This document shows, piece by piece, positions 1-64,000 of a stretch of DNA of 64,000 bases. The stretch is from a virus, in the IMG/VR virus record IMGVR_UViG_3300012936_000003, positions 39,801-103,800 of that record; one strand, 5' to 3'. The position numbers and the translations under genes are program-made. Under the pieces are notes generated by a model. The model searched no databases and was not told the DNA's origin. It saw nothing but the letters and a program-made list of their open reading frames with translations. Within the stretch, counting starts at the first letter, position 1. The number at the start of each line of letters is the position of its first letter.

Positions 1-94
1 CGTAGTCGTACCCGAACTGCTCTGACCAATACTTTTTGTATTGTTTGTCTTCGTAATTAAGATCTGATTTTTTTAGCTTAGCCATCTTTATCCC

Positions 95-1027
95 TTAATT
101 CACATTGTTATATCTAGACAAGATCCACTTCTCGGAGTGACCAGACGTGATATAATTTGCTTTAAATGTCTGTAGATTAACCTTGTTCATAACCAAAGAT
201 AATTTGGTCTGGGTTAAGTGATTAATCATTGTTGAAATACCAATCGGAATTACAGGAATTGATGGAGATGTTGGTAAGCCAAACAGTGGAGACTGATGGA
301 AATGACAAGTGAGCACAGAATTAAACTGCATCTGAATCATAAGCATGTTGTCCACAATCCCATTTAATTTGTCCACGTGTTTAACCAATTGCTGTAAAGC
401 AGTCACAAGTTTTTTACCTTTAACGATTGGTTCCAAACCTTCGTCGTCATTACCTGCAATCAAATCAATTCCATACACAGACTTACTTTCACTTGTTTGT
501 GAGTTCTCCCTGTCAGTTCTTGTCACCAGTTTAATACCTTCTCTACCAATAACTCTTACTGCATCTGCCTTGATGCCAATAGCAGACTTGGCTTTTGATC
601 TGGGCATTGAACCCAAGACAAGATTAAAGTTTGAATCAATGTCAGTCTTTTGACTTAAATAAATTCTAGCAGAATCACGAGTAAAGTCTGGATCACACAT
701 TGCACGTTCGCCGTTCTCTTGCCTCTCAATGGCACGACGACCCATTCTTCCGACCACCAAATCCATCATTCCAGCATGAGTGTGCCCTTTACCACCGTAG
801 CCGCTTGCACGAGAACCGGGGCGGTCTCTGCCCAGCACGACCCATGAGTTGTTTGCACCCTTGATAACTTTTTCACAACCAGCATTAATAAATTGAGGCA
901 CACCCTCTCTCATTGCTTCGCACAAAACACCGCTGGCATCTGTAGAAGAAGGATCTGCATCTTTAATTTTTCTTGCGACGGTTGAATCAACCGAGCTAAT
1001 ATCAATACCTTTTACTCTATCGCTCAT
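95..1027 (-). CDS. Probable baseplate central spike protein (gpV/gp138-like)
   Basis: 310 aa; beta-rich middle, C-terminal HxH motif (VLTCHFHQSP) as in iron-binding spikes; adjacent to hub gene. Confidence 0.55.
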   Translation of the reverse strand: MSDRVKGIDISSVDSTVARKIKDADPSSTDASGVLCEAMREGVPQFINAGCEKVIKGANNSWVVLGRDRPGSRASGYGGKGHTHAGMMDLVVGRMGRRAIERQENGERAMCDPDFTRDSARIYLSQKTDIDSNFNLVLGSMPRSKAKSAIGIKADAVRVIGREGIKLVTRTDRENSQTSESKSVYGIDLIAGNDDEGLEPIVKGKKLVTALQQLVKHVDKLNGIVDNMLMIQMQFNSVLTCHFHQSPLFGLPTSPSIPVIPIGISTMINHLTQTKLSLVMNKVNLQTFKANYITSGHSEKWILSRYNNVN

Positions 1028-1039
1028 CTCATTCCTTTA

Positions 1040-4000
1040 CTAGCATGGTGACCAGTTAACGTCCTTGCTCTTACCAGAGAACCCTAAGTTTCTAAAAACA
1101 CGTCTTTTGTGTTTTGCAACGGGGGAACATCTAAATTTACTATCGCTGTGAATCTTCAGCATCGTGGTTTCCCAAGTCTCGCCAGCAGGCAAGTTGCCTG
1201 CATATTGAAAGTGCCACCATTCGGATCCCATCGTGTTTGAACTACAATTTTTAAAATAACTCTTTCTTCCGCCAATTGGCTTATAATTGAATGCTCTAAA
1301 TAGTTGCGTAAGATTAATAAAGTTGCCAGTAACTTGTTTTATTATGGGCTCTCCCTTTGTTCCTCGTGGGCAAACTCGTGCATCCAGAGTTAATCTTTCA
1401 ACCTTGTGTCCTTCATACTCTGTACCGGGCTCTTTGTTAGAGCGTGCCCAAACAACCCACATTCTATTTCCGGGGTATCCCCCTTCTGGATCGTATGTTA
1501 CCACGAATTCACACTCGTTCAAATTCGCCGACGGATAAAGACTGCCAGCATGTGTGTAAATATCAAACGCCATGAATGTGTAGTGGAAAGATGTGGTGCT
1601 TCTGTTTTTATTATTTGGATCATAATTTGCGAGACCACGACCGGTGCCACCCGAAGGTAGAACGCCACCAAGTTCATTAAGAACCTTCTTAACTCCAATC
1701 ATGTCGTTCGCTGCATCTTCTCGCATGTATGCGTTGTTGCCGCCCTTACCTGCACAGAAGTCTGTTCGGATTGCGTCAAACTTAATCTTCACTTTTTTCG
1801 CCTTTGGTTCTGACAGTGGAACCCCTTCTCCTTGATATGTAGGGTTAGGAGTAGATGGACCACCGCTGAATGCGCCGCCACCGCCGTAGCCGCCGCCGCC
1901 AGAGCCGCCAGCGCCACCACCTCCAGCACCGCCTGCACCGCCGCCGGGTGAACACCCACCTCCATTTGTCGGAGTCGTACCTCCGCTGCCAACCTGTCCT
2001 GACGGTCCTTCCGGAGCCGGTTTTGGTGGTTCTGGTGGGGGAGGAGGAGGCTCTGGTGCTTTGTATTCTTCCCAGTAAGTCAGACCCCCTTTGAAATAAG
2101 CAATTAATTTTTGACAAGGATCAACATAATCCCCAAAAACCTGTGGAACCTGATAATCACGCTGGGGTATAAAATCGCCTGCCGCTGTTTTAACAATAGC
2201 TGGCTTGCCTTCGCCAGCCTTGCAGGGTAGAGCCTCCGCAGATAAATATGGTTTATCAGCATCGCTCATTCCGTTTTGATCTGTAACGATCAAATACGGG
2301 TGTACGGGTGGCATTGGACCACCCTTTTTTCTACTCCTCAGTATATTCTCTGGTGATTTTTCCAGCCACTCGTAAAATAAATCTCTTGGAGTCTTTTTCG
2401 CTTCTTCGCTTTTATTTTCTTCTTTGTTATCTTTAACTGTCGTAGCCCCCTCCGTTTTTGCTTTTGGATCTTCTTTTTCAGAATCAGCCTTTGGGTTAGG
2501 GTCTGTCCTAGTAACTTCTTGTTCTGCCACGCCGGTCTCAGGATTGATCAAACCAGAAATGGAGCCTTTGAGTTTTCCAATAAAACTCGTTTCTTCTTTC
2601 TTTTCGCCGCCTTCAGCGGCTGCTCCATCACTGGTAGTTGCTTCAATGTCTTGCCAACCTTCCGGCTTTAAATCTTTGAACAACGTCGGGCAAAGCTGTT
2701 TTGCCAGTGTGGGTGTCCAAGGAATAAGTGGTCTGCCGTTTGAATGGGGAATGTTGTGCTTATTACACAACTCAATGCACCCAGCCCACGCTTTCTGCAT
2801 TTCTTCAGGCTCATAAACAGCCACAAACATCTTAGAACGCACTTTTTGATGCCAATATGGAAACAGGTGCGATCCTACACCGCCGAAGCTACCGCCCGAC
2901 TCAACCGTCCGGAGAAGACCTCCCGGTCCAATAAACGTAGTCAAAATATGAGTCCCGCCGTGTGGTCTTGGGTTTCTCTGTTCCCGAGGAGTAACTGGTG
3001 AGTTGTGTGACAAAACTTTGTTAGCCTCTGTAATCTTTGCACGGGAACCAATAAAAATCTGATCACCGGGCATAACTGGTGGGTGGTCGGCAGCACCCCA
3101 CTCTGTGTTTGGGTCTGTGTTTGGGTCTTTAATACAAACTAAACTTCTAGCCTGACCACGACGATAGTTAGACACGGCGCAATGGTTGGGACCATTGAAA
3201 CCATATCCATTACCCATGTAGTCACGACCAAAACTTCCATTTGCACGACCTTTCATAGCTGGACCCCAACCCGTGATTCCATACACCACTGAGTGCCATG
3301 GCAAGTCAATTGTGCTACCCTCTGGGACGCAGCCTTTTTCTTGACCTTCCGACAAGTATCCCTTACCTGTCCAGCCACGGAATCTAGAAATCTCTAATCC
3401 ATTAAAATTTGTGTCCTTGCTCATCATAAGCTCTACCATGCACCTTGACAAGTTTGTGAAACCAGAACAATCAATTCCACCCTTTTCATAAAACCAATGT
3501 TTGCAACCCCATCCGTAAGGTCTACCACACTGATCTTCAGCCACTAGACGCTGGGCAAAGATAATTCTTTCATGGTAGGTCGGTAAGCTATTGACACATC
3601 CGATGCCAATATTTGCACTAACGGCAACACCCCTGCCGCCCTTCTCAACATAACGAATAAAAGCCGGTCTGTATAGGTGCGCTTTTCCGTTAGCTTTTGA
3701 GTTTGGTGGGTAAGATGGTGTCGTAGTTTGAAAGCAATTCTCGCACGTCTGAGGCGTAGAAGAACCAAAACTTGTAGCTGGTGGTAGTGGTCTAGACTTT
3801 TTAGGGTGTGAATTACAAACCTGCTTTTGTTTAGCTAGGGGCGCATAAGCCTGAACTGGAAACTTTTTATATACCTCAGCGGCATTGGCTGCTGCTAGTT
3901 TTTGAAACTCAGCCGTGTATTCAACCGCCTCACCGGGAGCGCCTGTTGGACCTCCACCTCCGCTGCCGGGACCGCCGCCGACTGGACCGTTAGCTGCATC

Positions 4001-4588
4001 GGCAGCGCATGTGGTGTCTGCTGGTTTCGGTGACGGCTCCGCAAAGACTTTTCCAATATAATAAGGATCTTCAAACGTCTCAATATTTCCGAAGCTAACC
4101 CAGACTAAATCGCCAGCTTCTGCATCCTCTACGTCTGAAGTTCTCGCAACAAAAGTTGGGTATAAATTTATTTTAGTGTATTCAGGATCTACTGCACCTT
4201 CTTGGTATGGAAGATATTTTTTCACTCTAGGCAGATCAACATGAAGTTCGGGAATGTAAACCTTGAATTGCTTCAACGGGTAAGGCATCTGCTCTTGGTT
4301 TTCACCCTCTTTCTGGTCTCCAAAGTAGCTCTGTAACCAAGAGTCTCTTGGTAGCTCATCTGGATCTTCTCCTGTAATTTCAGGTAGTTTTTGAATTACA
4401 ATTCCACGATATGGACCTGTGCCCGTCCTTGCATTAGGGGTCATTGCTTTCATTGCCGCCATCTTAATGGCACGCATTGAACCACCATTGGTCGGGTCTG
4501 GTGCTCCACTGGTTGGACTGGGGCGTACCGCTGGGTTTAGTACGCCGTATCCAATTTGTTTAACCTCTGCATCTGATAGTTTTCCCAT
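1040..4588 (-). CDS. Baseplate hub (gp5-like OB fold) fused to NlpC/P60-like and M15-type peptidoglycan hydrolase domains
   Basis: GPYRGIV..KVYIPEL..GDLVWVSF OB-fold pattern; YGWG..GIDCSGF; TSFHYTFMAFDI..EWWHFQY; Gly/Pro linkers. Confidence 0.7.
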   Translation of the reverse strand: MGKLSDAEVKQIGYGVLNPAVRPSPTSGAPDPTNGGSMRAIKMAAMKAMTPNARTGTGPYRGIVIQKLPEITGEDPDELPRDSWLQSYFGDQKEGENQEQMPYPLKQFKVYIPELHVDLPRVKKYLPYQEGAVDPEYTKINLYPTFVARTSDVEDAEAGDLVWVSFGNIETFEDPYYIGKVFAEPSPKPADTTCAADAANGPVGGGPGSGGGGPTGAPGEAVEYTAEFQKLAAANAAEVYKKFPVQAYAPLAKQKQVCNSHPKKSRPLPPATSFGSSTPQTCENCFQTTTPSYPPNSKANGKAHLYRPAFIRYVEKGGRGVAVSANIGIGCVNSLPTYHERIIFAQRLVAEDQCGRPYGWGCKHWFYEKGGIDCSGFTNLSRCMVELMMSKDTNFNGLEISRFRGWTGKGYLSEGQEKGCVPEGSTIDLPWHSVVYGITGWGPAMKGRANGSFGRDYMGNGYGFNGPNHCAVSNYRRGQARSLVCIKDPNTDPNTEWGAADHPPVMPGDQIFIGSRAKITEANKVLSHNSPVTPREQRNPRPHGGTHILTTFIGPGGLLRTVESGGSFGGVGSHLFPYWHQKVRSKMFVAVYEPEEMQKAWAGCIELCNKHNIPHSNGRPLIPWTPTLAKQLCPTLFKDLKPEGWQDIEATTSDGAAAEGGEKKEETSFIGKLKGSISGLINPETGVAEQEVTRTDPNPKADSEKEDPKAKTEGATTVKDNKEENKSEEAKKTPRDLFYEWLEKSPENILRSRKKGGPMPPVHPYLIVTDQNGMSDADKPYLSAEALPCKAGEGKPAIVKTAAGDFIPQRDYQVPQVFGDYVDPCQKLIAYFKGGLTYWEEYKAPEPPPPPPEPPKPAPEGPSGQVGSGGTTPTNGGGCSPGGGAGGAGGGGAGGSGGGGYGGGGAFSGGPSTPNPTYQGEGVPLSEPKAKKVKIKFDAIRTDFCAGKGGNNAYMREDAANDMIGVKKVLNELGGVLPSGGTGRGLANYDPNNKNRSTTSFHYTFMAFDIYTHAGSLYPSANLNECEFVVTYDPEGGYPGNRMWVVWARSNKEPGTEYEGHKVERLTLDARVCPRGTKGEPIIKQVTGNFINLTQLFRAFNYKPIGGRKSYFKNCSSNTMGSEWWHFQYAGNLPAGETWETTMLKIHSDSKFRCSPVAKHKRRVFRNLGFSGKSKDVNWSPC

Positions 4589-4598
4589 TCATCTTTTG

Positions 4599-4904
4599 TC
4601 AGTCCTCGTCGCCGTTGGACTGATCGCCTCCATTGATAATGTCATAAATCTCATCTTTAAGCTCGGATGAAATCTCTGCTTTTGAGCCACTATCTCGTTT
4701 GACGATTGAGGTTATTTTTACCAACTGTTCATTTGAGCGTTGCAGTGTTTCTAGATATTTTGCAGCAACCAGACCTACCGACTGATGGTCGCCTTGTCCA
4801 GCCATGTTGGAGATAAGATCTGTTAAAAGTTTAGATGCTAAGGCTCTATCGTCACGAATGTTTCGTGTCGCTTCGTCAACATATTCTTTTAGTTTTTTAT
4901 CCAC
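4599..4904 (-). CDS. Hypothetical protein
   Basis: 101 aa ORF packed in operon. Confidence 0.6.
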   Translation of the reverse strand: MDKKLKEYVDEATRNIRDDRALASKLLTDLISNMAGQGDHQSVGLVAAKYLETLQRSNEQLVKITSIVKRDSGSKAEISSELKDEIYDIINGGDQSNGDED

Positions 4905-4916
4905 CTGACCTGCCCC

Positions 4917-5639
4917 CTAGATATTACCGTCGTTCCACTCTGACATGAAAACCCTATATTTGGCTCGTAGTTTGTTCAGATTATTAACAACTTGTTTTGT
5001 GTTCAACCCTGTTAATTCTCTAATGTATAAATAAATAGCTTTCTTATTGAAAATTTCAATATCGTCTGGGTTTTCCATCAATACACATATTGCCTTATAG
5101 ACCTTTTCTTCGTTGGTTTTCATAGGCATCTTACCCCACTCACGAATCTCTCCCCATAGAGAATTCCAAAACTCCTCCTGTTCTCTTGTCTTGAGATAAG
5201 GGTTGTTCGTAGACATGTGTTTTTCTTCAATAGATTTGGGAAGTTCGTCAAATGTGATCTCTCTACGGTTCCTATAGGAATTCTTTTTCACCTTGTGGAT
5301 AAACCAGTTTTTCGTGATAACCGAGAAATAAGAGAATGCCTTTGAGCCCTTGCTCGGATCAAACTTTTCTAGAACAGTAGTTAACCAAACTTTGCACTCA
5401 TCCTTCAAGTCATCAATATTGGGAAGTGTCGTAAACTTATACGTGTATACGATCTTATCTACCATCTCGTTGAATGCAGGCTGAATCCACTCCCTATAGA
5501 GATGTTCTCGTTCATCCTTATCTAATGATGCAGAGTATGCAACAATCGCATCCTCATGTTCCTGACGAAAGTAGTGACGACCTGAGCCCCTGCGTCTTCT
5601 TCTTACTTTCTTCTTTGGTTTTTCCTCAGTCTGACTCAT
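4917..5639 (-). CDS. Phage sigma factor (T4 gp55-like late sigma)
   Basis: Region-2-like DDLKDEC..LEKFDPSKGSKAFSYFSVITKN; start moved to MSQTEE. Confidence 0.7.
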   Translation of the reverse strand: MSQTEEKPKKKVRRRRRGSGRHYFRQEHEDAIVAYSASLDKDEREHLYREWIQPAFNEMVDKIVYTYKFTTLPNIDDLKDECKVWLTTVLEKFDPSKGSKAFSYFSVITKNWFIHKVKKNSYRNRREITFDELPKSIEEKHMSTNNPYLKTREQEEFWNSLWGEIREWGKMPMKTNEEKVYKAICVLMENPDDIEIFNKKAIYLYIRELTGLNTKQVVNNLNKLRAKYRVFMSEWNDGNI

Positions 5640-5943
5640 ATTCTTCATCCTCCGTTTCTTCTTCAAATAAAATGGTAGAGTCAATGTCTGCAAGAGACTC
5701 AGCCAAAGATTTTGTATGGTCTAGCAGACCTCGCAAGGTCTCGTCTCCGTAAAAGGTATCTAAACCGTAAACAGTTTCAAGATGCTCTACGAAGTCACTA
5801 ACTTCTTCTGATAATTCTTTATTTTTTTCAATCATTACTGCCATCTTCATCAGAACTTTCCTAACGTACCACACCATCAGACCTGCGGTAGTCAGAGAAA
5901 AAATAGAAAATAAAATAATAATAATATCTACGGCAGTGCTCAT
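5626..5943 (-). CDS. Membrane-anchored hypothetical protein
   Basis: N-terminal hydrophobic helix, then coiled coil. Confidence 0.6.
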   Translation of the reverse strand: MSTAVDIIIILFSIFSLTTAGLMVWYVRKVLMKMAVMIEKNKELSEEVSDFVEHLETVYGLDTFYGDETLRGLLDHTKSLAESLADIDSTILFEEETEDEEYESD

Positions 5944-6188
5944 GATTCGTACTCCTTTGAGGAACTTTGCCTGTCCTCTTTCAGTGCCTCTCTCGCTTCC
6001 CTGATTGAACGTTTTACGACATCGCCAGCCTTTGATTCGTTAGGCTTTGCGTTGTAAGACACATATGGAAGAACTCTGACAAGCGTTTCTTCACCACACT
6101 CTGGGCACATTGTCAGAGTTTCTTCCATCGTGTGCCTTGTTTGAAACTCATGCTCACATGATTCACAAGCATAAGTATATCTAGGCAT
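5940..6188 (-). CDS. FmdB-family zinc-ribbon protein
   Basis: MPRYTYACESCEHEF..CPECG. Confidence 0.8.
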   Translation of the reverse strand: MPRYTYACESCEHEFQTRHTMEETLTMCPECGEETLVRVLPYVSYNAKPNESKAGDVVKRSIREAREALKEDRQSSSKEYES

Positions 6189-6394
6189 TAAGACTCGTCC
6201 GTCTCAGTAAGAACCACCGATGGTGCTTGTGCTTTTACCGTTGGTGGGTTCGTCACTACGAGTTCTGAAGCATCTGGCTCCGAATCAAAAGCAAAGTTCA
6301 TATCCCGAAGAACAGGAACAATGTCGCTCTGCTCCATTAGTGACTTTTGTAGTGCCATCATAAGGGCACCAATAGCTTGATTAGACAATTTCAT
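6188..6394 (-). CDS. Hypothetical protein
   Basis: 68 aa, stop/start overlaps with both neighbours. Confidence 0.6.
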   Translation of the reverse strand: MKLSNQAIGALMMALQKSLMEQSDIVPVLRDMNFAFDSEPDASELVVTNPPTVKAQAPSVVLTETDES

Positions 6395-7602
6395 TACAAT
6401 ACCTCCATAATTGAATTAAATAATTTTTGTCCTTGTTCACCTTCTTGAAAAGATGATACAATATGTTTTTGTAACTTCTTGGCGTTCTTTTGAGATTGAA
6501 TATCTCCATTGCGAACAGAACGCATCTTGAATTTTAAATCTTCCAAATCAACATAACACCAGTTTGTACCCTTTTCAATTACCCCATTCCAGACTGCCTC
6601 ATCTTGCACTGGCAAAACCTTATGTTCCACCCCAACGATGTGAGACTTTTCTTTCTTAGAGTTCTTTGCAGGCTTAAACGAAGTGAAATCCGTATAACCA
6701 CTCCACTCGGGAGCAATAATTTGCACCCCTGATGCCGCTGCTTCAAAGATTGGTAGCCCGAAGCCTTCTCCATGAGATGTACTCACATATGCGGAGATTG
6801 CGTCATCAGAATATAGTGACCTCATTTGACCATCAGTCAAATTTCCATGAATTAGGTGAATTTTACACTTTCTATCTGGGAAGTTGTCTAACAAACTCTT
6901 GATTGCCGACTTAGTGTTTTCCCTATCCTTTAGAGAATTGTTCTTAATATTGAGCTTGACAACATAACCAACATCAGAATCATTATGAAACTCCTCAAGG
7001 AAAGCAATGAGTGCTGTTTCAATGTTCTTTCGTGGACTCACTTGCGCCACTGTCAAGAAATTAAAATCGGTCGTGACGTACTTCTCAAACTGTGGAATTT
7101 CTTCTGACTGAACGTTTCTATACGGAAACGACACAACATCAATGTTTGTGTTTGCAGAAATTTCTCTCTCCTCTCCAAACGGATCTTTAAGAAATGTCTT
7201 CGCCTGAAGGAAACCATTTTTTGAATGTTGGGATGGGACAATAATCTTGTCTACCAAGTGCGTTCCCCGGATCCAAGAGTCAGAAATTCTGTCTGTCTCA
7301 ATGCCAGCCGTGATGCCGATGTTTTTCTCACAGATTCGGACCCACTCATTTGGAACTGTAATCTGGATTGACGCATCTGCATTTAAAGAATTACCTGCAT
7401 CAATGGTTTTTAGGAGGAGAGAATCTACCCATTGTCTCTCCTCATCATCTTCAAACTTCCAGCTAGTCGCACCCCAAGGAGTGTTGATAAGATAAATGTC
7501 CACTTTGTCTTCATTCGCCCTTAGAGAGCGCAAAACGAATCGTGCATGTTCACCATACCCAGAACGGGAAAGAACCGGACCTCTTACAATAATTTTTTTC
7601 AT
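6394..7602 (-). CDS. Glycosyltransferase family 4 (GT-B)
   Basis: SGYG N-terminus, RKN, GEGFGLPIFEA (Ex7E). Confidence 0.85.
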   Translation of the reverse strand: MKKIIVRGPVLSRSGYGEHARFVLRSLRANEDKVDIYLINTPWGATSWKFEDDEERQWVDSLLLKTIDAGNSLNADASIQITVPNEWVRICEKNIGITAGIETDRISDSWIRGTHLVDKIIVPSQHSKNGFLQAKTFLKDPFGEEREISANTNIDVVSFPYRNVQSEEIPQFEKYVTTDFNFLTVAQVSPRKNIETALIAFLEEFHNDSDVGYVVKLNIKNNSLKDRENTKSAIKSLLDNFPDRKCKIHLIHGNLTDGQMRSLYSDDAISAYVSTSHGEGFGLPIFEAAASGVQIIAPEWSGYTDFTSFKPAKNSKKEKSHIVGVEHKVLPVQDEAVWNGVIEKGTNWCYVDLEDLKFKMRSVRNGDIQSQKNAKKLQKHIVSSFQEGEQGQKLFNSIMEVL

Positions 7603-8870
7603 AACTGTTCAATACTCCAACTGTTGTAATTTTTTCTGTTATCCCAAGAACCATATTTGTCATGAACTTCTGTCATAATTTTATCCCAACTCTCGTGAAA
7701 CTTGTCAAATGCATAGTTTGTTAAAACGTGCTCACGTCCTGCCTTGCCCATTCGCCGCCGCTCGGCTGGAGGCATGTCGTACATTGCTTTTAAAGTCTTA
7801 ATGAACTGTTCTTTTGACACCCTATCTTCATAAATGTAAGGAACACCCTGTGAACTGTTCAGTGCTCTTGAAGCAGGTTCAATCCCGAGACCAAACCAAT
7901 CAGAGCCGTTCGTAACCTGCTCTTGCAGTCCACCGGTCATGTTAACAATGATTGGTGTCTCGCAAGCGAGAGATTCAAGTGTTGATAATCCAAAACCTTC
8001 TGCATCAGAAATATTAATTGTACAATCTGCCATGTTATAAATCATTGCAAGTTCGTTTGGAAGATATTTTGAAGACGAAATAAGAACTTCGCCGCCTGTT
8101 GCACCACGAGCCGTGATAAGGTGTGACAAATCGGCACCATACGGGTCTTGAGGGTCAGTGTGCATAATAAGAGAAACATTGTCTTTGCCAACTGTTTCTG
8201 CAAATTCAGAAAACCACCAAAGAACCGAAGCACTCATCTTGCGGCGGGCGTTTCTATTGTTCCAAAAGAAAACAAACCTATCTTCTCCACCAAGAGAGTT
8301 GATTTTAAAATCTTTAATTTTATCTTCATCAATCTTGTTAAAAACCTCTGTGTCAACCGTGTGTGGAAGATAATAATTATCTAACTCTGGTGTCACTTTA
8401 TTGACTACATCGTGAGTTAACTTTGAGATTGATACAATTGCATCATTTGAGAGATATGCCTCACGGTTAAAATGCGGGACTGGATAGTTGTCCCAAACAT
8501 GATAGTAAACAATTGGAACCAATGGACGAATCTCGTCTTCCATTTGCCAGAGCCACTGATACCACTTAGGGTCGGTCATGATCCACATAATATCTGGTCG
8601 TTCTGTACGAAGAACCGACCGAATAATTTCTGGTGTTCCAAAATATTCTTCTGGTTTTCCTGTTCCACCAACGGGGAAAATTTTCCAATCGTCTCCGTAC
8701 TTTTCTGTAACGACGGGGGTGTTATTATTGTTGGTAACTGCACCACCCAAGCTGACTACAGAATACTTTCCAGTATCCAACAGCCCCTCAATCGTATATC
8801 TTGACTGAATACCAACACCTGAAGGTGTAAATGGGTGGTCGCCAAGAGTTAAAATTTTTATCTTTTTCAT
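7599..8870 (-). CDS. Glycosyltransferase family 4 (GT-B)
   Basis: SGVG, RNARRK, AEGFGLSTLES; start at MKKIKIL. Confidence 0.85.
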   Translation of the reverse strand: MKKIKILTLGDHPFTPSGVGIQSRYTIEGLLDTGKYSVVSLGGAVTNNNNTPVVTEKYGDDWKIFPVGGTGKPEEYFGTPEIIRSVLRTERPDIMWIMTDPKWYQWLWQMEDEIRPLVPIVYYHVWDNYPVPHFNREAYLSNDAIVSISKLTHDVVNKVTPELDNYYLPHTVDTEVFNKIDEDKIKDFKINSLGGEDRFVFFWNNRNARRKMSASVLWWFSEFAETVGKDNVSLIMHTDPQDPYGADLSHLITARGATGGEVLISSSKYLPNELAMIYNMADCTINISDAEGFGLSTLESLACETPIIVNMTGGLQEQVTNGSDWFGLGIEPASRALNSSQGVPYIYEDRVSKEQFIKTLKAMYDMPPAERRRMGKAGREHVLTNYAFDKFHESWDKIMTEVHDKYGSWDNRKNYNSWSIEQL

Positions 8871-8871
8871 T

Positions 8872-9663
8872 TTATTTCCTTGTACAATGCTTAGTGTTGT
8901 AGAATTCACACATACCATACTGACCACTGCAAGCCAAACGATTCTTAATATGATTCTTGTTCTGAATGTTGTAAATTGCCTTGTTCAAAAGATTCATTGC
9001 ATTATCCGTCTTCTTCTTTCCTGAAGAAACAACAAAAAACTCAACTAAATCTTTCTTTGCTGTTCTCTTTAATAGGGCAAAATGAGTTTCAATATCTGAT
9101 GGTTCTACATCGTGCTTCATCGCATAAAAATTCTTATACAGGGTTAGCTGGTATGTGGTCATCGGCTCCGTTCTCCGTCTCATGTCCCAACCCCAAGAAC
9201 ATGTTTTCCAGTCAATAATATGAACTTTTCCATCTGGCGTTTTTAGAACCAAGTCAATATAGCCCTTGAACTTATAGTCTTCATACCCCGGAATACCTTC
9301 CATGAGGCTTTCCTCGGTTTTTAAAATCTCATATCCATCTGGAAAGTATTTGTTGAGTGCTGGAATTACACGGACTGCAAGTTCTCTCCCTGCGGATCTC
9401 ATCGCTTCCACGGTCTTGCGGTCTAGACCTTCCACAATCTCACGGGGAAGTTTTTTCAGTTCACCAAGGAACGCTATCTCAAACTTCTCAACCTCATTAA
9501 CTGTCTCGTCAAGGAGTTTAGTTTCGCAAACCTCGTGAAGTGCTGTTCCGAAAGCAGTATATTCGTTGCCTTGAAAGATCTTCAGCTTGTCAATGTTGAC
9601 AAGTTTGTGATACCAAGGGCACGTATTCCAATTTTTTAATTCAGAAAAAGATATGTGTGGCAT
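8872..9663 (-). CDS. PD-(D/E)xK nuclease (RecB/AddB/Cas4-like)
   Basis: SFS..CP, GTALH, GYIDLV, IIDWKT, YQLTLY, C-terminal Cys cluster. Confidence 0.85.
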   Translation of the reverse strand: MPHISFSELKNWNTCPWYHKLVNIDKLKIFQGNEYTAFGTALHEVCETKLLDETVNEVEKFEIAFLGELKKLPREIVEGLDRKTVEAMRSAGRELAVRVIPALNKYFPDGYEILKTEESLMEGIPGYEDYKFKGYIDLVLKTPDGKVHIIDWKTCSWGWDMRRRTEPMTTYQLTLYKNFYAMKHDVEPSDIETHFALLKRTAKKDLVEFFVVSSGKKKTDNAMNLLNKAIYNIQNKNHIKNRLACSGQYGMCEFYNTKHCTRK

Positions 9664-9671
9664 AATGTTAC

Positions 9672-9983
9672 CTATTCAGCCTTCTTTTTGCGCTTCTGCC
9701 TTCTTCTCAGGATAGCTGTCGTGCTGTTCTCTGGTTCTGTGGATGGAATTTTAATTGTCCATTTGCCAGTAACCTCTCCTCTAGCGTTGGTGATTGGGTT
9801 GCCAGAAATAACGGAAATCATGTCTGCACCCCCCTCTTGTGCAATCACCTGTAGCTCTCTCTCTGTTATCCTAGTAGCTGAGACTTTTGGGTGACGACAA
9901 TAAAGAGTAACTGTAATATAAGCCTCACCGATCTCTCTGTCAACCAAAACTTCGCATTTCTTTATGTCTTTTTTAAATTTCAC
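9672..9983 (-). CDS. Hypothetical protein
   Basis: 103 aa with GGAGG RBS. Confidence 0.55.
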   Translation of the reverse strand: MKFKKDIKKCEVLVDREIGEAYITVTLYCRHPKVSATRITERELQVIAQEGGADMISVISGNPITNARGEVTGKWTIKIPSTEPENSTTAILRRRQKRKKKAE

Positions 9984-9998
9984 TGTGTGTCCTCCGAA

Positions 9999-10670
9999 CT
10001 AATAAGACAGCACAGATTCAACCTTTGAATATAGTACGGGAGAAACACGCTTTACTTCTTCACGATCTCCATATAGATATTCCTCAAACCCCACAGCAAA
10101 ATACTCTCTAAGAGAAGTCATGGAATAAGCGGTTGGAAAAACATCTACACTTAACATATTCAAATTGTCGTAACCTACGCCCTTATAAAAAAAATAATCC
10201 AACTCTTTAGAATACTCGGTATCTAAGAACTGTACTATATTTACATTATAACCCGACATTGAAAGTATGTCAAGCATTTTTTTTCTTTTTTCTATAAATT
10301 CTCTTTCCAAATATCCATCAGAGTAGATTTCCATACCCATGTAGGATTCAACAGCGTGTGCAACTTCGTGAACAATGTCATCAACCAACTCCTCAACACT
10401 GTCTTGTTCATTGGTGACATAGATAGAAGAATCTTTATAAACAGCCTTAACTTCTCTGCTTATAAGTTCTGGGAATTCTCCTATGAAAATAGATTCAATT
10501 TCTCTTGATAGGTGGTGTGGTACAATTTTCTCAATGTCGGCGATTGCCTTAACCAAATCCACTTCTTGTGGCAATGAGTGAAGAACATATACGGGAACTG
10601 TTCCAAATATACTATACTCTTTTCTCTCCGAGAGAACTCTTTGCGCTCTTTCTGCTATAATTTCTCTCAT
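9999..10670 (-). CDS. Zincin-like metallopeptidase
   Basis: VHEVAHAVE plus downstream REYFAVGF. Confidence 0.65.
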   Translation of the reverse strand: MREIIAERAQRVLSERKEYSIFGTVPVYVLHSLPQEVDLVKAIADIEKIVPHHLSREIESIFIGEFPELISREVKAVYKDSSIYVTNEQDSVEELVDDIVHEVAHAVESYMGMEIYSDGYLEREFIEKRKKMLDILSMSGYNVNIVQFLDTEYSKELDYFFYKGVGYDNLNMLSVDVFPTAYSMTSLREYFAVGFEEYLYGDREEVKRVSPVLYSKVESVLSY

Positions 10671-10672
10671 GA

Positions 10673-10909
10673 CTAATCATCCCTGTTGTGTCCGTAGGAA
10701 TCATCCAGACCCTGTTTGTAGCCACGAATCCAGTTTTCCTCTGCAACAACCATCAGGAACTCGGGGAACTCTGACGACATAACGTTAACAATCATCTCTA
10801 CAGTGACTTCATCATTCTCTGGTTTTGCTACGCTGCCAACGTAGTTTACTAGCAACTCCTTCAGACCAGCCTCAGACTTAACCGTCTTTAATAAGATTGG
10901 GTTATCCAT
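10673..10909 (-). CDS. Hypothetical protein
   Basis: 78 aa with AAGGAG RBS. Confidence 0.6.
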   Translation of the reverse strand: MDNPILLKTVKSEAGLKELLVNYVGSVAKPENDEVTVEMIVNVMSSEFPEFLMVVAEENWIRGYKQGLDDSYGHNRDD

Positions 10910-10924
10910 ATTAACTCCTTTGTT

Positions 10925-12274
10925 TTATAATACTTTAGCCGCTAGGGATGCAACTTCAGAACGCTCACCCTTTAACAAGGTCACGTGTCCAGTGATAGGA
11001 AAAGATTTTAATTTCTCAACAGCATAAGTTAAACCATTTGAGGTTTCATCCAAATAAATGTTGTCAATCTGTTCAATATCACCAGTCAAAACTATCTTAG
11101 TTCCTTCCCCAACTCTTGTTATTATAGTCTTTAATTCGTGTTTTGTTAAATTTTGTGCTTCATCTACAATGATAAAAGCGTTCGCAATAGAACGTCCACG
11201 AATATATGTAAGAGCCTCAATTTCAATTATACCAGAATCCATATACATTTCAAGTGTAGCTTTGTCATCGCCCAAAAGAAACTGCAAATTGTCTTGAACG
11301 GGCATCAACCATGGTGCCATTTTTTCTTCCAAGGTTCCCGGCAAGAACCCAATATCTTTACCGAGGGGTTGGACCGGTCTCGTCACAATTAGTCTTTTAT
11401 ACGGAGTTTCTTGTTTATCATCTTTTCTCTTTCTTGACTGAGGTTCCAACACCTGCTGTAATCCCGCTGCCAAGGCACATAGAGTCTTACCAGAGCCAGC
11501 CTTACCAATTAAAGAGACAACCTGTACGCTTGTATCCAGCAACAGATCTAAACCAAAGTGTTGTTCTTTGTTTCTAGGTACGACACCCCAAATCCCTTTT
11601 GAATATTCCCCATTGATTCTTTTCAAGGGTCTGTTGTAATCCATAAAACGAGCGAGTGCAGTTTTTTTATTGTTTGTGTTTGACACCAACATTAAAAACT
11701 GATTTGTGTGTAGGTGATATTCATCCTCTGACAAATAAATCGGATCTCCACTGTAAAACCTATCCACCACTGGGTCATCTAATAGAATCTCTCTATATCC
11801 AGTGTAGATTTCCTGTGCGTTCCTAATAATCTTACCCACGATGTAATCTTCGGCAGGAATCCCAAGGGCATCACACTTGACACGCATGTTAATGTCACGA
11901 GATACGATTGAAACTTTTCTGTGTGGTGGTGTTGCAGCCTCAGTAAGCGCAGTTGCAATAATTTGATTATCAGGATCTTCTCTTGGAAATTCTTCCGGTA
12001 AAAGTTCGCTATCATAACCCTTTACGGTTAATATACCCTTCCCCTTTCCAATACGAACACCTTTTTCTAGAGAACCTTTCGCCCTCATTTCATCAAGAAT
12101 TTTAATTATTCTTCTTGCGTTCGTCCCTACAGAATCTTGTCTTTTTTTGTGTTTATCAATTTCTTCTAGTACCTTTAAAGGTACGACAACATCATTGTTT
12201 TTAAAGGCGTATACTGAATTAAAGTCTGTCAGATATACACTGGTGTCTAGTACATACGTTTTTTTACGTGCCAT
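10925..12274 (-). CDS. phoH: PIN-domain PhoH-family ATPase (PhoH2/YlaK type)
   Basis: VLDTSV PIN, GKAGSGKT, GFLPGTLEEK, RGRS, DEAQN, GDIEQID. Confidence 0.92.
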   Translation of the reverse strand: MARKKTYVLDTSVYLTDFNSVYAFKNNDVVVPLKVLEEIDKHKKRQDSVGTNARRIIKILDEMRAKGSLEKGVRIGKGKGILTVKGYDSELLPEEFPREDPDNQIIATALTEAATPPHRKVSIVSRDINMRVKCDALGIPAEDYIVGKIIRNAQEIYTGYREILLDDPVVDRFYSGDPIYLSEDEYHLHTNQFLMLVSNTNNKKTALARFMDYNRPLKRINGEYSKGIWGVVPRNKEQHFGLDLLLDTSVQVVSLIGKAGSGKTLCALAAGLQQVLEPQSRKRKDDKQETPYKRLIVTRPVQPLGKDIGFLPGTLEEKMAPWLMPVQDNLQFLLGDDKATLEMYMDSGIIEIEALTYIRGRSIANAFIIVDEAQNLTKHELKTIITRVGEGTKIVLTGDIEQIDNIYLDETSNGLTYAVEKLKSFPITGHVTLLKGERSEVASLAAKVL

Positions 12275-12313
12275 TTATTACCTCTACTTTTTCTTTTGCG
12301 TAATGGCTATACT

Positions 12314-12322
12314 ATAAATAGT
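12314..12322 (-). promoter_or_regulatory. Putative late promoter ACTATTTAT
   Basis: Motif recurs upstream of many minus-strand genes. Confidence 0.55.
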
Positions 12323-12346
12323 CTACTCTGACTAATTCGTTTTGTT

Positions 12347-12376
12347 AAAAAAAAACCCCCTCACGAGGAGGGGGTT
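12347..12376 (-). terminator. Rho-independent terminator
   Basis: AACCCCCTC/GAGGGGGTT stem followed by T-run on minus strand. Confidence 0.8.
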
Positions 12377-12419
12377 AAAACATTAACTAATGTTTTTATC
12401 ACACTGTATCAGTGATTAA

Positions 12420-14636
12420 TTACGAAACACTGAGGCTTTCACCGGGGTAGCCCTCGCCAGCGTTTGCATCTACTTCCACTCCAGTGTAAAGAGTGACTTG
12501 TAGTGCGATTTCCGCTGGGTCTGCTGGATCATCTTCCAAGTCCTGCATCAAGCTATGCCAACCCATGGCACTGTACTCATCAAGTCTGATGTAGTGATTG
12601 CCCTGATCGTCAGAGTGGACGAACGTTGCTGGGTTATCGCTACTGAAGAATGAAACGAATACACCACGTGGGTGACCCATTTCGTCACGAGGAATGTCAG
12701 TTACTCCAAGATAATCCACTCCAATCGTTGCTGGTACAGAGGCAGCGCCGTGCTGGACAAATAATCTTGAATACATCTGATCGTCGCCTTGTGCTATACC
12801 ATAAGTGTCATATGGTCTCATAAGGTCACGAGCAACGTCAATAGCGGTCTGATCACGGAAACTCAGGTCATTGCTTAACTGGTAGCCGATTTGCCAAGCT
12901 GGTGGATTCCACTCACCCATTGGAAATACGACTTCATGAGTGAAGTAGACATCTTCCGATAGTTCACTAATGCTCTCTACACCAGCGGCAAGTCCATTAC
13001 CGAATTCATTCGTCATGTCAGCGATAACGATGGCACCGTCATTCATAGCGCCAACAAGAACGCCAGCAAGTGAAGGATCGTCTAACTTGATCTTGACGCC
13101 GGTCGCAGTTATCTCAGTTTCTGCATAATCCACGGTGATTTCGTCACCCCCCAAGCCTGCGGTGGTGATTGCATCAGCTAACGTAGATGATACGGTCGGA
13201 ACCTCCGAAGTGAAATCAAGGAGCAAGCCGAGACCTGCTTCTGGATCATATTCCATGGATGCAGCAAGAGGTACTACTGCATCAGTCTGTGCAGTATATG
13301 TTGCGGTGGTATAACCACCACCTGTGCTATCACCCGGCATCTCAGTGCCACCCGAACTAGAACCATCAGAGTAAACCGTACCACCCAAATCAGAATCCTT
13401 CTCAGAATTTTCTGTTAGTGGTTCAGCGCTGAAGTCTGGACAATATAGCTCTGTGGTATCTCCAAGATCAAGCACTGGACCACACCAAATTGCTGTAAGT
13501 TTTACTTGCTTTGGTTCACTGTTAGGCTCACAAGCGATTGCTGACGTTGTTACCTCTAGCTTGCCTTCACTGTTAAAAGTGCTGTCTGCTAGAATATCAA
13601 GGTCATGGCGCAATACCGTCTGAGAATCTTGAACGATAGACACCTGAATCATCCACTTTCCAACATCCTGCATCCCAAAAGGAATAGCTTCGTCGGAAGT
13701 AAATGTCACGGTCGTTGCTGGGCAGTTATCACTAATCACCATATCAGCTACACCGTGAAGACCGAATGATGCAGTCATTGACTCAAGGTTTGCCGTAAAT
13801 GCCGACAACTGACCATCAATGTGTGCCCATGCATCAGAATCAGACTGATCAATGAACGCTTTCAATCTTGATTGCAAGCTCTGTAGATGAGCCTCAAGAG
13901 TAAGAATGTCCGAGTCTAAACGAGCTTCAAGTCTGTCTGCGTCTGCTTCGGTCATGGCGAAACTTTCAGAAGCAACGGTGTGAACCGCACGCTGAAGTGC
14001 TCCCATTTCCTGCATTAGACCAAGAACAGATGTTACAGAATTTTGAGCTTGCATACCATTTACAATATCGTTAATAGCTTTAATCTCAATATACTGTTCT
14101 TCTCCGTCGGCTCTAAGAACTCTCAAGAACCAACCTTTATCAGCATCTGAAATATCAATGCTGGAATCTGGTTGTTCAACATTAAGAACACTAGCGTCAG
14201 AGTCGTGACCCTCACCAGCGTGCATATCTTCAGTCAAATCAGCGTCTGACCCATCAGCATTAAGGTCGTCAATGTCTTTATCGTCAGGAACAGCCTCGGT
14301 GAATAGACCACCACTAAGAGTACCATAAACAAGACCCAACTCTTTTACGAGTCTCTTACCTGCAACACCCTTGACAAAAACGTCTGCATCTGATGAAGTA
14401 ATATCAACATCACCGCAAATTTCTGCGTCAAGTGCAACTCTCATGTGACCAAGCAATCTCTTGATTGGGCAATTTTTAAAACTAAGTTCCGCAGAACCAA
14501 ATTTTTCTTCAGTTCCCTGCTCGGCAGGAATATCTGAAACGGTATCATGAGTTACCGTCTTAGCGGCGTCACGTTGACCCTGTAAGCGTCCTTCTGTGAC
14601 TTCGCCTCTATCATTATTAAATGTAAATTCACTCAT
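12420..14636 (-). CDS. Acidic fibre-like structural protein, paralogue A
   Basis: Shares blocks with the next two ORFs; GGAGG RBS before MSEFTF. Confidence 0.6.
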   Translation of the reverse strand: MSEFTFNNDRGEVTEGRLQGQRDAAKTVTHDTVSDIPAEQGTEEKFGSAELSFKNCPIKRLLGHMRVALDAEICGDVDITSSDADVFVKGVAGKRLVKELGLVYGTLSGGLFTEAVPDDKDIDDLNADGSDADLTEDMHAGEGHDSDASVLNVEQPDSSIDISDADKGWFLRVLRADGEEQYIEIKAINDIVNGMQAQNSVTSVLGLMQEMGALQRAVHTVASESFAMTEADADRLEARLDSDILTLEAHLQSLQSRLKAFIDQSDSDAWAHIDGQLSAFTANLESMTASFGLHGVADMVISDNCPATTVTFTSDEAIPFGMQDVGKWMIQVSIVQDSQTVLRHDLDILADSTFNSEGKLEVTTSAIACEPNSEPKQVKLTAIWCGPVLDLGDTTELYCPDFSAEPLTENSEKDSDLGGTVYSDGSSSGGTEMPGDSTGGGYTTATYTAQTDAVVPLAASMEYDPEAGLGLLLDFTSEVPTVSSTLADAITTAGLGGDEITVDYAETEITATGVKIKLDDPSLAGVLVGAMNDGAIVIADMTNEFGNGLAAGVESISELSEDVYFTHEVVFPMGEWNPPAWQIGYQLSNDLSFRDQTAIDVARDLMRPYDTYGIAQGDDQMYSRLFVQHGAASVPATIGVDYLGVTDIPRDEMGHPRGVFVSFFSSDNPATFVHSDDQGNHYIRLDEYSAMGWHSLMQDLEDDPADPAEIALQVTLYTGVEVDANAGEGYPGESLSVS

Positions 14637-14680
14637 TGTTTTTTCCTCCAATTAATAAATAAGCGTATTCGTAACTCATA

Positions 14681-15757
14681 TTATGAGTTGCCGTTGATGG
14701 CACTTGCTCTTGAGATTTTATTAGCCTCAGACTCAGCAGTCGCCAAAGTTCCCGGATGATCCGTACTGTTATAGTTTGGAACAAAGACAGCACTTTCAAA
14801 AGGTACACCTGAAAAATCTGGTGCAATTTGGTCACGAGCCTGTTCACATGCGTCGTCAAGATCAGAGTCTGGACCTGCGTAAACGCCGGTAATAACAATC
14901 CTATCTTGTGCCAATGCATGATCTGGACAAGTTTCTAAGTCAATATTGCACTTTAACTTATCACCATCGGTGTAAAGAACATGTGCAATGTCGGCAGAGC
15001 GAATGTGCTCATCTTCACCAGTTTTGTGTAAGTGGACTCTAACGTCCCAAAGAGAAACATTACCTCTCATTGAGTCAAGAGAACCATTTTCTTGAGGAAT
15101 ACTATAAACCTCAGCGTCCAAACCTTGAGCAGCCTCGGCGATTTGTGCTGAAAGACAGAATCTATCTCTAGAAACTCTGAGTTCGTAACATTCTTCTGTT
15201 TTATTAATTTTTTCCATTGCCTTAGCCATAAGAATAATATCTTTAGCTGAAGCATAATCTAGAATTTCAGTTTTGAGTTCTTCAAGGCTCGCCTGAAGCG
15301 TAACCAAGAAATTGTCAAATGAATTATCAAGTTTAGTGACCTCAACCTCACGACCAATCCTCATACTGTTAACCACAGTATCAATTGCCTGTGACAACTT
15401 GTCCAACTGAGCTTTAACCTCTGGTAGAGATTCAACTTTGTCGTCGCCGTCGTCTGGAAGCAAAAGGTCATCTACACCCTTTACTGCCTTGTAAACAACG
15501 TCTCCCCAGTTTCTTGTTAATCTCAAGAAAGCCTTTTCGCCGTGACCAGCATCCACGTTGTTTCCTTCTGCATCAAAATTTGGTTCGCCTTCTGCATCTA
15601 CAAAAAGATTACCGACGAATTCCGCATCTTTAACCATTGAGGTGATTGCAGAACCATCCCCAATGAACATATCATGTCCTCCCTTGATTGTCATGCCGCC
15701 GCAAATATCAACACCTTGCGCCGCCAAAGCATAGAGAGCTTTTTTTGTCATACTCAT
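14681..15757 (-). CDS. Acidic fibre-like structural protein, paralogue B
   Basis: Shared blocks; GGAGG RBS before MSMTKK. Confidence 0.6.
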   Translation of the reverse strand: MSMTKKALYALAAQGVDICGGMTIKGGHDMFIGDGSAITSMVKDAEFVGNLFVDAEGEPNFDAEGNNVDAGHGEKAFLRLTRNWGDVVYKAVKGVDDLLLPDDGDDKVESLPEVKAQLDKLSQAIDTVVNSMRIGREVEVTKLDNSFDNFLVTLQASLEELKTEILDYASAKDIILMAKAMEKINKTEECYELRVSRDRFCLSAQIAEAAQGLDAEVYSIPQENGSLDSMRGNVSLWDVRVHLHKTGEDEHIRSADIAHVLYTDGDKLKCNIDLETCPDHALAQDRIVITGVYAGPDSDLDDACEQARDQIAPDFSGVPFESAVFVPNYNSTDHPGTLATAESEANKISRASAINGNS

Positions 15758-15814
15758 TTTATTTTCCTCCAAGTTTGTTTAAAATGATTAAATGTTGTTT
15801 ATTCACAACTTTCA

Positions 15815-18484
15815 TTAATTGCCCTGATCGCCTACACCAGCAGTACCGAGATCATCAATCTTTCTCAAATCATCTGCACCTCCGATGGACTGGTTAAGAG
15901 CAAGAGGTAAATCTGGGGTAGCCTCAGCTTCCGTCGTTTCACCCTTCGGATTATTGCTAACCTTGTTATCAATCGTTCCTGCGTAAATTGCGTTAACTCT
16001 TAGAGTAGGAACAACGCTGATCGCATCACCGTTAACATCATCCATCAATACGCAACCTTCGGAGAATACATCAACCTTGATACCCTTGAGTACCGCTTCG
16101 CCTTCTTCCGCTGGCATATCAACAAATCTTGCTTCAAACTGAGCTTCAATATCACCACGAGCAACGCCGTTAACGATAGCAGAAACATCAAATTTCCAAC
16201 AAGCAAGGTCTGAATCTTGCATTTTTGAACCAAGTTCAGCAGTGAAAGAAAGGACTTCTGGGATGTTACCGTCTTCAATCTGAGCTTCACCAGTGAATCT
16301 GATTGCAGACTCTAAATCTCTAACTTCATCAGCAAGGTCGTCAATTCGCTCCAATGCAAACTCAGCAATTCTTTCGTCTTCTCTCTTGATATATGCACCC
16401 AATTCAACCTCAACGTGGTTAATGTGTTGCATGAGAGCCAACATGTCCGCTGTCATTTTGTCTTCAAGATCATCAATAGCGTCAATGCTTGCAAGACCTA
16501 ATTCAGCAAACATGTAACGTGCTGCATCCTGAAGATCTTTAATGCTTCGCATTCCTGCAAGAACAGAATAGACACTTCCAAGTTCACCTACTTGCGAAAC
16601 AAGATCGTTAACAGGCTTAAACTCGCTATAGCGAACGCTACCGTCAGCCATGGTGTTTCTCAAGTACCATTTTTGATTTTGGAGAGGAATCTCTGTAACA
16701 ACTCCAAACTCACTCCATGATTTGCTAACACCTTCTGCCTGAAAAGGAGTTAGGTGTGAAGGAGTCAAATGCGGCGAACTCGCCGGGAGCAGATCTGTAC
16801 CGTCTAATTGTCTAGAACCGTTAAGACTATCTGCGGTTCTACCATCGCCAGACTGCTTATCGTTGATGCTCGTGCGAGCGAAATCAACGCTAGAGTCTCC
16901 AACGAAGCCCTCGCCGGGGGGGGTAACGGTCCCATTAAAGACACCATGCATCAATTCCAAACCAACGTCAGTTGAACGAATTGTTTTGATTCCTCTTTCA
17001 GATGGATCAATAGGTTGGAAAAACACATCGTTTTGCCAGTTATTAATTTCTTCTGGATCTTCTACAATGTTCCATGAACCATATCCAGCGTCATCACCGT
17101 TCTCGTCTACGAGTGGTCCGTACTTGATAAACACGCCGTGTACAAATTGAACTTCAGTGATTAGGTCACCGAAGGCGAAGGTGTCACCGTTTTTGTCAAA
17201 CACCAAGTCTCCGTGAATGTTAATGTCTTCACAAGACTGAATTCCCATGGTCTTTAAACCACCAAGGTAGTCTTTACCACTCTTAGAAGTTGTGGTTTCA
17301 GTATGCACATCAGCAACACCATTGGCAAAGTAACCAAAATCAACCGGTAGGTTGGAAGGGTAAAAAGACGTTGCGTTTTCCCAGAGCATTTTTGCCTGTC
17401 TAAGCACTGCAATAGCTGATTCATTGGTGTCCAACAAAGCATCCTGTAAGGTTGCATACTTAAAATCACCATTTTCATCAAGAAGCGCAACATCCTGACC
17501 GTCACTAAGAATATTTTCCTTAGATTGGTAAACCGGGAATCCCTGTACGGCGTAACGACCGTGCACAGGAATGTTCGCCGGATCCGAAGGCGCAAGTTGC
17601 GAAAGTGTGTCAATCATATCTTGAAGCTGACTAACAAGTTCTGTCGGTGTTAGGTAAACGTTATCAAAACTAGCCTTTTCGGCTGAATCAAGATCGTACC
17701 TATTACCAAATGTAAATTTACTCATAATATTTTCCTCCATGTTTTGAGCATCCCCATTATCGGGGCTACTATCGTCCTCATCGGACGTATCTTCGGTTGC
17801 TGATACAACCGTTACTATTCTATCTATTTCACTGGATACACCAGTAACATTGCTTGTCGCTGAAATTAAAACGACAAATTCTGTATTAATTGGATCGTTA
17901 CTGTTTACAACATCACCCGAAGTGGTTGTAGATAGTATCGCTCCATCTAAATCATATGCTGTGGCTCCAAGATCAGAATATTCCTGACCTTGAACAACAG
18001 TTGTGGTTGCGTCTCCGTTTAAAACCAGTTCTGGTCCTGTCGTAGAGAGACGATCCACAGTGCCATCTTCCGTGTTCCACAAATATACCAACGGTGATTC
18101 GCCAGCAGTTAAGTTGACATTACCGTCCGCACCATTGTTTAATAAATTCCAAAATGTAACCTTGATTAAAGGCTGTGAACTTACACCGGACCATCCAATT
18201 TCTGTTAGATAATTACCCACATCAAAGGGGGATCCCTGTGTATATTCAGGTGGAAGGTTTTCCCACCCACTCGTCCAAGTTCTTAAAGTTCTGGATGCGG
18301 ACCAAGTGGTTCCGTTCCAAAACTGTATATTTATTCTTAGTTGAGCGTGTTGGGCTGCATCTCCGTCATGAAAATTCCATGATTGAGCGCCACCCGAGGT
18401 GTCTGCCCATGTCCACCCTAATTCAGAACTATTTGGAACTACGTTAAATGCCACTTCAAGTGGTAAATTAATTCCAATAGTCAT
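15815..18484 (-). CDS. Acidic fibre-like protein, paralogue C, with N-terminal Ig-like (DUF5011-like) extension; probable internal start at 17725
   Basis: GPELVLNGD..GQEYSDLGATAYD Ig-like pattern; internal GGAGG+ATG. Confidence 0.6.
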   Translation of the reverse strand: MTIGINLPLEVAFNVVPNSSELGWTWADTSGGAQSWNFHDGDAAQHAQLRINIQFWNGTTWSASRTLRTWTSGWENLPPEYTQGSPFDVGNYLTEIGWSGVSSQPLIKVTFWNLLNNGADGNVNLTAGESPLVYLWNTEDGTVDRLSTTGPELVLNGDATTTVVQGQEYSDLGATAYDLDGAILSTTTSGDVVNSNDPINTEFVVLISATSNVTGVSSEIDRIVTVVSATEDTSDEDDSSPDNGDAQNMEENIMSKFTFGNRYDLDSAEKASFDNVYLTPTELVSQLQDMIDTLSQLAPSDPANIPVHGRYAVQGFPVYQSKENILSDGQDVALLDENGDFKYATLQDALLDTNESAIAVLRQAKMLWENATSFYPSNLPVDFGYFANGVADVHTETTTSKSGKDYLGGLKTMGIQSCEDINIHGDLVFDKNGDTFAFGDLITEVQFVHGVFIKYGPLVDENGDDAGYGSWNIVEDPEEINNWQNDVFFQPIDPSERGIKTIRSTDVGLELMHGVFNGTVTPPGEGFVGDSSVDFARTSINDKQSGDGRTADSLNGSRQLDGTDLLPASSPHLTPSHLTPFQAEGVSKSWSEFGVVTEIPLQNQKWYLRNTMADGSVRYSEFKPVNDLVSQVGELGSVYSVLAGMRSIKDLQDAARYMFAELGLASIDAIDDLEDKMTADMLALMQHINHVEVELGAYIKREDERIAEFALERIDDLADEVRDLESAIRFTGEAQIEDGNIPEVLSFTAELGSKMQDSDLACWKFDVSAIVNGVARGDIEAQFEARFVDMPAEEGEAVLKGIKVDVFSEGCVLMDDVNGDAISVVPTLRVNAIYAGTIDNKVSNNPKGETTEAEATPDLPLALNQSIGGADDLRKIDDLGTAGVGDQGN

Positions 18485-18630
18485 GCAATATCCTCCCGCA
18501 AATTAATGCAAACGTATTGCAAGATACACCAGTACCCTGACAAACACGAACTTTAGAATGATGTTTGCTATTTAGTGCACGTTCTATAGGGAAGAAATGT
18601 GTGCGGTTTCTCTGCTATCCATCAACGCTT

Positions 18631-18639
18631 ATAATTAGT
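18631..18639 (-). promoter_or_regulatory. Putative late promoter ACTAATTAT
   Basis: Recurrent motif. Confidence 0.5.
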
Positions 18640-18684
18640 GTGTGGAAAAATGAAGCTCCCGATCCTAAAGCAGAAACTTTACGA

Positions 18685-19215
18685 TCAACCCATCACAGTG
18701 ACACGATATTGCCCAATCTCGTCGCAATGTGCCATATATAAAGTGATTTTTTCTTGTTCAATTTCTACCGATACGTCAACGATCTGATCGGAGTTGGAGG
18801 TATCCACAATCTGCACGAAAACATCTTTACTTTGGAAAGGATTTTCAACTTCGTAGATGTTGGTCCCGTGCTCATCTACGGTGTGCGATATGACGCCATC
18901 ACTGCCCATTTGAAGAACATATGAGACCTTTTGTAGAGTCTGTTCAATAATAGAAGCAACCTCTTGTTCAAGTTCTGTAAGGGCAGTCTGAAGACCATCG
19001 GTAATGGTTTCAAAAATATCTAACTGGTTAACCAAGCCCGCAATCGTTGAGTAGATATTACTCAGATTTGATTGGACGGCATTAACCTTTTGAGTAAGAA
19101 GCTGAATCTGGGAAGCGGTATCTCCAATTCCAATGGCAGAAATCTGCTTTCTTAATTTCTTCTCCAACAGTTGTCTCGTTACTGCTGAATGTACCAGTCC
19201 ATTGTTCCTACTCAT
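18685..19215 (-). CDS. Putative virion protein (coiled coil plus beta-rich C-terminus)
   Basis: Heptads then SKDVFVQIVD..YRVTVMG. Confidence 0.5.
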   Translation of the reverse strand: MSRNNGLVHSAVTRQLLEKKLRKQISAIGIGDTASQIQLLTQKVNAVQSNLSNIYSTIAGLVNQLDIFETITDGLQTALTELEQEVASIIEQTLQKVSYVLQMGSDGVISHTVDEHGTNIYEVENPFQSKDVFVQIVDTSNSDQIVDVSVEIEQEKITLYMAHCDEIGQYRVTVMG

Positions 19216-19225
19216 TTTTTACCAC

Positions 19226-19543
19226 CTACAGTAAATTGGCTCGGTTCACGTCTAAAACGCCGTCTCCCAAACTATTGCTAGAAATTCCTGTTAATTCTAC
19301 CACAGCGGTAGCGGTTCCAGCAAGAGTGAAACCAAGCACTGCAACTTCAAATCTTACAACCGAATTCGCCGGAATTGAAAAAGCGTTTCCGTCATCTCCG
19401 GCAAAGGCGATTGAACCCGGTCCAGCAGCGGTAGACACCGTGATGGCTCTAGACACTCTCTTTAATGAGTGTGATCCGGCTGCGTTAATCACCAGTGGTG
19501 TACCAGATTTTTGAAAGGTTGCTGAATTGTGTAATCCTGACAT
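19226..19543 (-). CDS. Putative small structural protein
   Basis: Ala/Gly/Ser-rich beta protein behind late motif. Confidence 0.5.
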   Translation of the reverse strand: MSGLHNSATFQKSGTPLVINAAGSHSLKRVSRAITVSTAAGPGSIAFAGDDGNAFSIPANSVVRFEVAVLGFTLAGTATAVVELTGISSNSLGDGVLDVNRANLL

Positions 19544-19579
19544 TATTTTGATCTCCTTGTTGGCTCACATAGCCTTCTT

Positions 19580-19588
19580 ATAATTAGT
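19580..19588 (-). promoter_or_regulatory. Putative late promoter ACTAATTAT
   Basis: Recurrent motif. Confidence 0.5.
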
Positions 19589-19696
19589 TCGCTGAAAAAG
19601 TAAAAGAAAAATATTTATATTTTCTTCTTTTTTAGTTGCACGGAGATAGTTAATTTATAAGGGATTGAAATATTAATGCTTTAGGGTGGACTATGA

Positions 19697-20614
19697 ATGG
19701 AGAGATTCATAAAACTTACTAAATTGATTGGGATTTTTACTCTATCAATAACACTTGTCGGATGCGCTAGTACAAAAGTAATTGCTCCAACTGACTCGTT
19801 CGTAAGACTTTATTCCGACCATGAACTCAACGTTTGTGCCTCAAAGAAAATAAAAGAAGATAAAGGTTGGCAATCCTCCGGAATGCCGGAATGTATACAA
19901 TACAACGTAAGAAGTTCCGCAAGCGGCTCAATCATTGACCACTATAAAGATCCAAGCACAAAAGAAGACAAGAGTCTTGTTTTGAGCGTTGCTCATTTTT
20001 GTTCTCTATCTGAAGGACAGCTAATCAACATGATACCATCCGAAGGTCTACAACAGATGGTACAGCTTGGACTATATGAAATTAAATCACACAAAATTTC
20101 TCAACAGTCTTTAACCACGATTTACAGTAAAAACTATCGTGTAATTAAGAACATTGCATCTGACGCACAGGTAGATGTTTGTCTGCTTGAATCTGAGAGG
20201 TTGCCAGTCAAGAGGTTGCCGATTTTAAAATCAAACGCAGAGTATGGTGAAAGGATCCTCAACATGGCAGCGCCGTGGGGATACTTTAACCCGCCAAATA
20301 TTTTTATTGATGAAGGTTTATATCTGGGTGAGTGTGGCAATACAAACACGTGCCTCAATTACGGCTCTTTTGCTATTTCCGGAGTATATGCTGGTCAAGG
20401 TAGCTCGGGTTCTCCAATCCTTGTCAGGAGGGCAGGTAGGTGGTATATCGCAGGTATTATTCACACAGTAAAGATTGCTCCGTTTGGCGGCACATACTTA
20501 CCAATGGGCGCTTCGGTTGAGCAAATACAGAAAGTAATTCAATCAAATTTTATTCCATACAAAAACTCTAGGGACATAGTTATTTCAGATCCCAAGGAAC
20601 CTTCCATGAAGTGA
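19697..20614 (+). CDS. Trypsin-like serine protease lipoprotein
   Basis: Lipobox LVGC; triad SVAHFC, DVCLL, GSSGSP. Confidence 0.8.
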   Translation: MERFIKLTKLIGIFTLSITLVGCASTKVIAPTDSFVRLYSDHELNVCASKKIKEDKGWQSSGMPECIQYNVRSSASGSIIDHYKDPSTKEDKSLVLSVAHFCSLSEGQLINMIPSEGLQQMVQLGLYEIKSHKISQQSLTTIYSKNYRVIKNIASDAQVDVCLLESERLPVKRLPILKSNAEYGERILNMAAPWGYFNPPNIFIDEGLYLGECGNTNTCLNYGSFAISGVYAGQGSSGSPILVRRAGRWYIAGIIHTVKIAPFGGTYLPMGASVEQIQKVIQSNFIPYKNSRDIVISDPKEPSMK

Positions 20615-21636
20615 TTAAAAATATAGCCAACTCTGTACTTGCAACAACACTTTTCTTATCAGGTTGTGTTACAGATTATGCTGTGGTCGCCCCCAAAGAA
20701 TATATTGAAGTTGTGGTTGAAGTGGAAGTGCCCGTAGAGGATACCGGAGACCACGGGTGGGACGGCGATGTTTGGGTAGATCATTTCTACCAATCAGCAT
20801 CTATGGACGGTATTGATATTCTATGGGTTATTGATCGTTCCGGTTCAATGGACATACACAATACCAGATTATTATTTGGCATTGAATCAATGCTAAACGT
20901 GTTAAACAGTCTACCAATAACAACACAGTGGAGACTCGCCATGATGAGCGCAGATGCAACAAAGAGTGTTAACGAGACACAGTTCCCTTTGACATATGGC
21001 GCAGACATTGTAGATGCAACAGACATGTTCAATGCGATTCTTGTGGGTGGATATGAAGAAGGTTTTGATGCATCATACGAATATATCATAAACAATTCAT
21101 ATTCAAGCACTTGGATGAGAAATGATGCTGCATTATTAATTGTTTTTGTTTCTGATGAACCAGAGCAGAGTTCGGGATTTACAGGAGCGTCTGACTATAT
21201 TAGTTGGCTGACAACACTCGGAAGACCACAAGTATATGTATCAAGCATTGTAAATCTTAAACCAGACGACTCAACATGCAATGGCTTAATGAGTAATGTA
21301 GGTACAGAATATATTGATGCTACAAACATGCTTAGTGGGGTTGTCGTAGACATATGTTCTGAAGATTGGAGTCCCGGCATGACAGATGCAGCAAACCAGC
21401 TAGAACCAGTGCTAAAATTCAAACTCTCTCACGAGCCATACGAAGACTCTATTGAGGTCTTTGTGGATGGTCAAATTTATGACAAAACTTTGTGGTATTA
21501 TGAATCTTCTATCAACAGCGTGATATTTACTGCGACCGATAGTGCTGGTGAACTAATAGGACCACCAGCTAGTTCTCTAGTGGAGGTTGGATATGTATAT
21601 GAAAAAGATGATGAAGAAAGCGACACAGGCAATTAA
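20611..21636 (+). CDS. vWA-domain lipoprotein
   Basis: Lipobox LSGC; MIDAS DILWVIDRSGSM; VFVSDE. Confidence 0.8.
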   Translation: MIKNIANSVLATTLFLSGCVTDYAVVAPKEYIEVVVEVEVPVEDTGDHGWDGDVWVDHFYQSASMDGIDILWVIDRSGSMDIHNTRLLFGIESMLNVLNSLPITTQWRLAMMSADATKSVNETQFPLTYGADIVDATDMFNAILVGGYEEGFDASYEYIINNSYSSTWMRNDAALLIVFVSDEPEQSSGFTGASDYISWLTTLGRPQVYVSSIVNLKPDDSTCNGLMSNVGTEYIDATNMLSGVVVDICSEDWSPGMTDAANQLEPVLKFKLSHEPYEDSIEVFVDGQIYDKTLWYYESSINSVIFTATDSAGELIGPPASSLVEVGYVYEKDDEESDTGN

Positions 21637-21733
21637 AAACGTTGGAGCTTTTTCAGCAGGAATGTTTGTAGGGACAGTTTACGGCTCAGTGGTTGCCGCA
21701 ATTACTTCATACGCCGTTCTATCTACTTTCTAA
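21611..21733 (+). CDS. Small membrane peptide (40 aa, not in ORF track)
   Basis: MKKATQAIKNVGAFSAGMFVGTVYGSVVAAITSYAVLSTF. Confidence 0.45.
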   Translation: MKKATQAIKNVGAFSAGMFVGTVYGSVVAAITSYAVLSTF

Positions 21734-22235
21734 ACCCTACAAGATAAGGTAGCCATTTCTCGTGTACCTTTTCCTTTTCAATAATATGAAACATCTGTGA
21801 GCTTGGCTGCATCGGCTGTTTTAATGGTTGCATACCTGCTTGAAATGGGAGCTTATCTCCCTTTATTTGGTTACACTTTTTACAGCACGTCACAATGTTC
21901 TCCCATGTCTTTGGACCGCCCTTGCTTCTGGGTGTCACGTGATCCAAGGTAAGTTTGTCTGTTGGGAATTGACCTCCACAATATTGACAAACGTTTCCAT
22001 CTCGCCAGAAAACATTCTTTCTATTACACTTCAGAGTTAATTTGTCCCTTTTGATATATCTGTTTAGGGAGACAACACTGGGTACTGGGAATTTTTCATA
22101 AGCAGAGTGTATAAACTCATCGTCATAAACTTCAACTATGTTTGCACGCCCCATATATATTAAACAGAAAGCCTCAAAAGAATTAATTATCTGAACAGGT
22201 CTGTATGATGAGTCTAATTTTAAAGTTCTTCTCAT
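21723..22235 (-). CDS. HNH endonuclease (McrA-like)
   Basis: RD..CQYCG..TLDHVTPRSKGG..WENIVTCC..CN. Confidence 0.9.
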   Translation of the reverse strand: MRRTLKLDSSYRPVQIINSFEAFCLIYMGRANIVEVYDDEFIHSAYEKFPVPSVVSLNRYIKRDKLTLKCNRKNVFWRDGNVCQYCGGQFPTDKLTLDHVTPRSKGGPKTWENIVTCCKKCNQIKGDKLPFQAGMQPLKQPMQPSSQMFHIIEKEKVHEKWLPYLVGFRK

Positions 22236-22252
22236 CCAAACCTCCTGTTAAT

Positions 22253-22504
22253 TCAACGAACAATTTCAACATCAACTACGTCAGTGTCTGTCTCAATCCA
22301 AACTTTAGCTCCGCAACTTAAAGGCTTTTTGGAATTATACACTACCTTGGCGACAAGCTCGCCGTCCTTATTCTTGATGTGGACTTCTTTAGCGTATTTA
22401 TTTTCCTTATACGTCTTTACAGATATTACTGGATATGTTTCTGAGTTTAAAGTATTGTTTTTCCTAATGTTGTGTGCATTAACATGTATAACTTTTTTCA
22501 TCAT
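22253..22504 (-). CDS. Hypothetical phage protein
   Basis: 83 aa, [16 protein letters not shown]. Confidence 0.6.
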
Positions 22505-22515
22505 ATTTTCCTAAG

Positions 22516-22592
<77 letters not shown>

Positions 22593-22638
22593 ATAAATTG
22601 GCTGGGGTGAGGTAATTCCCATCACCCCTTGCCAAACT

Positions 22639-23253
22639 CTAGATAATCTCGTCAATCAGTCCATAACTTAAACACTTTTCTGCGTCCCACCACAGGTCAT
22701 GTTTAAGAATCTTATCTAGTTCTTTTTTTGGAATCTTTGTGTGTTCTTCATAAATTTCTTTAATGACCTTCATGAAATTGTCACAGTTTTCCATGTCATC
22801 TTTAATTTCTTCATACTTCCCCCAAAAACCGGAAGAAAGCTGATGAATAAGCATATAGGCGTGTTTATGCATCTGGCGATGACTGGCACATACACTCATA
22901 ATAGTACCAGCAGATGCAGCGCATCCATCAATAACTGATGTTACTGGTGTCTTTGATTTTAGAATATAATCAGAAGAAGATAATCCAGCAAAAACACTTC
23001 CACCGTATGAATTGATGTGTACAAAGATTCTTCCGGGATCTGTGCTTAGGGCGACAGCCCTGTTCTGAAGACTTACGTCTAGACTATGTAATGCCTTATT
23101 AAGTTCTAGGTTCTTAGCCCTGCTTACTTCTGAATAAAAATAGATTCTGTTATTGACAGTCTCTACCCTGTTGTTATCATCTGAAGAAGCATTTTCAGAT
23201 CCGCAAATTGCAGATTCTTTCTTTGAACTTAACCAGTGAATATCTTTTTTCAT
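22639..23253 (-). CDS. clpP: ClpP-like protease subunit
   Basis: INSYGGSV, GCAASAG (Ser), MLIHQ (His), GLIDEII. Confidence 0.88.
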   Translation of the reverse strand: MKKDIHWLSSKKESAICGSENASSDDNNRVETVNNRIYFYSEVSRAKNLELNKALHSLDVSLQNRAVALSTDPGRIFVHINSYGGSVFAGLSSSDYILKSKTPVTSVIDGCAASAGTIMSVCASHRQMHKHAYMLIHQLSSGFWGKYEEIKDDMENCDNFMKVIKEIYEEHTKIPKKELDKILKHDLWWDAEKCLSYGLIDEII

Positions 23254-23280
23254 CGTTTCTCCTTATTGTCGTTGAAAAAG

Positions 23281-23357
23281 TGGCACGCCCGAGAGGACTT
23301 GAACCTCTAACCCTCGGTTTAGAAGACCGATGCTCTATCCAGTTGAGCTACGGGCGC
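23281..23357 (-). tRNA. tRNA-Arg(TCT)
   Basis: GCGCCCG..TCGGT-CT-TCT-AA-ACCGA..GGTTCAAGTCC..CCA. Confidence 0.95.
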
Positions 23358-23370
23358 ATATCTTTCTATT

Positions 23371-23399
23371 AATATAACACGAGTTGCAGCAATTGTCAA
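23371..23399 (-). promoter_or_regulatory. Sigma70 promoter for tRNA-Arg/clpP/tRNA-Pro
   Basis: TTGACA-17-TATATT. Confidence 0.75.
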
Positions 23400-23403
23400 A
23401 TAA

Positions 23404-23444
23404 AAAAACTACCTTACAGACAAAAAATCTCATAAGGTAGTTTT
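23404..23444. terminator. Inverted repeat / probable terminator
   Basis: AAAACTACCTTA..TAAGGTAGTTTT. Confidence 0.55.
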
Positions 23445-23471
23445 CAAAAGTTCGGACATCAAAGAATTTAA

Positions 23472-23642
23472 TTATTCTTCTTCTACAGCGTCTTTAGCTT
23501 TTCCTAGTAGCTTCGCAACTGATGCACGAAGTTTTCCCACAGGACTAATCATGTGCTCTAAAATAAGACCGGTGCTTAGACCAATGGTCAGAGTAATTGA
23601 ATGAGCGGCTACGAATTCTACAATTTGGTTTAAAGTTTCCAT
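23472..23642 (-). CDS. Small membrane protein
   Basis: METLNQ.. with GAGG RBS just 3' of tmRNA; one hydrophobic helix. Confidence 0.55.
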   Translation of the reverse strand: METLNQIVEFVAAHSITLTIGLSTGLILEHMISPVGKLRASVAKLLGKAKDAVEEE

Positions 23643-23662
23643 AATAGTTTCCTCTTTTTTGT

Positions 23663-24031
23663 TGGTGGAGGTGGTGGGAGTTGAACCCACGTCCGCAATA
23701 GTTTTAATATCAAGTCATTCACAAGTTTATTTAGTTTACTATCACAAACTAACAAAGATAGACAGAAAATCCCGGTGCTTACTGCCCTGTTGCACTCCAC
23801 CTATAAATAGGGAACCATTTTGGTTTTGTTTGTTTCAGTGGAACCACCCACTTAATCAGCTTTGGTTACAAGGTTGCTGATCACCCCGTCGCATCAATAC
23901 TGTTTAAGCAGCAAGTGCGAAGTCAACGTTGTCGTTGGCATTTAAAGTTTTGCTACACTGTCAAGCTATGTGTTGCCGTTAGCTACTTGCACTCTCAACC
24001 TCTACTACCCCGTCAAATCCACGTCACCCCC
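23663..24031 (-). ncRNA. ssrA: tmRNA, tag (A)ANDNVDFALAA
   Basis: Acceptor GGGGGTG/CACCTCC-ACCA with G3:U; T-arm GGTTCAACTCC; tag frame 23939-23904 after TAAAT. Confidence 0.95.
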
Positions 24032-24358
24032 GTTAATGTATTGTTCAATATTGAACTTCTTATATAGTTGTCTGAATCTTTTTGGTGTGAGACCCAAGAA
24101 CCTACTTGCTTCTGATTTTGTCTTAGCAGAAGACACCGCAAATAATAGTAGTGATTCTTTGATCATGTCTTGAAGTGAATACCATATTGGAAAACCATAG
24201 AACTTATTACCTGCTGCTCTAGCACTTAGTTCTAGCTTCATGGCGATGATTTCTTCAAGAGTTAGTGAGTTTAGTAATACTTCTAAATCATATGAGAGTC
24301 TTTTCTCTTTTTTTAGTTTCCTAATTAGAGAAAATCTCTTTACATTATTTGAAGACAT
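24005..24358 (-). CDS. Fis-like helix-turn-helix protein
   Basis: TKSEASRFLGLTPKRFRQLYKKFNI; 3' end overlaps tmRNA. Confidence 0.65.
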   Translation of the reverse strand: MSSNNVKRFSLIRKLKKEKRLSYDLEVLLNSLTLEEIIAMKLELSARAAGNKFYGFPIWYSLQDMIKESLLLFAVSSAKTKSEASRFLGLTPKRFRQLYKKFNIEQYINGGDVDLTG

Positions 24359-24370
24359 TAGTATACCAAC

Positions 24371-24643
24371 TTATTCTTCTTCGGATTGAGCTTCTTCTTC
24401 AACAGGCTGTTCTTCTGCCTGTGGTTCCTCTTGTGCTTCTTCTGCTTCCACAACTTCTTCTTGTGGTGCAGCTTCAACCTCAACAGGTTTCACAGACTTT
24501 GCCTTGCGTCTCCTTTTTGGTTCAGCTTTAGGTTTTTCTTCAACCTTAGCTTCTACCTTTGGAGCCTCTGCAACTTGAACCGCCTCTTGAGACGCTGCTC
24601 TTTTATTTGCTTTCTTTAGTCTTCTTACTCTTGGACTAGGCAT
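24371..24643 (-). CDS. Low-complexity basic/acidic protein
   Basis: 90 aa K/E/A-rich with AAGGAG RBS. Confidence 0.55.
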   Translation of the reverse strand: MPSPRVRRLKKANKRAASQEAVQVAEAPKVEAKVEEKPKAEPKRRRKAKSVKPVEVEAAPQEEVVEAEEAQEEPQAEEQPVEEEAQSEEE

Positions 24644-24695
24644 CGTTTTGTTCTCCTTTTTTTTCTTTTCTCTTTACTATCTTTGTATAGTTAAG

Positions 24696-24724
24696 ATTAT
24701 AGCATATTTTTTTTCAGATGTTAA
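24696..24724 (-). promoter_or_regulatory. Sigma70 promoter of the HTH-tmRNA operon
   Basis: TTAACA-17-TATAAT with extended TG. Confidence 0.7.
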
Positions 24725-24750
24725 ATAAAACACGAAAATTTTACCATTTT

Positions 24751-25623
24751 TTACAGATCTAGATCTAACTCGTCATCGGCTTCTGCATCATCCCCTAAAT
24801 CTAGTTCATCACCCCCTTCATCGGATGCTGCTTCTTCACCTTCTTCTCTATCTGCTTCTTGGCTATCCTTTTCTGTTTCATACTCTGAAGTAGTCGGCTC
24901 GGGTAACACACTCGCCAACTCGTCCTCAAACTTGTCAAAATAAAGTTTAAGGTTCGTTAGTAAGTAGTCGTAAAATAATTCTCTGTCCTCATCTGCGGAA
25001 AGTAAACCGTAAGCATCAATAATACTTTTCTCAACTCTTTCAAATGCATGGAATGCCATGTTCCTTCCGGTCTCGTCGCCATCAGTACCTGCACCAAACT
25101 TTTCCTCGTCGCTAAGTTCTTCATCACCTTCGCTTCCCGAGTCGTCAATATCAATAAATGCTTCTTCGTCTGGTGACTCTCCTCCGAGTTCGTCCGCTGG
25201 CTCCTCACCAACGTTCAATTCAATTTCTTCTTCGTTAATATCAATTGCTCGCTCTTTTTCTTCTTCTGTCTCTGCCTCGGCTGATGCTTTAGTAGGAGCC
25301 AATGCATTCTGAACTGCGTTGATAATATGTGAGCGGAAAGACTCTCTCTGATCTTCAGAGGTTGTCAATTTTTTATATTCTTGTTCTAGTTGAGGAACGA
25401 TTTTCTTTAGCAAATCCTCAAGGACGTTAATGCCTGTTGATTTGTGTGGGGTCTTCTCGTCAGATTCAGAAATTAGTTTCTTTACTATAGCCCTAAGTTT
25501 TCTCTCCTCCACGAGAGTGCTTCGTCTCGTTACGGATTTAGCCTCATAAACTTTTTCAATAGCTTGCCTAAGATTCATTCTTAGTTTGTATTCTTCAATC
25601 AATTCGTTTCTATCAATAATCAT
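24751..25623 (-). CDS. Acidic protein, possible head scaffold/internal protein
   Basis: Very acidic; LRAIVKKLISE-type segment. Confidence 0.5.
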   Translation of the reverse strand: MIIDRNELIEEYKLRMNLRQAIEKVYEAKSVTRRSTLVEERKLRAIVKKLISESDEKTPHKSTGINVLEDLLKKIVPQLEQEYKKLTTSEDQRESFRSHIINAVQNALAPTKASAEAETEEEKERAIDINEEEIELNVGEEPADELGGESPDEEAFIDIDDSGSEGDEELSDEEKFGAGTDGDETGRNMAFHAFERVEKSIIDAYGLLSADEDRELFYDYLLTNLKLYFDKFEDELASVLPEPTTSEYETEKDSQEADREEGEEAASDEGGDELDLGDDAEADDELDLDL

Positions 25624-25625
25624 CT

Positions 25626-28580
25626 TTAAGCTCCTACGTTATATGTCTTCTGGCTACCGCCCCCGAAATTATCTGTCCTGAATTCGTCTTTTCTCATGAC
25701 AGTGATAATTTTAATTTTGTCTGGACCTTTCTTCATATCCAAGGCAGCAATAACGTTTAGTGCTGGAACCTTGTTTGACTTACCCTTCATTCTAATGTGA
25801 AAGGCTTCCCCATTCTCAATTTCTCCGTTGGCGTAATCATTCATAATTAGTCCCAGAGATCTGTCAACAGCCGAAATAATAGCATCTTTTGAAATTTTAT
25901 GACCACCACCTCCGGGCTTCGTATGTCTGAATCTTCTTTCTTCACCGTGTTTTGATGGGATTAGTTCCATGTCTTCAATATCAAGAATAACGGAACCAAC
26001 TTTTAGAACTTTTGATTGTCCACCAAAGTTCTCATACCCCTCTTGTAGTAGAATGTCTTCAAGGATTTCGTTAACCACATTCTCATCAACCATTGATTTG
26101 TAGCTGACTTTTGGAAATTCATTCGCCATGGAAATAAAATCTTCAAAGTTCGCTTTAACACGAACGCTCTTGATAGTGTTCTTTGAATCATCAACTAGAA
26201 GCGCAAACCACCTGTGGTGTCCGTCAACCAAATAATCATCTTCTGTGACAAGAACAGGTTTTGAATTTGAGAGTTCGTCAATAGATTTCTTAGCCAACAT
26301 GCCCTTCACCTTATCAACATTAATCTTTGATTGTGAAGGTTTTAGATCATCAACGGTCATGGCGACAGTTTTTGAATCTACACCCTTGTTAGTTTTTAAC
26401 CATTGCACGAATTCTGTCATATCGCTAGATTTAATTTGAGGCATCTCCTCTCTTGGAATTCCAACATCGGTTTCTACATCAATTTGATCGGATTCTTCTT
26501 CCAATTCTTCTTCTTCGTCCCATGGGTCATATTTGTTTGTCCTCTTTGAGACTCCAACACTGCCTTGCACACCGACAACACTCCCACAACCACCAGAGAC
26601 ATTTAATTCTTCTAGGCTTTCTGAAATAAGCTGGATGATTAAACGTGAGGATTCTTGGATTTCTTCTTTATCTTTTGGTGTTAGTTTATTCATTAGTGAT
26701 TCTGCTTCGCCCTTTAAGGAGTCTGGTAAATATTCAGTAAACGTTTCAATATCACCTGATGAGATAGCAGACCTCATAGTGCTTGCACTTAAAGGCTCTC
26801 CCGTGCGGGAGTCTGTGAATGCACCGCCCGATACATTAACTGTGTATTCTGGACCTGCTAAAACGGTAACGCCTTCGGCAGCATATTTCTGCGCCTTGTC
26901 ACTGAAGCGACTGTCGTCTCCCCCTTTGTTAGAAACACCGAGCACGACCGACTCTCCGGGTTGTGCCCAATCTGGGTTCTGTTCTTCGTTGGCTACAAAC
27001 TTAAACGTTGCCCCAACGGGAGAATTAACCGGAGACTCTAGAACCTTTACATTTGTCAACCCTGCTGAGTTCAGATAAGGTTGCCAAAGCTGATAAGCCA
27101 TGTCAAACCCCATTTCTCTGCCGTCGTCTAGTTTTCTCGGCAACGGAGACATAAATACAATAACACGCTTCGCCATCTTTGCATATTCTGCAACCATAGC
27201 TAGATGACCACGGTGAGGTGGCTTAAACGCCCCCGGTACAACCGCAACATCCACTTCTGCACCTTCTTCACTCAGTACACCAAAATATCTATCGTTATCT
27301 CTCTGTTCCACGTCTTCTTCTTTAACCATGGCGGGAATATCGCCCCTTCCATACTTAAATAGTCCCAAAATCTGGTTTATCGGCGCAAAATTGCCTGTAA
27401 ACTTATAAGTTACCCCATCGTAGTCAAAAACGAAGCCTTCAGATGCTGTAGACACGTTCTCAACAGATTTTAACTTTTTTAAATGTTGATTTAGGATTTT
27501 CATGGCTGCTTCGTTGTTTGAGCCCTCAATTGCGGCGATTGCGGACGATACTTCGCCCCTTAGCCTCTCCACCTCTCTTGTGTTGTCCAAAATGAAGGCA
27601 CTTTGCAACCCACGCAACATTTCAACGGAAAAATCATGAATAATTTCTTCAACAGGTTGAATTGCAGCTTTTCTTAGCTCTTTTTCGCTTTTAATGATGG
27701 CTCTTACGATTTCTTTCTGTTCTCTGTCCAAACCTTTGACAACTTGAGTGAATTTTGTTCCATCTTTCATAAGTCGCCTGATAATAAGCTGGTGTACAGC
27801 CTCATCAACGCCCGGAGCGGATTGTTGGACGTGAGGCTTCAATCTTTCAATCATCCACTGGTTAATTGTAGCGGTATCTGAGAGCCCCACGGAAGTCACA
27901 GCGGAATCTAGTGAGTCAATGGCATCCTGAAGTGCTTCATCGTCCTCAAGAGCCTCTAAGCGCCTCACAGCGTTAATCTGAACAGTATAATCGTCCTCGG
28001 CTGTAGCTTGTTGCATTTGTTCAAGGGCAGATTGCAAAACTTTGGCGTTTGCTGACACATCTTTTGTATTTTCTCCGTCCTTGACCTTCTCGCCGGTAGC
28101 TTTATCGTATTCTGCGTGCCCGACTTGGTGAATCACTAGACTTTTCGTGTCATAGTTAACCACATTCGGAGATCTCGGGTCCATAATCTCTGCATTATAA
28201 TAAATATTTGCATCTGGACCGAATATATTAATTTGTGTTTCTGGATCTAGGGATCTGACAGCTTTTTCAAACGTTTCAAAGGATTCTACGAAGGTTTTAG
28301 TTAGTTCTCCACGACCCTCAAACTTTGCGGCGAGTTCTTCAGCCGTTAAACCGCCTTGTTTGATGTTTCCTTTGTTTCTTGCAGCACGTGCGTTGCCATT
28401 CTGGACCGAATAAGAAATAAAAAGGTTTTGACCGTCTGTTTTTTCGGTTCCTTCAATCTCTCCGTTGGATGCTGCTGTAAATATCTCTTTTATTTTTGCA
28501 AAAGTCAGTTCACCGTTATCATATAGGTGATTCATATGACCCGCAACACCGCCTTCGGTCAAAAAAACGTTCGTGCCCAT
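25626..28580 (-). CDS. Multidomain protein: ATP-dependent ligase-like + HIGH nucleotidyltransferase + ParB/Srx + BECR-like domains
   Basis: EKTDG..EGFVF..YKF; GAFKPPHRGH..LSASTMR; LKPSQ..LVDGHHRW; SKHGEERRFR..IITV. Confidence 0.65.
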   Translation of the reverse strand: MGTNVFLTEGGVAGHMNHLYDNGELTFAKIKEIFTAASNGEIEGTEKTDGQNLFISYSVQNGNARAARNKGNIKQGGLTAEELAAKFEGRGELTKTFVESFETFEKAVRSLDPETQINIFGPDANIYYNAEIMDPRSPNVVNYDTKSLVIHQVGHAEYDKATGEKVKDGENTKDVSANAKVLQSALEQMQQATAEDDYTVQINAVRRLEALEDDEALQDAIDSLDSAVTSVGLSDTATINQWMIERLKPHVQQSAPGVDEAVHQLIIRRLMKDGTKFTQVVKGLDREQKEIVRAIIKSEKELRKAAIQPVEEIIHDFSVEMLRGLQSAFILDNTREVERLRGEVSSAIAAIEGSNNEAAMKILNQHLKKLKSVENVSTASEGFVFDYDGVTYKFTGNFAPINQILGLFKYGRGDIPAMVKEEDVEQRDNDRYFGVLSEEGAEVDVAVVPGAFKPPHRGHLAMVAEYAKMAKRVIVFMSPLPRKLDDGREMGFDMAYQLWQPYLNSAGLTNVKVLESPVNSPVGATFKFVANEEQNPDWAQPGESVVLGVSNKGGDDSRFSDKAQKYAAEGVTVLAGPEYTVNVSGGAFTDSRTGEPLSASTMRSAISSGDIETFTEYLPDSLKGEAESLMNKLTPKDKEEIQESSRLIIQLISESLEELNVSGGCGSVVGVQGSVGVSKRTNKYDPWDEEEELEEESDQIDVETDVGIPREEMPQIKSSDMTEFVQWLKTNKGVDSKTVAMTVDDLKPSQSKINVDKVKGMLAKKSIDELSNSKPVLVTEDDYLVDGHHRWFALLVDDSKNTIKSVRVKANFEDFISMANEFPKVSYKSMVDENVVNEILEDILLQEGYENFGGQSKVLKVGSVILDIEDMELIPSKHGEERRFRHTKPGGGGHKISKDAIISAVDRSLGLIMNDYANGEIENGEAFHIRMKGKSNKVPALNVIAALDMKKGPDKIKIITVMRKDEFRTDNFGGGSQKTYNVGA

Positions 28581-28581
28581 T

Positions 28582-28827
28582 TTACCTGTCCTCTTTAGAC
28601 TCTAATAATTGTTCTTCTAATACTTTTACTTTTTCTTCTAATCTTTTAACACTTTTCTTGATTTCACGCAAGTGATTTTTTGCGATTTCTACCCGTCTCG
28701 CCTCTTTTTGAGTGCGAGGAGATAAACTAAGAATAATTTCCTGCAAAGATTGAATATAACTAGCTAAGCTCGGAGGATTGTGACCCTCGTTTAGAACAAA
28801 TCGTCTTGTAATGTCGTTTAAATTCAT
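28582..28827 (-). CDS. Hypothetical coiled-coil protein
   Basis: 81 aa. Confidence 0.55.
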   Translation of the reverse strand: MNLNDITRRFVLNEGHNPPSLASYIQSLQEIILSLSPRTQKEARRVEIAKNHLREIKKSVKRLEEKVKVLEEQLLESKEDR

Positions 28828-28869
28828 ATCTGTATCCTTTATTTTATCACATTATCTTATCTTTGTAAA

Positions 28870-31800
28870 CTATAATTGTGGTAAATTACCTCCGAGGCTT
28901 TGCCCCCAAGTTTCCCACTCCGAGCCACCAACCGTATTGTTGTACCAAGAATATTGCTCAAATGGACCTTCAATATTTGTATCAGATGGAATGTTGTTTC
29001 CGTCAATGGTTACTCCCGGCGTTGCATCATCCAGATCTCTACAATCGGTGCCACATGTGTTCTGTTCAACACCAGCCGTTAGCCATGCCTTGACGTTTGT
29101 TAAATTCCAGTTGTTGATTCCAAGCATATTGCTCCACTTTTGGGTCTGGCTGACAATAGCGACGACGGAGGCACCGTCCGCTCCACCGCTCACAAACGAG
29201 TTTGTAATAAAAGATCTTGCTGGACCGCACAATTGCACGTTCAGTTGACCCAAATTATAAATATAGACTGCAAAATGTTCAACCACTCTCTGAATTACTT
29301 CGCATTCTCCCTCAAAACTATTTCTTTGAGTATAGTCTTTGATGTAGTGGTGTAGGTTTGCAATTGCTTCATAAATCTTTTCAGCAACGTCTGAACCCGC
29401 TGGTACAGCCGGTAGTACAATACCCTTATATCCCGTATCATATTCCGCAAGGCTCAAATTATTTGGGTCACTATCTGAAGATAAAAATCCTCTGGACAGC
29501 TTAATCAACCAGTACAATTCGCTTGCTTGACTGGTCAACTTCCGATCCCCATTCGGACCCCAATATCTACCAGTGTAAGCACCTAATTTTAGTTGCTGCC
29601 ATTGCGACAAGCAATTATAAATACCGTAGCCGCCGTGAGGCATAATCTTAATATCTGGTGGTGCCTTGCTCATCAGTTGACTGTGGATTCTATCCGTTCT
29701 AACGTTTGCATTCGGTTCTTCAATACTGTCGTAACCGATGACCGAGAGACTGGTTGAATTTAGTCCGTCCCACATGTGTGATTCACTAAAGCAACACTTT
29801 GGAAGCTCACAAGAGCCATCATCAGTGTTGGCGAGACTGTCATAGTTGCACGCTGTCGGATCCGTGCATCCTAGAAGCACGGGAGTGCAAATACCGTCAT
29901 TGATGAGGGCATTTTCATCATAATTAAACGCAATAGGGTCCATACAACCGACTGGGACGATTCTCTGATGTTCTTCAAACTCAACGATAATAGCCATCAT
30001 GGCTTCGGGGCACGTGCCATTCTTAGCAAACACAACCAGTGCTCTATTTGGAGCAGATTGCGTCTCAATCGTGGCTCTCCCTTCAGCCGCATTGACCCTA
30101 GTTCTCAGCCTCATAGTCACCGCCGAGGTTCCGGTGTGGTAACCCAATTCAAAGGCGGGTGATGAGTTACTGCGTTGGGCTTCTTCTTTATATGTACCAC
30201 TTGCGTCATCCCAATCAAATACCTGTGTTTGATATGTTGTTAATTCGTCAACGCTGTTATAACAATCATCAAATGGAATCGTCATTCTTAGTCCACCGGT
30301 GGTGCTGCCTAAATTCAATGAATCGGAAGCATCCCAATGTCTGGTAATCCATTCATCTGGAAAATTAAAATATCCATCCTCAAATTTCAGTCGCACTACC
30401 GGCAGAGCGCCGATACCCTCAAACTGCGGAGCACCGCTGCCGGTAGTCCAAGAAACTGATAGTTTGCTGGCATCAGCAACGGCGAATGGGGCACTGGGTG
30501 TGTTGCCCGCTTCAAAGTTAAATGAAGTTTCCAGCGCACTTGCCATTGCTGCCCGGACTGCCGTAGTGTTTGATGGTTGTATACAGGTAGATTGTTCTTG
30601 AACTTCAACCAAGATCTTAACCTCGTCGGACTCAATCACATCATCACATTCATCACAAGAAGTGTTAATTGCTTTAACTGTGTATAGAATCTCAGAGTCT
30701 CCCTGAGCAGATGCGATACGCTGTCCACCAACGTTTTCGGGACTTGAAATTGAGTGTCTATAAGAATCACTTCCAAAGAGCCAATCATTTATACCAATGA
30801 ATAACTCAAGTTCACCACCTTGTGAGATGGTGTTACCTGTGCTGCCGCCTGAACCGTCAACAGGGTTGGCTCCGACGCTCCAAGAATACTCAAGAACATC
30901 GCTTTGTCTTACTGGTGAGAACAGTTCGTCAAGTCTGAGACCGATGTGGTTCCCGACTGCATGAGATACTTGTCCAGTAATAGGGAACGCTCCATTACCG
31001 ATGGTTAATTTAATATCGTATTCTTGACCACCGGAAGATGTTCCACCGTTTAAGTCCCAAGACAGGCTTTGTTGATCTATATAACCAATGGATTCATTGT
31101 TCACTAAATCGTTTTCTGTTGTGTCTGTAACGTTAACACCGAAACAACACAAGTCTGGGTTGTGCACCTGCCCAGTCGCAGCGAAGCCTTCAGAACAAGG
31201 TGTGGTGTCTTCAGGCGACTGCTTTCTACACGTTGCCACATACTGATGAGTGTCAACGAACACTCTGATCAAAATTCTTCTTACAGCTTCAGGACACTCT
31301 GGGTCGTGGGCTTCCACTAGATAATACACAGCACCTAAAGAAGCGGCTTGACTCTTAATTGTATTCCTATAATCTCCACCTACTCCATCATGTATAACAT
31401 CCCAGTCAGAAGATAGTTGACAATCACTAGCATCAATTCTGGCAGCTTCAAACTTCGCAAAGTTTACACCGTTTGACGTTGACGTGAAAAATTCGGGTGT
31501 CTGGTTCATAGGGTGTCTAGATGAAATACCCTGTTCTCCATGAGGTTCGCCAAATCGGATTCTCAACATAGAGCCATCAATGATGGTGCCTGCACAACCT
31601 TCTTTAACGTTTGGACCAACTAGAGTTCTGTAGGACAAATCGTCAACACCATTACCTACGCTATAGTTGAATAGCTTCTTGAGGTCTAGTTTTAAAAATC
31701 CACTGCCCGTCAACATAGTTCCCGCACCCGCTGTCGCTGCGGTGTCATCTAGCTGAAATGGCGTACCGAGTCGGATGGTTACCATCTCAATCGCTCCCGG

Positions 31801-34800
31801 AGCATTGGCGTTTCCATATTTAATTTCTCCGTCCCACAAAACAGCAATATCGTCCAAGAAATCACTTCTCAACCCAGTAAAATCATGTTCTGCCGGATCT
31901 GTGCCGATCATCTCGTCTTTCACAACAGTGTTAATTGCGCTACTTGCAAGCTCCACTTCTGCACAAACACACACAGGTTGATACTGAGGGTCGGTTGCAT
32001 TTAGACCGGTGAATGCATTACCAATGTTTGCATTCAAGTAATAGTTGGACGCATTCTGGTTAGTACCACAACCCGTCTTCATATCAAGCTCCAAAGTGAA
32101 GCTCTTAACGCAGTTCTCGCCACCAGCGAGAGCGCCTTCATAGTTACCCCAATCAGCTTGATTGTAAACTTCTAGTGGTACAGAGATTGTTTCATCTACA
32201 CCGTCTAGTTCTGTCAGAGCAGTAATCACTAGAGTAGGAACAGTGTTTCCGTTTTGATCTAGTTTTAGTTGTGCGTTAAAGTTTGAACTGGTGTGTCCGC
32301 TAAACATAAACTTAGGAACCCAATTGCCGCCGAACTGAGGACCAATGACAAACTGAGTAAGGTTGATTTCCATCACATTGCCGAGCGCAGCAGCGCCATC
32401 AACGCCGTCTTGCGGAGCATACGTGTACACAGGGTTGCTCGCAGTAATATCATCCCACGAATAGCTATCATCTAGGTCAATAGGTGGGCAAGGGCAGTTT
32501 CCGAGCGGATTCCCATCGTAGTCACGTCTGATATAGCTACCGTCCCAACACTGCTGGTAATCTGCATAAGCAAAAATAGGCGTCTCGGAATCAGCCGTCG
32601 GATCCAGTTTTGAAGCCTCGCAATCATCGGAGGTTGTAATAAGAACTCTGTATGACAACTCCTTGGCGAAGTTTGCATAACTACCAACATTAGGTGCGAT
32701 ATTAATGGAACCGTAGAATTCTCCATCAAAAGATGCGGAAGGGCTGGAACTATAGTTTTCACTTACATCATATTCACACTCAAACCTAATAACGGTTAAC
32801 AAATGTGGGTGTGCTGTGACTGTTTCGGAAATGACCTCAAAAGGAACATTTTCAGTGATAATCTCGCCATCAACATCAACACCAATCGCCCGTGTTAATT
32901 CGTGCACAATAGTTGTGTTTGGATTTGTAAGTTCTCCACACTCATCGTTTAGACCTGTTTCTAGTCGTGCTTCATAAACAACCGTGCCAGTACCGCCTGC
33001 TTCAATCGTGTTAGGAGCAGAAATAATTTCTACTGAGTCACAATAAGTTCCAGTAAGCTGGCATGGGTCTCCCACCACATTGAACACAACAGTTGCGTTA
33101 GTGGTTGCAGAATCTCCGTTCGCCCACGTTGAAAACACTTTAAACTGTTGTGTGCGCTGACCTGTACAATCAACCATTGGTCTGTAACTAATCTGTCTCG
33201 GGTAGGCAGAAGACTGACCGTTTATGGTGCCGATAGCAATATTAAAGTAGTCTCCGCTTGCCACAGTACCTGCAACAACATTGGTAATTCTTCTCAGACC
33301 CTTGTGATTATCGTTTGTAACTTGTGTTTGATTCTGCTCTACCATCACGCCGCTTGACGCAAGAATGGCACGCAGTGTAATTTCGTAAACATAACTGTTT
33401 GCTTCTTCACTCACCAAGTTGCTGTTCGCAGAGGAGAGATCTGAAGATGTAAAATCTGGGGCTTTGCCATTTAGTGAAGTCAAGATACCTGTACTAAATT
33501 CGCCCATGAGTGCGCCATTGTCTGGGTGTCTAACGGCGACGTGCCACTGCCAACGATATTCATCAGGATCAACAGCCAACCAATGAGGATCTTCTAAGTT
33601 TGGTGTATGCTGTGCCAAGATTTTAAAAGTCCCGTGAGGATCAGAATCGGCAGTGTTGACAAAAAGGATAGAAGGATTATCTGTATCCGAGTCTACCTCA
33701 TTGGTAAACCAGAACTCGTTATCCGTTCCCGGATAAGCATCAATAATTACACCTTGGTGGTTGTCTCCGAGTGCGTCAGATTCAATCTGTGCAGTACCAG
33801 TAGTAATTTCTCCATAGATGGTATCCGTGAAACTGTTGTCAAAGGTTAAGTCAAGAACAGGACATACTGGAACGTCGTAGGATTGTTGCCATACTATGCC
33901 GCCGCTGGTCTCGTCTTCAGACTTCCACCTTAGCATGAGGTCATAAGACTCGCCAGAAATTAAATTAATATTTCTTGTGTTTGCTGAAGTGCCGACGCCG
34001 CCCGCAAACTCAACCGGATTCGCACCGGTTCGGTTAACCTGCCAAACCCATCTTACGGTGCATTCGTTAAATGGGTTGACGTGTGACAGTTCAACTGGGA
34101 ACTGGCTAAAGTTCTGAATATCGCACTCGCCGGGAATCATGTTTGCAATACCGTCTCTTGGGCTGCATGGACAAGTTACAGACTGTTGGCGATAACATTC
34201 ACAAACCGAAAGTGCGGTGAAGCCATCTTGAGATGAGAACCATGGAGTCACGCCATCCCAACCTTCAATTCTAGCCCGTACAACCTCATCACATGAAGCA
34301 GCGTAAGACATTAGGACAACTTCAGCGTTGGTTACGTTATATTGATCTGGGTTTCTCTCAACACAGAGCACCGATGCTGCTGGTTGCAGACCCACTCCTC
34401 CATAATACGGAACAAATCTGTCGTTAATGTCGCTGCGAACGAGCCAGACCCAAGATAAATCACATACCGCCTGCGAAGCATCGTCTGGTTTCACAAAGAT
34501 GCAACAGCAGTCTTCAACTCCGACATAAATATCGTTGCTGTCAATGACAGAAATAATTCCAAATACAAGATCTTGAATCATCTTTTCTGCGCCTTCAAAG
34601 TCGCTCGCTTGGACAGATGCAATAGCACTGTCTCTGATGGCTTCTAGATCGCCTACGCTTAATCCATAGTTGGACTTAATTTCTTGAACAACGAGGTTCG
34701 CTCTGTTAATAATTGAGTTAAATTCGTTAAAGTCTGTAGAAGTATTTCTTTCGCCGTCAAGATATGATACAAATTCTTCATAGAATCTTTCAAGATCGGT

Positions 34801-37566
34801 GTATACCTCCGCAATAGCCGAACTTGGAGCGGCTGCTCTCCGACCTGTTGGGTTATCAGGTGTCTTCTCATCACACCAGTTGTATGCTTCTGCCATAGCA
34901 GCCTCAACACCATCCCAGACCTCAACAGAGAATCCACAAGATAGTTCTAATTCTTTTTCTTGAGACTGGCACCACGACAACACTCGGTTAGATTCAGATG
35001 CTCGTGCTTCTAGTGTGAAAATCCAAGTGTTCGGGTTAAAGTTATTTACGCTGCTGTCTTCGCAACCCACAGGCAATAGAGGGACGCTTGCTACTACAAT
35101 ATTACTCGTCTCGTCAAAACTGTCTCCGGGAGCATAACCGAAACTTTCTACTACAACATCATCTGCCATTCCATAAACGTTTCTTGCGGTAAATGTCCAG
35201 ACATATTCGCACTGTGACTGATTAAGTTCATACAGTGCTCCAACCTTAACTCTTGCATCACAGTCTTTATCATCACACAAGAACTGGTCGCTGATTGTAA
35301 AGTCACAAATCGGAGCATCGTTTTCGCAATCAATTGTACATTTTCTCCAGATAGTTTCTGCGGCTTTGCCCGGTTCTGGGTTGCAGTCGCCCGCACAAAT
35401 ATCAATCATTGCTTCGTAACACGCTTCGCCGGACTTACTTATTACAATGTCGCCCTCGGTGTATGAACAGTCTGCTGACCATCTTCCGCACGCAAATTCA
35501 CAGCAATCATCAAATGTAAGCATGATGCCACATGACGAATCAATTAGGTCACAACACTCAACACACTCCCCAACTGATGAATCAACCGGAAGGGAAATCT
35601 TAGGAGAGTTTGAGTTGGTTCCAAAAGTCCAGTTAGATAAGCTAAATCTAGATCTCGGTGGACTGTTTTTATGAATAAGTGGCAGAATATTTAGAATTCT
35701 GTTTAAACCTCTATCTACAAACCAGTCATTAAAGCCGTCCTCAACATCCAGTGGTGTAGAATTAAAATATCTTACAATAAGATCTACAAATGCATTTCCA
35801 AAAAGAATTTGACCTTCGTGAGTGTACCTTAGTGGATCCCCTTCATATCGTTTGTCATATGGGAGTTTTAAATATAAATTATCTTGGTGTAGTCCATACC
35901 ATTCTTTGAACCACTCGGGAATTGTCACCGGACAATCGCCAATATCAAAGCAGTCTGGAAGTTCTGGTGGACCGCAACATTCAATCTTGCAATCTTCGTC
36001 GTGGTGGGAACCTTCTTCGTGATCGTCACAGTGTTTAGCTCTGTTTACAAAATAATCTCCAATGTGATAGGGAATTAATTCGTGGCGAGCAAGTTCGTCT
36101 CGTAAGCTGTTGGGTTTTTCGCACATGATGTGGAAGCCATCTTGCATAACGTGAAAAATTCTATTGTTTCCGATAAATCTCGGATTAATCATTAATTGTG
36201 GAAGTGTGGGATCTGTAAAGTTATCAAACCATCTACCAACGATGCCGCTTACGGCAACTCTGGCGACTTTCTCTCCGTCTGCCCAAACATCGCCCCTCTT
36301 GTCAATCAATAAGGTGTCAGGTTTATTATACAGAGAAACAAATCTTACATTGTTCGCAACTCTTGATTCGTCAACAAGAATATCTCCATCTTCAGAGTAT
36401 TCCCACCCGAGAAGACAGTCTGGACCTTCTTCTGAGTTTTCTGTTCCTGCACGAATAATTCTCCAAGTACCACACTCATCACAGTCGGACATAATTTGGC
36501 TTAAAAATCTTTCTGCTTCAGCTTTGTCTTGTGCGTTCCGATATAGAGAGTTTGAAATATTAGTAATTACGGCTCTTATAGTTGCAGCGTCGTTTGATGT
36601 AGCTGCTACCTTTTCAAGTGCTTCTACCACATCTTTTTCCAAGTCAACGAGTTCGCCTTTAGTTGCTTCAATGATTTCCGTGCCTTCATTAATTTCTTTC
36701 TGCTTTTGGATTTTTAACAGATCAAAAGCAGCATTTTGTTCATCTCGGAAGGTTGTGGCAGCAGCGAGATTGCCCTCTGCTTCAGAAATTTTTTGAGACA
36801 GTTCGTTAATGTCACCCTGCTTGCTTCGCATCACGTCACCAGTTGCTTGGCATGGACTACCTGCATCACCAATGGGGTAGCCATCGTTGTCCGTGTCACA
36901 TTTTCTTAGTTCTTCTGTCCACAGAGCATTGATTTCGTCATCTATGTTTCCTGCCGCTTCTTTCATTGAGCCAATTTCTGCGTTTAGATTGGTTTTAAAA
37001 TTCGTGAATGCTTGTGCTCGCTCGTCTTCCAGTTTGATAGCTTCTTCAAGTTCTTTTTCTGCTGCTGCCACTATGTCTTCGTGGTCATCAATCAAAATGT
37101 TTGCTTCTTCTCGTCTCTTTTCAGCTTCGTTAGACTCCAAGATAAACTTTCGCAATTCTTCTTCAGTTTCAGATAACAATCTTTCATTGTCTGTCAATTC
37201 TGAATTAAGCTGCTCTCTCTCCTCATTAATATCTCTGATTTGTTCTTCAATAACATCTTTTTGAATCTCGTCAATTTCTGAGTTGTCACACTCTGGGCAT
37301 TCTACGACACATAAAGGAATCACACCCGGCTCTCCATGGATTGCCCAAGAAGCGCCGACCACAGCCTCACCATCTTCTACAGATGCGAGGAGTTCTTCCA
37401 TTCTTTCAATAATTTTTTGTTGCTTCTCTAGTTCGGCTGCGGCAGATGATTTATCTTTACCGTCAGCAATTCTTTCTTCATTATATCGTTGATCAAGGGT
37501 TGCGAGTTGACGCATGGCGTCATCCTTCATTTTCTTCAACACTTCAACATTAATCGGTGCAGCCAT
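28870..37566 (-). CDS. Giant Cys-rich protein (coiled coil, beta domains, GCxDPxAxNY repeats), probably structural
   Basis: 2898 aa; long heptad region; GCMDPIAFNY, GCTDPTACNY. Confidence 0.6.
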   Translation of the reverse strand: MAAPINVEVLKKMKDDAMRQLATLDQRYNEERIADGKDKSSAAAELEKQQKIIERMEELLASVEDGEAVVGASWAIHGEPGVIPLCVVECPECDNSEIDEIQKDVIEEQIRDINEEREQLNSELTDNERLLSETEEELRKFILESNEAEKRREEANILIDDHEDIVAAAEKELEEAIKLEDERAQAFTNFKTNLNAEIGSMKEAAGNIDDEINALWTEELRKCDTDNDGYPIGDAGSPCQATGDVMRSKQGDINELSQKISEAEGNLAAATTFRDEQNAAFDLLKIQKQKEINEGTEIIEATKGELVDLEKDVVEALEKVAATSNDAATIRAVITNISNSLYRNAQDKAEAERFLSQIMSDCDECGTWRIIRAGTENSEEGPDCLLGWEYSEDGDILVDESRVANNVRFVSLYNKPDTLLIDKRGDVWADGEKVARVAVSGIVGRWFDNFTDPTLPQLMINPRFIGNNRIFHVMQDGFHIMCEKPNSLRDELARHELIPYHIGDYFVNRAKHCDDHEEGSHHDEDCKIECCGPPELPDCFDIGDCPVTIPEWFKEWYGLHQDNLYLKLPYDKRYEGDPLRYTHEGQILFGNAFVDLIVRYFNSTPLDVEDGFNDWFVDRGLNRILNILPLIHKNSPPRSRFSLSNWTFGTNSNSPKISLPVDSSVGECVECCDLIDSSCGIMLTFDDCCEFACGRWSADCSYTEGDIVISKSGEACYEAMIDICAGDCNPEPGKAAETIWRKCTIDCENDAPICDFTISDQFLCDDKDCDARVKVGALYELNQSQCEYVWTFTARNVYGMADDVVVESFGYAPGDSFDETSNIVVASVPLLPVGCEDSSVNNFNPNTWIFTLEARASESNRVLSWCQSQEKELELSCGFSVEVWDGVEAAMAEAYNWCDEKTPDNPTGRRAAAPSSAIAEVYTDLERFYEEFVSYLDGERNTSTDFNEFNSIINRANLVVQEIKSNYGLSVGDLEAIRDSAIASVQASDFEGAEKMIQDLVFGIISVIDSNDIYVGVEDCCCIFVKPDDASQAVCDLSWVWLVRSDINDRFVPYYGGVGLQPAASVLCVERNPDQYNVTNAEVVLMSYAASCDEVVRARIEGWDGVTPWFSSQDGFTALSVCECYRQQSVTCPCSPRDGIANMIPGECDIQNFSQFPVELSHVNPFNECTVRWVWQVNRTGANPVEFAGGVGTSANTRNINLISGESYDLMLRWKSEDETSGGIVWQQSYDVPVCPVLDLTFDNSFTDTIYGEITTGTAQIESDALGDNHQGVIIDAYPGTDNEFWFTNEVDSDTDNPSILFVNTADSDPHGTFKILAQHTPNLEDPHWLAVDPDEYRWQWHVAVRHPDNGALMGEFSTGILTSLNGKAPDFTSSDLSSANSNLVSEEANSYVYEITLRAILASSGVMVEQNQTQVTNDNHKGLRRITNVVAGTVASGDYFNIAIGTINGQSSAYPRQISYRPMVDCTGQRTQQFKVFSTWANGDSATTNATVVFNVVGDPCQLTGTYCDSVEIISAPNTIEAGGTGTVVYEARLETGLNDECGELTNPNTTIVHELTRAIGVDVDGEIITENVPFEVISETVTAHPHLLTVIRFECEYDVSENYSSSPSASFDGEFYGSINIAPNVGSYANFAKELSYRVLITTSDDCEASKLDPTADSETPIFAYADYQQCWDGSYIRRDYDGNPLGNCPCPPIDLDDSYSWDDITASNPVYTYAPQDGVDGAAALGNVMEINLTQFVIGPQFGGNWVPKFMFSGHTSSNFNAQLKLDQNGNTVPTLVITALTELDGVDETISVPLEVYNQADWGNYEGALAGGENCVKSFTLELDMKTGCGTNQNASNYYLNANIGNAFTGLNATDPQYQPVCVCAEVELASSAINTVVKDEMIGTDPAEHDFTGLRSDFLDDIAVLWDGEIKYGNANAPGAIEMVTIRLGTPFQLDDTAATAGAGTMLTGSGFLKLDLKKLFNYSVGNGVDDLSYRTLVGPNVKEGCAGTIIDGSMLRIRFGEPHGEQGISSRHPMNQTPEFFTSTSNGVNFAKFEAARIDASDCQLSSDWDVIHDGVGGDYRNTIKSQAASLGAVYYLVEAHDPECPEAVRRILIRVFVDTHQYVATCRKQSPEDTTPCSEGFAATGQVHNPDLCCFGVNVTDTTENDLVNNESIGYIDQQSLSWDLNGGTSSGGQEYDIKLTIGNGAFPITGQVSHAVGNHIGLRLDELFSPVRQSDVLEYSWSVGANPVDGSGGSTGNTISQGGELELFIGINDWLFGSDSYRHSISSPENVGGQRIASAQGDSEILYTVKAINTSCDECDDVIESDEVKILVEVQEQSTCIQPSNTTAVRAAMASALETSFNFEAGNTPSAPFAVADASKLSVSWTTGSGAPQFEGIGALPVVRLKFEDGYFNFPDEWITRHWDASDSLNLGSTTGGLRMTIPFDDCYNSVDELTTYQTQVFDWDDASGTYKEEAQRSNSSPAFELGYHTGTSAVTMRLRTRVNAAEGRATIETQSAPNRALVVFAKNGTCPEAMMAIIVEFEEHQRIVPVGCMDPIAFNYDENALINDGICTPVLLGCTDPTACNYDSLANTDDGSCELPKCCFSESHMWDGLNSTSLSVIGYDSIEEPNANVRTDRIHSQLMSKAPPDIKIMPHGGYGIYNCLSQWQQLKLGAYTGRYWGPNGDRKLTSQASELYWLIKLSRGFLSSDSDPNNLSLAEYDTGYKGIVLPAVPAGSDVAEKIYEAIANLHHYIKDYTQRNSFEGECEVIQRVVEHFAVYIYNLGQLNVQLCGPARSFITNSFVSGGADGASVVAIVSQTQKWSNMLGINNWNLTNVKAWLTAGVEQNTCGTDCRDLDDATPGVTIDGNNIPSDTNIEGPFEQYSWYNNTVGGSEWETWGQSLGGNLPQL

Positions 37567-40178
37567 TACGCAAATCCCCCTCTATCCTCATGATTTTTAA
37601 TTGCAGTATTTATTGCGCTTATCGTTTCTAATACTCGTTGGCGCTCCACCAACCAATCACTCCTTTTGTCATCCATTTGCCTTTGTTTACTTTCAACAAG
37701 TTCTTCTGCTCTTTCGGCGGCATCTTGCGCTGCTCGTAGCCTTGCACGTATTTGAGTTTCGGAGAGTGTTTCTTCAATTCTTCTAGCAAAAAGAATACCA
37801 GCTTCTTCTGGGTCGTTTGTTCCCGCTGGGAAATCTCCGTCGCCGTCGTATCTCGTCACGATGGTCTGTTCTTCAGTTTCATCGCAAACATCAGACCAAC
37901 TTCCATACAGGATTTGATTTAAAAGCTCATTAAGCGTGTTCAGCCTCTCTGTTGCTTCTCTTAAACGCTCAGTTTCAGCAGCAATTAATTCTTCTTGTGC
38001 TTTTTCTGCTTCGGCGATTTGTCTAATCTTTTCATTTACGTCGCTGAGACCAGCCTTTAGCTCACCCTCTCTGCTACTGAGTCTGTCAAGCTCTTGTGTG
38101 GCGCTAGTGTAGGCTTGGTCCGCTGCGAGAATTTCTCCTCGCTTATCCTCAACCCTGCCATAATATTCTTTTCTTTCTGAAATGGGTCTGGTTGGATCTT
38201 GGGCAATTGCTAGAAGATCCTTTTCTTCATCTTTTAGTTTTTCAAGATTTTCTTTTAGTTCTGCTGGGTTGCCGCCGGACAACACCTGAGTTCTCTGTTC
38301 TTCCAGATCTACTAATTCGTCTTCAATGGTCTGTTTATTTTGTTCTGCCGTCACTCTTGCATCATCAAGGTCGTCTAGTTTCTGGGCAGAAGTGTTAATA
38401 GTGTTTTCCGACAACAATATTTGTTCTTCAGCGTCAGAAATGTCTTGTCTTACAGCCTCCTCAGATGGCATCTCGCAATCAAAGATACCGCAGGATCCCT
38501 CAAGCTCTACCTTGATGCATTCAGGTTCAATACTGTTATAATAATCACAAAAAAGCTCCTCTACGACTGGACCACACGCTGAGTCGGGATGGAGAAAACC
38601 AGCAAAGTTAGAACCTTTAAGGTTCATCCACCCGATAGATTGGAGAACTGTGAAAGCCTCCATGAGTTCTGGTCCTAAGTTTCTTTTGTGCCAGTCTTTA
38701 AAATATGCAAATGCGGTCTTAGCGTATTCGTTACCTGCGACGGGAGCGCCTGACGAATCAATCTCCATACCTCTCGCAGACCATCTGACGACCTCTGGGA
38801 AACTTCTTCCACGGGCAGCTTCAGCAGATGCATAAATTGGAATTACACATCCGGGAGCATAATCTTCTTCGCTCCTGTTATAAATCGCACCGCTTCCCAA
38901 AACCCTTAGTCTTAGATCCTCGCTCCACACAACAGAGTTTTGGAAATCCAAGATTACAGACCTGTTGTCTGCTCCAACATATACGGCTACTGGTGTATTC
39001 GGCTCAATCAAATACTCAGTAGCGGTTAGAACGCTCGCTTCGGATGACAGTGGTTGGGTAAATTCTACTCTTACATTATTGTCTTGTGTAATATGTGCTT
39101 TGTGTACGGAGAAACTTCTGAACGGACTGCGATAAGTATTAAAGAACTTTTCTCGCAATACAGGATCTTCTGCATAATATTCTTCAAGTAAAGATGCTTG
39201 TTCGGCGAAACCAATCGGTGGAACCCACTTAATTTTTTGGTTATCTGTACTGGACTCTGGTTCTTCTTCGTATCCCCACTTGGCTCTCGCACCACCGATA
39301 AGAAAGCTGAAAGACATTGCAAGCACAACGTTAACAATAATCCACAATCCGCTTGGATAGTTGGGCATCTTTTCGCCAAAAGAAAGGGCAGAATCTTCAT
39401 TTTCTTCAATCTGATTAATTGCTGGCAACAAGGTTGAAACTAGCCAATCAAAAAATGAATAGACCGATTCTTCCGAGATAACAACCTCATCTCTAGCCAA
39501 CTCCTTGGCTTGTGGGGTCATAAAGTGAGAAGTCATTTCTTCATTAATATCTTCAAGATAGACTCTCCAGCTTGATGCGTCTGAACCTAAAACATCCTTT
39601 ACGATTACATCTAAAATCCCATCAACACTTGACTTGTCCGACGAAAAAGAACTGCTGTTCAGGTGAAGTACGGGATCTCCGAACACAACGTAGATAAGGA
39701 AAGACGTTACACCATAAACGAGTTCGTGAAAGTTTGGGTTGTCTGATTCTTGAAGACCAAGAAAATCAAAAATCCAGTTTACTAATTTAGCTGGGTATTC
39801 GTCCGATAGTGCACGAACCATTCTGTTGTCAACAGATTTCCACCACTTTTTGACACTTCTGTTTGACGGAACCTTGCTGATTCCCAAGTTTGATAGTGTC
39901 GTAAGGATTGCTACTTTTTTTAATTCTTCTTCTGTACTGTAGCCACCGGGAGGGTCGTATTCAGTCTTTACTTCGCAGACTTCTTGACAACATCCATAGT
40001 TACTATCTTCATATGCTTCTAAACCATATTCTAAAAGTTCAAGAACAGAAACCACAAAGTTTCTCTGCATATCTGTTAATGGCTGAAGCTCAACGCCGTC
40101 CTCAACATCTTGTTTTGCGAACGAGATTCTAGATAATAAATTGTTAATATAATTGCTGTCTACGCTACTGTCTGACAT
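37566..40178 (-). CDS. Large protein with C-terminal coiled coil
   Basis: 870 aa; stop/start overlap with giant gene. Confidence 0.6.
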   Translation of the reverse strand: MSDSSVDSNYINNLLSRISFAKQDVEDGVELQPLTDMQRNFVVSVLELLEYGLEAYEDSNYGCCQEVCEVKTEYDPPGGYSTEEELKKVAILTTLSNLGISKVPSNRSVKKWWKSVDNRMVRALSDEYPAKLVNWIFDFLGLQESDNPNFHELVYGVTSFLIYVVFGDPVLHLNSSSFSSDKSSVDGILDVIVKDVLGSDASSWRVYLEDINEEMTSHFMTPQAKELARDEVVISEESVYSFFDWLVSTLLPAINQIEENEDSALSFGEKMPNYPSGLWIIVNVVLAMSFSFLIGGARAKWGYEEEPESSTDNQKIKWVPPIGFAEQASLLEEYYAEDPVLREKFFNTYRSPFRSFSVHKAHITQDNNVRVEFTQPLSSEASVLTATEYLIEPNTPVAVYVGADNRSVILDFQNSVVWSEDLRLRVLGSGAIYNRSEEDYAPGCVIPIYASAEAARGRSFPEVVRWSARGMEIDSSGAPVAGNEYAKTAFAYFKDWHKRNLGPELMEAFTVLQSIGWMNLKGSNFAGFLHPDSACGPVVEELFCDYYNSIEPECIKVELEGSCGIFDCEMPSEEAVRQDISDAEEQILLSENTINTSAQKLDDLDDARVTAEQNKQTIEDELVDLEEQRTQVLSGGNPAELKENLEKLKDEEKDLLAIAQDPTRPISERKEYYGRVEDKRGEILAADQAYTSATQELDRLSSREGELKAGLSDVNEKIRQIAEAEKAQEELIAAETERLREATERLNTLNELLNQILYGSWSDVCDETEEQTIVTRYDGDGDFPAGTNDPEEAGILFARRIEETLSETQIRARLRAAQDAAERAEELVESKQRQMDDKRSDWLVERQRVLETISAINTAIKNHEDRGGFA

Positions 40179-40220
40179 ATTTTATTTCCTCTTGGCGCAA
40201 TGGCATTTATTCTCTAATGT

Positions 40221-40229
40221 ATAAATAGT
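40221..40229 (-). promoter_or_regulatory. Putative late promoter ACTATTTAT
   Basis: Recurrent motif. Confidence 0.55.
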
Positions 40230-40264
40230 GGGAATGAAGTAATAAACACCCACAAATCATTTTT

Positions 40265-43200
40265 TTAATCGCCATCTTCTCCATTTTTGCTTTCATCACA
40301 TGTGATGTTTGTGATTCCCATTTTTTCAATTACTTCTTCTTTACAGTCGTTAATTTCTATACTCTCGTCACACTTCAAGTTTGCTTCAGGGACTCTCTCA
40401 ATCTTAAACGGTTTGCAGTTGGTAAACGATATTTCATTCTCGCAAGAAATAGCAGTGGCAGGAATACCATCAACTCTCTTGTCTTTACATTCGGAGAAAT
40501 AAACATCATCATCACAGGTCATGTTGACCAGCGGTAACACATATGTTGTGATAACTGTATCTGCCGCATAAATACAACCGTCTTGAGATAGAGCAAAATT
40601 GCTTGGGTTTATGCTCGTTGTTAGAGCATATGCACCACACCTCTTTCTCAAAGAAGGTACACCCTTGTTGTTCAGGGAGAAGGGAACCTGTGGAACACCT
40701 TCTTTTCTCGCTCTAGAATTAACGTTATCTTGTTGGTCCGTTAGATAACTAAGGCTTGCATTGCAAATGATATAATCATCTTCATTACACTCTCCGGGAT
40801 TAACAAGGATTAAGGTTACTGTAGCAGAAGCAGTGTTGCCACAAGAGTCACCAACGATCCATTCAAAACTGGTCTCTCCTTCAAATTTGGAGCTTGGAGC
40901 AAAACTAAATGTTCCTGCTTCGCTGTCAAAGCTAAAAATCTCGCCGGAGTCTGAAACGGGCTCGCTCAACAATTCGTAATAAACTATGTCTGAGTCCTTA
41001 TCCCACGCTTTCAGTTTTTTATTAATTAAGATTTTACTGTCCTCAATTATTATTTCCTGATCAGAGGCGATAGGTCCAGAATTACAACACTCAAAGGTGA
41101 CTGCATGAAGTTTTGAATATTCTTCATCAATCACACCCTCACCAGCGGCAGTAACGCTTGTGACCGAATACTCTACGTCAAAAACACTACATCCGGAACA
41201 CGACATAATTTTCCCGTCTGTCCATTCAATATTTTCTCCCTGAACTGCATTGGCATCGTCAGAGTGTGATCCAATCCGCTCCCAGTCTGAGTATGTTCCT
41301 GTTGATTTTCTGTATCTTCTATAAATGTGATAAACGTTGAAATCACCTAAATCTTTCCACAACAAAGTAACGACACCATTTTGACGCTCTTTGTTTTCGT
41401 CGCAAATATCTCTGTCTTTTCTCGTGAAGAACTCTGGATTTTCAATTTCACCGCAACACTCAACCTCAATATTTATTTCAATCGGGGCAGTGTATAGTTC
41501 CTGATCTCCTTCAAGGTAGCATGGTGCTACAGCATATCGGTAGCTCAAGTTTGGCAAATTGCAATTTCTCTGGGTGTCTTCAATAATCTCTGTGTCTACG
41601 AACTTTCTATCTTGATCTGGGTACACCTTTGAGATTTCAATACCATCTCTAAAGATCTTGTAGTAAGTAATACCATCAATGGGTTCCCATTTTAAGACCG
41701 CCGAACCTCGTTCGTCACCTGAACCACAATCGCCGCCTTCGCCCCACACTTTTGTAATTGGAGGGTAGACAACAAAATCAATAGTGCCTGCGTCAGAACA
41801 CCAATCTTCCCAGCGAGCCGCCCTGTAGTTCTCAACAGTTGCATAAAACCTAAAACTATCCTTCCCATAAAACCCACGCTTTGGGGTGTATCTAAAACTT
41901 TTAGCATTCGCCCTACCGAGGCGACCAAACGAATCTACTGGTGGTCCGCTCTTTACGGTTACCGTTCCGCCCATGGTCGTGTCTGCTTTGTTAGATCTGA
42001 AGTTTACATAAGTGTAAAAATTAGAATTTTCGTCCTTGAGTTCAACATCAAAAATGCCAGTAAAGCTAGATCCTCCGGGGATTTTATATACCCTGCTTTT
42101 CACCTTGGGTGGGAAATTGGTACAAGGGAGTTTACCAGTTACACTGTTGCTTCTAGTTTCTCCGCAGTCGTTATGGGCAACCACATAATATTCATAGGTC
42201 GTCTTGCTTTCTTCTTGTCCGATACATGAGCTATCTTCTTCATCACACCAGTCACAACATTCTTTAATATTTGGAGGTGGAAAATCTACCCAAACAGTGG
42301 AATCAATCTGGATGGGTTTTCTACTGACAGAAGACTTTTTAACTTGATAACTAAACGAATCAGTATTCGCAATTACCCCAACCTTGGAACCAATAACCGG
42401 TATCGCTCGTGACCCCGGAGTAGAACTCTTTCTATATACAATATAATATTCGCAATTCTTCGCAGGAGTCCATGCAAGAATTATACCACCTTCTGTTTTG
42501 TTGCCTCGCCCCAATCTTGACACACTGTATGTTCTGTCTTTACCCCAGCCCGAATCCGCACTTAGTACAAGGTCGCCACTTGCGAAGTCAGCAGATGCTA
42601 ACTTGAATCCTTCGGGGGTGTCGCACGGACAACAGACTGTCGGGACAACTTCGTCATCCCCCATACCAAAACTTGTTGGATTTAAAGCGTGATAAGAAGA
42701 CTGAACATCAATTAAATCTATCTTGCCGTCACCGTTTGAGTCATACGCAGCGTCATAGATTTTCTTTTCAAACAAATCAACGCTTACCTCTGAATCTGAG
42801 GCAACAAAGTCTTCAGCAGTCTCACTCAAAATCTCGTTGGTGGTTAAGAAGTGTGCAGACACTCTCATGCCAAACTTTCTAAAAGAAATAATTTCGCTAG
42901 TATTTCGTGATACCGAATATAGAGAGTCCATCGGGCTGTATGACGTAGCGCCCAAAGTCGGAACAGCCGAAGCCAGCTTATTAAGAGTGTATCCGTTTGT
43001 ACTAATAAAAGATCTGCGAACCTCTCTAGGTGTCAACTTTCCATATACGGATTTCTTTTCTACTTGTATGTAGGTTAGGATGCCGGATCCCGGTTCAATA
43101 TAGCCATCAGACGAGGTAGCGTGAGCGATTACAACATCCTTGGTTGCATCTCTAGATGATGAAACAAGATGTGTAGTCCATCTTTTTCTAGAAACCTCGT

Positions 43201-46200
43201 CAGGTGCATCTGCTTCTGAGGATACACAATTAAGTAACCCTTCTCCAATTAAGCCGGAAATTTTAAACTGGGCTCCTGAAATAGATGCTTCGTCACACTC
43301 CGTTGCATAAGAGACTTCTAACAAAAGACTGTCGTCTGACTCAACAATATCTGAAATCCAAACCTTGGAAAAACACTTTGGTTTGACACAGAAATCAGAG
43401 CACTCATCTGGCACGTAGAATTCAAGATCAATCCCGTTAGATATTGTACACAGTTCTGTTGGAACAATATTCTTAATAGAAGATGCTTCTTGTCTGGATA
43501 CCACCGCCTTGCCCAAAGTGGCAAAAAGGTTTCGGATGGTTACCACATCTGAAATGTCAGCAACACCATCACCGTTGGCATCAAAGTAGTCTAGGACATA
43601 TTCTTGAAAATTCTCATCGTCCCGACCAATAAACGTTTCGGGATTGTATGTGATATTTGATAGATCATACGCCGACCCGCCAAAATATTTTGTAGTGACA
43701 CTCTCACCGTCAGGTAAAACAATAATACTGTCAGGAAAGCTGAGTTCCCCAGAACCGCCTGAGCAAAGAATAACCGAAACCAAGAAGTCTCGGACATTTA
43801 CTTGATTCTCTTGGTCAACGTTGTACCAGTCTCCGTTCCATTTTCTAGAAGGGTCTGTTCTGTTCGTGTTGGTGACAAGTTTGGCACTTGAAATTTCTGT
43901 ATCACCACCAACTACAATGCCCAACACTGATTGGATTTGTGATAATGACGGTGCGGTTCCTGAACCAGTATAACTGAGCTTAAATTTTGTTAACAGTCTT
44001 GGTTGATCATCGGGTGAAGAAGTTAAGTATGCAGCGCCCGCCGTTGGAACCTTCGTCATTCCATAGTCATATACAGCCAAGTAAGAACCATTGTTTCCTA
44101 GAGCCTGCAAGAACTTTTTATTTTTTGCATCCCCCTCTAAGCCATCTCTTACAATGACGAAATCATTAGGAACGTTTACATCAAACTGTATGCCTGACAC
44201 CTGTGACGATGGGAACTTATATTTAATTGATATTTCATACTCACCTTCGGAACCATCTGCCTCAAGAAATAAATAGTTGCCACACAATGACTCACCGAGT
44301 TCTGCGATTCTGTCAAGTTTTTTATTTATTTCTTTACTTTTTGCGATTGACAAAGAAGAAAACATTGTTATCATCATAACAAAAAGCTGGGTTGAGTAGG
44401 TGACCCTGTAAATTTCCTCTTGAGAAATTCCAGAGTTTGGAAGGTTTGCTTTTTCCAAGAATAATTGATAGGCATCCTTCAGGCAACAAACAATCTCTTT
44501 AAATCTTGGATCAATATTGCTTGCGATATTTTGTAGTCCGGAAACAACAGGGTTTGATGTGGCTTGATAAAACCCATAAGTAGGCGAAGCCGCAGTCATT
44601 GCATATGTCGGTGTTGCCATGTATGACGCATTTGTTCCATAACTGGTTGCATTGTTGGGGCTGGTTGCGTCAAAGTTGCCAGAAAGGTTCTGGACGTTTT
44701 GCCAAAGATCGCCCAACTTCAAAAAGAATGGGAAAACGCACACGCAAGAATCTATATCTCTGTTGATTGAAGCATCGGAGAGCCCTACTCTCAATAAGGT
44801 GTCATATCCCGACGAACGAATGGCGTTGGAGCCGTTGCCCATAATAACGCTGATTCCCGGAGAAATGTTTCTGAATGTAACACTCCACCCGTTATTTATT
44901 GCGATGCCGATCAGTGGATCTACCTGCTCAATTTCCGTTTTAAAGTCTGTGTTTAACACAACGAGAATAAAGGTATCAAAGTCGTCTCTACTTAGGCAAA
45001 AATTAACATCAAAGGTTTTAAGATCAATTGCTTGGAGATCAATCAGGTAGTCGCCATAACCCATGTCTACTTCATCTGTACACACGGAAAGCGGAGGTCC
45101 AGATTGCCACTCTTTGTTCTCTGTGTCTGGATTTATAGCATTGTTATCCCAGTTGTATTCAAAATCTTCTAGGCTTTCAGTCACTGTAAAAGCAGTTTGT
45201 TCTTCTAGGAAAGAAATTCTTTTTGTTCCGATTGGTTTATCAATAAAAACTTTACACAGTGTGCCGTGAGTTGGTTTTGCTTCGGTCCAACCGCTGGCAG
45301 ATGAAATTGTCCAAAGAGACAAGTCTAAACCACCGGAAAAAGCCGATGCTGTTTCGGTGTCTCCGTGTTCGCTCTGCGTCTCCACAATAGAAACACCCTC
45401 TGGCATTTGGAGATATAAATTAAAATCCGAGAGACCCTGTGCACATTTGTTTGAGATACAATATTTAATATCAAAAGACGCTCTAGGGTCTTCGCTAAAA
45501 GGATCTTCAGAATAGTTTTCCATCCATATTAATAACTCTGGATTGAATGCTGCCTCTGTATCTGTTTCGCAATCTACGTCGCCTTCTTTTCTAATCCAGC
45601 ACTTGTCGGCGCAAAGATTTGGAACATCGTCACAGATACAGTCTTCTACTTCGTGAACAACTGTAAAACTTTCTACAGTTGACACCGGCTCGCCTAGTGC
45701 TAGGGAGTTAATAGTTGCGGCGACCTTATAGGATACCTCATCTCCAACATCATAAACGTTTCCAGTGTCTGTCAAGCTCCTAACGTCTGTTTCAAGTTCG
45801 TACTGTACTACCTCACTACCTTTTGTCTTAAAGAGTGTAAGTTCTGAAATCTCTGAGTTTGGAGGGAGAGAAATATTCCACGACAGAGACACCTCTCCAT
45901 ATTCGCTAGTCCAACATTGACCAACGGATGTTATTGACAGAGAAATGTTTGCACCTTCACAGGATGGCACGCCGTATTCATTAAATGTTGAGGGTTGATT
46001 TACAACATCAAACTCTGAAGAAGTTGTAGAGATATTTGATCTCCACGAGACATAATATTTTGGATACTCAGGAATTCCAGTAGCAACACTGTCTAAATCA
46101 TGAACAAAGTTAAATACTTCTTGTTCTTCGTTTGCGATTGTGGCGAGAAGTTCTTTATCTGACTCTGGATCGTTTTTTGCATAAAGAAGATATTCTACAA

Positions 46201-47068
46201 CTTTAATTTCTGGATTGAACGGGGTGACCGCACCCCAACTGACGTTTGATTGGAAACCTAGCTCACAATCTCCATCAAGAAGTGCCTGCGCTTCTACCTC
46301 AATAAAAGCCTCGTCAGAATTAACATAACTAAACAGAGCCAAGATGTTGTACGTGTCTTTTCTTGCTCTATCATCAGAAGTTTCCTCAACGCCGCTTGGT
46401 AGGTTGATGTTTTCGGATAGTGCGAGTTTTAAATCATGGTACTGTACGTCTTTTAAGTTCTTTTTGACTCCACCATCCCAGACTTCGTTTCTTATCTGGG
46501 CAAATGGATCTACCGGCATATTACGACCTAGAACTACGTCTTCAAAAAACTTCCAATTGTAAACTTCTTCAAGGATTTGCTTTAAATCGTCACTAATCCA
46601 CCAGCCTCGTCGCATTGTATCGGGCGATGGTAACACATCGTAATGGTAGTGGCGATTGTCTTCGTCTGGCTGGTTTGGCTCATACGTTCCACGAACCATT
46701 CCGCTTTCAATCAGGACCATGACGTTGTTTGGAATGTTGTTCAGTTCTGGTCGGTCAATAGAAAGAAAATTTTCGTATCCTACAACTTCCGACACCATGC
46801 AAGAACCATTAAAATATTCTTTTCTGATTGCATGAAGACATTCTGACCAATCTTCACATTCCAAGATTTCATTAATAACACTGTCAAAGTTGTATACGTT
46901 TAAATAACTGCCGAGTTTGTATCCCGGTGCCTGCCGTTCCTCATAGAAATACTCTGTGTCGGGACCGGGCTCTGGGAGTGCATAATCCGGTCGTTCGGTC
47001 GGACCCCTTCCCTGAATTGTGTCTGGACCGACAAGTGTTAAGATATAGTTTTTGTTTTCTTCAGCCAC
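40265..47068 (-). CDS. Giant protein with cohesin-like, dockerin-like, FN3 and cadherin/Ig-like modules
   Basis: DANGDGVADISDV, DSNGDGKIDLIDV; SGIQFDV, SGAQFKI; LKW..YKIFRDG; YTPKRGFYGKDSF, FAPSSKFEGETSF. Confidence 0.65.
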   Translation of the reverse strand: MAEENKNYILTLVGPDTIQGRGPTERPDYALPEPGPDTEYFYEERQAPGYKLGSYLNVYNFDSVINEILECEDWSECLHAIRKEYFNGSCMVSEVVGYENFLSIDRPELNNIPNNVMVLIESGMVRGTYEPNQPDEDNRHYHYDVLPSPDTMRRGWWISDDLKQILEEVYNWKFFEDVVLGRNMPVDPFAQIRNEVWDGGVKKNLKDVQYHDLKLALSENINLPSGVEETSDDRARKDTYNILALFSYVNSDEAFIEVEAQALLDGDCELGFQSNVSWGAVTPFNPEIKVVEYLLYAKNDPESDKELLATIANEEQEVFNFVHDLDSVATGIPEYPKYYVSWRSNISTTSSEFDVVNQPSTFNEYGVPSCEGANISLSITSVGQCWTSEYGEVSLSWNISLPPNSEISELTLFKTKGSEVVQYELETDVRSLTDTGNVYDVGDEVSYKVAATINSLALGEPVSTVESFTVVHEVEDCICDDVPNLCADKCWIRKEGDVDCETDTEAAFNPELLIWMENYSEDPFSEDPRASFDIKYCISNKCAQGLSDFNLYLQMPEGVSIVETQSEHGDTETASAFSGGLDLSLWTISSASGWTEAKPTHGTLCKVFIDKPIGTKRISFLEEQTAFTVTESLEDFEYNWDNNAINPDTENKEWQSGPPLSVCTDEVDMGYGDYLIDLQAIDLKTFDVNFCLSRDDFDTFILVVLNTDFKTEIEQVDPLIGIAINNGWSVTFRNISPGISVIMGNGSNAIRSSGYDTLLRVGLSDASINRDIDSCVCVFPFFLKLGDLWQNVQNLSGNFDATSPNNATSYGTNASYMATPTYAMTAASPTYGFYQATSNPVVSGLQNIASNIDPRFKEIVCCLKDAYQLFLEKANLPNSGISQEEIYRVTYSTQLFVMMITMFSSLSIAKSKEINKKLDRIAELGESLCGNYLFLEADGSEGEYEISIKYKFPSSQVSGIQFDVNVPNDFVIVRDGLEGDAKNKKFLQALGNNGSYLAVYDYGMTKVPTAGAAYLTSSPDDQPRLLTKFKLSYTGSGTAPSLSQIQSVLGIVVGGDTEISSAKLVTNTNRTDPSRKWNGDWYNVDQENQVNVRDFLVSVILCSGGSGELSFPDSIIVLPDGESVTTKYFGGSAYDLSNITYNPETFIGRDDENFQEYVLDYFDANGDGVADISDVVTIRNLFATLGKAVVSRQEASSIKNIVPTELCTISNGIDLEFYVPDECSDFCVKPKCFSKVWISDIVESDDSLLLEVSYATECDEASISGAQFKISGLIGEGLLNCVSSEADAPDEVSRKRWTTHLVSSSRDATKDVVIAHATSSDGYIEPGSGILTYIQVEKKSVYGKLTPREVRRSFISTNGYTLNKLASAVPTLGATSYSPMDSLYSVSRNTSEIISFRKFGMRVSAHFLTTNEILSETAEDFVASDSEVSVDLFEKKIYDAAYDSNGDGKIDLIDVQSSYHALNPTSFGMGDDEVVPTVCCPCDTPEGFKLASADFASGDLVLSADSGWGKDRTYSVSRLGRGNKTEGGIILAWTPAKNCEYYIVYRKSSTPGSRAIPVIGSKVGVIANTDSFSYQVKKSSVSRKPIQIDSTVWVDFPPPNIKECCDWCDEEDSSCIGQEESKTTYEYYVVAHNDCGETRSNSVTGKLPCTNFPPKVKSRVYKIPGGSSFTGIFDVELKDENSNFYTYVNFRSNKADTTMGGTVTVKSGPPVDSFGRLGRANAKSFRYTPKRGFYGKDSFRFYATVENYRAARWEDWCSDAGTIDFVVYPPITKVWGEGGDCGSGDERGSAVLKWEPIDGITYYKIFRDGIEISKVYPDQDRKFVDTEIIEDTQRNCNLPNLSYRYAVAPCYLEGDQELYTAPIEINIEVECCGEIENPEFFTRKDRDICDENKERQNGVVTLLWKDLGDFNVYHIYRRYRKSTGTYSDWERIGSHSDDANAVQGENIEWTDGKIMSCSGCSVFDVEYSVTSVTAAGEGVIDEEYSKLHAVTFECCNSGPIASDQEIIIEDSKILINKKLKAWDKDSDIVYYELLSEPVSDSGEIFSFDSEAGTFSFAPSSKFEGETSFEWIVGDSCGNTASATVTLILVNPGECNEDDYIICNASLSYLTDQQDNVNSRARKEGVPQVPFSLNNKGVPSLRKRCGAYALTTSINPSNFALSQDGCIYAADTVITTYVLPLVNMTCDDDVYFSECKDKRVDGIPATAISCENEISFTNCKPFKIERVPEANLKCDESIEINDCKEEVIEKMGITNITCDESKNGEDGD

Positions 47069-47074
47069 GCTATT

Positions 47075-47359
47075 TTAACCCTTTAGATTTTTACCAATTC
47101 CGCTCACTCTGACAACCCTAGAAACATCCTTCTTGATTTCTTCATTGGAGTCGTCGGTAGGTTTAGGCATGTCATTTGTCTCGCAATTTAACCTAATGTT
47201 GCAAGAATTTCCCCCAACATCTTTTTGGCTTTCAATAACTAAATAGTCATTTTTCAGGTTCTTCACATTATTAGTGTGTGCGAGAAACCCTAAGAATCCT
47301 AGAAACCCGAACAACCCTGCTACGATTGCAATTATTGCTACAACTTCAACACCACTCAT
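47075..47359 (-). CDS. Membrane-anchored hypothetical protein
   Basis: MSGVEVV.. hydrophobic helix. Confidence 0.5.
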   Translation of the reverse strand: MSGVEVVAIIAIVAGLFGFLGFLGFLAHTNNVKNLKNDYLVIESQKDVGGNSCNIRLNCETNDMPKPTDDSNEEIKKDVSRVVRVSGIGKNLKG

Positions 47360-47384
47360 GTTAATAATTATTTGTTTTATAAAG

Positions 47385-47409
47385 AAAAAAGGCACCTTTC
47401 GGTGCCTTT
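47385..47409 (-). terminator. Rho-independent terminator
   Basis: GGCACC-GAAA-GGTGCC then T6. Confidence 0.85.
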
Positions 47410-47432
47410 AATTCATTAGTGTTTTATTACAC

Positions 47433-50021
47433 TTACTTAGTTGCCCAACTCATTAGGGTCTCGTTCAATCTTGAGTGTCTTAATTGCGAGTGAGCAGCGC
47501 CAGTATCTTCTTCTACGGACTCGTCGTCATCTTCTTCTTTACCCATGGCTTTCTTGATAGCCTTATCTTTCTTAGCCATGTAGTCGTCTGAATCAACATC
47601 TCCGTCGCCATCTTCGTCGGTGCCCTTTGATTCATACATGCCAGACTCATCGGCGTGTTCTTCCGAGTAGATAGAAAATGAACCGTCCTGATTTCTATCA
47701 ATTGCCAATCCCATATCTGACATGGCAACACCATCTTGTCGTTTCATCCGTGCGAGAGTTTCCCCATCACAATAAGCCATCAAAGTTCCATCATTGTCAC
47801 GAGTGACTTCACATTCTGGGTACTTGTTCATCAACTCCATGAATCCACCACTTTCTTCTTTCATGACTGTGGGCTCCTCATCGTCTTCTGCCTCAGCATC
47901 AAACTCTCCCATTGAGTCCCGCTCAGCCGCAGCCTCTGCGTCCGCATCGGTTGGCGCAGCATCACCATCAAGTTTGTACTTCTTCAACAACTGTGCGATC
48001 ATCTCATCTTCTTCGCTTGGCTCGCCGTACTCATCGTCAAAACCAAACTCATCGTCAAAACTACCAAACCCTTCTTGAAGTTTGGAGTGTACTTGTTCGG
48101 TAACCAGATCACCTAAACTTTTATTCTTTTTTAATTTCATTTTGTTTTTCTCCATAAGTTTGTTCTTAACTCCTTCTTTGAGGCTGTTAATAAAATATTC
48201 GTTATTTAAAATCTGTGGATACTTTTCAAATACTTCGGACAGCCGAGCTTTGATTACATCTTGTAAATTTTCCATAGTAACTTCTGCCGCCTCATCATTG
48301 TCAAGGTACATATCCTTGCCCCTGTCATAATACTTTCCAGCTTTTGGATCATAATAGAGGACAGCGCCGGAGCGGAACTGGAACGGACCTTCCATGCCGG
48401 GAATCTCATCCATGTCTCCCTTGAGATTAGGGACAATATGTCTGTCACGAGTTACATACTTATAAAACTCTTTGTTTGACATCTTCTTCATCATTTCTTT
48501 TTCCTCGTCAGAGCCAAAGAAATCTGGAATTCTGTGACGGGCTTCACCTTCTTGTAAGTTACCTGATTCAGCCGCCATTGCTAAGTCAATTCTGTGGGTT
48601 GGATCTTCACTTGAAATATCTGACCACACGAGAAGTTCCCAAGAGTTACCATTTTTTTCAAGATAGATAGGTGCTCCACCTTGTTCGCTCATAGTTCCTA
48701 AACCGGGGATGAATATTTCTATACCTCCGGGTCCACTTTCCATGCGAGGCATCCCCCCTTCGTCTTCTGTCATGTGTTCTTCTTTTTTCATTTGATTGTC
48801 TCCCTCTCCGTTTACAAATTTAATAATTCTTTGGTTAAATTCTTCATCTGAAAGACCTAGTTGTTTTTGAACGTCTTTGAGGGTTTGCTTGAATGTTTCT
48901 TTGTCCATTCCTGACATAGCTTTGCCTAGCTCACTTGTGGAATCCCACTTGTACCCCTCTTGGTAGTGTGCCCTGTGACCTACCCAGTTATAATCATCTT
49001 CTGGATTATCAGAGTCATCATAATCTTGAATACCCCTGTCAACTTCAACAAATTTAGGCTGAACGATTACCTCATCCCCCGGTCCACCATAAATGCGCTT
49101 ATCGGCAGCTTTAGTGAGCCTGACAACAATAGCAGGTAAGCCGCCCTCAATACCAATGCCGCCTGTGGTTGTAAGCTCAATTACTTCACCTTCGGCACCA
49201 GTAAGTGTTCCACCGATAATTCTTACATCATCGCCTTGCGCTGGACTTGTGGATGATTCAGTTAGTTTATATCCAAAACTCTCCATGAGTTTGAGATTTA
49301 ATTTTGCCCTTCTATTATCAAACATGCTTGTTCCCTCTCTTAATCCACGACCAAAGCCGGACTGAGTAGGCATCATGTCGTATTCTGTATCAAAACCGAG
49401 TTCTTCGTCTTCTTTATCCTTTATAGCTTGTTGCATATCCTGCGCTTCAGGAGAGTCAAACATGCCATCATAATAATCTTTCAACTGCTCATCGGTCATT
49501 CTATCAAGTTTTTCAATATCTCCGTAGGTTTCTCTCCTACCTGTAAGTTCTTTGGAATAGTCTCGGATCATTTGAATAAGATCGCCTCTATCCTCTGATT
49601 CGTATAAGTTGCCACCATTCATTTTAATTCCGTCCTCCCAATCTCGGAAGCATAGATTCCCTTGCTCGTATGCTTCTCTTTCCATTTCTCTAAGGTGTTC
49701 ATCGTTTTGAGCATAACCCTGCTCGCCAGCAGCACTAACATGCTGAAGGTCTCCACGCACGTTCTGAGCGTGATGAACCATCTCGTGGGCGATGGAGCGC
49801 ATAATGTCTTTCACATGTCTCCCATCCACGTACACCGTGATCCTGCTGTGTTGTGGTTCATAATAAGCAGTTTTACCAAGAGGATCTTTTGCATTCTCAG
49901 GATCTCTGGCAAGTCTAATGTCTGGCGAGTTGTCATACCCCAGTCTTTCTTTCGCAAATGGCATAAAACTTTGAAGAAGTTTATCTACGGCTTTAACGTT
50001 TTTTGGATAAATTAGACTCAT
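47433..50021 (-). CDS. Acidic modular protein with N-terminal HExxH zincin domain, probable head internal protein
   Basis: IAHEMVHHAQ..EREAY; many L-x-E boundaries. Confidence 0.6.
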   Translation of the reverse strand: MSLIYPKNVKAVDKLLQSFMPFAKERLGYDNSPDIRLARDPENAKDPLGKTAYYEPQHSRITVYVDGRHVKDIMRSIAHEMVHHAQNVRGDLQHVSAAGEQGYAQNDEHLREMEREAYEQGNLCFRDWEDGIKMNGGNLYESEDRGDLIQMIRDYSKELTGRRETYGDIEKLDRMTDEQLKDYYDGMFDSPEAQDMQQAIKDKEDEELGFDTEYDMMPTQSGFGRGLREGTSMFDNRRAKLNLKLMESFGYKLTESSTSPAQGDDVRIIGGTLTGAEGEVIELTTTGGIGIEGGLPAIVVRLTKAADKRIYGGPGDEVIVQPKFVEVDRGIQDYDDSDNPEDDYNWVGHRAHYQEGYKWDSTSELGKAMSGMDKETFKQTLKDVQKQLGLSDEEFNQRIIKFVNGEGDNQMKKEEHMTEDEGGMPRMESGPGGIEIFIPGLGTMSEQGGAPIYLEKNGNSWELLVWSDISSEDPTHRIDLAMAAESGNLQEGEARHRIPDFFGSDEEKEMMKKMSNKEFYKYVTRDRHIVPNLKGDMDEIPGMEGPFQFRSGAVLYYDPKAGKYYDRGKDMYLDNDEAAEVTMENLQDVIKARLSEVFEKYPQILNNEYFINSLKEGVKNKLMEKNKMKLKKNKSLGDLVTEQVHSKLQEGFGSFDDEFGFDDEYGEPSEEDEMIAQLLKKYKLDGDAAPTDADAEAAAERDSMGEFDAEAEDDEEPTVMKEESGGFMELMNKYPECEVTRDNDGTLMAYCDGETLARMKRQDGVAMSDMGLAIDRNQDGSFSIYSEEHADESGMYESKGTDEDGDGDVDSDDYMAKKDKAIKKAMGKEEDDDESVEEDTGAAHSQLRHSRLNETLMSWATK

Positions 50022-50030
50022 GGTTTTCCT

Positions 50031-50255
50031 TTACTTATCGTAACCCATGATAGGGTGTAATTTCAGCGCCTTGGCTACGTCGCCTTCGTTGGCATTCGGA
50101 TTATCTTTTAAAAAGGAATTAACAGCCTGACTAATGTCCATTTCTGACTCAAGCCTGTTGGAGATTTCCGAAGAAATAAAGCTGTAATCAACCTCGCCAC
50201 TTTCTTTGAGTGCTTCACGGATGATTGATTTAAGATTCTTAATGGTCATCTTCAT
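50031..50255 (-). CDS. Small protein with LKSIIREALKE leader
   Basis: 74 aa behind late motif. Confidence 0.55.
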   Translation of the reverse strand: MKMTIKNLKSIIREALKESGEVDYSFISSEISNRLESEMDISQAVNSFLKDNPNANEGDVAKALKLHPIMGYDK

Positions 50256-50280
50256 TAGACAAATTCCTCTCTACTCCCAG

Positions 50281-50289
50281 ATAAATAGT
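50281..50289 (-). promoter_or_regulatory. Putative late promoter ACTATTTAT
   Basis: Recurrent motif. Confidence 0.55.
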
Positions 50290-50314
50290 ATATAACACCT
50301 GAATTATACTTTTT

Positions 50315-50620
50315 TTAAGACAAAAACAAATAAAAGCCGGTCATTAAAGAAAGGTAGCTAATGAACGCCACATATGTGCCGACCATAGCAAGGCTTTTTT
50401 TTCGGTTTTCCCATAAAACATAAACCCCCATGCTGACGATGAGGGTTTTTGCAATGACGAACGGAACATCTCCCATCGTCATTAATAAGTTTGCTATTGG
50501 GTTTGCTTCTTCTAGGACTGCGAGGTGTTTAATGAATATAAGAGAAGCTATAGCGTCTACAGCATTCATGACAAGAACGGACGATAGTGCCCACTTTATC
50601 ATCTTTTCTCTTAACCACAT
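50315..50620 (-). CDS. Membrane protein (DUF5658-like)
   Basis: N..D..EANP..K pattern, three TM helices. Confidence 0.65.
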   Translation of the reverse strand: MWLREKMIKWALSSVLVMNAVDAIASLIFIKHLAVLEEANPIANLLMTMGDVPFVIAKTLIVSMGVYVLWENRKKSLAMVGTYVAFISYLSLMTGFYLFLS

Positions 50621-50627
50621 AAACTAA

Positions 50628-50858
50628 TTAAATGTCAATTATGATGACACCCCTTTCCTCGTCTTCTTCTTCGGGCTGATCTCTGTAGTAGTCATCAATA
50701 TGTGGAGGCGGCTCCAAAGGGATTTGTAATTCTGGTCTCCTTTGTTCTTCTTGTCTTCGCCTTTCTTCTTCTAGTTTTTCGTGAATGATTAGATCGTTAA
50801 GTTCTTCATCACTCCAAATTTCACGAATTCTCTCCCAAATCTGATCTAAGATACTCAT
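50628..50858 (-). CDS. Hypothetical protein
   Basis: RRPELQIPLEPPP..ERGVIIIDI. Confidence 0.6.
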   Translation of the reverse strand: MSILDQIWERIREIWSDEELNDLIIHEKLEEERRRQEEQRRPELQIPLEPPPHIDDYYRDQPEEEDEERGVIIIDI

Positions 50859-51693
50859 CAGCTATTTCCTCTAACCGTTGCAGTGTTTCGTCACAACTCC
50901 CTTCATGAAGAACGCCAAAACCACCATGCTCTCTGAAAGGAACAACCTTTCGGGGGTAATCATCAATCAGAACGCAAGGCTTATTTTCTTGCAAGGCGTA
51001 ATCATATTTATCATGAGAGAAGATAACTCTTTTGTCCCACCTATTAATATCTAGTCTGTTTAAATTCTTTTGTATCCATAAAATCTTACCCTCTGCCGAG
51101 GCTGTCCCACCATTGTGATCCATTGGTGAAGTTAACAGCTTTGGCAACGGTTCAATCTTAGAAATTACAGACCACAACTTCTGTCCTTCTGGCAAGAATG
51201 GAAGATTCGCCCACCACTCCTTGTCGTTCTCAAACAGTTCTCCTATAAGAAGTTTTAATTCGTGTGGTCTTTTCTGTTTTCCGACCTTAATATCTGTTAG
51301 GTCCAAACTATCCCCATAGAAGGCTCTCACAGCCTCACAGAGAGCTTCTGTGCCTTCGGGTGGGTTCAGCAGCGCCTCGTTGATAGAAACCGTAGCAGCG
51401 CCTTCAAAGTCCACTAACACGCCATCCATATCGCAGAAGATTTGGTATGGAAATTGCTTTAGCTTTGATAGTTTCATGAGTCTCCCTTGGTTTTCTGGCG
51501 ATCTTTTTACAAGCTGTAAATCTGACACACGGTAACTTTTTACAATTCCGTCAACCAAGACGTGTGCTGTGCCGAAAATAGATTCATACGACACTAGAAC
51601 ACCTGTTTTATTAAAATCGTCTTTTGTTATATCTCTTGGGTGTTTGCTCCTACTCTCAAACGAGAGTATTCTTACTAAGTCTCCTGATTGCAT
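50821..51693 (-). CDS. HAD-family 5'(3')-nucleotidase with N-terminal KOW-like domain
   Basis: FCDMDGVLVDF, K..W, LIDD. Confidence 0.75.
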   Translation of the reverse strand: MQSGDLVRILSFESRSKHPRDITKDDFNKTGVLVSYESIFGTAHVLVDGIVKSYRVSDLQLVKRSPENQGRLMKLSKLKQFPYQIFCDMDGVLVDFEGAATVSINEALLNPPEGTEALCEAVRAFYGDSLDLTDIKVGKQKRPHELKLLIGELFENDKEWWANLPFLPEGQKLWSVISKIEPLPKLLTSPMDHNGGTASAEGKILWIQKNLNRLDINRWDKRVIFSHDKYDYALQENKPCVLIDDYPRKVVPFREHGGFGVLHEGSCDETLQRLEEIADEYLRSDLGENS

Positions 51694-51706
51694 AGTTTAC
51701 TCCATG

Positions 51707-51949
51707 TTACAATTCCTTTGCGCTGTTGATTAGTTCCAACCTTTTAGTTTGAATTAATTGAGGTCCACCTCTGTGCAGCAGGAATCCCCGAGCCTTAGAT
51801 GGTTGCCAAAGAACATATGTGAAGTCTTCGGTCTTAATATTTGACGCTAAAAATTCGTCCATTGGCATGACGAGACCATATCTAAAAACCTGACCTCCGT
51901 CATTCTGAACATACACCAACTCTTTAACTAGAGATCCCACTTTCATCAT
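51707..51949 (-). CDS. Small KOW/SH3-like protein
   Basis: MKVGSLV..G.V..YVLW. Confidence 0.5.
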   Translation of the reverse strand: MMKVGSLVKELVYVQNDGGQVFRYGLVMPMDEFLASNIKTEDFTYVLWQPSKARGFLLHRGGPQLIQTKRLELINSAKEL

Positions 51950-52142
51950 CGCTGGATTCCTCCTCAAGATCTTCGCCAACCTTGACGAGACCCTGTTCAA
52001 TTAAGTGCATGGCTGTTCTACCGTAGTGCCCCTGTAGGGACCACGCAAGCCCAGTGTTTACAAGCCCTTGAAAGAATTGAATCATTTCTTCCTCGGACAT
52101 ATCTCCTTCTTCGTACCTGATAATGTTGTCAATCATAGTCAT
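51924..52142 (-). CDS. Hypothetical phage protein
   Basis: FQ.LV.TG.AWSLQGHYGR motif. Confidence 0.65.
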   Translation of the reverse strand: MTMIDNIIRYEEGDMSEEEMIQFFQGLVNTGLAWSLQGHYGRTAMHLIEQGLVKVGEDLEEESSDDESGISS

Positions 52143-52162
52143 CCTTTTTCCTTTCTGTACAC

Positions 52163-52191
52163 ATCATAACAAATTTGTTTTGCCGTGTCAA
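52163..52191 (-). promoter_or_regulatory. Sigma70 promoter
   Basis: TTGACA-17-TATGAT. Confidence 0.7.
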
Positions 52192-52412
52192 CATTGAATC
52201 ATAATTTTATCTAATATTTTTTCATCAATAGAATTGAAAAGTTTGATAAGACTGTTGTCAGTAACGCTCATCATTAGTTCTACAATGATTTGTCTTTGAC
52301 TGGAAACAGACTTACTTGAATTGATTAGGACTACAACCGCCTTGAGTTCCATTGCTGTCAACTCAATAGGTTCTAGATCTAGAAGTTTTAAATCTACTTT
52401 GTGCCATGCCAT
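52188..52412 (-). CDS. Hypothetical protein
   Basis: Fills gap after exonuclease; start uncertain. Confidence 0.4.
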   Translation of the reverse strand: MAWHKVDLKLLDLEPIELTAMELKAVVVLINSSKSVSSQRQIIVELMMSVTDNSLIKLFNSIDEKILDKIMIQC

Positions 52413-52419
52413 GTAATAA

Positions 52420-53016
52420 CTAGGAGTCATATCTTGGATCATACGGACTTTCGTAAGAATAAATTTGATAATCTGGACATTCCTCTAATAGCTTGTCAAA
52501 AACCAACATTGTTCTTTCGCAATCTACGAGAGCAGTGTGTGCAAGACCTTCAAACTGAATGCCGAAGTGTTCGCACAAATAATCCATTCCGCTTTTTTCA
52601 ATAAGGTTTTTGTTTCTAAGAACGTCTGCCATTGCCTTCGTGTCAATGTAGGGTGGGAAGCTAACCTCGTCCTCATCCCCATAAATCTTGTTGCAGGCTT
52701 CTCCGATAAACCGAAGATCAAAGATTAAATTTTGACCAATCAGGAGATCGGAGTTTTCAATAATTCTTCGCACCTCTGGGAGCACTTCCCTGTGCATTGG
52801 TGCTGTAATATAATCTTCTTCTTTGTAGTGGTTAATTTTGAGTGCAAATGGGTTTGCTGTCTCAATGTGTGCAGGTTTGATCTTTGAATTAAATTTTCCG
52901 ACAACGTATCTCTGACCATCTTCAGAGAGCACGTACTGGATTAGAGCAATGTCAATAATCTCGTGTCGGCTGGCTTCAAGACCTGTGGTCTCTGTATCAA
53001 TAACTGTTAAAATCAT
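52420..53016 (-). CDS. DEDDh 3'-5' exonuclease (DnaQ-like)
   Basis: IDTETTGL, N..FD, HTALVD; AAGGAG RBS. Confidence 0.88.
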   Translation of the reverse strand: MILTVIDTETTGLEASRHEIIDIALIQYVLSEDGQRYVVGKFNSKIKPAHIETANPFALKINHYKEEDYITAPMHREVLPEVRRIIENSDLLIGQNLIFDLRFIGEACNKIYGDEDEVSFPPYIDTKAMADVLRNKNLIEKSGMDYLCEHFGIQFEGLAHTALVDCERTMLVFDKLLEECPDYQIYSYESPYDPRYDS

Positions 53017-53044
53017 CAGTTCTCCTTTAAACAAACTTGCCATA

Positions 53045-53073
53045 ATAATAACACGTTGCAAATCATTTGTCAA
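53045..53073 (-). promoter_or_regulatory. Sigma70 promoter
   Basis: TTGACA-17-TATTAT. Confidence 0.7.
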
Positions 53074-53086
53074 GTATTATTTTTTT

Positions 53087-53623
53087 TTATTCTCCACCAC
53101 CAGTAGCTGCCCACTCAATATAGGTCATAACATTTTCGCTAATGAGGGAATCGTAAACTTCATCATTCAAGGCGTGCCCAAGTCTCTTGGCAAGTCTCCT
53201 GCCACGCTTCCACGCTTCAATTTCTTCGGCAACGGTAGAGACAAGATAAGCCCTGCTTCTAGAAACACGCTTATCACAGCTTGTAGCAAACATAGGGTTG
53301 TCCTTTTCAAAGGACTGCCAATTCTTGTCAATTAGGAGATGACCACACTCATGAAGAAGGGTGTAGTATTTTCTCTCGGGCTTGATTCTAGAGTTGATGA
53401 AGATTGTGTTGTCCGAAGATTCATAACGATCTTCTGCATCGGTTTGGAACACAATCTTGGTGTTGTACTTTTTTGACCACTCTACAATATCATTTATCTG
53501 TTTTTTAAACGTGTCATTTTTCAAGCGTTTTACCTTTTCTGTGGAATCTGTGATCCCTATTACAGTCAAAGCATAGCACATTAGAAAAAGGTTGTCAACA
53601 GTATTCGTTGTGTTGTTTGACAT
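53087..53623 (-). CDS. ImmA/IrrE-like metallopeptidase
   Basis: TLLHECGH..EEIEAW. Confidence 0.7.
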   Translation of the reverse strand: MSNNTTNTVDNLFLMCYALTVIGITDSTEKVKRLKNDTFKKQINDIVEWSKKYNTKIVFQTDAEDRYESSDNTIFINSRIKPERKYYTLLHECGHLLIDKNWQSFEKDNPMFATSCDKRVSRSRAYLVSTVAEEIEAWKRGRRLAKRLGHALNDEVYDSLISENVMTYIEWAATGGGE

Positions 53624-53681
53624 TTTTTACCCAATAAAAACACGTACTTATATTTTAACTAACGCAGCATGATGCATTGCG

Positions 53682-53939
53682 TCACAGGAGACGGTAAATT
53701 AAATTACCATAAACAAGTCCCACGGCAAATGCCATAAGAATACCAACCAAAAAAACAGTATCTTCGTCCGAAGTGTGGCGTTGATCTGATACCTGTGCGG
53801 GTGGTTGTTCTACAAAGTCGGCTTCAAACTTAACATACTTAGGTTCATCGTTAACCCGATCTTGGCTCATCTGATATTGCCTGATAGCGTGCACTTTGTA
53901 TTCCGGTGATTTTCTTACCGGTGAAACTCTTAACTCCAT
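53682..53939 (-). CDS. Hypothetical protein with C-terminal TM helix
   Basis: 85 aa. Confidence 0.5.
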   Translation of the reverse strand: MELRVSPVRKSPEYKVHAIRQYQMSQDRVNDEPKYVKFEADFVEQPPAQVSDQRHTSDEDTVFLVGILMAFAVGLVYGNLIYRLL

Positions 53940-53966
53940 CTTTCATCCTTTAGGTTATTAAAATAA

Positions 53967-54114
53967 ACTGAGGGGGCAATCTCTTGATCATGCCGCTCAA
54001 AGTCACCCTTCGTTTTCATCCACCTAGACAAGTTAACCTCATGGCGGGAGAAGTTATAGGTTCGTTGTGACGTGGAACCTGTCCTCTATAATATATAAAA
54101 TCATGACCCTCAGT
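53967..54114 (-). ncRNA. Candidate structured ncRNA
   Basis: ACTGAGGG/CCCTCAGT closing stem, AGGTTC/GAACCT hairpin, GTCAC/GTGAC possible pseudoknot. Confidence 0.35.
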
Positions 54115-54209
54115 ATTCGCTTATCTCAACCTACTTCAACATAAACTCCTTATCCTGACCGTTGGTATAGAGGCTGCTATTAATAAATATAGCCTCGGAT
54201 AAAGAAATC

Positions 54210-54419
54210 TTAATTTTGCTGATAATAATCTTCATTTAATGTTCCACAGTTAAGACACTTGAAGATAGGAATGGGTACAACGGCATCCTTTCCAGTTGGA
54301 GATACGGATGCTGGGACTTTCTTCAACGTGACAACGGTTTCATACACATTTGTTCCACAGTTCTTGCACGGAACATCTTCCGCTTTTGTAAAATCAAAAT
54401 TTTGTAGATGCTGATTCAT
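54210..54419 (-). CDS. Zinc-ribbon protein
   Basis: CKNCG..CLNCG. Confidence 0.65.
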   Translation of the reverse strand: MNQHLQNFDFTKAEDVPCKNCGTNVYETVVTLKKVPASVSPTGKDAVVPIPIFKCLNCGTLNEDYYQQN

Positions 54420-54436
54420 TTGCTACTCCTTGTATA

Positions 54437-54465
54437 ATAATATCACTAGAACTCTAGTTTGTTAA
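54437..54465 (-). promoter_or_regulatory. Sigma70 promoter
   Basis: TTAACA-17-TATTAT. Confidence 0.55.
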
Positions 54466-54468
54466 GTT

Positions 54469-55302
54469 TTATTTTCTTCTGTGACGGGTTCCGGCTCTGG
54501 CTGCATTAGAAACTCGGAGTCTTGGCAGTCCACGAACAGAAAGCGGGTGAACCCCAAAGGGTCTTCTTTTCAAGGGGAAGGATCGGAAAGCCTCGCTCAG
54601 ACCCTGCTTGGTCGTTATCTTATGCCACCTGCTATACATTCTAACATAATGTTTTCGGGGTTCCGACTGAAATCCGGTTTTGGAATTACCAGTAAGGCTT
54701 GTATCCCTTCTATTCACCAAATAAAGAGTCTTTTTTATTCTAAGGACAGAACTCTTTCCAAAGATTGCAATGCACCTTTTATAATATTCGCTGTCGGCTG
54801 CAAACCTCACTGAATCAAAATACCCTATTTCTTTAACGAGGCTCTTTGGAAAACATTGGGATATACAGCAAAAAACAGTGGTTTTTCTAGTTGCCGTAGC
54901 CGAGCGACCAGCACATTCAACCGCTGTAATTTTTACACCGGGCTGTTTATTGATGTGAGGTTTCATCAACTCTGTGACGTAGTTTTTCTCGGCAGTGTCA
55001 TCGGAGTCGTGACCAGTAATATATTCTCCCGAGGCAAGCTGAATTGCCTTGTTTTTGGAAACATAAGTTCCTACGTTTCTGGAATTTCGTATATACTTAA
55101 TATCATGTCTGTGGTCTTTATATTCCTGAACTAATCTACGAATGATCTTCACTGTGTCGTCTGAAGATTTGTCGTCTACGATCAGAAGTTCCAGAGAGGG
55201 GTAGTCTTGCTGCATCACGGATGCGACAGCAGCTTCAACCGTTTCGCTACTATTGAAAGTGGTCATGATTACTGTAACGGTTGGGTATTCTTCTTTACGC
55301 AT
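54469..55302 (-). CDS. Glycosyltransferase family 2
   Basis: VTVIMTTFN, IVDDKSSD, HDSDD. Confidence 0.88.
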   Translation of the reverse strand: MRKEEYPTVTVIMTTFNSSETVEAAVASVMQQDYPSLELLIVDDKSSDDTVKIIRRLVQEYKDHRHDIKYIRNSRNVGTYVSKNKAIQLASGEYITGHDSDDTAEKNYVTELMKPHINKQPGVKITAVECAGRSATATRKTTVFCCISQCFPKSLVKEIGYFDSVRFAADSEYYKRCIAIFGKSSVLRIKKTLYLVNRRDTSLTGNSKTGFQSEPRKHYVRMYSRWHKITTKQGLSEAFRSFPLKRRPFGVHPLSVRGLPRLRVSNAARAGTRHRRK

Positions 55303-56026
55303 ATTTCAGCACCAGCTTGATTGCATCACTAAACGTAATTCCATCAAGAAGCTGAGCGTTTGGAACCACACAGTGACCTCCAATTTTTTCGCCGGGAGGC
55401 GTAAGGGTGGGTCGGATAACATTGTCTTTACCCAAGGCGGCATACCCGGTATTGTAAGTGTCATTAAACATGGTCACAGCTTCGTTAAAATCAACACCGA
55501 TCTCGTCACAGATTTTTTTCATTTCTCCGTGCCATGCAATAACGACACCATAATAGGTTGTACTCAAGAGTTTTCCAAGCTCAGAAGCTCGGGAGGATGA
55601 AACAATTTCAGTTGTAATACCCAGAGACTCAAAGTGTTTAGAAGCAAGCTCTGCATCATCAGCAGTGTCTCCACCTATGAATTTCGTAAAGGTCATGATA
55701 CCTTCATACAGATTGGGGTGGACTCCCCTTACGGGACTGTGCACAACTCTCATCTCGGTCGTATCAGATATGATGTTGGTGGTTCCCGGCAGGACGGTGG
55801 AATGGATTATGGTTAATTTTGGATTAGATTCAACGATTTGTTTACACACTGCATCTACAAACTGATCAGAGGAAACGAATGGAATACAAATGTTCAAAAC
55901 ATCTAATTCTTTTAATCCATCGTCTCGGTTTAGATCTTTAATAAAGATCTCTGCATCAGAGTGAGCCTTATATACTGATTCAACAGAACTTCCAATTTCA
56001 CCGTGTCCTAATATTCCAATCTTCAC
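55295..56026 (-). CDS. UDP-glucose/GDP-mannose dehydrogenase family protein (short form)
   Basis: GHGEIG Rossmann, STVLPGT, SELGK, GGHCV. Confidence 0.8.
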   Translation of the reverse strand: MKIGILGHGEIGSSVESVYKAHSDAEIFIKDLNRDDGLKELDVLNICIPFVSSDQFVDAVCKQIVESNPKLTIIHSTVLPGTTNIISDTTEMRVVHSPVRGVHPNLYEGIMTFTKFIGGDTADDAELASKHFESLGITTEIVSSSRASELGKLLSTTYYGVVIAWHGEMKKICDEIGVDFNEAVTMFNDTYNTGYAALGKDNVIRPTLTPPGEKIGGHCVVPNAQLLDGITFSDAIKLVLKYA

Positions 56027-56046
56027 AGAACAACCCTCGCTTGTTT

Positions 56047-56055
56047 ATAAATAGT
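56047..56055 (-). promoter_or_regulatory. Putative late promoter ACTATTTAT
   Basis: Recurrent motif. Confidence 0.55.
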
Positions 56056-56056
56056 T

Positions 56057-56332
56057 TTAGCAAGATTTTATGTGCGCTGGAATTTCTCTTTTAAGGAGAG
56101 AGTTTCTTTTTTCTATGGCGTGAGCCCGACTAGAGTATTCTTTTTCTAGGACTTTGCCGTTGAGATACCAGACAACTTTACACACTGGTCCTACTGGGTA
56201 GTCGTGCGTTTCAAAGTTGACGTAATCTCCCAACTCCCAATTGTCGGGGCAGTAGTTCGGACGGAGTTCTTTTTCTTGCTCCGTGAGGTGCTTGTGTTGG
56301 TTAGGATCCATCTTCTTTCGTATCCTCCTCAC
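56057..56332 (-). CDS. Hypothetical protein
   Basis: About 91 aa; start uncertain. Confidence 0.5.
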   Translation of the reverse strand: MRRIRKKMDPNQHKHLTEQEKELRPNYCPDNWELGDYVNFETHDYPVGPVCKVVWYLNGKVLEKEYSSRAHAIEKRNSLLKREIPAHIKSC

Positions 56333-56525
56333 TGGCTGGCTCCTCTTTGTTGTTGGCAGGGTTCTGGGCTAGGTTGTTAAACATGCCCATGAAAGCCCCT
56401 AGAGCGTCGTTGAAGCCGTTCCAGTTACTATTAAGTAGCTCAGCTTGCAGTTCCATCTGGCGCTTCATCAGCGTTTGCATTTCGGCGACAATCTCCTCGG
56501 CAGACTTTTTATTTTCATCACTCAT
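56301..56525 (-). CDS. Hypothetical protein
   Basis: 74 aa, AAGGAG RBS, ACTAATTAT at 56595-56603. Confidence 0.6.
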   Translation of the reverse strand: MSDENKKSAEEIVAEMQTLMKRQMELQAELLNSNWNGFNDALGAFMGMFNNLAQNPANNKEEPASEEDTKEDGS

Positions 56526-56618
56526 TTTGGTATCTCCTTTTTTACCTTACTCATATGCAAAAAGCGTGCCAACTTAACGACACACTTGTTTTAAATAATT
56601 AGTTTTTTGATTTAAAAA

Positions 56619-56828
56619 TTAGGTTTTTCTTTCACCCAAGGTTTCTAATGATTTCCAACTGCACCATTCGCTAGTACCAGCACCACACGACTCTAGCGAA
56701 TGCCCGGTAGTTTGCCACAATACTTTGTATGACTCGGAAGACGAGTTTCCCTCTATAACCACTCCAATCTTCTCTGTAAGCCAGTCTTGTACGAGATCCC
56801 CAACACTGATTCGCTGCTCACCCTTCAC
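56619..56828 (-). CDS. Small KOW/SH3-like protein
   Basis: SVGDLV..GVVI..YKVLW; GTG start. Confidence 0.55.
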   Translation of the reverse strand: MKGEQRISVGDLVQDWLTEKIGVVIEGNSSSESYKVLWQTTGHSLESCGAGTSEWCSWKSLETLGERKT

Positions 56829-57006
56829 TGACCATCTCCATGTCACAAGACTGGACAAAAGTGAAATAATCAGCATCAAGACGCTTAACCTTCCACTCTG
56901 TCCCGTATGTGCGATACTGCTGACTGACAACGATGGCAAGTTTCTTGCCCTCGTGCTTTGTCCACACTTTTACGAGATCGCCAACCCCTGCTAACGAACT
57001 AGCCAT
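56818..57006 (-). CDS. Small KOW/SH3-like protein
   Basis: GVGDLVKV..AIVV..WKV. Confidence 0.55.
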   Translation of the reverse strand: MASSLAGVGDLVKVWTKHEGKKLAIVVSQQYRTYGTEWKVKRLDADYFTFVQSCDMEMVSEG

Positions 57007-57281
57007 TAGCGATCCTCCCAGACACGCCAGCCAGCTTGGGTGATGGCACCAGTGCCACCGTTCTTCTGCTTCTTGTGAGAGGCGAAGATCTCCTCACCGT
57101 TCGGCATACGAAGAACATACTGAGAGCCCCGGACGTGCTCAATAACAAGAGCACCCTGAAAACCTTCTTGGGTGATGAGTTTGCCGACGATTGCCTGACG
57201 CTCTTTTGCAAACTGTCGTCGCTGTTCTGCTGTCAGACGCTGACGACCACCACGGTTTTTACGACGATTATTGTTTTCCAT
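57006..57281 (-). CDS. Basic hypothetical protein
   Basis: MENNNRR.. with AAGGAG RBS. Confidence 0.6.
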   Translation of the reverse strand: MENNNRRKNRGGRQRLTAEQRRQFAKERQAIVGKLITQEGFQGALVIEHVRGSQYVLRMPNGEEIFASHKKQKNGGTGAITQAGWRVWEDR

Positions 57282-57291
57282 TTTAATCTCC

Positions 57292-57777
57292 TTACGCTGC
57301 TGCCGAGACAAGCTCAAGGTCTCGCTCGGGGTAACTGTTGTATTGATTCTTCTCTCTACCTACCCAATCTACACGGCAGTATTTGTTGCCACCAGCTTCA
57401 ACAACGAGACCGACGGCACCAGCATATCCTTGACGCTGGGCTCGCTTGTTCTGCTTACCACGCACAAGAGACCCAACAGGAAACTTGGCAGGAGGAGGAC
57501 AGAAATGATTGCAGAACTGACCAGCATTGTCAAGAAAGAAGCCAGCGAAATAATCTGTCATCAGGTCAGACACATCATCCACACGACGAACGTGGAAACC
57601 ACGAGCTTCTTGAACACCCTCAAGGCGTTGATACTTGCCATCAACATCGCCCCAAGCATCTTCGTAACGCCAAGAGCCGACATAGCCATCTTTCTCAATA
57701 TAACATTTGCCGTTGTAGCCTTCTTGAATCTCAAGACCAAGTTTAGCAAGTTTCTTTTCAAATCTTTCTTTTCTCAT
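57292..57777 (-). CDS. Hypothetical protein with C-terminal KOW-like domain
   Basis: FPVGSLVRG..GLVVE..RVDWV. Confidence 0.6.
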   Translation of the reverse strand: MRKERFEKKLAKLGLEIQEGYNGKCYIEKDGYVGSWRYEDAWGDVDGKYQRLEGVQEARGFHVRRVDDVSDLMTDYFAGFFLDNAGQFCNHFCPPPAKFPVGSLVRGKQNKRAQRQGYAGAVGLVVEAGGNKYCRVDWVGREKNQYNSYPERDLELVSAAA

Positions 57778-57832
57778 TTTATCTCCTTGGGGAAAGGTTA
57801 ATGAGTAGTCTCAACGACCACCCTACATACAT

Positions 57833-57861
57833 AATATAGATCATTATGACCTAGAAGTCAA
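57833..57861 (-). promoter_or_regulatory. Early sigma70 promoter
   Basis: TTGACT-17-TATATT. Confidence 0.7.
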
Positions 57862-58118
57862 GCATTATTTTTGTTTTTTTTAAGATTTTTGTACTTTTCT
57901 GGGGAGACCAAATAACATTGATACTCCGTTGTCCGCTTTCCGTCAGCCCATTGGACAAGCCATTTAGGTTGGCGACTGCCGACACCCATTGTCTGGGTCT
58001 TATGTTCCAGTATGATGCCGGGGTTGTGGTAGTTCTCCGCAGCGTGCATAAAGGGTTGTGCGGTTGTGTGCCAACACACGAGGTCTCCAACTTTATATTC
58101 TACATCATAAATATTCAA
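57858..58118 (-). CDS. Small KOW/SH3-like protein
   Basis: YKVGDLV..GIIL..LVQWADG. Confidence 0.6.
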   Translation of the reverse strand: MNIYDVEYKVGDLVCWHTTAQPFMHAAENYHNPGIILEHKTQTMGVGSRQPKWLVQWADGKRTTEYQCYLVSPEKYKNLKKNKNNA

Positions 58119-58309
58119 GCACAGACCTCAAGTTTCTTAGCGGGTTGCCAAAACACCTGACCGTCAATCTGACTTGCCTCGGTCCAGCAAACTTTAGCCC
58201 ATCGCTCTCCGGTTGTTTCGTTTGTGTCAAACTCAAGAACGATGCCTGTCCATGTCTTATAGGACCAGCCCTTGATTGTCTGAACAAGATCTCCAACTTT
58301 TATTTCCAT
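58115..58309 (-). CDS. Small KOW/SH3-like protein
   Basis: IKVGDLV..GIVLE..AKVCW. Confidence 0.6.
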   Translation of the reverse strand: MEIKVGDLVQTIKGWSYKTWTGIVLEFDTNETTGERWAKVCWTEASQIDGQVFWQPAKKLEVCA

Positions 58310-58330
58310 AATCTCTCCAAAAGAAATGTC

Positions 58331-58464
58331 AAGGGTTCCCAGCTTCCCTTAACCGACTGTAGCCTGCCCTGAGAATCACTCTCACGCTTACGCAACCACG
58401 GGACACCCTTATTGCTCGGAAGACTTACCGAATGTCCGCTCTGGTCTACAGCCCCCACGGGCAT
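58331..58464 (-). ncRNA. Candidate structured ncRNA / leader
   Basis: GGCTGTAG/CTACAGTC, GGACA/TGTCC, TGAGA/TCTCA, TGCCC/GGGCA, AAGGGT/ACCCTT. Confidence 0.35.
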
Positions 58465-58470
58465 ATTACT

Positions 58471-58575
58471 TTATTTCTTGGTGGCAGCAAGCAAGGCTTC
58501 GGCAGCCTCCTTGTCACCCTTCTCCCAAACTTTTAAAAGAAGTTTTAAAGCCTGTTTGATTTGTTCGTCTGTCAT
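58471..58575 (-). CDS. 34-aa helical peptide (not in ORF track)
   Basis: MTDEQIKQALKLLLKVWEKGDKEAAEALLAATKK with GAGGT RBS and own promoter. Confidence 0.55.
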   Translation of the reverse strand: MTDEQIKQALKLLLKVWEKGDKEAAEALLAATKK

Positions 58576-58605
58576 AACAATAACCTCACTCTCAATCACA
58601 TATAC

Positions 58606-58634
58606 AATATAGCAGGTGAGGCACCAGAAGTCAA
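58606..58634 (-). promoter_or_regulatory. Early sigma70 promoter
   Basis: TTGACT-17-TATATT. Confidence 0.7.
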
Positions 58635-58736
58635 GTAAAAAACGCAAAACGAACGAAAAAAATTTCCTGTTATTTTTCGCTTATTTAGCCGTTTTTGATT
58701 TTGGCGGGAAAAAAATTCCGGGTGTTAAAAAATTTT

Positions 58737-58979
58737 TCAGTAATCCCAACGATCTTTTACACCAAAATACTGTAGAACTGATCTACGAATCATATGCTCT
58801 GATGGGTTAGATGAAGGGATAATATGGTTAGGGGCAACATACATTGTTCCGTGAGGGCAATCGCAAATACCGGGTGCGATAGAAGTGAAGCCAACCCCAA
58901 TTTCGCCGGTAAAAATTTTCTCACTTGGTATGTCCTCCCCTACGACATAAATAAAATAATTTAGTTCGTCAGGTCTCAT
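58737..58979 (-). CDS. Hypothetical protein
   Basis: 80 aa, weak RBS. Confidence 0.35.
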   Translation of the reverse strand: MRPDELNYFIYVVGEDIPSEKIFTGEIGVGFTSIAPGICDCPHGTMYVAPNHIIPSSNPSEHMIRRSVLQYFGVKDRWDY

Positions 58980-58995
58980 AAAATAATTATGCCCT

Positions 58996-59027
58996 AAAAA
59001 AAAAGAAGCCCGACTTTCGTCGGGCTC
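58996..59027 (-). terminator. Rho-independent terminator
   Basis: AGCCCGAC-GAAA-GTCGGGCT followed by T9. Confidence 0.85.
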
Positions 59028-59045
59028 CTAGAAGTTAGTATTATC

Positions 59046-59252
59046 GTGCTTAGCCTTCCGGGCGGGTTCCTCACCTTGCCGCCTTGCTTACTTACCTTTT
59101 ACAACTCCCTTCCGGGACACATTCATGGGTAAGATTGAACGTGGAATGCATCGTGGGTAACGCACTCTATGCACATTCTCAATCTAGGTTCATCCTATCC
59201 GGATATTCCGCTGATGTGCATTCCTACCATTAGTTTCGGCAAGGGTAAGCAC
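59046..59252 (-). ncRNA. Candidate structured ncRNA (~207 nt)
   Basis: GTGCTTACCCTTGCCG/CGGAAGGCTAAGCAC end pairing, TCCC-GGAA-GGGA, GGCGG/CCGCC, internal helices; followed by terminator. Confidence 0.45.
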
Positions 59253-59327
59253 AGATGCTTCATTCATAGAATAAAAGAATCATACTCTTATTTCCTATTT
59301 TCCTGTTACGAGCAAGGCGCTCTGTTG

Positions 59328-59552
59328 TTAATTAGTGTTGGGCTTTGCAATTTGACCACCGCAATCTAAGAGAAGATTAACTTGACCTAGACACTGCTCA
59401 TATAAAAATTTATAATCGCTGTCGTCCAAGTTCATCCGTGCCTCAATGAATACGGCGTGCAATTGCTCTGGTCCTTTTGCTTCTCTGACCATGCGGATAT
59501 ATTCTATAGCACCAATGTTAGAACTCCAAACATCAATATTCTTAACGCTCAT
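59328..59552 (-). CDS. Hypothetical protein
   Basis: MSVKNID.., ATGA overlap with upstream gene. Confidence 0.5.
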   Translation of the reverse strand: MSVKNIDVWSSNIGAIEYIRMVREAKGPEQLHAVFIEARMNLDDSDYKFLYEQCLGQVNLLLDCGGQIAKPNTN

Positions 59553-59746
59553 AAGTGTCCTTTCTTGTTGTCCGCCAAAGCGATAGATGCAATCTGCCAC
59601 TCGTGAAAATGACCTTGCCGGGTTCGCCAGACATACGCACGTGATACCGCTTCTTCAAAGCAGAATGCTTTGAGAGCGACACGGCGAAATTTGTACGGCT
59701 CACCAGTACGGTAGGCAACCACATCAAATTCTTTTTCGTCAACCAT
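59549..59746 (-). CDS. Hypothetical protein
   Basis: 65 aa, GAGGT RBS. Confidence 0.55.
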   Translation of the reverse strand: MVDEKEFDVVAYRTGEPYKFRRVALKAFCFEEAVSRAYVWRTRQGHFHEWQIASIALADNKKGHL

Positions 59747-59781
59747 GTTAACCTCGTTTGTTAGGATTAATTGTTATACCC

Positions 59782-59810
59782 AGTATATCATAGGAGCTAG
59801 GAGTTGTCAA
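59782..59810 (-). promoter_or_regulatory. Sigma70 promoter
   Basis: TTGACA-17-TATACT. Confidence 0.75.
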
Positions 59811-59828
59811 GGATATAATTGCTTTTTT

Positions 59829-60125
59829 TTAGGCTTCCGTTAGGCGATTAACCAGAACCGATAAACGACCAAGAGTATCGTCTACTCTTTCCTGTAGCTT
59901 ACTGGCATTATCGCCATGCTTAGCCCATTCAGCAATATCCGACTTTTTAATCTCCTCTAACATGAACCATAGGGATTCGTTCTCATCTTGTAATAAATTA
60001 ATTTGGGAATTCTGGGTCTCCACAATATTTCTAATCTGCAAGACCAACTCTAGAACCTTGTTGTCTAACTCATCTATTTCCATGAGTAGATTATTTACTT
60101 CTTCAAACATTTTCTGATGTGCCAT
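59829..60125 (-). CDS. Coiled-coil hypothetical protein
   Basis: 98 aa heptads, AAGGAGGT RBS. Confidence 0.55.
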   Translation of the reverse strand: MAHQKMFEEVNNLLMEIDELDNKVLELVLQIRNIVETQNSQINLLQDENESLWFMLEEIKKSDIAEWAKHGDNASKLQERVDDTLGRLSVLVNRLTEA

Positions 60126-60516
60126 CTGGCACCTCCTTTATTCTTAAAACTATTTGAAGGTCTGCTGGGTGTTCTATATAAGTCTCGCCGTTTGTCCACA
60201 CCACTTTTATTAAATATGTTTCTGATAGTGGCGTGCAATCCTCCTCATCCCAAAGCAGCATCTTTTCTAGTAGTTGCTGCCTGTCCCAAGGATAGGTCTC
60301 TGGTTTCGTTTCTACTGTCCGTAGTGCGTGATACATTCTTAGTTCTTCTAGGAAACCTTTTGCATACTCTGGACTTCTTTCTTCTTCTAACCTTTTCCAC
60401 TCTTGCTTGAAACTAAGTATCTCAACCACAACGCCAACATTGTTTCTGTTCTTAGCAAACGGAAGCTCCTCTGTGTACTCTACCAAATCACCTATTGAAA
60501 ACTTATTTTTATGCAC
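60103..60516 (-). CDS. KOW-like protein with insertion
   Basis: FSIGDLV..GVVVE..IKVVW. Confidence 0.55.
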   Translation of the reverse strand: MHKNKFSIGDLVEYTEELPFAKNRNNVGVVVEILSFKQEWKRLEEERSPEYAKGFLEELRMYHALRTVETKPETYPWDRQQLLEKMLLWDEEDCTPLSETYLIKVVWTNGETYIEHPADLQIVLRIKEVPDGTSENV

Positions 60517-60518
60517 AT

Positions 60519-60556
60519 GTAGACCCTCACGAATATAAATAGTCCGTGGGGTCTAC
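60519..60556 (-). promoter_or_regulatory. SD-occluding hairpin with late promoter motif in its loop
   Basis: GTAGACCCCACG-GACTATTTATATT-CGTGAGGGTCTAC directly before GTG start. Confidence 0.55.
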
Positions 60557-60565
60557 TTTGGTACT

Positions 60566-60865
60566 TTATTCTTTTGTCAGCTTCGGTAATCCGTTTGGCA
60601 GTTCGCCCGATACCATGCCACCGTGCTTGGCGATGACTAGGGTTACGACAGGGACTGGCACGTAGGCGTATACGGTATCGGTCGGCTTACTCTCATTCTC
60701 AACCCATGGCATAAGCAGTTCCTCTCGCTCGCTGGGGTATCCTACCTCTACCTCGGTGTATCGCTCTGCATCGTCTATCCTTGGTGCACAGTACGCCCCA
60801 TCATGCGCCTGTACAGACATGCTAAAACCATCAGCACAAACAACCTTTTCATTTCTCTTGAACAT
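60566..60865 (-). CDS. Hypothetical phage protein
   Basis: CADGFSMSVQA..YC.PR..VEVGYPS. Confidence 0.65.
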   Translation of the reverse strand: MFKRNEKVVCADGFSMSVQAHDGAYCAPRIDDAERYTEVEVGYPSEREELLMPWVENESKPTDTVYAYVPVPVVTLVIAKHGGMVSGELPNGLPKLTKE

Positions 60866-60905
60866 TTTTACCTTACCCTGTGTAAACTTTTCTTTACAAT
60901 TAACT

Positions 60906-61226
60906 TTAACGTTTAAAGATCTCTGTCTCCGGCGCAGGATGCAGCCATGGACCTGATATATAACTTAACCTGTTGTACATATTTACATTTAAAACTCCGT
61001 ATCGCTCGTTACCGTCCGCTTCTTGATATAATGTGTCTCCACCCTTTCCGGGTGTCCACAAGAGCCGTAGCGTCATCTGTGGACCGTATTTGCCCTTACC
61101 CTGATACCTGTCAAAGACTTCTGTCACTAGGGCAGTCTCGCCATTCTTGTATACAAATAAATCTCCAACCTTGAATACATCTGGTTTGCGATCTCCCTTG
61201 ACGAGATATTGTCTAGACCGTTTCAT
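60906..61226 (-). CDS. KOW-like protein
   Basis: FKVGDLF..; GGAGG RBS. Confidence 0.55.
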   Translation of the reverse strand: MKRSRQYLVKGDRKPDVFKVGDLFVYKNGETALVTEVFDRYQGKGKYGPQMTLRLLWTPGKGGDTLYQEADGNERYGVLNVNMYNRLSYISGPWLHPAPETEIFKR

Positions 61227-61458
61227 GGCAATCCTCCACCTGTGTGTACTTTCACATAATACCAAATGCCCACAGCTAGTACCGCAGCTACAAACATAAG
61301 TTTATATTCTGGTTCTTTATTTTTGGGCATTTTTTAAATCTCCATTTTTTTCGCCGCTATTGAAAACGTACTTAGGCAGGATCCGTGCCAGTAGTAGGGG
61401 GGTGGGACTTAGATTCCGGTCCCCGGTCCCGGTGGGGGTGGGGCTACTCCCCCTACCC

Positions 61459-61487
61459 CTTATAACATATTGCTATATCCTTGTCAA
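61459..61487 (-). promoter_or_regulatory. Sigma70 promoter
   Basis: TTGACA-17-TATAAG. Confidence 0.65.
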
Positions 61488-61498
61488 GTATAAACTTA

Positions 61499-61786
61499 TT
61501 AATTGAATACCGCTTGGGCTGTGTGCTTACACTGCTTGCGGTACTTGAACCCTTGGCACGTGCAGTACCGTTTGCCATTAGGGTAGCGTGTCACTGTGTA
61601 CTCACCTACCTTAGCTGTCTGCTTACCACGACGGTTAGCACGTCGTCGTATCTCTCTGTTGTAGCAGTCAATACAACCTGTGAAGTCGTGCTCGGCTTTA
61701 CCACCGCAGACACCACAGTATCTGTAATGGTAGCCCTCGTCATTCTCTATCCACTGACCACCACGTTTCCATTTAATTAATTCCAT
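61499..61786 (-). CDS. Zinc-finger protein with SWIM-like motif
   Basis: CGVCG..CIDC; CTC.GF..RKQCKH. Confidence 0.7.
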   Translation of the reverse strand: MELIKWKRGGQWIENDEGYHYRYCGVCGGKAEHDFTGCIDCYNREIRRRANRRGKQTAKVGEYTVTRYPNGKRYCTCQGFKYRKQCKHTAQAVFN

Positions 61787-61830
61787 ATCTAACTCCTTGG
61801 GGAAGGTTACTATCTCTTACTTACATATAC

Positions 61831-61859
61831 ATTATAGTTGCTGGAGTTGGTAAAGTCAA
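61831..61859 (-). promoter_or_regulatory. Early sigma70 promoter
   Basis: TTGACT-17-TATAAT. Confidence 0.75.
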
Positions 61860-62058
61860 GAACTATTTTATTTTTTATTACCCTCGGGATCCTTTTGATC
61901 CTCACCCAAATAAAATTGCACGGGCGACCCTCCAACCCGTGACTCACTGATCTTCCCCCGAGACCTTGTGTCTAAGACACCCTACCCATCTGACTTTCAT
62001 TGGGGGGAGCGACGTGCTCTACCTCGCCCACTGTCAGACTCTCACCAATCCCCCTCCC

Positions 62059-63312
62059 TTAGTCGTCAATAGCGATTACTCGCTCATTGGTTTGGAAGTA
62101 AGGATGCTTTGCGTAGTATGGAGTGGTCATCCACATTCGCTGGCACTTACTTGCCACTGGCTTTGGAGCCATCATGTCAGTCAGGATGATGTGACCGTCA
62201 AAGTCACGCTCGTTGACGTACTTGGTAGGAGCATCAAAGTCCGTACCTCCGTACATCACACGCTCACGCTTACGGTTCTCACCCTTCTTCCAAACATAAA
62301 TCTTGTCTTCACCCACGGCACTGTCAAAAGGAATCACCGTGAACTCTGCCAGCTTGGCGAGCTTGTTAAGCTCAGAGAAGAACTGGGCAAGCATCCCATC
62401 ATCAACAGAACCAGACTGGTCAATGCTGATGGCAATCTTAGCCGTTCGGTTAACCTTGCGACCGGGATGGACATAGGCGTACCGACGATTAATTCTTTTA
62501 ATCGTTGAAGACTTGTTAGCCTTCTGGCTGGTCTTGATGAAGTAACGAAGGACTTTCTTCCAGTCAATCTTTGCCGTCAAGCGGTCCATGATTTCCGTTC
62601 GGACAGACTGGCTAACCGTACCCCAACTGTTACTCTTGGCAGCTTCTTGAGCAGCCTCCTTGAGAGATTCCTTGAGACGCTGCTTAGCGATCTCGTTGGC
62701 AGTGTTGTCGCCAGCAGCCTCACCCCAACCAGAGTGGTCATCCCAAGGCTGGGGCTCACCGCCACCTTGACCTTGACCTTCTTGACCCTCACCGGGTTGA
62801 CCCTGACCGCCACCTTCACCGGGCTCACCCTGACCATCGCCAGACTGACCCTCACCATTTTCGTTTTCTTTATTATCTCCCTCGGGAAGATTTGCGTAGT
62901 ACCACTCAGCAGACTTGCCCTTGGGCAGTTCGGCGAAATGACCTTCACCCGGAATCAGAGCACCTTCGGGAAGGTTATCAATGTGAGAGTTAATCGCTAG
63001 GTCAGTAGCGAAGTTCCACTTCTTGGACATACCGGCATCAGGCAGACGACCCGTGACATGCTCAAAGATCAAGTGGTAGAACTCGTGCTTGAGAACTGCG
63101 GTACGTTCTTCGTCGGTCAACCCATTAAAGAACTCAGGGTTGTAGACCATCTCAAAATGACCGGTCTCTGGATTGACACGCACACCAGCAGTAGGAACGC
63201 CAGTGTTAGCTTTCTTGTCAATCTTGCGTGACAGCGCCGCAAAGAAGGGCTCTTTTATCAAGAGGCGGGCTGTGTGTTTGTTCAAATCAAAAGTCATTCG
63301 TTTCTCTCTCAT
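62059..63312 (-). CDS. Metallopeptidase-vWA protein (DUF2201-like)
   Basis: KHEFYH, ATDLAIN, IDQSGSV, GGTDF, ILTD. Confidence 0.85.
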   Translation of the reverse strand: MREKRMTFDLNKHTARLLIKEPFFAALSRKIDKKANTGVPTAGVRVNPETGHFEMVYNPEFFNGLTDEERTAVLKHEFYHLIFEHVTGRLPDAGMSKKWNFATDLAINSHIDNLPEGALIPGEGHFAELPKGKSAEWYYANLPEGDNKENENGEGQSGDGQGEPGEGGGQGQPGEGQEGQGQGGGEPQPWDDHSGWGEAAGDNTANEIAKQRLKESLKEAAQEAAKSNSWGTVSQSVRTEIMDRLTAKIDWKKVLRYFIKTSQKANKSSTIKRINRRYAYVHPGRKVNRTAKIAISIDQSGSVDDGMLAQFFSELNKLAKLAEFTVIPFDSAVGEDKIYVWKKGENRKRERVMYGGTDFDAPTKYVNERDFDGHIILTDMMAPKPVASKCQRMWMTTPYYAKHPYFQTNERVIAIDD

Positions 63313-63327
63313 CCTCAGTACATATAT

Positions 63328-63356
63328 AATGTATCATAGGATCTCGCAGAAGTCAA
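63328..63356 (-). promoter_or_regulatory. Early sigma70 promoter
   Basis: TTGACT-17-TACATT. Confidence 0.6.
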
Positions 63357-63442
63357 GCAATAAATGTCAAATCCATGAAAAAAGTGAGGAATGGGCAGAG
63401 GGCGATCCCGCCATGCCCAGACCTCTAATCCTTCCCCAAGGA

Positions 63443-64000
63443 TTAAGCACCCTCACCAGTGAGGAGGGCAACGATGTGACCCGCAACCGGAACACCGTCA
63501 ACCACGCTCTGGTGGAGCGCAACAGTATTGTCAATGTGACCGTCACCAAGGACCGTCCACAACTTCATAGCGACCTCAGACGGAAGCGTCAAGAAGTAAG
63601 CCGCCAAGTTGTTGATTTGCTCAACAGGCAAGGCTTCGGCGAAGACCTTCTGGCTTTCCATCTTGTCAACGAGAGCACAGTGGTCATTGATGCCGAACTC
63701 GGCAACCTTCTCAAGCTCACCATTGACGATAACCATCTCAACAGTGACCTGACGTTCGTACTTCTCAGCGAAGTCACGGAACGCAACACCAGCCTCAAAG
63801 CCGATGAAAGCGCAACCAAGCTCAAAGATGGTGGCAGCGTTAGCCTTCCGATTCTCATCGGTCAGGAACCCAGCACCCTCAAGGCACTCGTTGAAGCGAT
63901 CCCAAGAGCGGCGACTCGGGTAAACCTTGTTAGGCTCAAAGTCACCTCGGTGCTCAAGGTGGTCACGATTCTGGTTAATGAAGTCCCAGACGATCTCGTT
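63443..64000 (-). CDS. MoxR-like AAA+ ATPase, C-terminal part (5' end outside window)
   Basis: Frame open to window edge; YPSRRSWDRF; adjacent DUF2201-vWA gene. Confidence 0.75.
   Translation of the reverse strand, partial: NEIVWDFINQNRDHLEHRGDFEPNKVYPSRRSWDRFNECLEGAGFLTDENRKANAATIFELGCAFIGFEAGVAFRDFAEKYERQVTVEMVIVNGELEKVAEFGINDHCALVDKMESQKVFAEALPVEQINNLAAYFLTLPSEVAMKLWTVLGDGHIDNTVALHQSVVDGVPVAGHIVALLTGEGA

Follow-up and report, generated by a model that had tools for sequence, protein, structure and literature searches.

A tmRNA gene that begins within the last codons of a helix-turn-helix-like gene in a large uncultured marine phage

Why a protein gene should end inside the gene for a transfer-messenger RNA (tmRNA) is the question raised by a locus of a large uncultured marine phage. 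The DNA analyzed, here called the window, is a stretch of 64,000 nucleotides from a 103.8-kb IMG/VR virus record that is estimated to be 57% complete. On its minus strand, an ORF for a protein with some resemblance to helix-turn-helix (HTH) proteins continues into the 5′ end of a tmRNA gene. A preliminary description of the locus proposed that this arrangement is a built-in feedback sensor, in which release of the tmRNA deprives the upstream message of its stop codon and so places the protein under the control of trans-translation. The alternative is that the two genes have simply been pressed together.

The anatomy of the overlap can be stated plainly. The tmRNA was located by ARAGORN at 23663-24031 on the minus strand, with the tag ANDNVDFALAA, and Rfam model RF00023 gave the same ends (110.9 bits, the cut-off being 47; an untruncated match to model positions 1-374). 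It is a full-length, one-piece tmRNA whose tag reading frame ends ..LAA, and no Rfam-detectable leader element accompanies it. Rfam matches to permuted tmRNA were rejected as secondary alignments, since they coincide with the full-length standard matches. Read directly from the letters, the acceptor stem, which is tRNA-Ala-like, has 7 bp, including a G3:U pair, and is followed by an encoded ACCA, which together place G1 of the tmRNA at 24031. The upstream ORF of 117 aa (24005-24358, minus strand) has no stop codon before G1 and ends ...GGDVDLTG-TAG. The 27 nt at 24005-24031 are therefore both tmRNA nt 1-27 and the codons for GGDVDLTG plus the TAG, with G1 falling on the first position of a codon, and they cover the 5′ strand of the acceptor stem and the start of helix P2. 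In this the preliminary description was correct in every detail, as judged from ARAGORN, Rfam and direct reading. Direct reading also shows where the first in-frame stop falls inside the tmRNA: frame 0 is closed at nt 25-27, frame 1 at nt 17-19 and frame 2 at nt 6-8. The length of the overlap is set by the location of this stop, so it is moot whether 27 nt could arise by chance: an ORF that is still open at G1 can run no further than the first stop in its frame within the tmRNA.

The features of this part of the window, in the direction of transcription, are as follows.

24696-24724, minus strand: sigma-70-type promoter-like site, TTAACA-17-TATAAT, TG-extended, 11/12
24371-24643, minus strand: Lys/Glu-rich ORF of 90 aa with a GGAG-type ribosome-binding site, the first ORF past the promoter
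24005-24358, minus strand: HTH-like ORF of 117 aa with 123 homologues, its last 8 codons and stop lying within the tmRNA gene
23663-24031, minus strand: tmRNA (ARAGORN and Rfam)
23472-23642, minus strand: ORF of 56 aa, starting 21 nt past the tmRNA 3′ end, with a purine-rich ribosome-binding site
23371-23399, minus strand: near-consensus promoter, TTGACA-17-TATATT, ending 13 nt before tRNA-Arg
23281-23357, minus strand: tRNA-Arg(UCU), the next stable-RNA gene in the cluster (ARAGORN and Rfam)
22639-23253, minus strand: ClpP-family protease gene (PF00574, E 7.6e-27), about 400 nt downstream of the tmRNA

Promoters and terminators were called from consensus scans, with promoter sites scored as matches out of 12. 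The site at 24724-24696 is the sole strong promoter-like site upstream of the tmRNA, as the preliminary description had held. The only other candidate is a weak 9/12 site inside the ORF (24171-24142, minus strand, 111 nt before G1), and its hexamers differ in two close relatives, loci L001 and L083 (alignment A3), so that it is not conserved. A promoter-like site with hexamers and spacer identical to those at 24696-24724 precedes the HTH homologue in locus L033. Transcription of the 90-aa ORF, the HTH-like ORF and the tmRNA as one unit probably starts at 24696-24724. Only 12 nt separate the end of the 90-aa ORF, which has no match in Pfam or PHROG, from the start of the HTH-like ORF. Past the tmRNA, the order is 56-aa ORF, promoter, tRNA-Arg, ClpP gene and tRNA-Pro. 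No terminator-like site was found on the minus strand from 26000 to 22000; with none between the tmRNA and the 56-aa ORF, the tmRNA lies inside a polycistronic unit. The near-consensus site at 23371-23399 is an example of a stable-RNA gene of this phage with its own promoter; the tmRNA has none.

The upstream ORF is a real gene, as indicated by its 123 homologues at E ≤0.001, all from marine metagenomes, together with a confident predicted fold. The AlphaFold model of the 117-aa protein (pLDDT 84.6) has seven helices and no strands, and confidence falls to a pLDDT of about 50 over residues 111-117, its final block. In alignment A1 the conserved core extends to residue 108-109, with one codon left before G1, and the tails that follow it vary in length and sequence across the family. 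Similarity to known domains is slight. In Pfam, the window protein matched HTH_28 alone, at E 0.09, and scored below the gathering threshold of HTH_8 (PF02954); among 33 family members, HTH_28 was matched by 12 and HTH_8 by 8, all below threshold, the best HTH_8 match having an E of 0.0035. A profile search against the PDB reached Fis (1fip) at E 0.43. VIA-align of residues 61-105 gave Z values of 4.5, 4.4 and 3.9 with the DNA-binding domains of TyrR, NtrC1 and Fis, respectively, under the level that the tool regards as meaningful, and a Foldseek search of the PDB with the model had no match at E ≤0.001. Fis carries an N-terminal beta-hairpin arm. No such arm is present in the model, which contains no strands. 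The protein is thus predicted to be all-helical, with a C-terminal part that weakly resembles a helix-turn-helix; the earlier label "Fis-like HTH" is fair for the motif but not for membership of a family.

Other searches yielded little. INPHARED (cultured phages) held no DNA or protein match, PHROGs had nothing for the HTH-like ORF or its two upstream neighbours, and a scan of genome contigs returned only one spurious 30% match, in Paenibacillus. A search of IMG/VR for the DNA of the homologue P0010 led to distant relatives only. Pfam showed no ArfA or SmpB similarity in the 117-aa protein, and a search of the 103.8-kb record, estimated at about 57% complete, yielded no SmpB. Position is the sole link of the HTH-like protein to trans-translation.

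ARAGORN was run on 80 IMG/VR loci with a homologue, on related contigs of 50-195 kb. A tmRNA lies directly downstream on the same strand in 48 of the 80; the remaining loci mostly have tRNA genes there instead, and 16 of the 80 have neither within 3 kb. About 30 of the 80 have no tmRNA within that distance. The HTH-like family is the conserved head gene of tmRNA/tRNA clusters in these phages. The distance from its stop codon to G1 is -27 nt in L001 (75% identical to the window protein) and in L002 (47%), and -30 nt, that is, a 30-nt overlap, in L083, the one extra locus found in a scan of metagenomes. It is +37 nt in L033 and L051, +116 to +150 nt in several others and +801 nt at most. Altogether, of 50 loci in which a tmRNA follows, about 46 have a separate stop, 37-801 nt before G1. 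The overlap, whose conservation the preliminary description had proposed to check, is thus kept in the window's clade and recurs in L002, but at some 46 other loci the homologue stops short of the tmRNA, the outcome that had been named beforehand as a sign of chance overlap and that now applies to most of the family, with gaps of +37 to +801 nt.

The overlaps are narrowly distributed by descent. At the DNA level they were seen in the window, L001, L083 and L002. At the protein level, ten cluster representatives end in a peptide that reads as the frame-0 translation of a tmRNA 5′ end: P0001-P0009 (62-94% identity), whose overlaps were judged from these tails, and P0016. Nine of these ten tmRNA-derived tails belong to the window's clade. 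About 110 of 120 among the homologues listed have no tail of this type; their tails are short, variable and mostly acidic. In a quick IQ-TREE analysis, the overlapping forms make up a clade with 99% SH-aLRT support, and L002, the single lineage beyond that clade with an overlap, stands apart. P0010 and P0015, which have no tmRNA-type tail and sit on long branches, nest inside the overlap clade, their placement being unsure. Frame 0 is kept in 12 of 12 overlapping members of the clade (nine protein clusters plus the window, L001 and L083), with about three small indels adjoining the junction. Strictly neutral change should have left some junctions out of frame, and the chance of finding all in frame 0 is roughly 1 in 27, a figure to be read in the light of the small count and of the bias of triplet-repeat indels.

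Comparison of relatives suggests how the overlap came about. The ancestral layout, still present in most relatives, would have been a variable acidic tail, a stop codon of the gene's own and then the tmRNA, often with a sigma-70-type promoter before G1. Such a promoter, TTGACA-17-TATACT, stands directly before G1 in L033 and L051, its -35 hexamer lying inside the last codons of the HTH-like gene, and similar sites were recognized by eye before G1 in L066, L064, L071 and L024. In L002, an 11/12 promoter at 3314-3342 is followed by G1 at 3358 and by the ORF stop at 3384; the promoter, 15 nt before G1, sits within the read-through tail. L028 and L043 stop where this tail begins, which indicates that the L002 overlap arose by stop loss, the ORF then reading through the tmRNA promoter. 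In the window clade, the tail, its stop and the tmRNA promoter are all absent, and the core is followed by one codon and then G1. The series is best described as a stepwise intergenic collapse that would have led from a tmRNA with its own promoter, through read-through across that promoter, to deletion of both promoter and stop. An own promoter, which the preliminary description had allowed would overturn its proposal, is thus near-consensus before G1 in several relatives, while none is recognizable in the window clade. With a pre-G1 promoter, a separate stop and a terminator all missing there, co-transcription of the HTH-like gene and the tmRNA is likely.

The tmRNA of the window clade may nevertheless be served by a promoter of its own in the 3′ part of the ORF, one that is weak or not of the sigma-70 type. 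In that case a short primary transcript would supply most of the tmRNA, and the HTH message would be severed in only a minority of maturation events. Relatives often have a promoter just ahead of G1, and that of L002 lies within the ORF. The window, L001 and L083, at about 75% protein identity, share without a single change, even at silent positions, a block of 23 nt that lies 29-51 nt before G1 and contains a TATA-rich segment. The window also has, by eye, an 8/12 candidate (TTCAGA-18-AATATT) that ends 15 nt before G1. This candidate is not conserved in L001 or L083, however, and at a spacing of 16-18 nt the invariant block lacks an acceptable -35. The consensus scan found no site of at least 9/12 near G1 in the window or in L001, and no promoter-like site inside the HTH-like ORF of L001. 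A 9-mer from the block is not enriched in the window, and for this reason the block was dropped as a candidate for a recurring phage promoter motif. Moreover, with no terminator in the way, read-through transcripts of the HTH-like gene would carry the tmRNA and would still be cut. An own promoter of this kind is considered unlikely.

The HTH-like gene is not the only gene to enter tmRNA in these phages. In many relatives, an unrelated small ORF of 66-90 aa, with a core of about 66 aa, lies between the HTH-like gene and the tmRNA. It is predicted to form a beta-alpha-beta domain (pLDDT 93.9) and has no Pfam match and no Foldseek match in the PDB at E ≤0.001. The possibility that this second family is ArfA-like was dropped, given that it has no Pfam match and forms a folded domain, as opposed to a disordered peptide. 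Its overlap with the tmRNA measures 8 nt in frame 2 (ending at the conserved UGA of nt 6-8), 12 or 27 nt in frame 0 and 37 nt in frame 1; one lineage instead has the stop 4 nt ahead of G1. That G1 falls on a codon boundary, which had drawn attention in the window, is correct there but not general, since this second family overlaps in all three frames. In the non-redundant set of loci, an upstream ORF of at least 60 aa extends into 16 of 39 tmRNA genes, and credibly so into 14 of 39-42. Ordinary tRNA genes are affected as well: among 46 tRNAs that do not follow another tRNA, five are overlapped by an upstream ORF, mostly by 10 nt (the stop being tRNA nt 8-10), and 15 have a gap of no more than 9 nt when overlaps are included, ten of these gaps being 0-9 nt. 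Overlapping starts and stops of protein genes occur in L001 too. Overlaps in other frames, in another gene family and at ordinary tRNAs point to tight packing as a general habit, not to a dedicated sensor.

In bacteria, 250 same-orientation overlaps with an upstream CDS were found among 115,660 t(m)RNA genes (~0.2%), mostly representing few events in close relatives (PMC4131195). The bacterial CDS/t(m)RNA overlaps listed in Table 4 of that study are the same class of event, and their restriction to particular clades matches the phage case (PMC4131195). The frequency in the phage group, 14 of 39-42 tmRNA loci and 5 of 46 non-array tRNAs, is far above that in bacteria (PMC4131195).

It seems fairly probable that the overlap arose incidentally, as genome compaction pressed together the protein and stable-RNA genes of a polycistronic unit. 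Three things count against packing as a full account: the constancy of frame 0 in the clade, although the count is small; a rate of tmRNA overlap that exceeds both the bacterial value and that of the tRNAs of the same loci; and the invariant block before G1, which packing does not explain. These three points keep the sensor idea alive. A broader version of it would have two small-gene families ahead of phage tmRNA repeatedly giving up their stops, so that RNase P renders their messages stop-less and their levels report on trans-translation, with promoter loss making the coupling obligatory in the window clade. This broader reading is regarded as quite improbable.

Even as a by-product of compaction, the layout would have consequences for the upstream message. 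Read-through transcription that starts at the 24724-24696 promoter would most likely yield the tmRNA, which RNase P would free by cutting at G1, a cut that is needed for a chargeable tmRNA. The 3′ half of the acceptor stem lies about 340 nt downstream of the 5′ half, so cleavage could occur only after the tmRNA is complete. Chains finished before the cut would end in the usual way, at the TAG that lies within the tmRNA. The cut itself would remove the stop from the upstream message, leaving a fragment that ends at 24032 and still encodes the whole conserved core. From established tmRNA biology, ribosomes reaching this stop-less 3′ end would be rescued by trans-translation and their chains tagged and degraded. 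The preliminary description had likewise supposed that maturation yields a non-stop HTH message; this appears likely, since nothing recognizable as a promoter, stop or terminator separates the ORF from G1, and the whole chain from co-transcription through RNase P cleavage and a stop-less message to tagging is likely on the basis of gene layout. Its net effect is likely to be a modest, unregulated drop in the yield of the HTH-like protein and not the work of a purpose-built sensor.

Translation of the last eight codons might also gate the folding or maturation of the tmRNA, with ribosomes at nt 25-27 holding the acceptor strand and P2 open and thereby coupling tmRNA output to upstream translation. 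Judged from its footprint, a ribosome at the TAG would have to unwind tmRNA nt 1 to about 40, and the leader before G1 has no significant structure of its own (z -0.94). Yet with the other acceptor strand so far downstream, folding has to await transcription anyway. Relatives with gaps of 37-801 nt would make their tmRNA uncoupled from translation, and neither frame nor overlap length is conserved across the two ORF families. Gating of this kind is highly improbable.

The adaptive proposal goes further than the chain of events just described, in holding that the stop-less message was selected: the regulator would be destroyed while trans-translation works, would accumulate when it fails and would then alter transcription of the operon or the phage. 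The layout is kept within one clade across 62-94% identity, always in frame 0, and the window clade lacks a tmRNA promoter of its own. G1 follows one codon past the core, so that the truncated product is a complete domain; since the core ends at 108-109 and the tail is of low confidence, the product is complete enough for an ArfA-type design. The ClpP gene about 400 nt downstream has also been taken to fit. Proteins tagged by tmRNA are degraded by ClpP-type proteases, and the gene is best treated here as context. Published parallels exist in arfA and in the smpB-ssrA pair of Carsonella. Against selection of the message, most of the family stop 37-801 nt before the tmRNA and some 30 loci have no tmRNA within 3 kb, so the function of the protein would be independent of the overlap; the stop-less layout is not carried throughout the family, as it is in the ArfA type. 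P0010 and P0015, if correctly placed on their long branches, would be members nested in the overlap clade that do without it. Other frames, the second gene family and ordinary tRNAs are overlapped as well, which fits packing. By our own reasoning, a message cut a few nucleotides past a stop would also be open to 3′ exonucleases, so that the overlap may add little. Finally, an inverted repeat that could act as an operator was sought at the 24696-24724 promoter and none was found. The claim of a built-in feedback sensor is thus not borne out, given the family's own stops, the relatives' own tmRNA promoters and the overlap of tRNAs and of another ORF family. A selected sensor is considered unlikely. 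A regulatory purpose is unlikely because most of the family uses an ordinary stop and because a message cut near its stop would be exposed to exonucleases in any case.

Mixed operons from which RNase P frees a stable RNA, leaving the 3′ end of the upstream fragment unprotected, are familiar from E. coli secG-leuU and the tRNA cluster of phage T4. There, the gene upstream of the RNA retains a stop codon of its own, whereas the window gene does not. Closer to the window is Candidatus Carsonella ruddii, in which the smpB stop lies inside ssrA and maturation should give a non-stop smpB mRNA, called a feedback situation by Hudson, Lau & Williams 2014 (Front Microbiol, PMC4131195). The overlap is present in half of the strains only, and the authors credit Mao et al. 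2009 (PMC4131195). Like the Carsonella pair, the window pair has a real protein gene that lies upstream on the same strand, is open as far as G1 and has its stop inside the mature tmRNA. The Carsonella gene is smpB, encoding the partner of tmRNA, in a reduced endosymbiont genome, whereas the phage gene is of the HTH type in a large marine phage. The feedback idea is therefore already in print for Carsonella; what is new here is its setting in a phage and with another gene.

In E. coli, RNase III cleavage turns arfA message into a non-stop form, and ArfA builds up only upon failure of tmRNA (as cited in PMC4131195). The logic proposed for the phage gene is the same: a message that always lacks a stop, and a product that tmRNA tags. 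However, ArfA is a rescue factor whose non-stop design is family-wide, whereas the phage protein is HTH-like, most of its family have normal stops and the cutter would be RNase P. Phage tmRNAs are themselves known from the mycobacteriophage Bxz1 group and Bacillus phage G (PMC4131195) and from the OM43 phage Melnitz and pelagimyophages (PMC9004378). Like that of the window, they are complete genes of large phages, in operons with protein genes and near tRNA genes. The tmRNA of Melnitz is in two pieces behind a glutamine riboswitch (PMC9004378), whereas that of the window is in one piece, and the gene upstream runs into it.

For the present, the locus is of descriptive value: it records the stepwise collapse of an HTH-tmRNA gene pair, in a group of phages in which overlaps between genes and t(m)RNAs are far commoner than in bacteria. 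If the stop-less message were a signal, it would provide the phage with a simple readout of host ribosome rescue and would be a second natural ArfA-like example. Beyond the overlap itself, tmRNA/tRNA clusters of uncultured but abundant marine phages are headed by a conserved and previously undescribed gene family.

The HTH-like gene of the window (117 aa), whose last eight codons and stop lie inside the tmRNA, contains a block that is identical in the window, in the IMG/VR relative L001 and in the metagenome locus L083 when the three are aligned (alignment A3).

Window 24060-24082, minus strand: invariant 23-nt block, 3' part of the HTH ORF (alignment A3)

This block lies 29-51 nt 5' of G1, the first nucleotide of mature tmRNA, and its identity covers seven silent positions in succession, in a gene with only about 75% protein identity among the three sequences. 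No acceptable promoter could be fitted to the block, and a 9-mer taken from it was not enriched within the window.

Elsewhere in the window, a long ORF has several PHROG matches.

Window 25626-28580, minus strand: 984-aa ORF with PHROG matches

These correspond to a cytidyltransferase (residues 556-636), a ParB-like domain (residues 735-795) and a family of unknown function (residues 693-834), and the protein is apparently a fusion of several domains. For the tmRNA-bearing 103.8-kb record G000, a search for an SmpB gene was negative; the record is about 57% complete, so this result covers the record and not the whole phage.

The Rfam model for permuted tmRNA (RF04321) scored 48-65 bits in three relative loci (coordinates here and below are within each locus) and in eight others.

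L002, 3285-3487: RF04321 match
L068, 3409-3617: RF04321 match
L043, 3526-3728: RF04321 match

The matched stretches begin 17-85 nt 5' of G1 of full-length standard tmRNA matches; the 5' half of the tmRNA probably gives rise to them as secondary alignments.

Overlap with an upstream ORF was also seen at ordinary tRNA genes. ORFs of 65-95 aa upstream of genes for tRNA-Thr, tRNA-Pro and tRNA-Arg reach 10 nt into the tRNA, so that the stop falls at tRNA nucleotides 8-10; at a further 10 of 46 tRNAs (tRNAs in arrays left out), ORF and tRNA are separated by 0-9 nt.

L011, 3915-4115: ORF ending inside a tRNA gene
L057, 3910-4107: same
L083, 4211-4498: same
L022, 5457-5660: same

Directly 5' of the tmRNA, many relatives have an undescribed small protein family, with the N-terminus MWKVYK, a core of about 66 aa and a basic tail at the end.

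L052, 3341-3550: MWKVYK-family ORF
L015, 3933-4142: same
L020, 3563-3790: same
L045, 3563-3820: same
L055, 2282-2515: same
L060, 3442-3675: same
L075, 3558-3794: same
L053, 3341-3547: same

These ORFs run into the tmRNA by 8, 12, 27 or 37 nt, using frames 0, 1 and 2, and only those of L053 and L054 have a separate stop, 4 nt before G1. Pfam and PDB searches with the family gave no matches; its confident AlphaFold model (pLDDT 93.9) predicts the order beta-beta-alpha-beta-beta-beta.

A conserved, structured-looking RNA leader was observed about 40-110 nt 5' of G1 in ten relative loci (L004, L010, L026, L028, L043, L047, L058, L062, L067 and L068), and it also precedes the MWKVYK-family ORF in L055 and L060. 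It is absent from the window itself.

L010, 2566-2652: RNA leader, example
L058, 3348-3425: RNA leader, example

The loop of its first hairpin pairs with the strand immediately 5' of a conserved CUAGC; in the resulting pseudoknot-like P1, several base changes are compensatory. RNAalifold recovered P1 as five pairs, two of them with double changes. A second hairpin, 3' of the first, has a conserved purine-rich loop. The leader matched no Rfam family, even at E 1.

The HTH-like family is itself a conserved head gene of stable-RNA clusters, with a homologue at about 3001-3330 in each of L001-L080. Genes for tmRNA or tRNA follow it on the same strand, at most 3 kb downstream, in 64 of these 80 loci, and the tmRNA is the next or next-but-one gene in 48.
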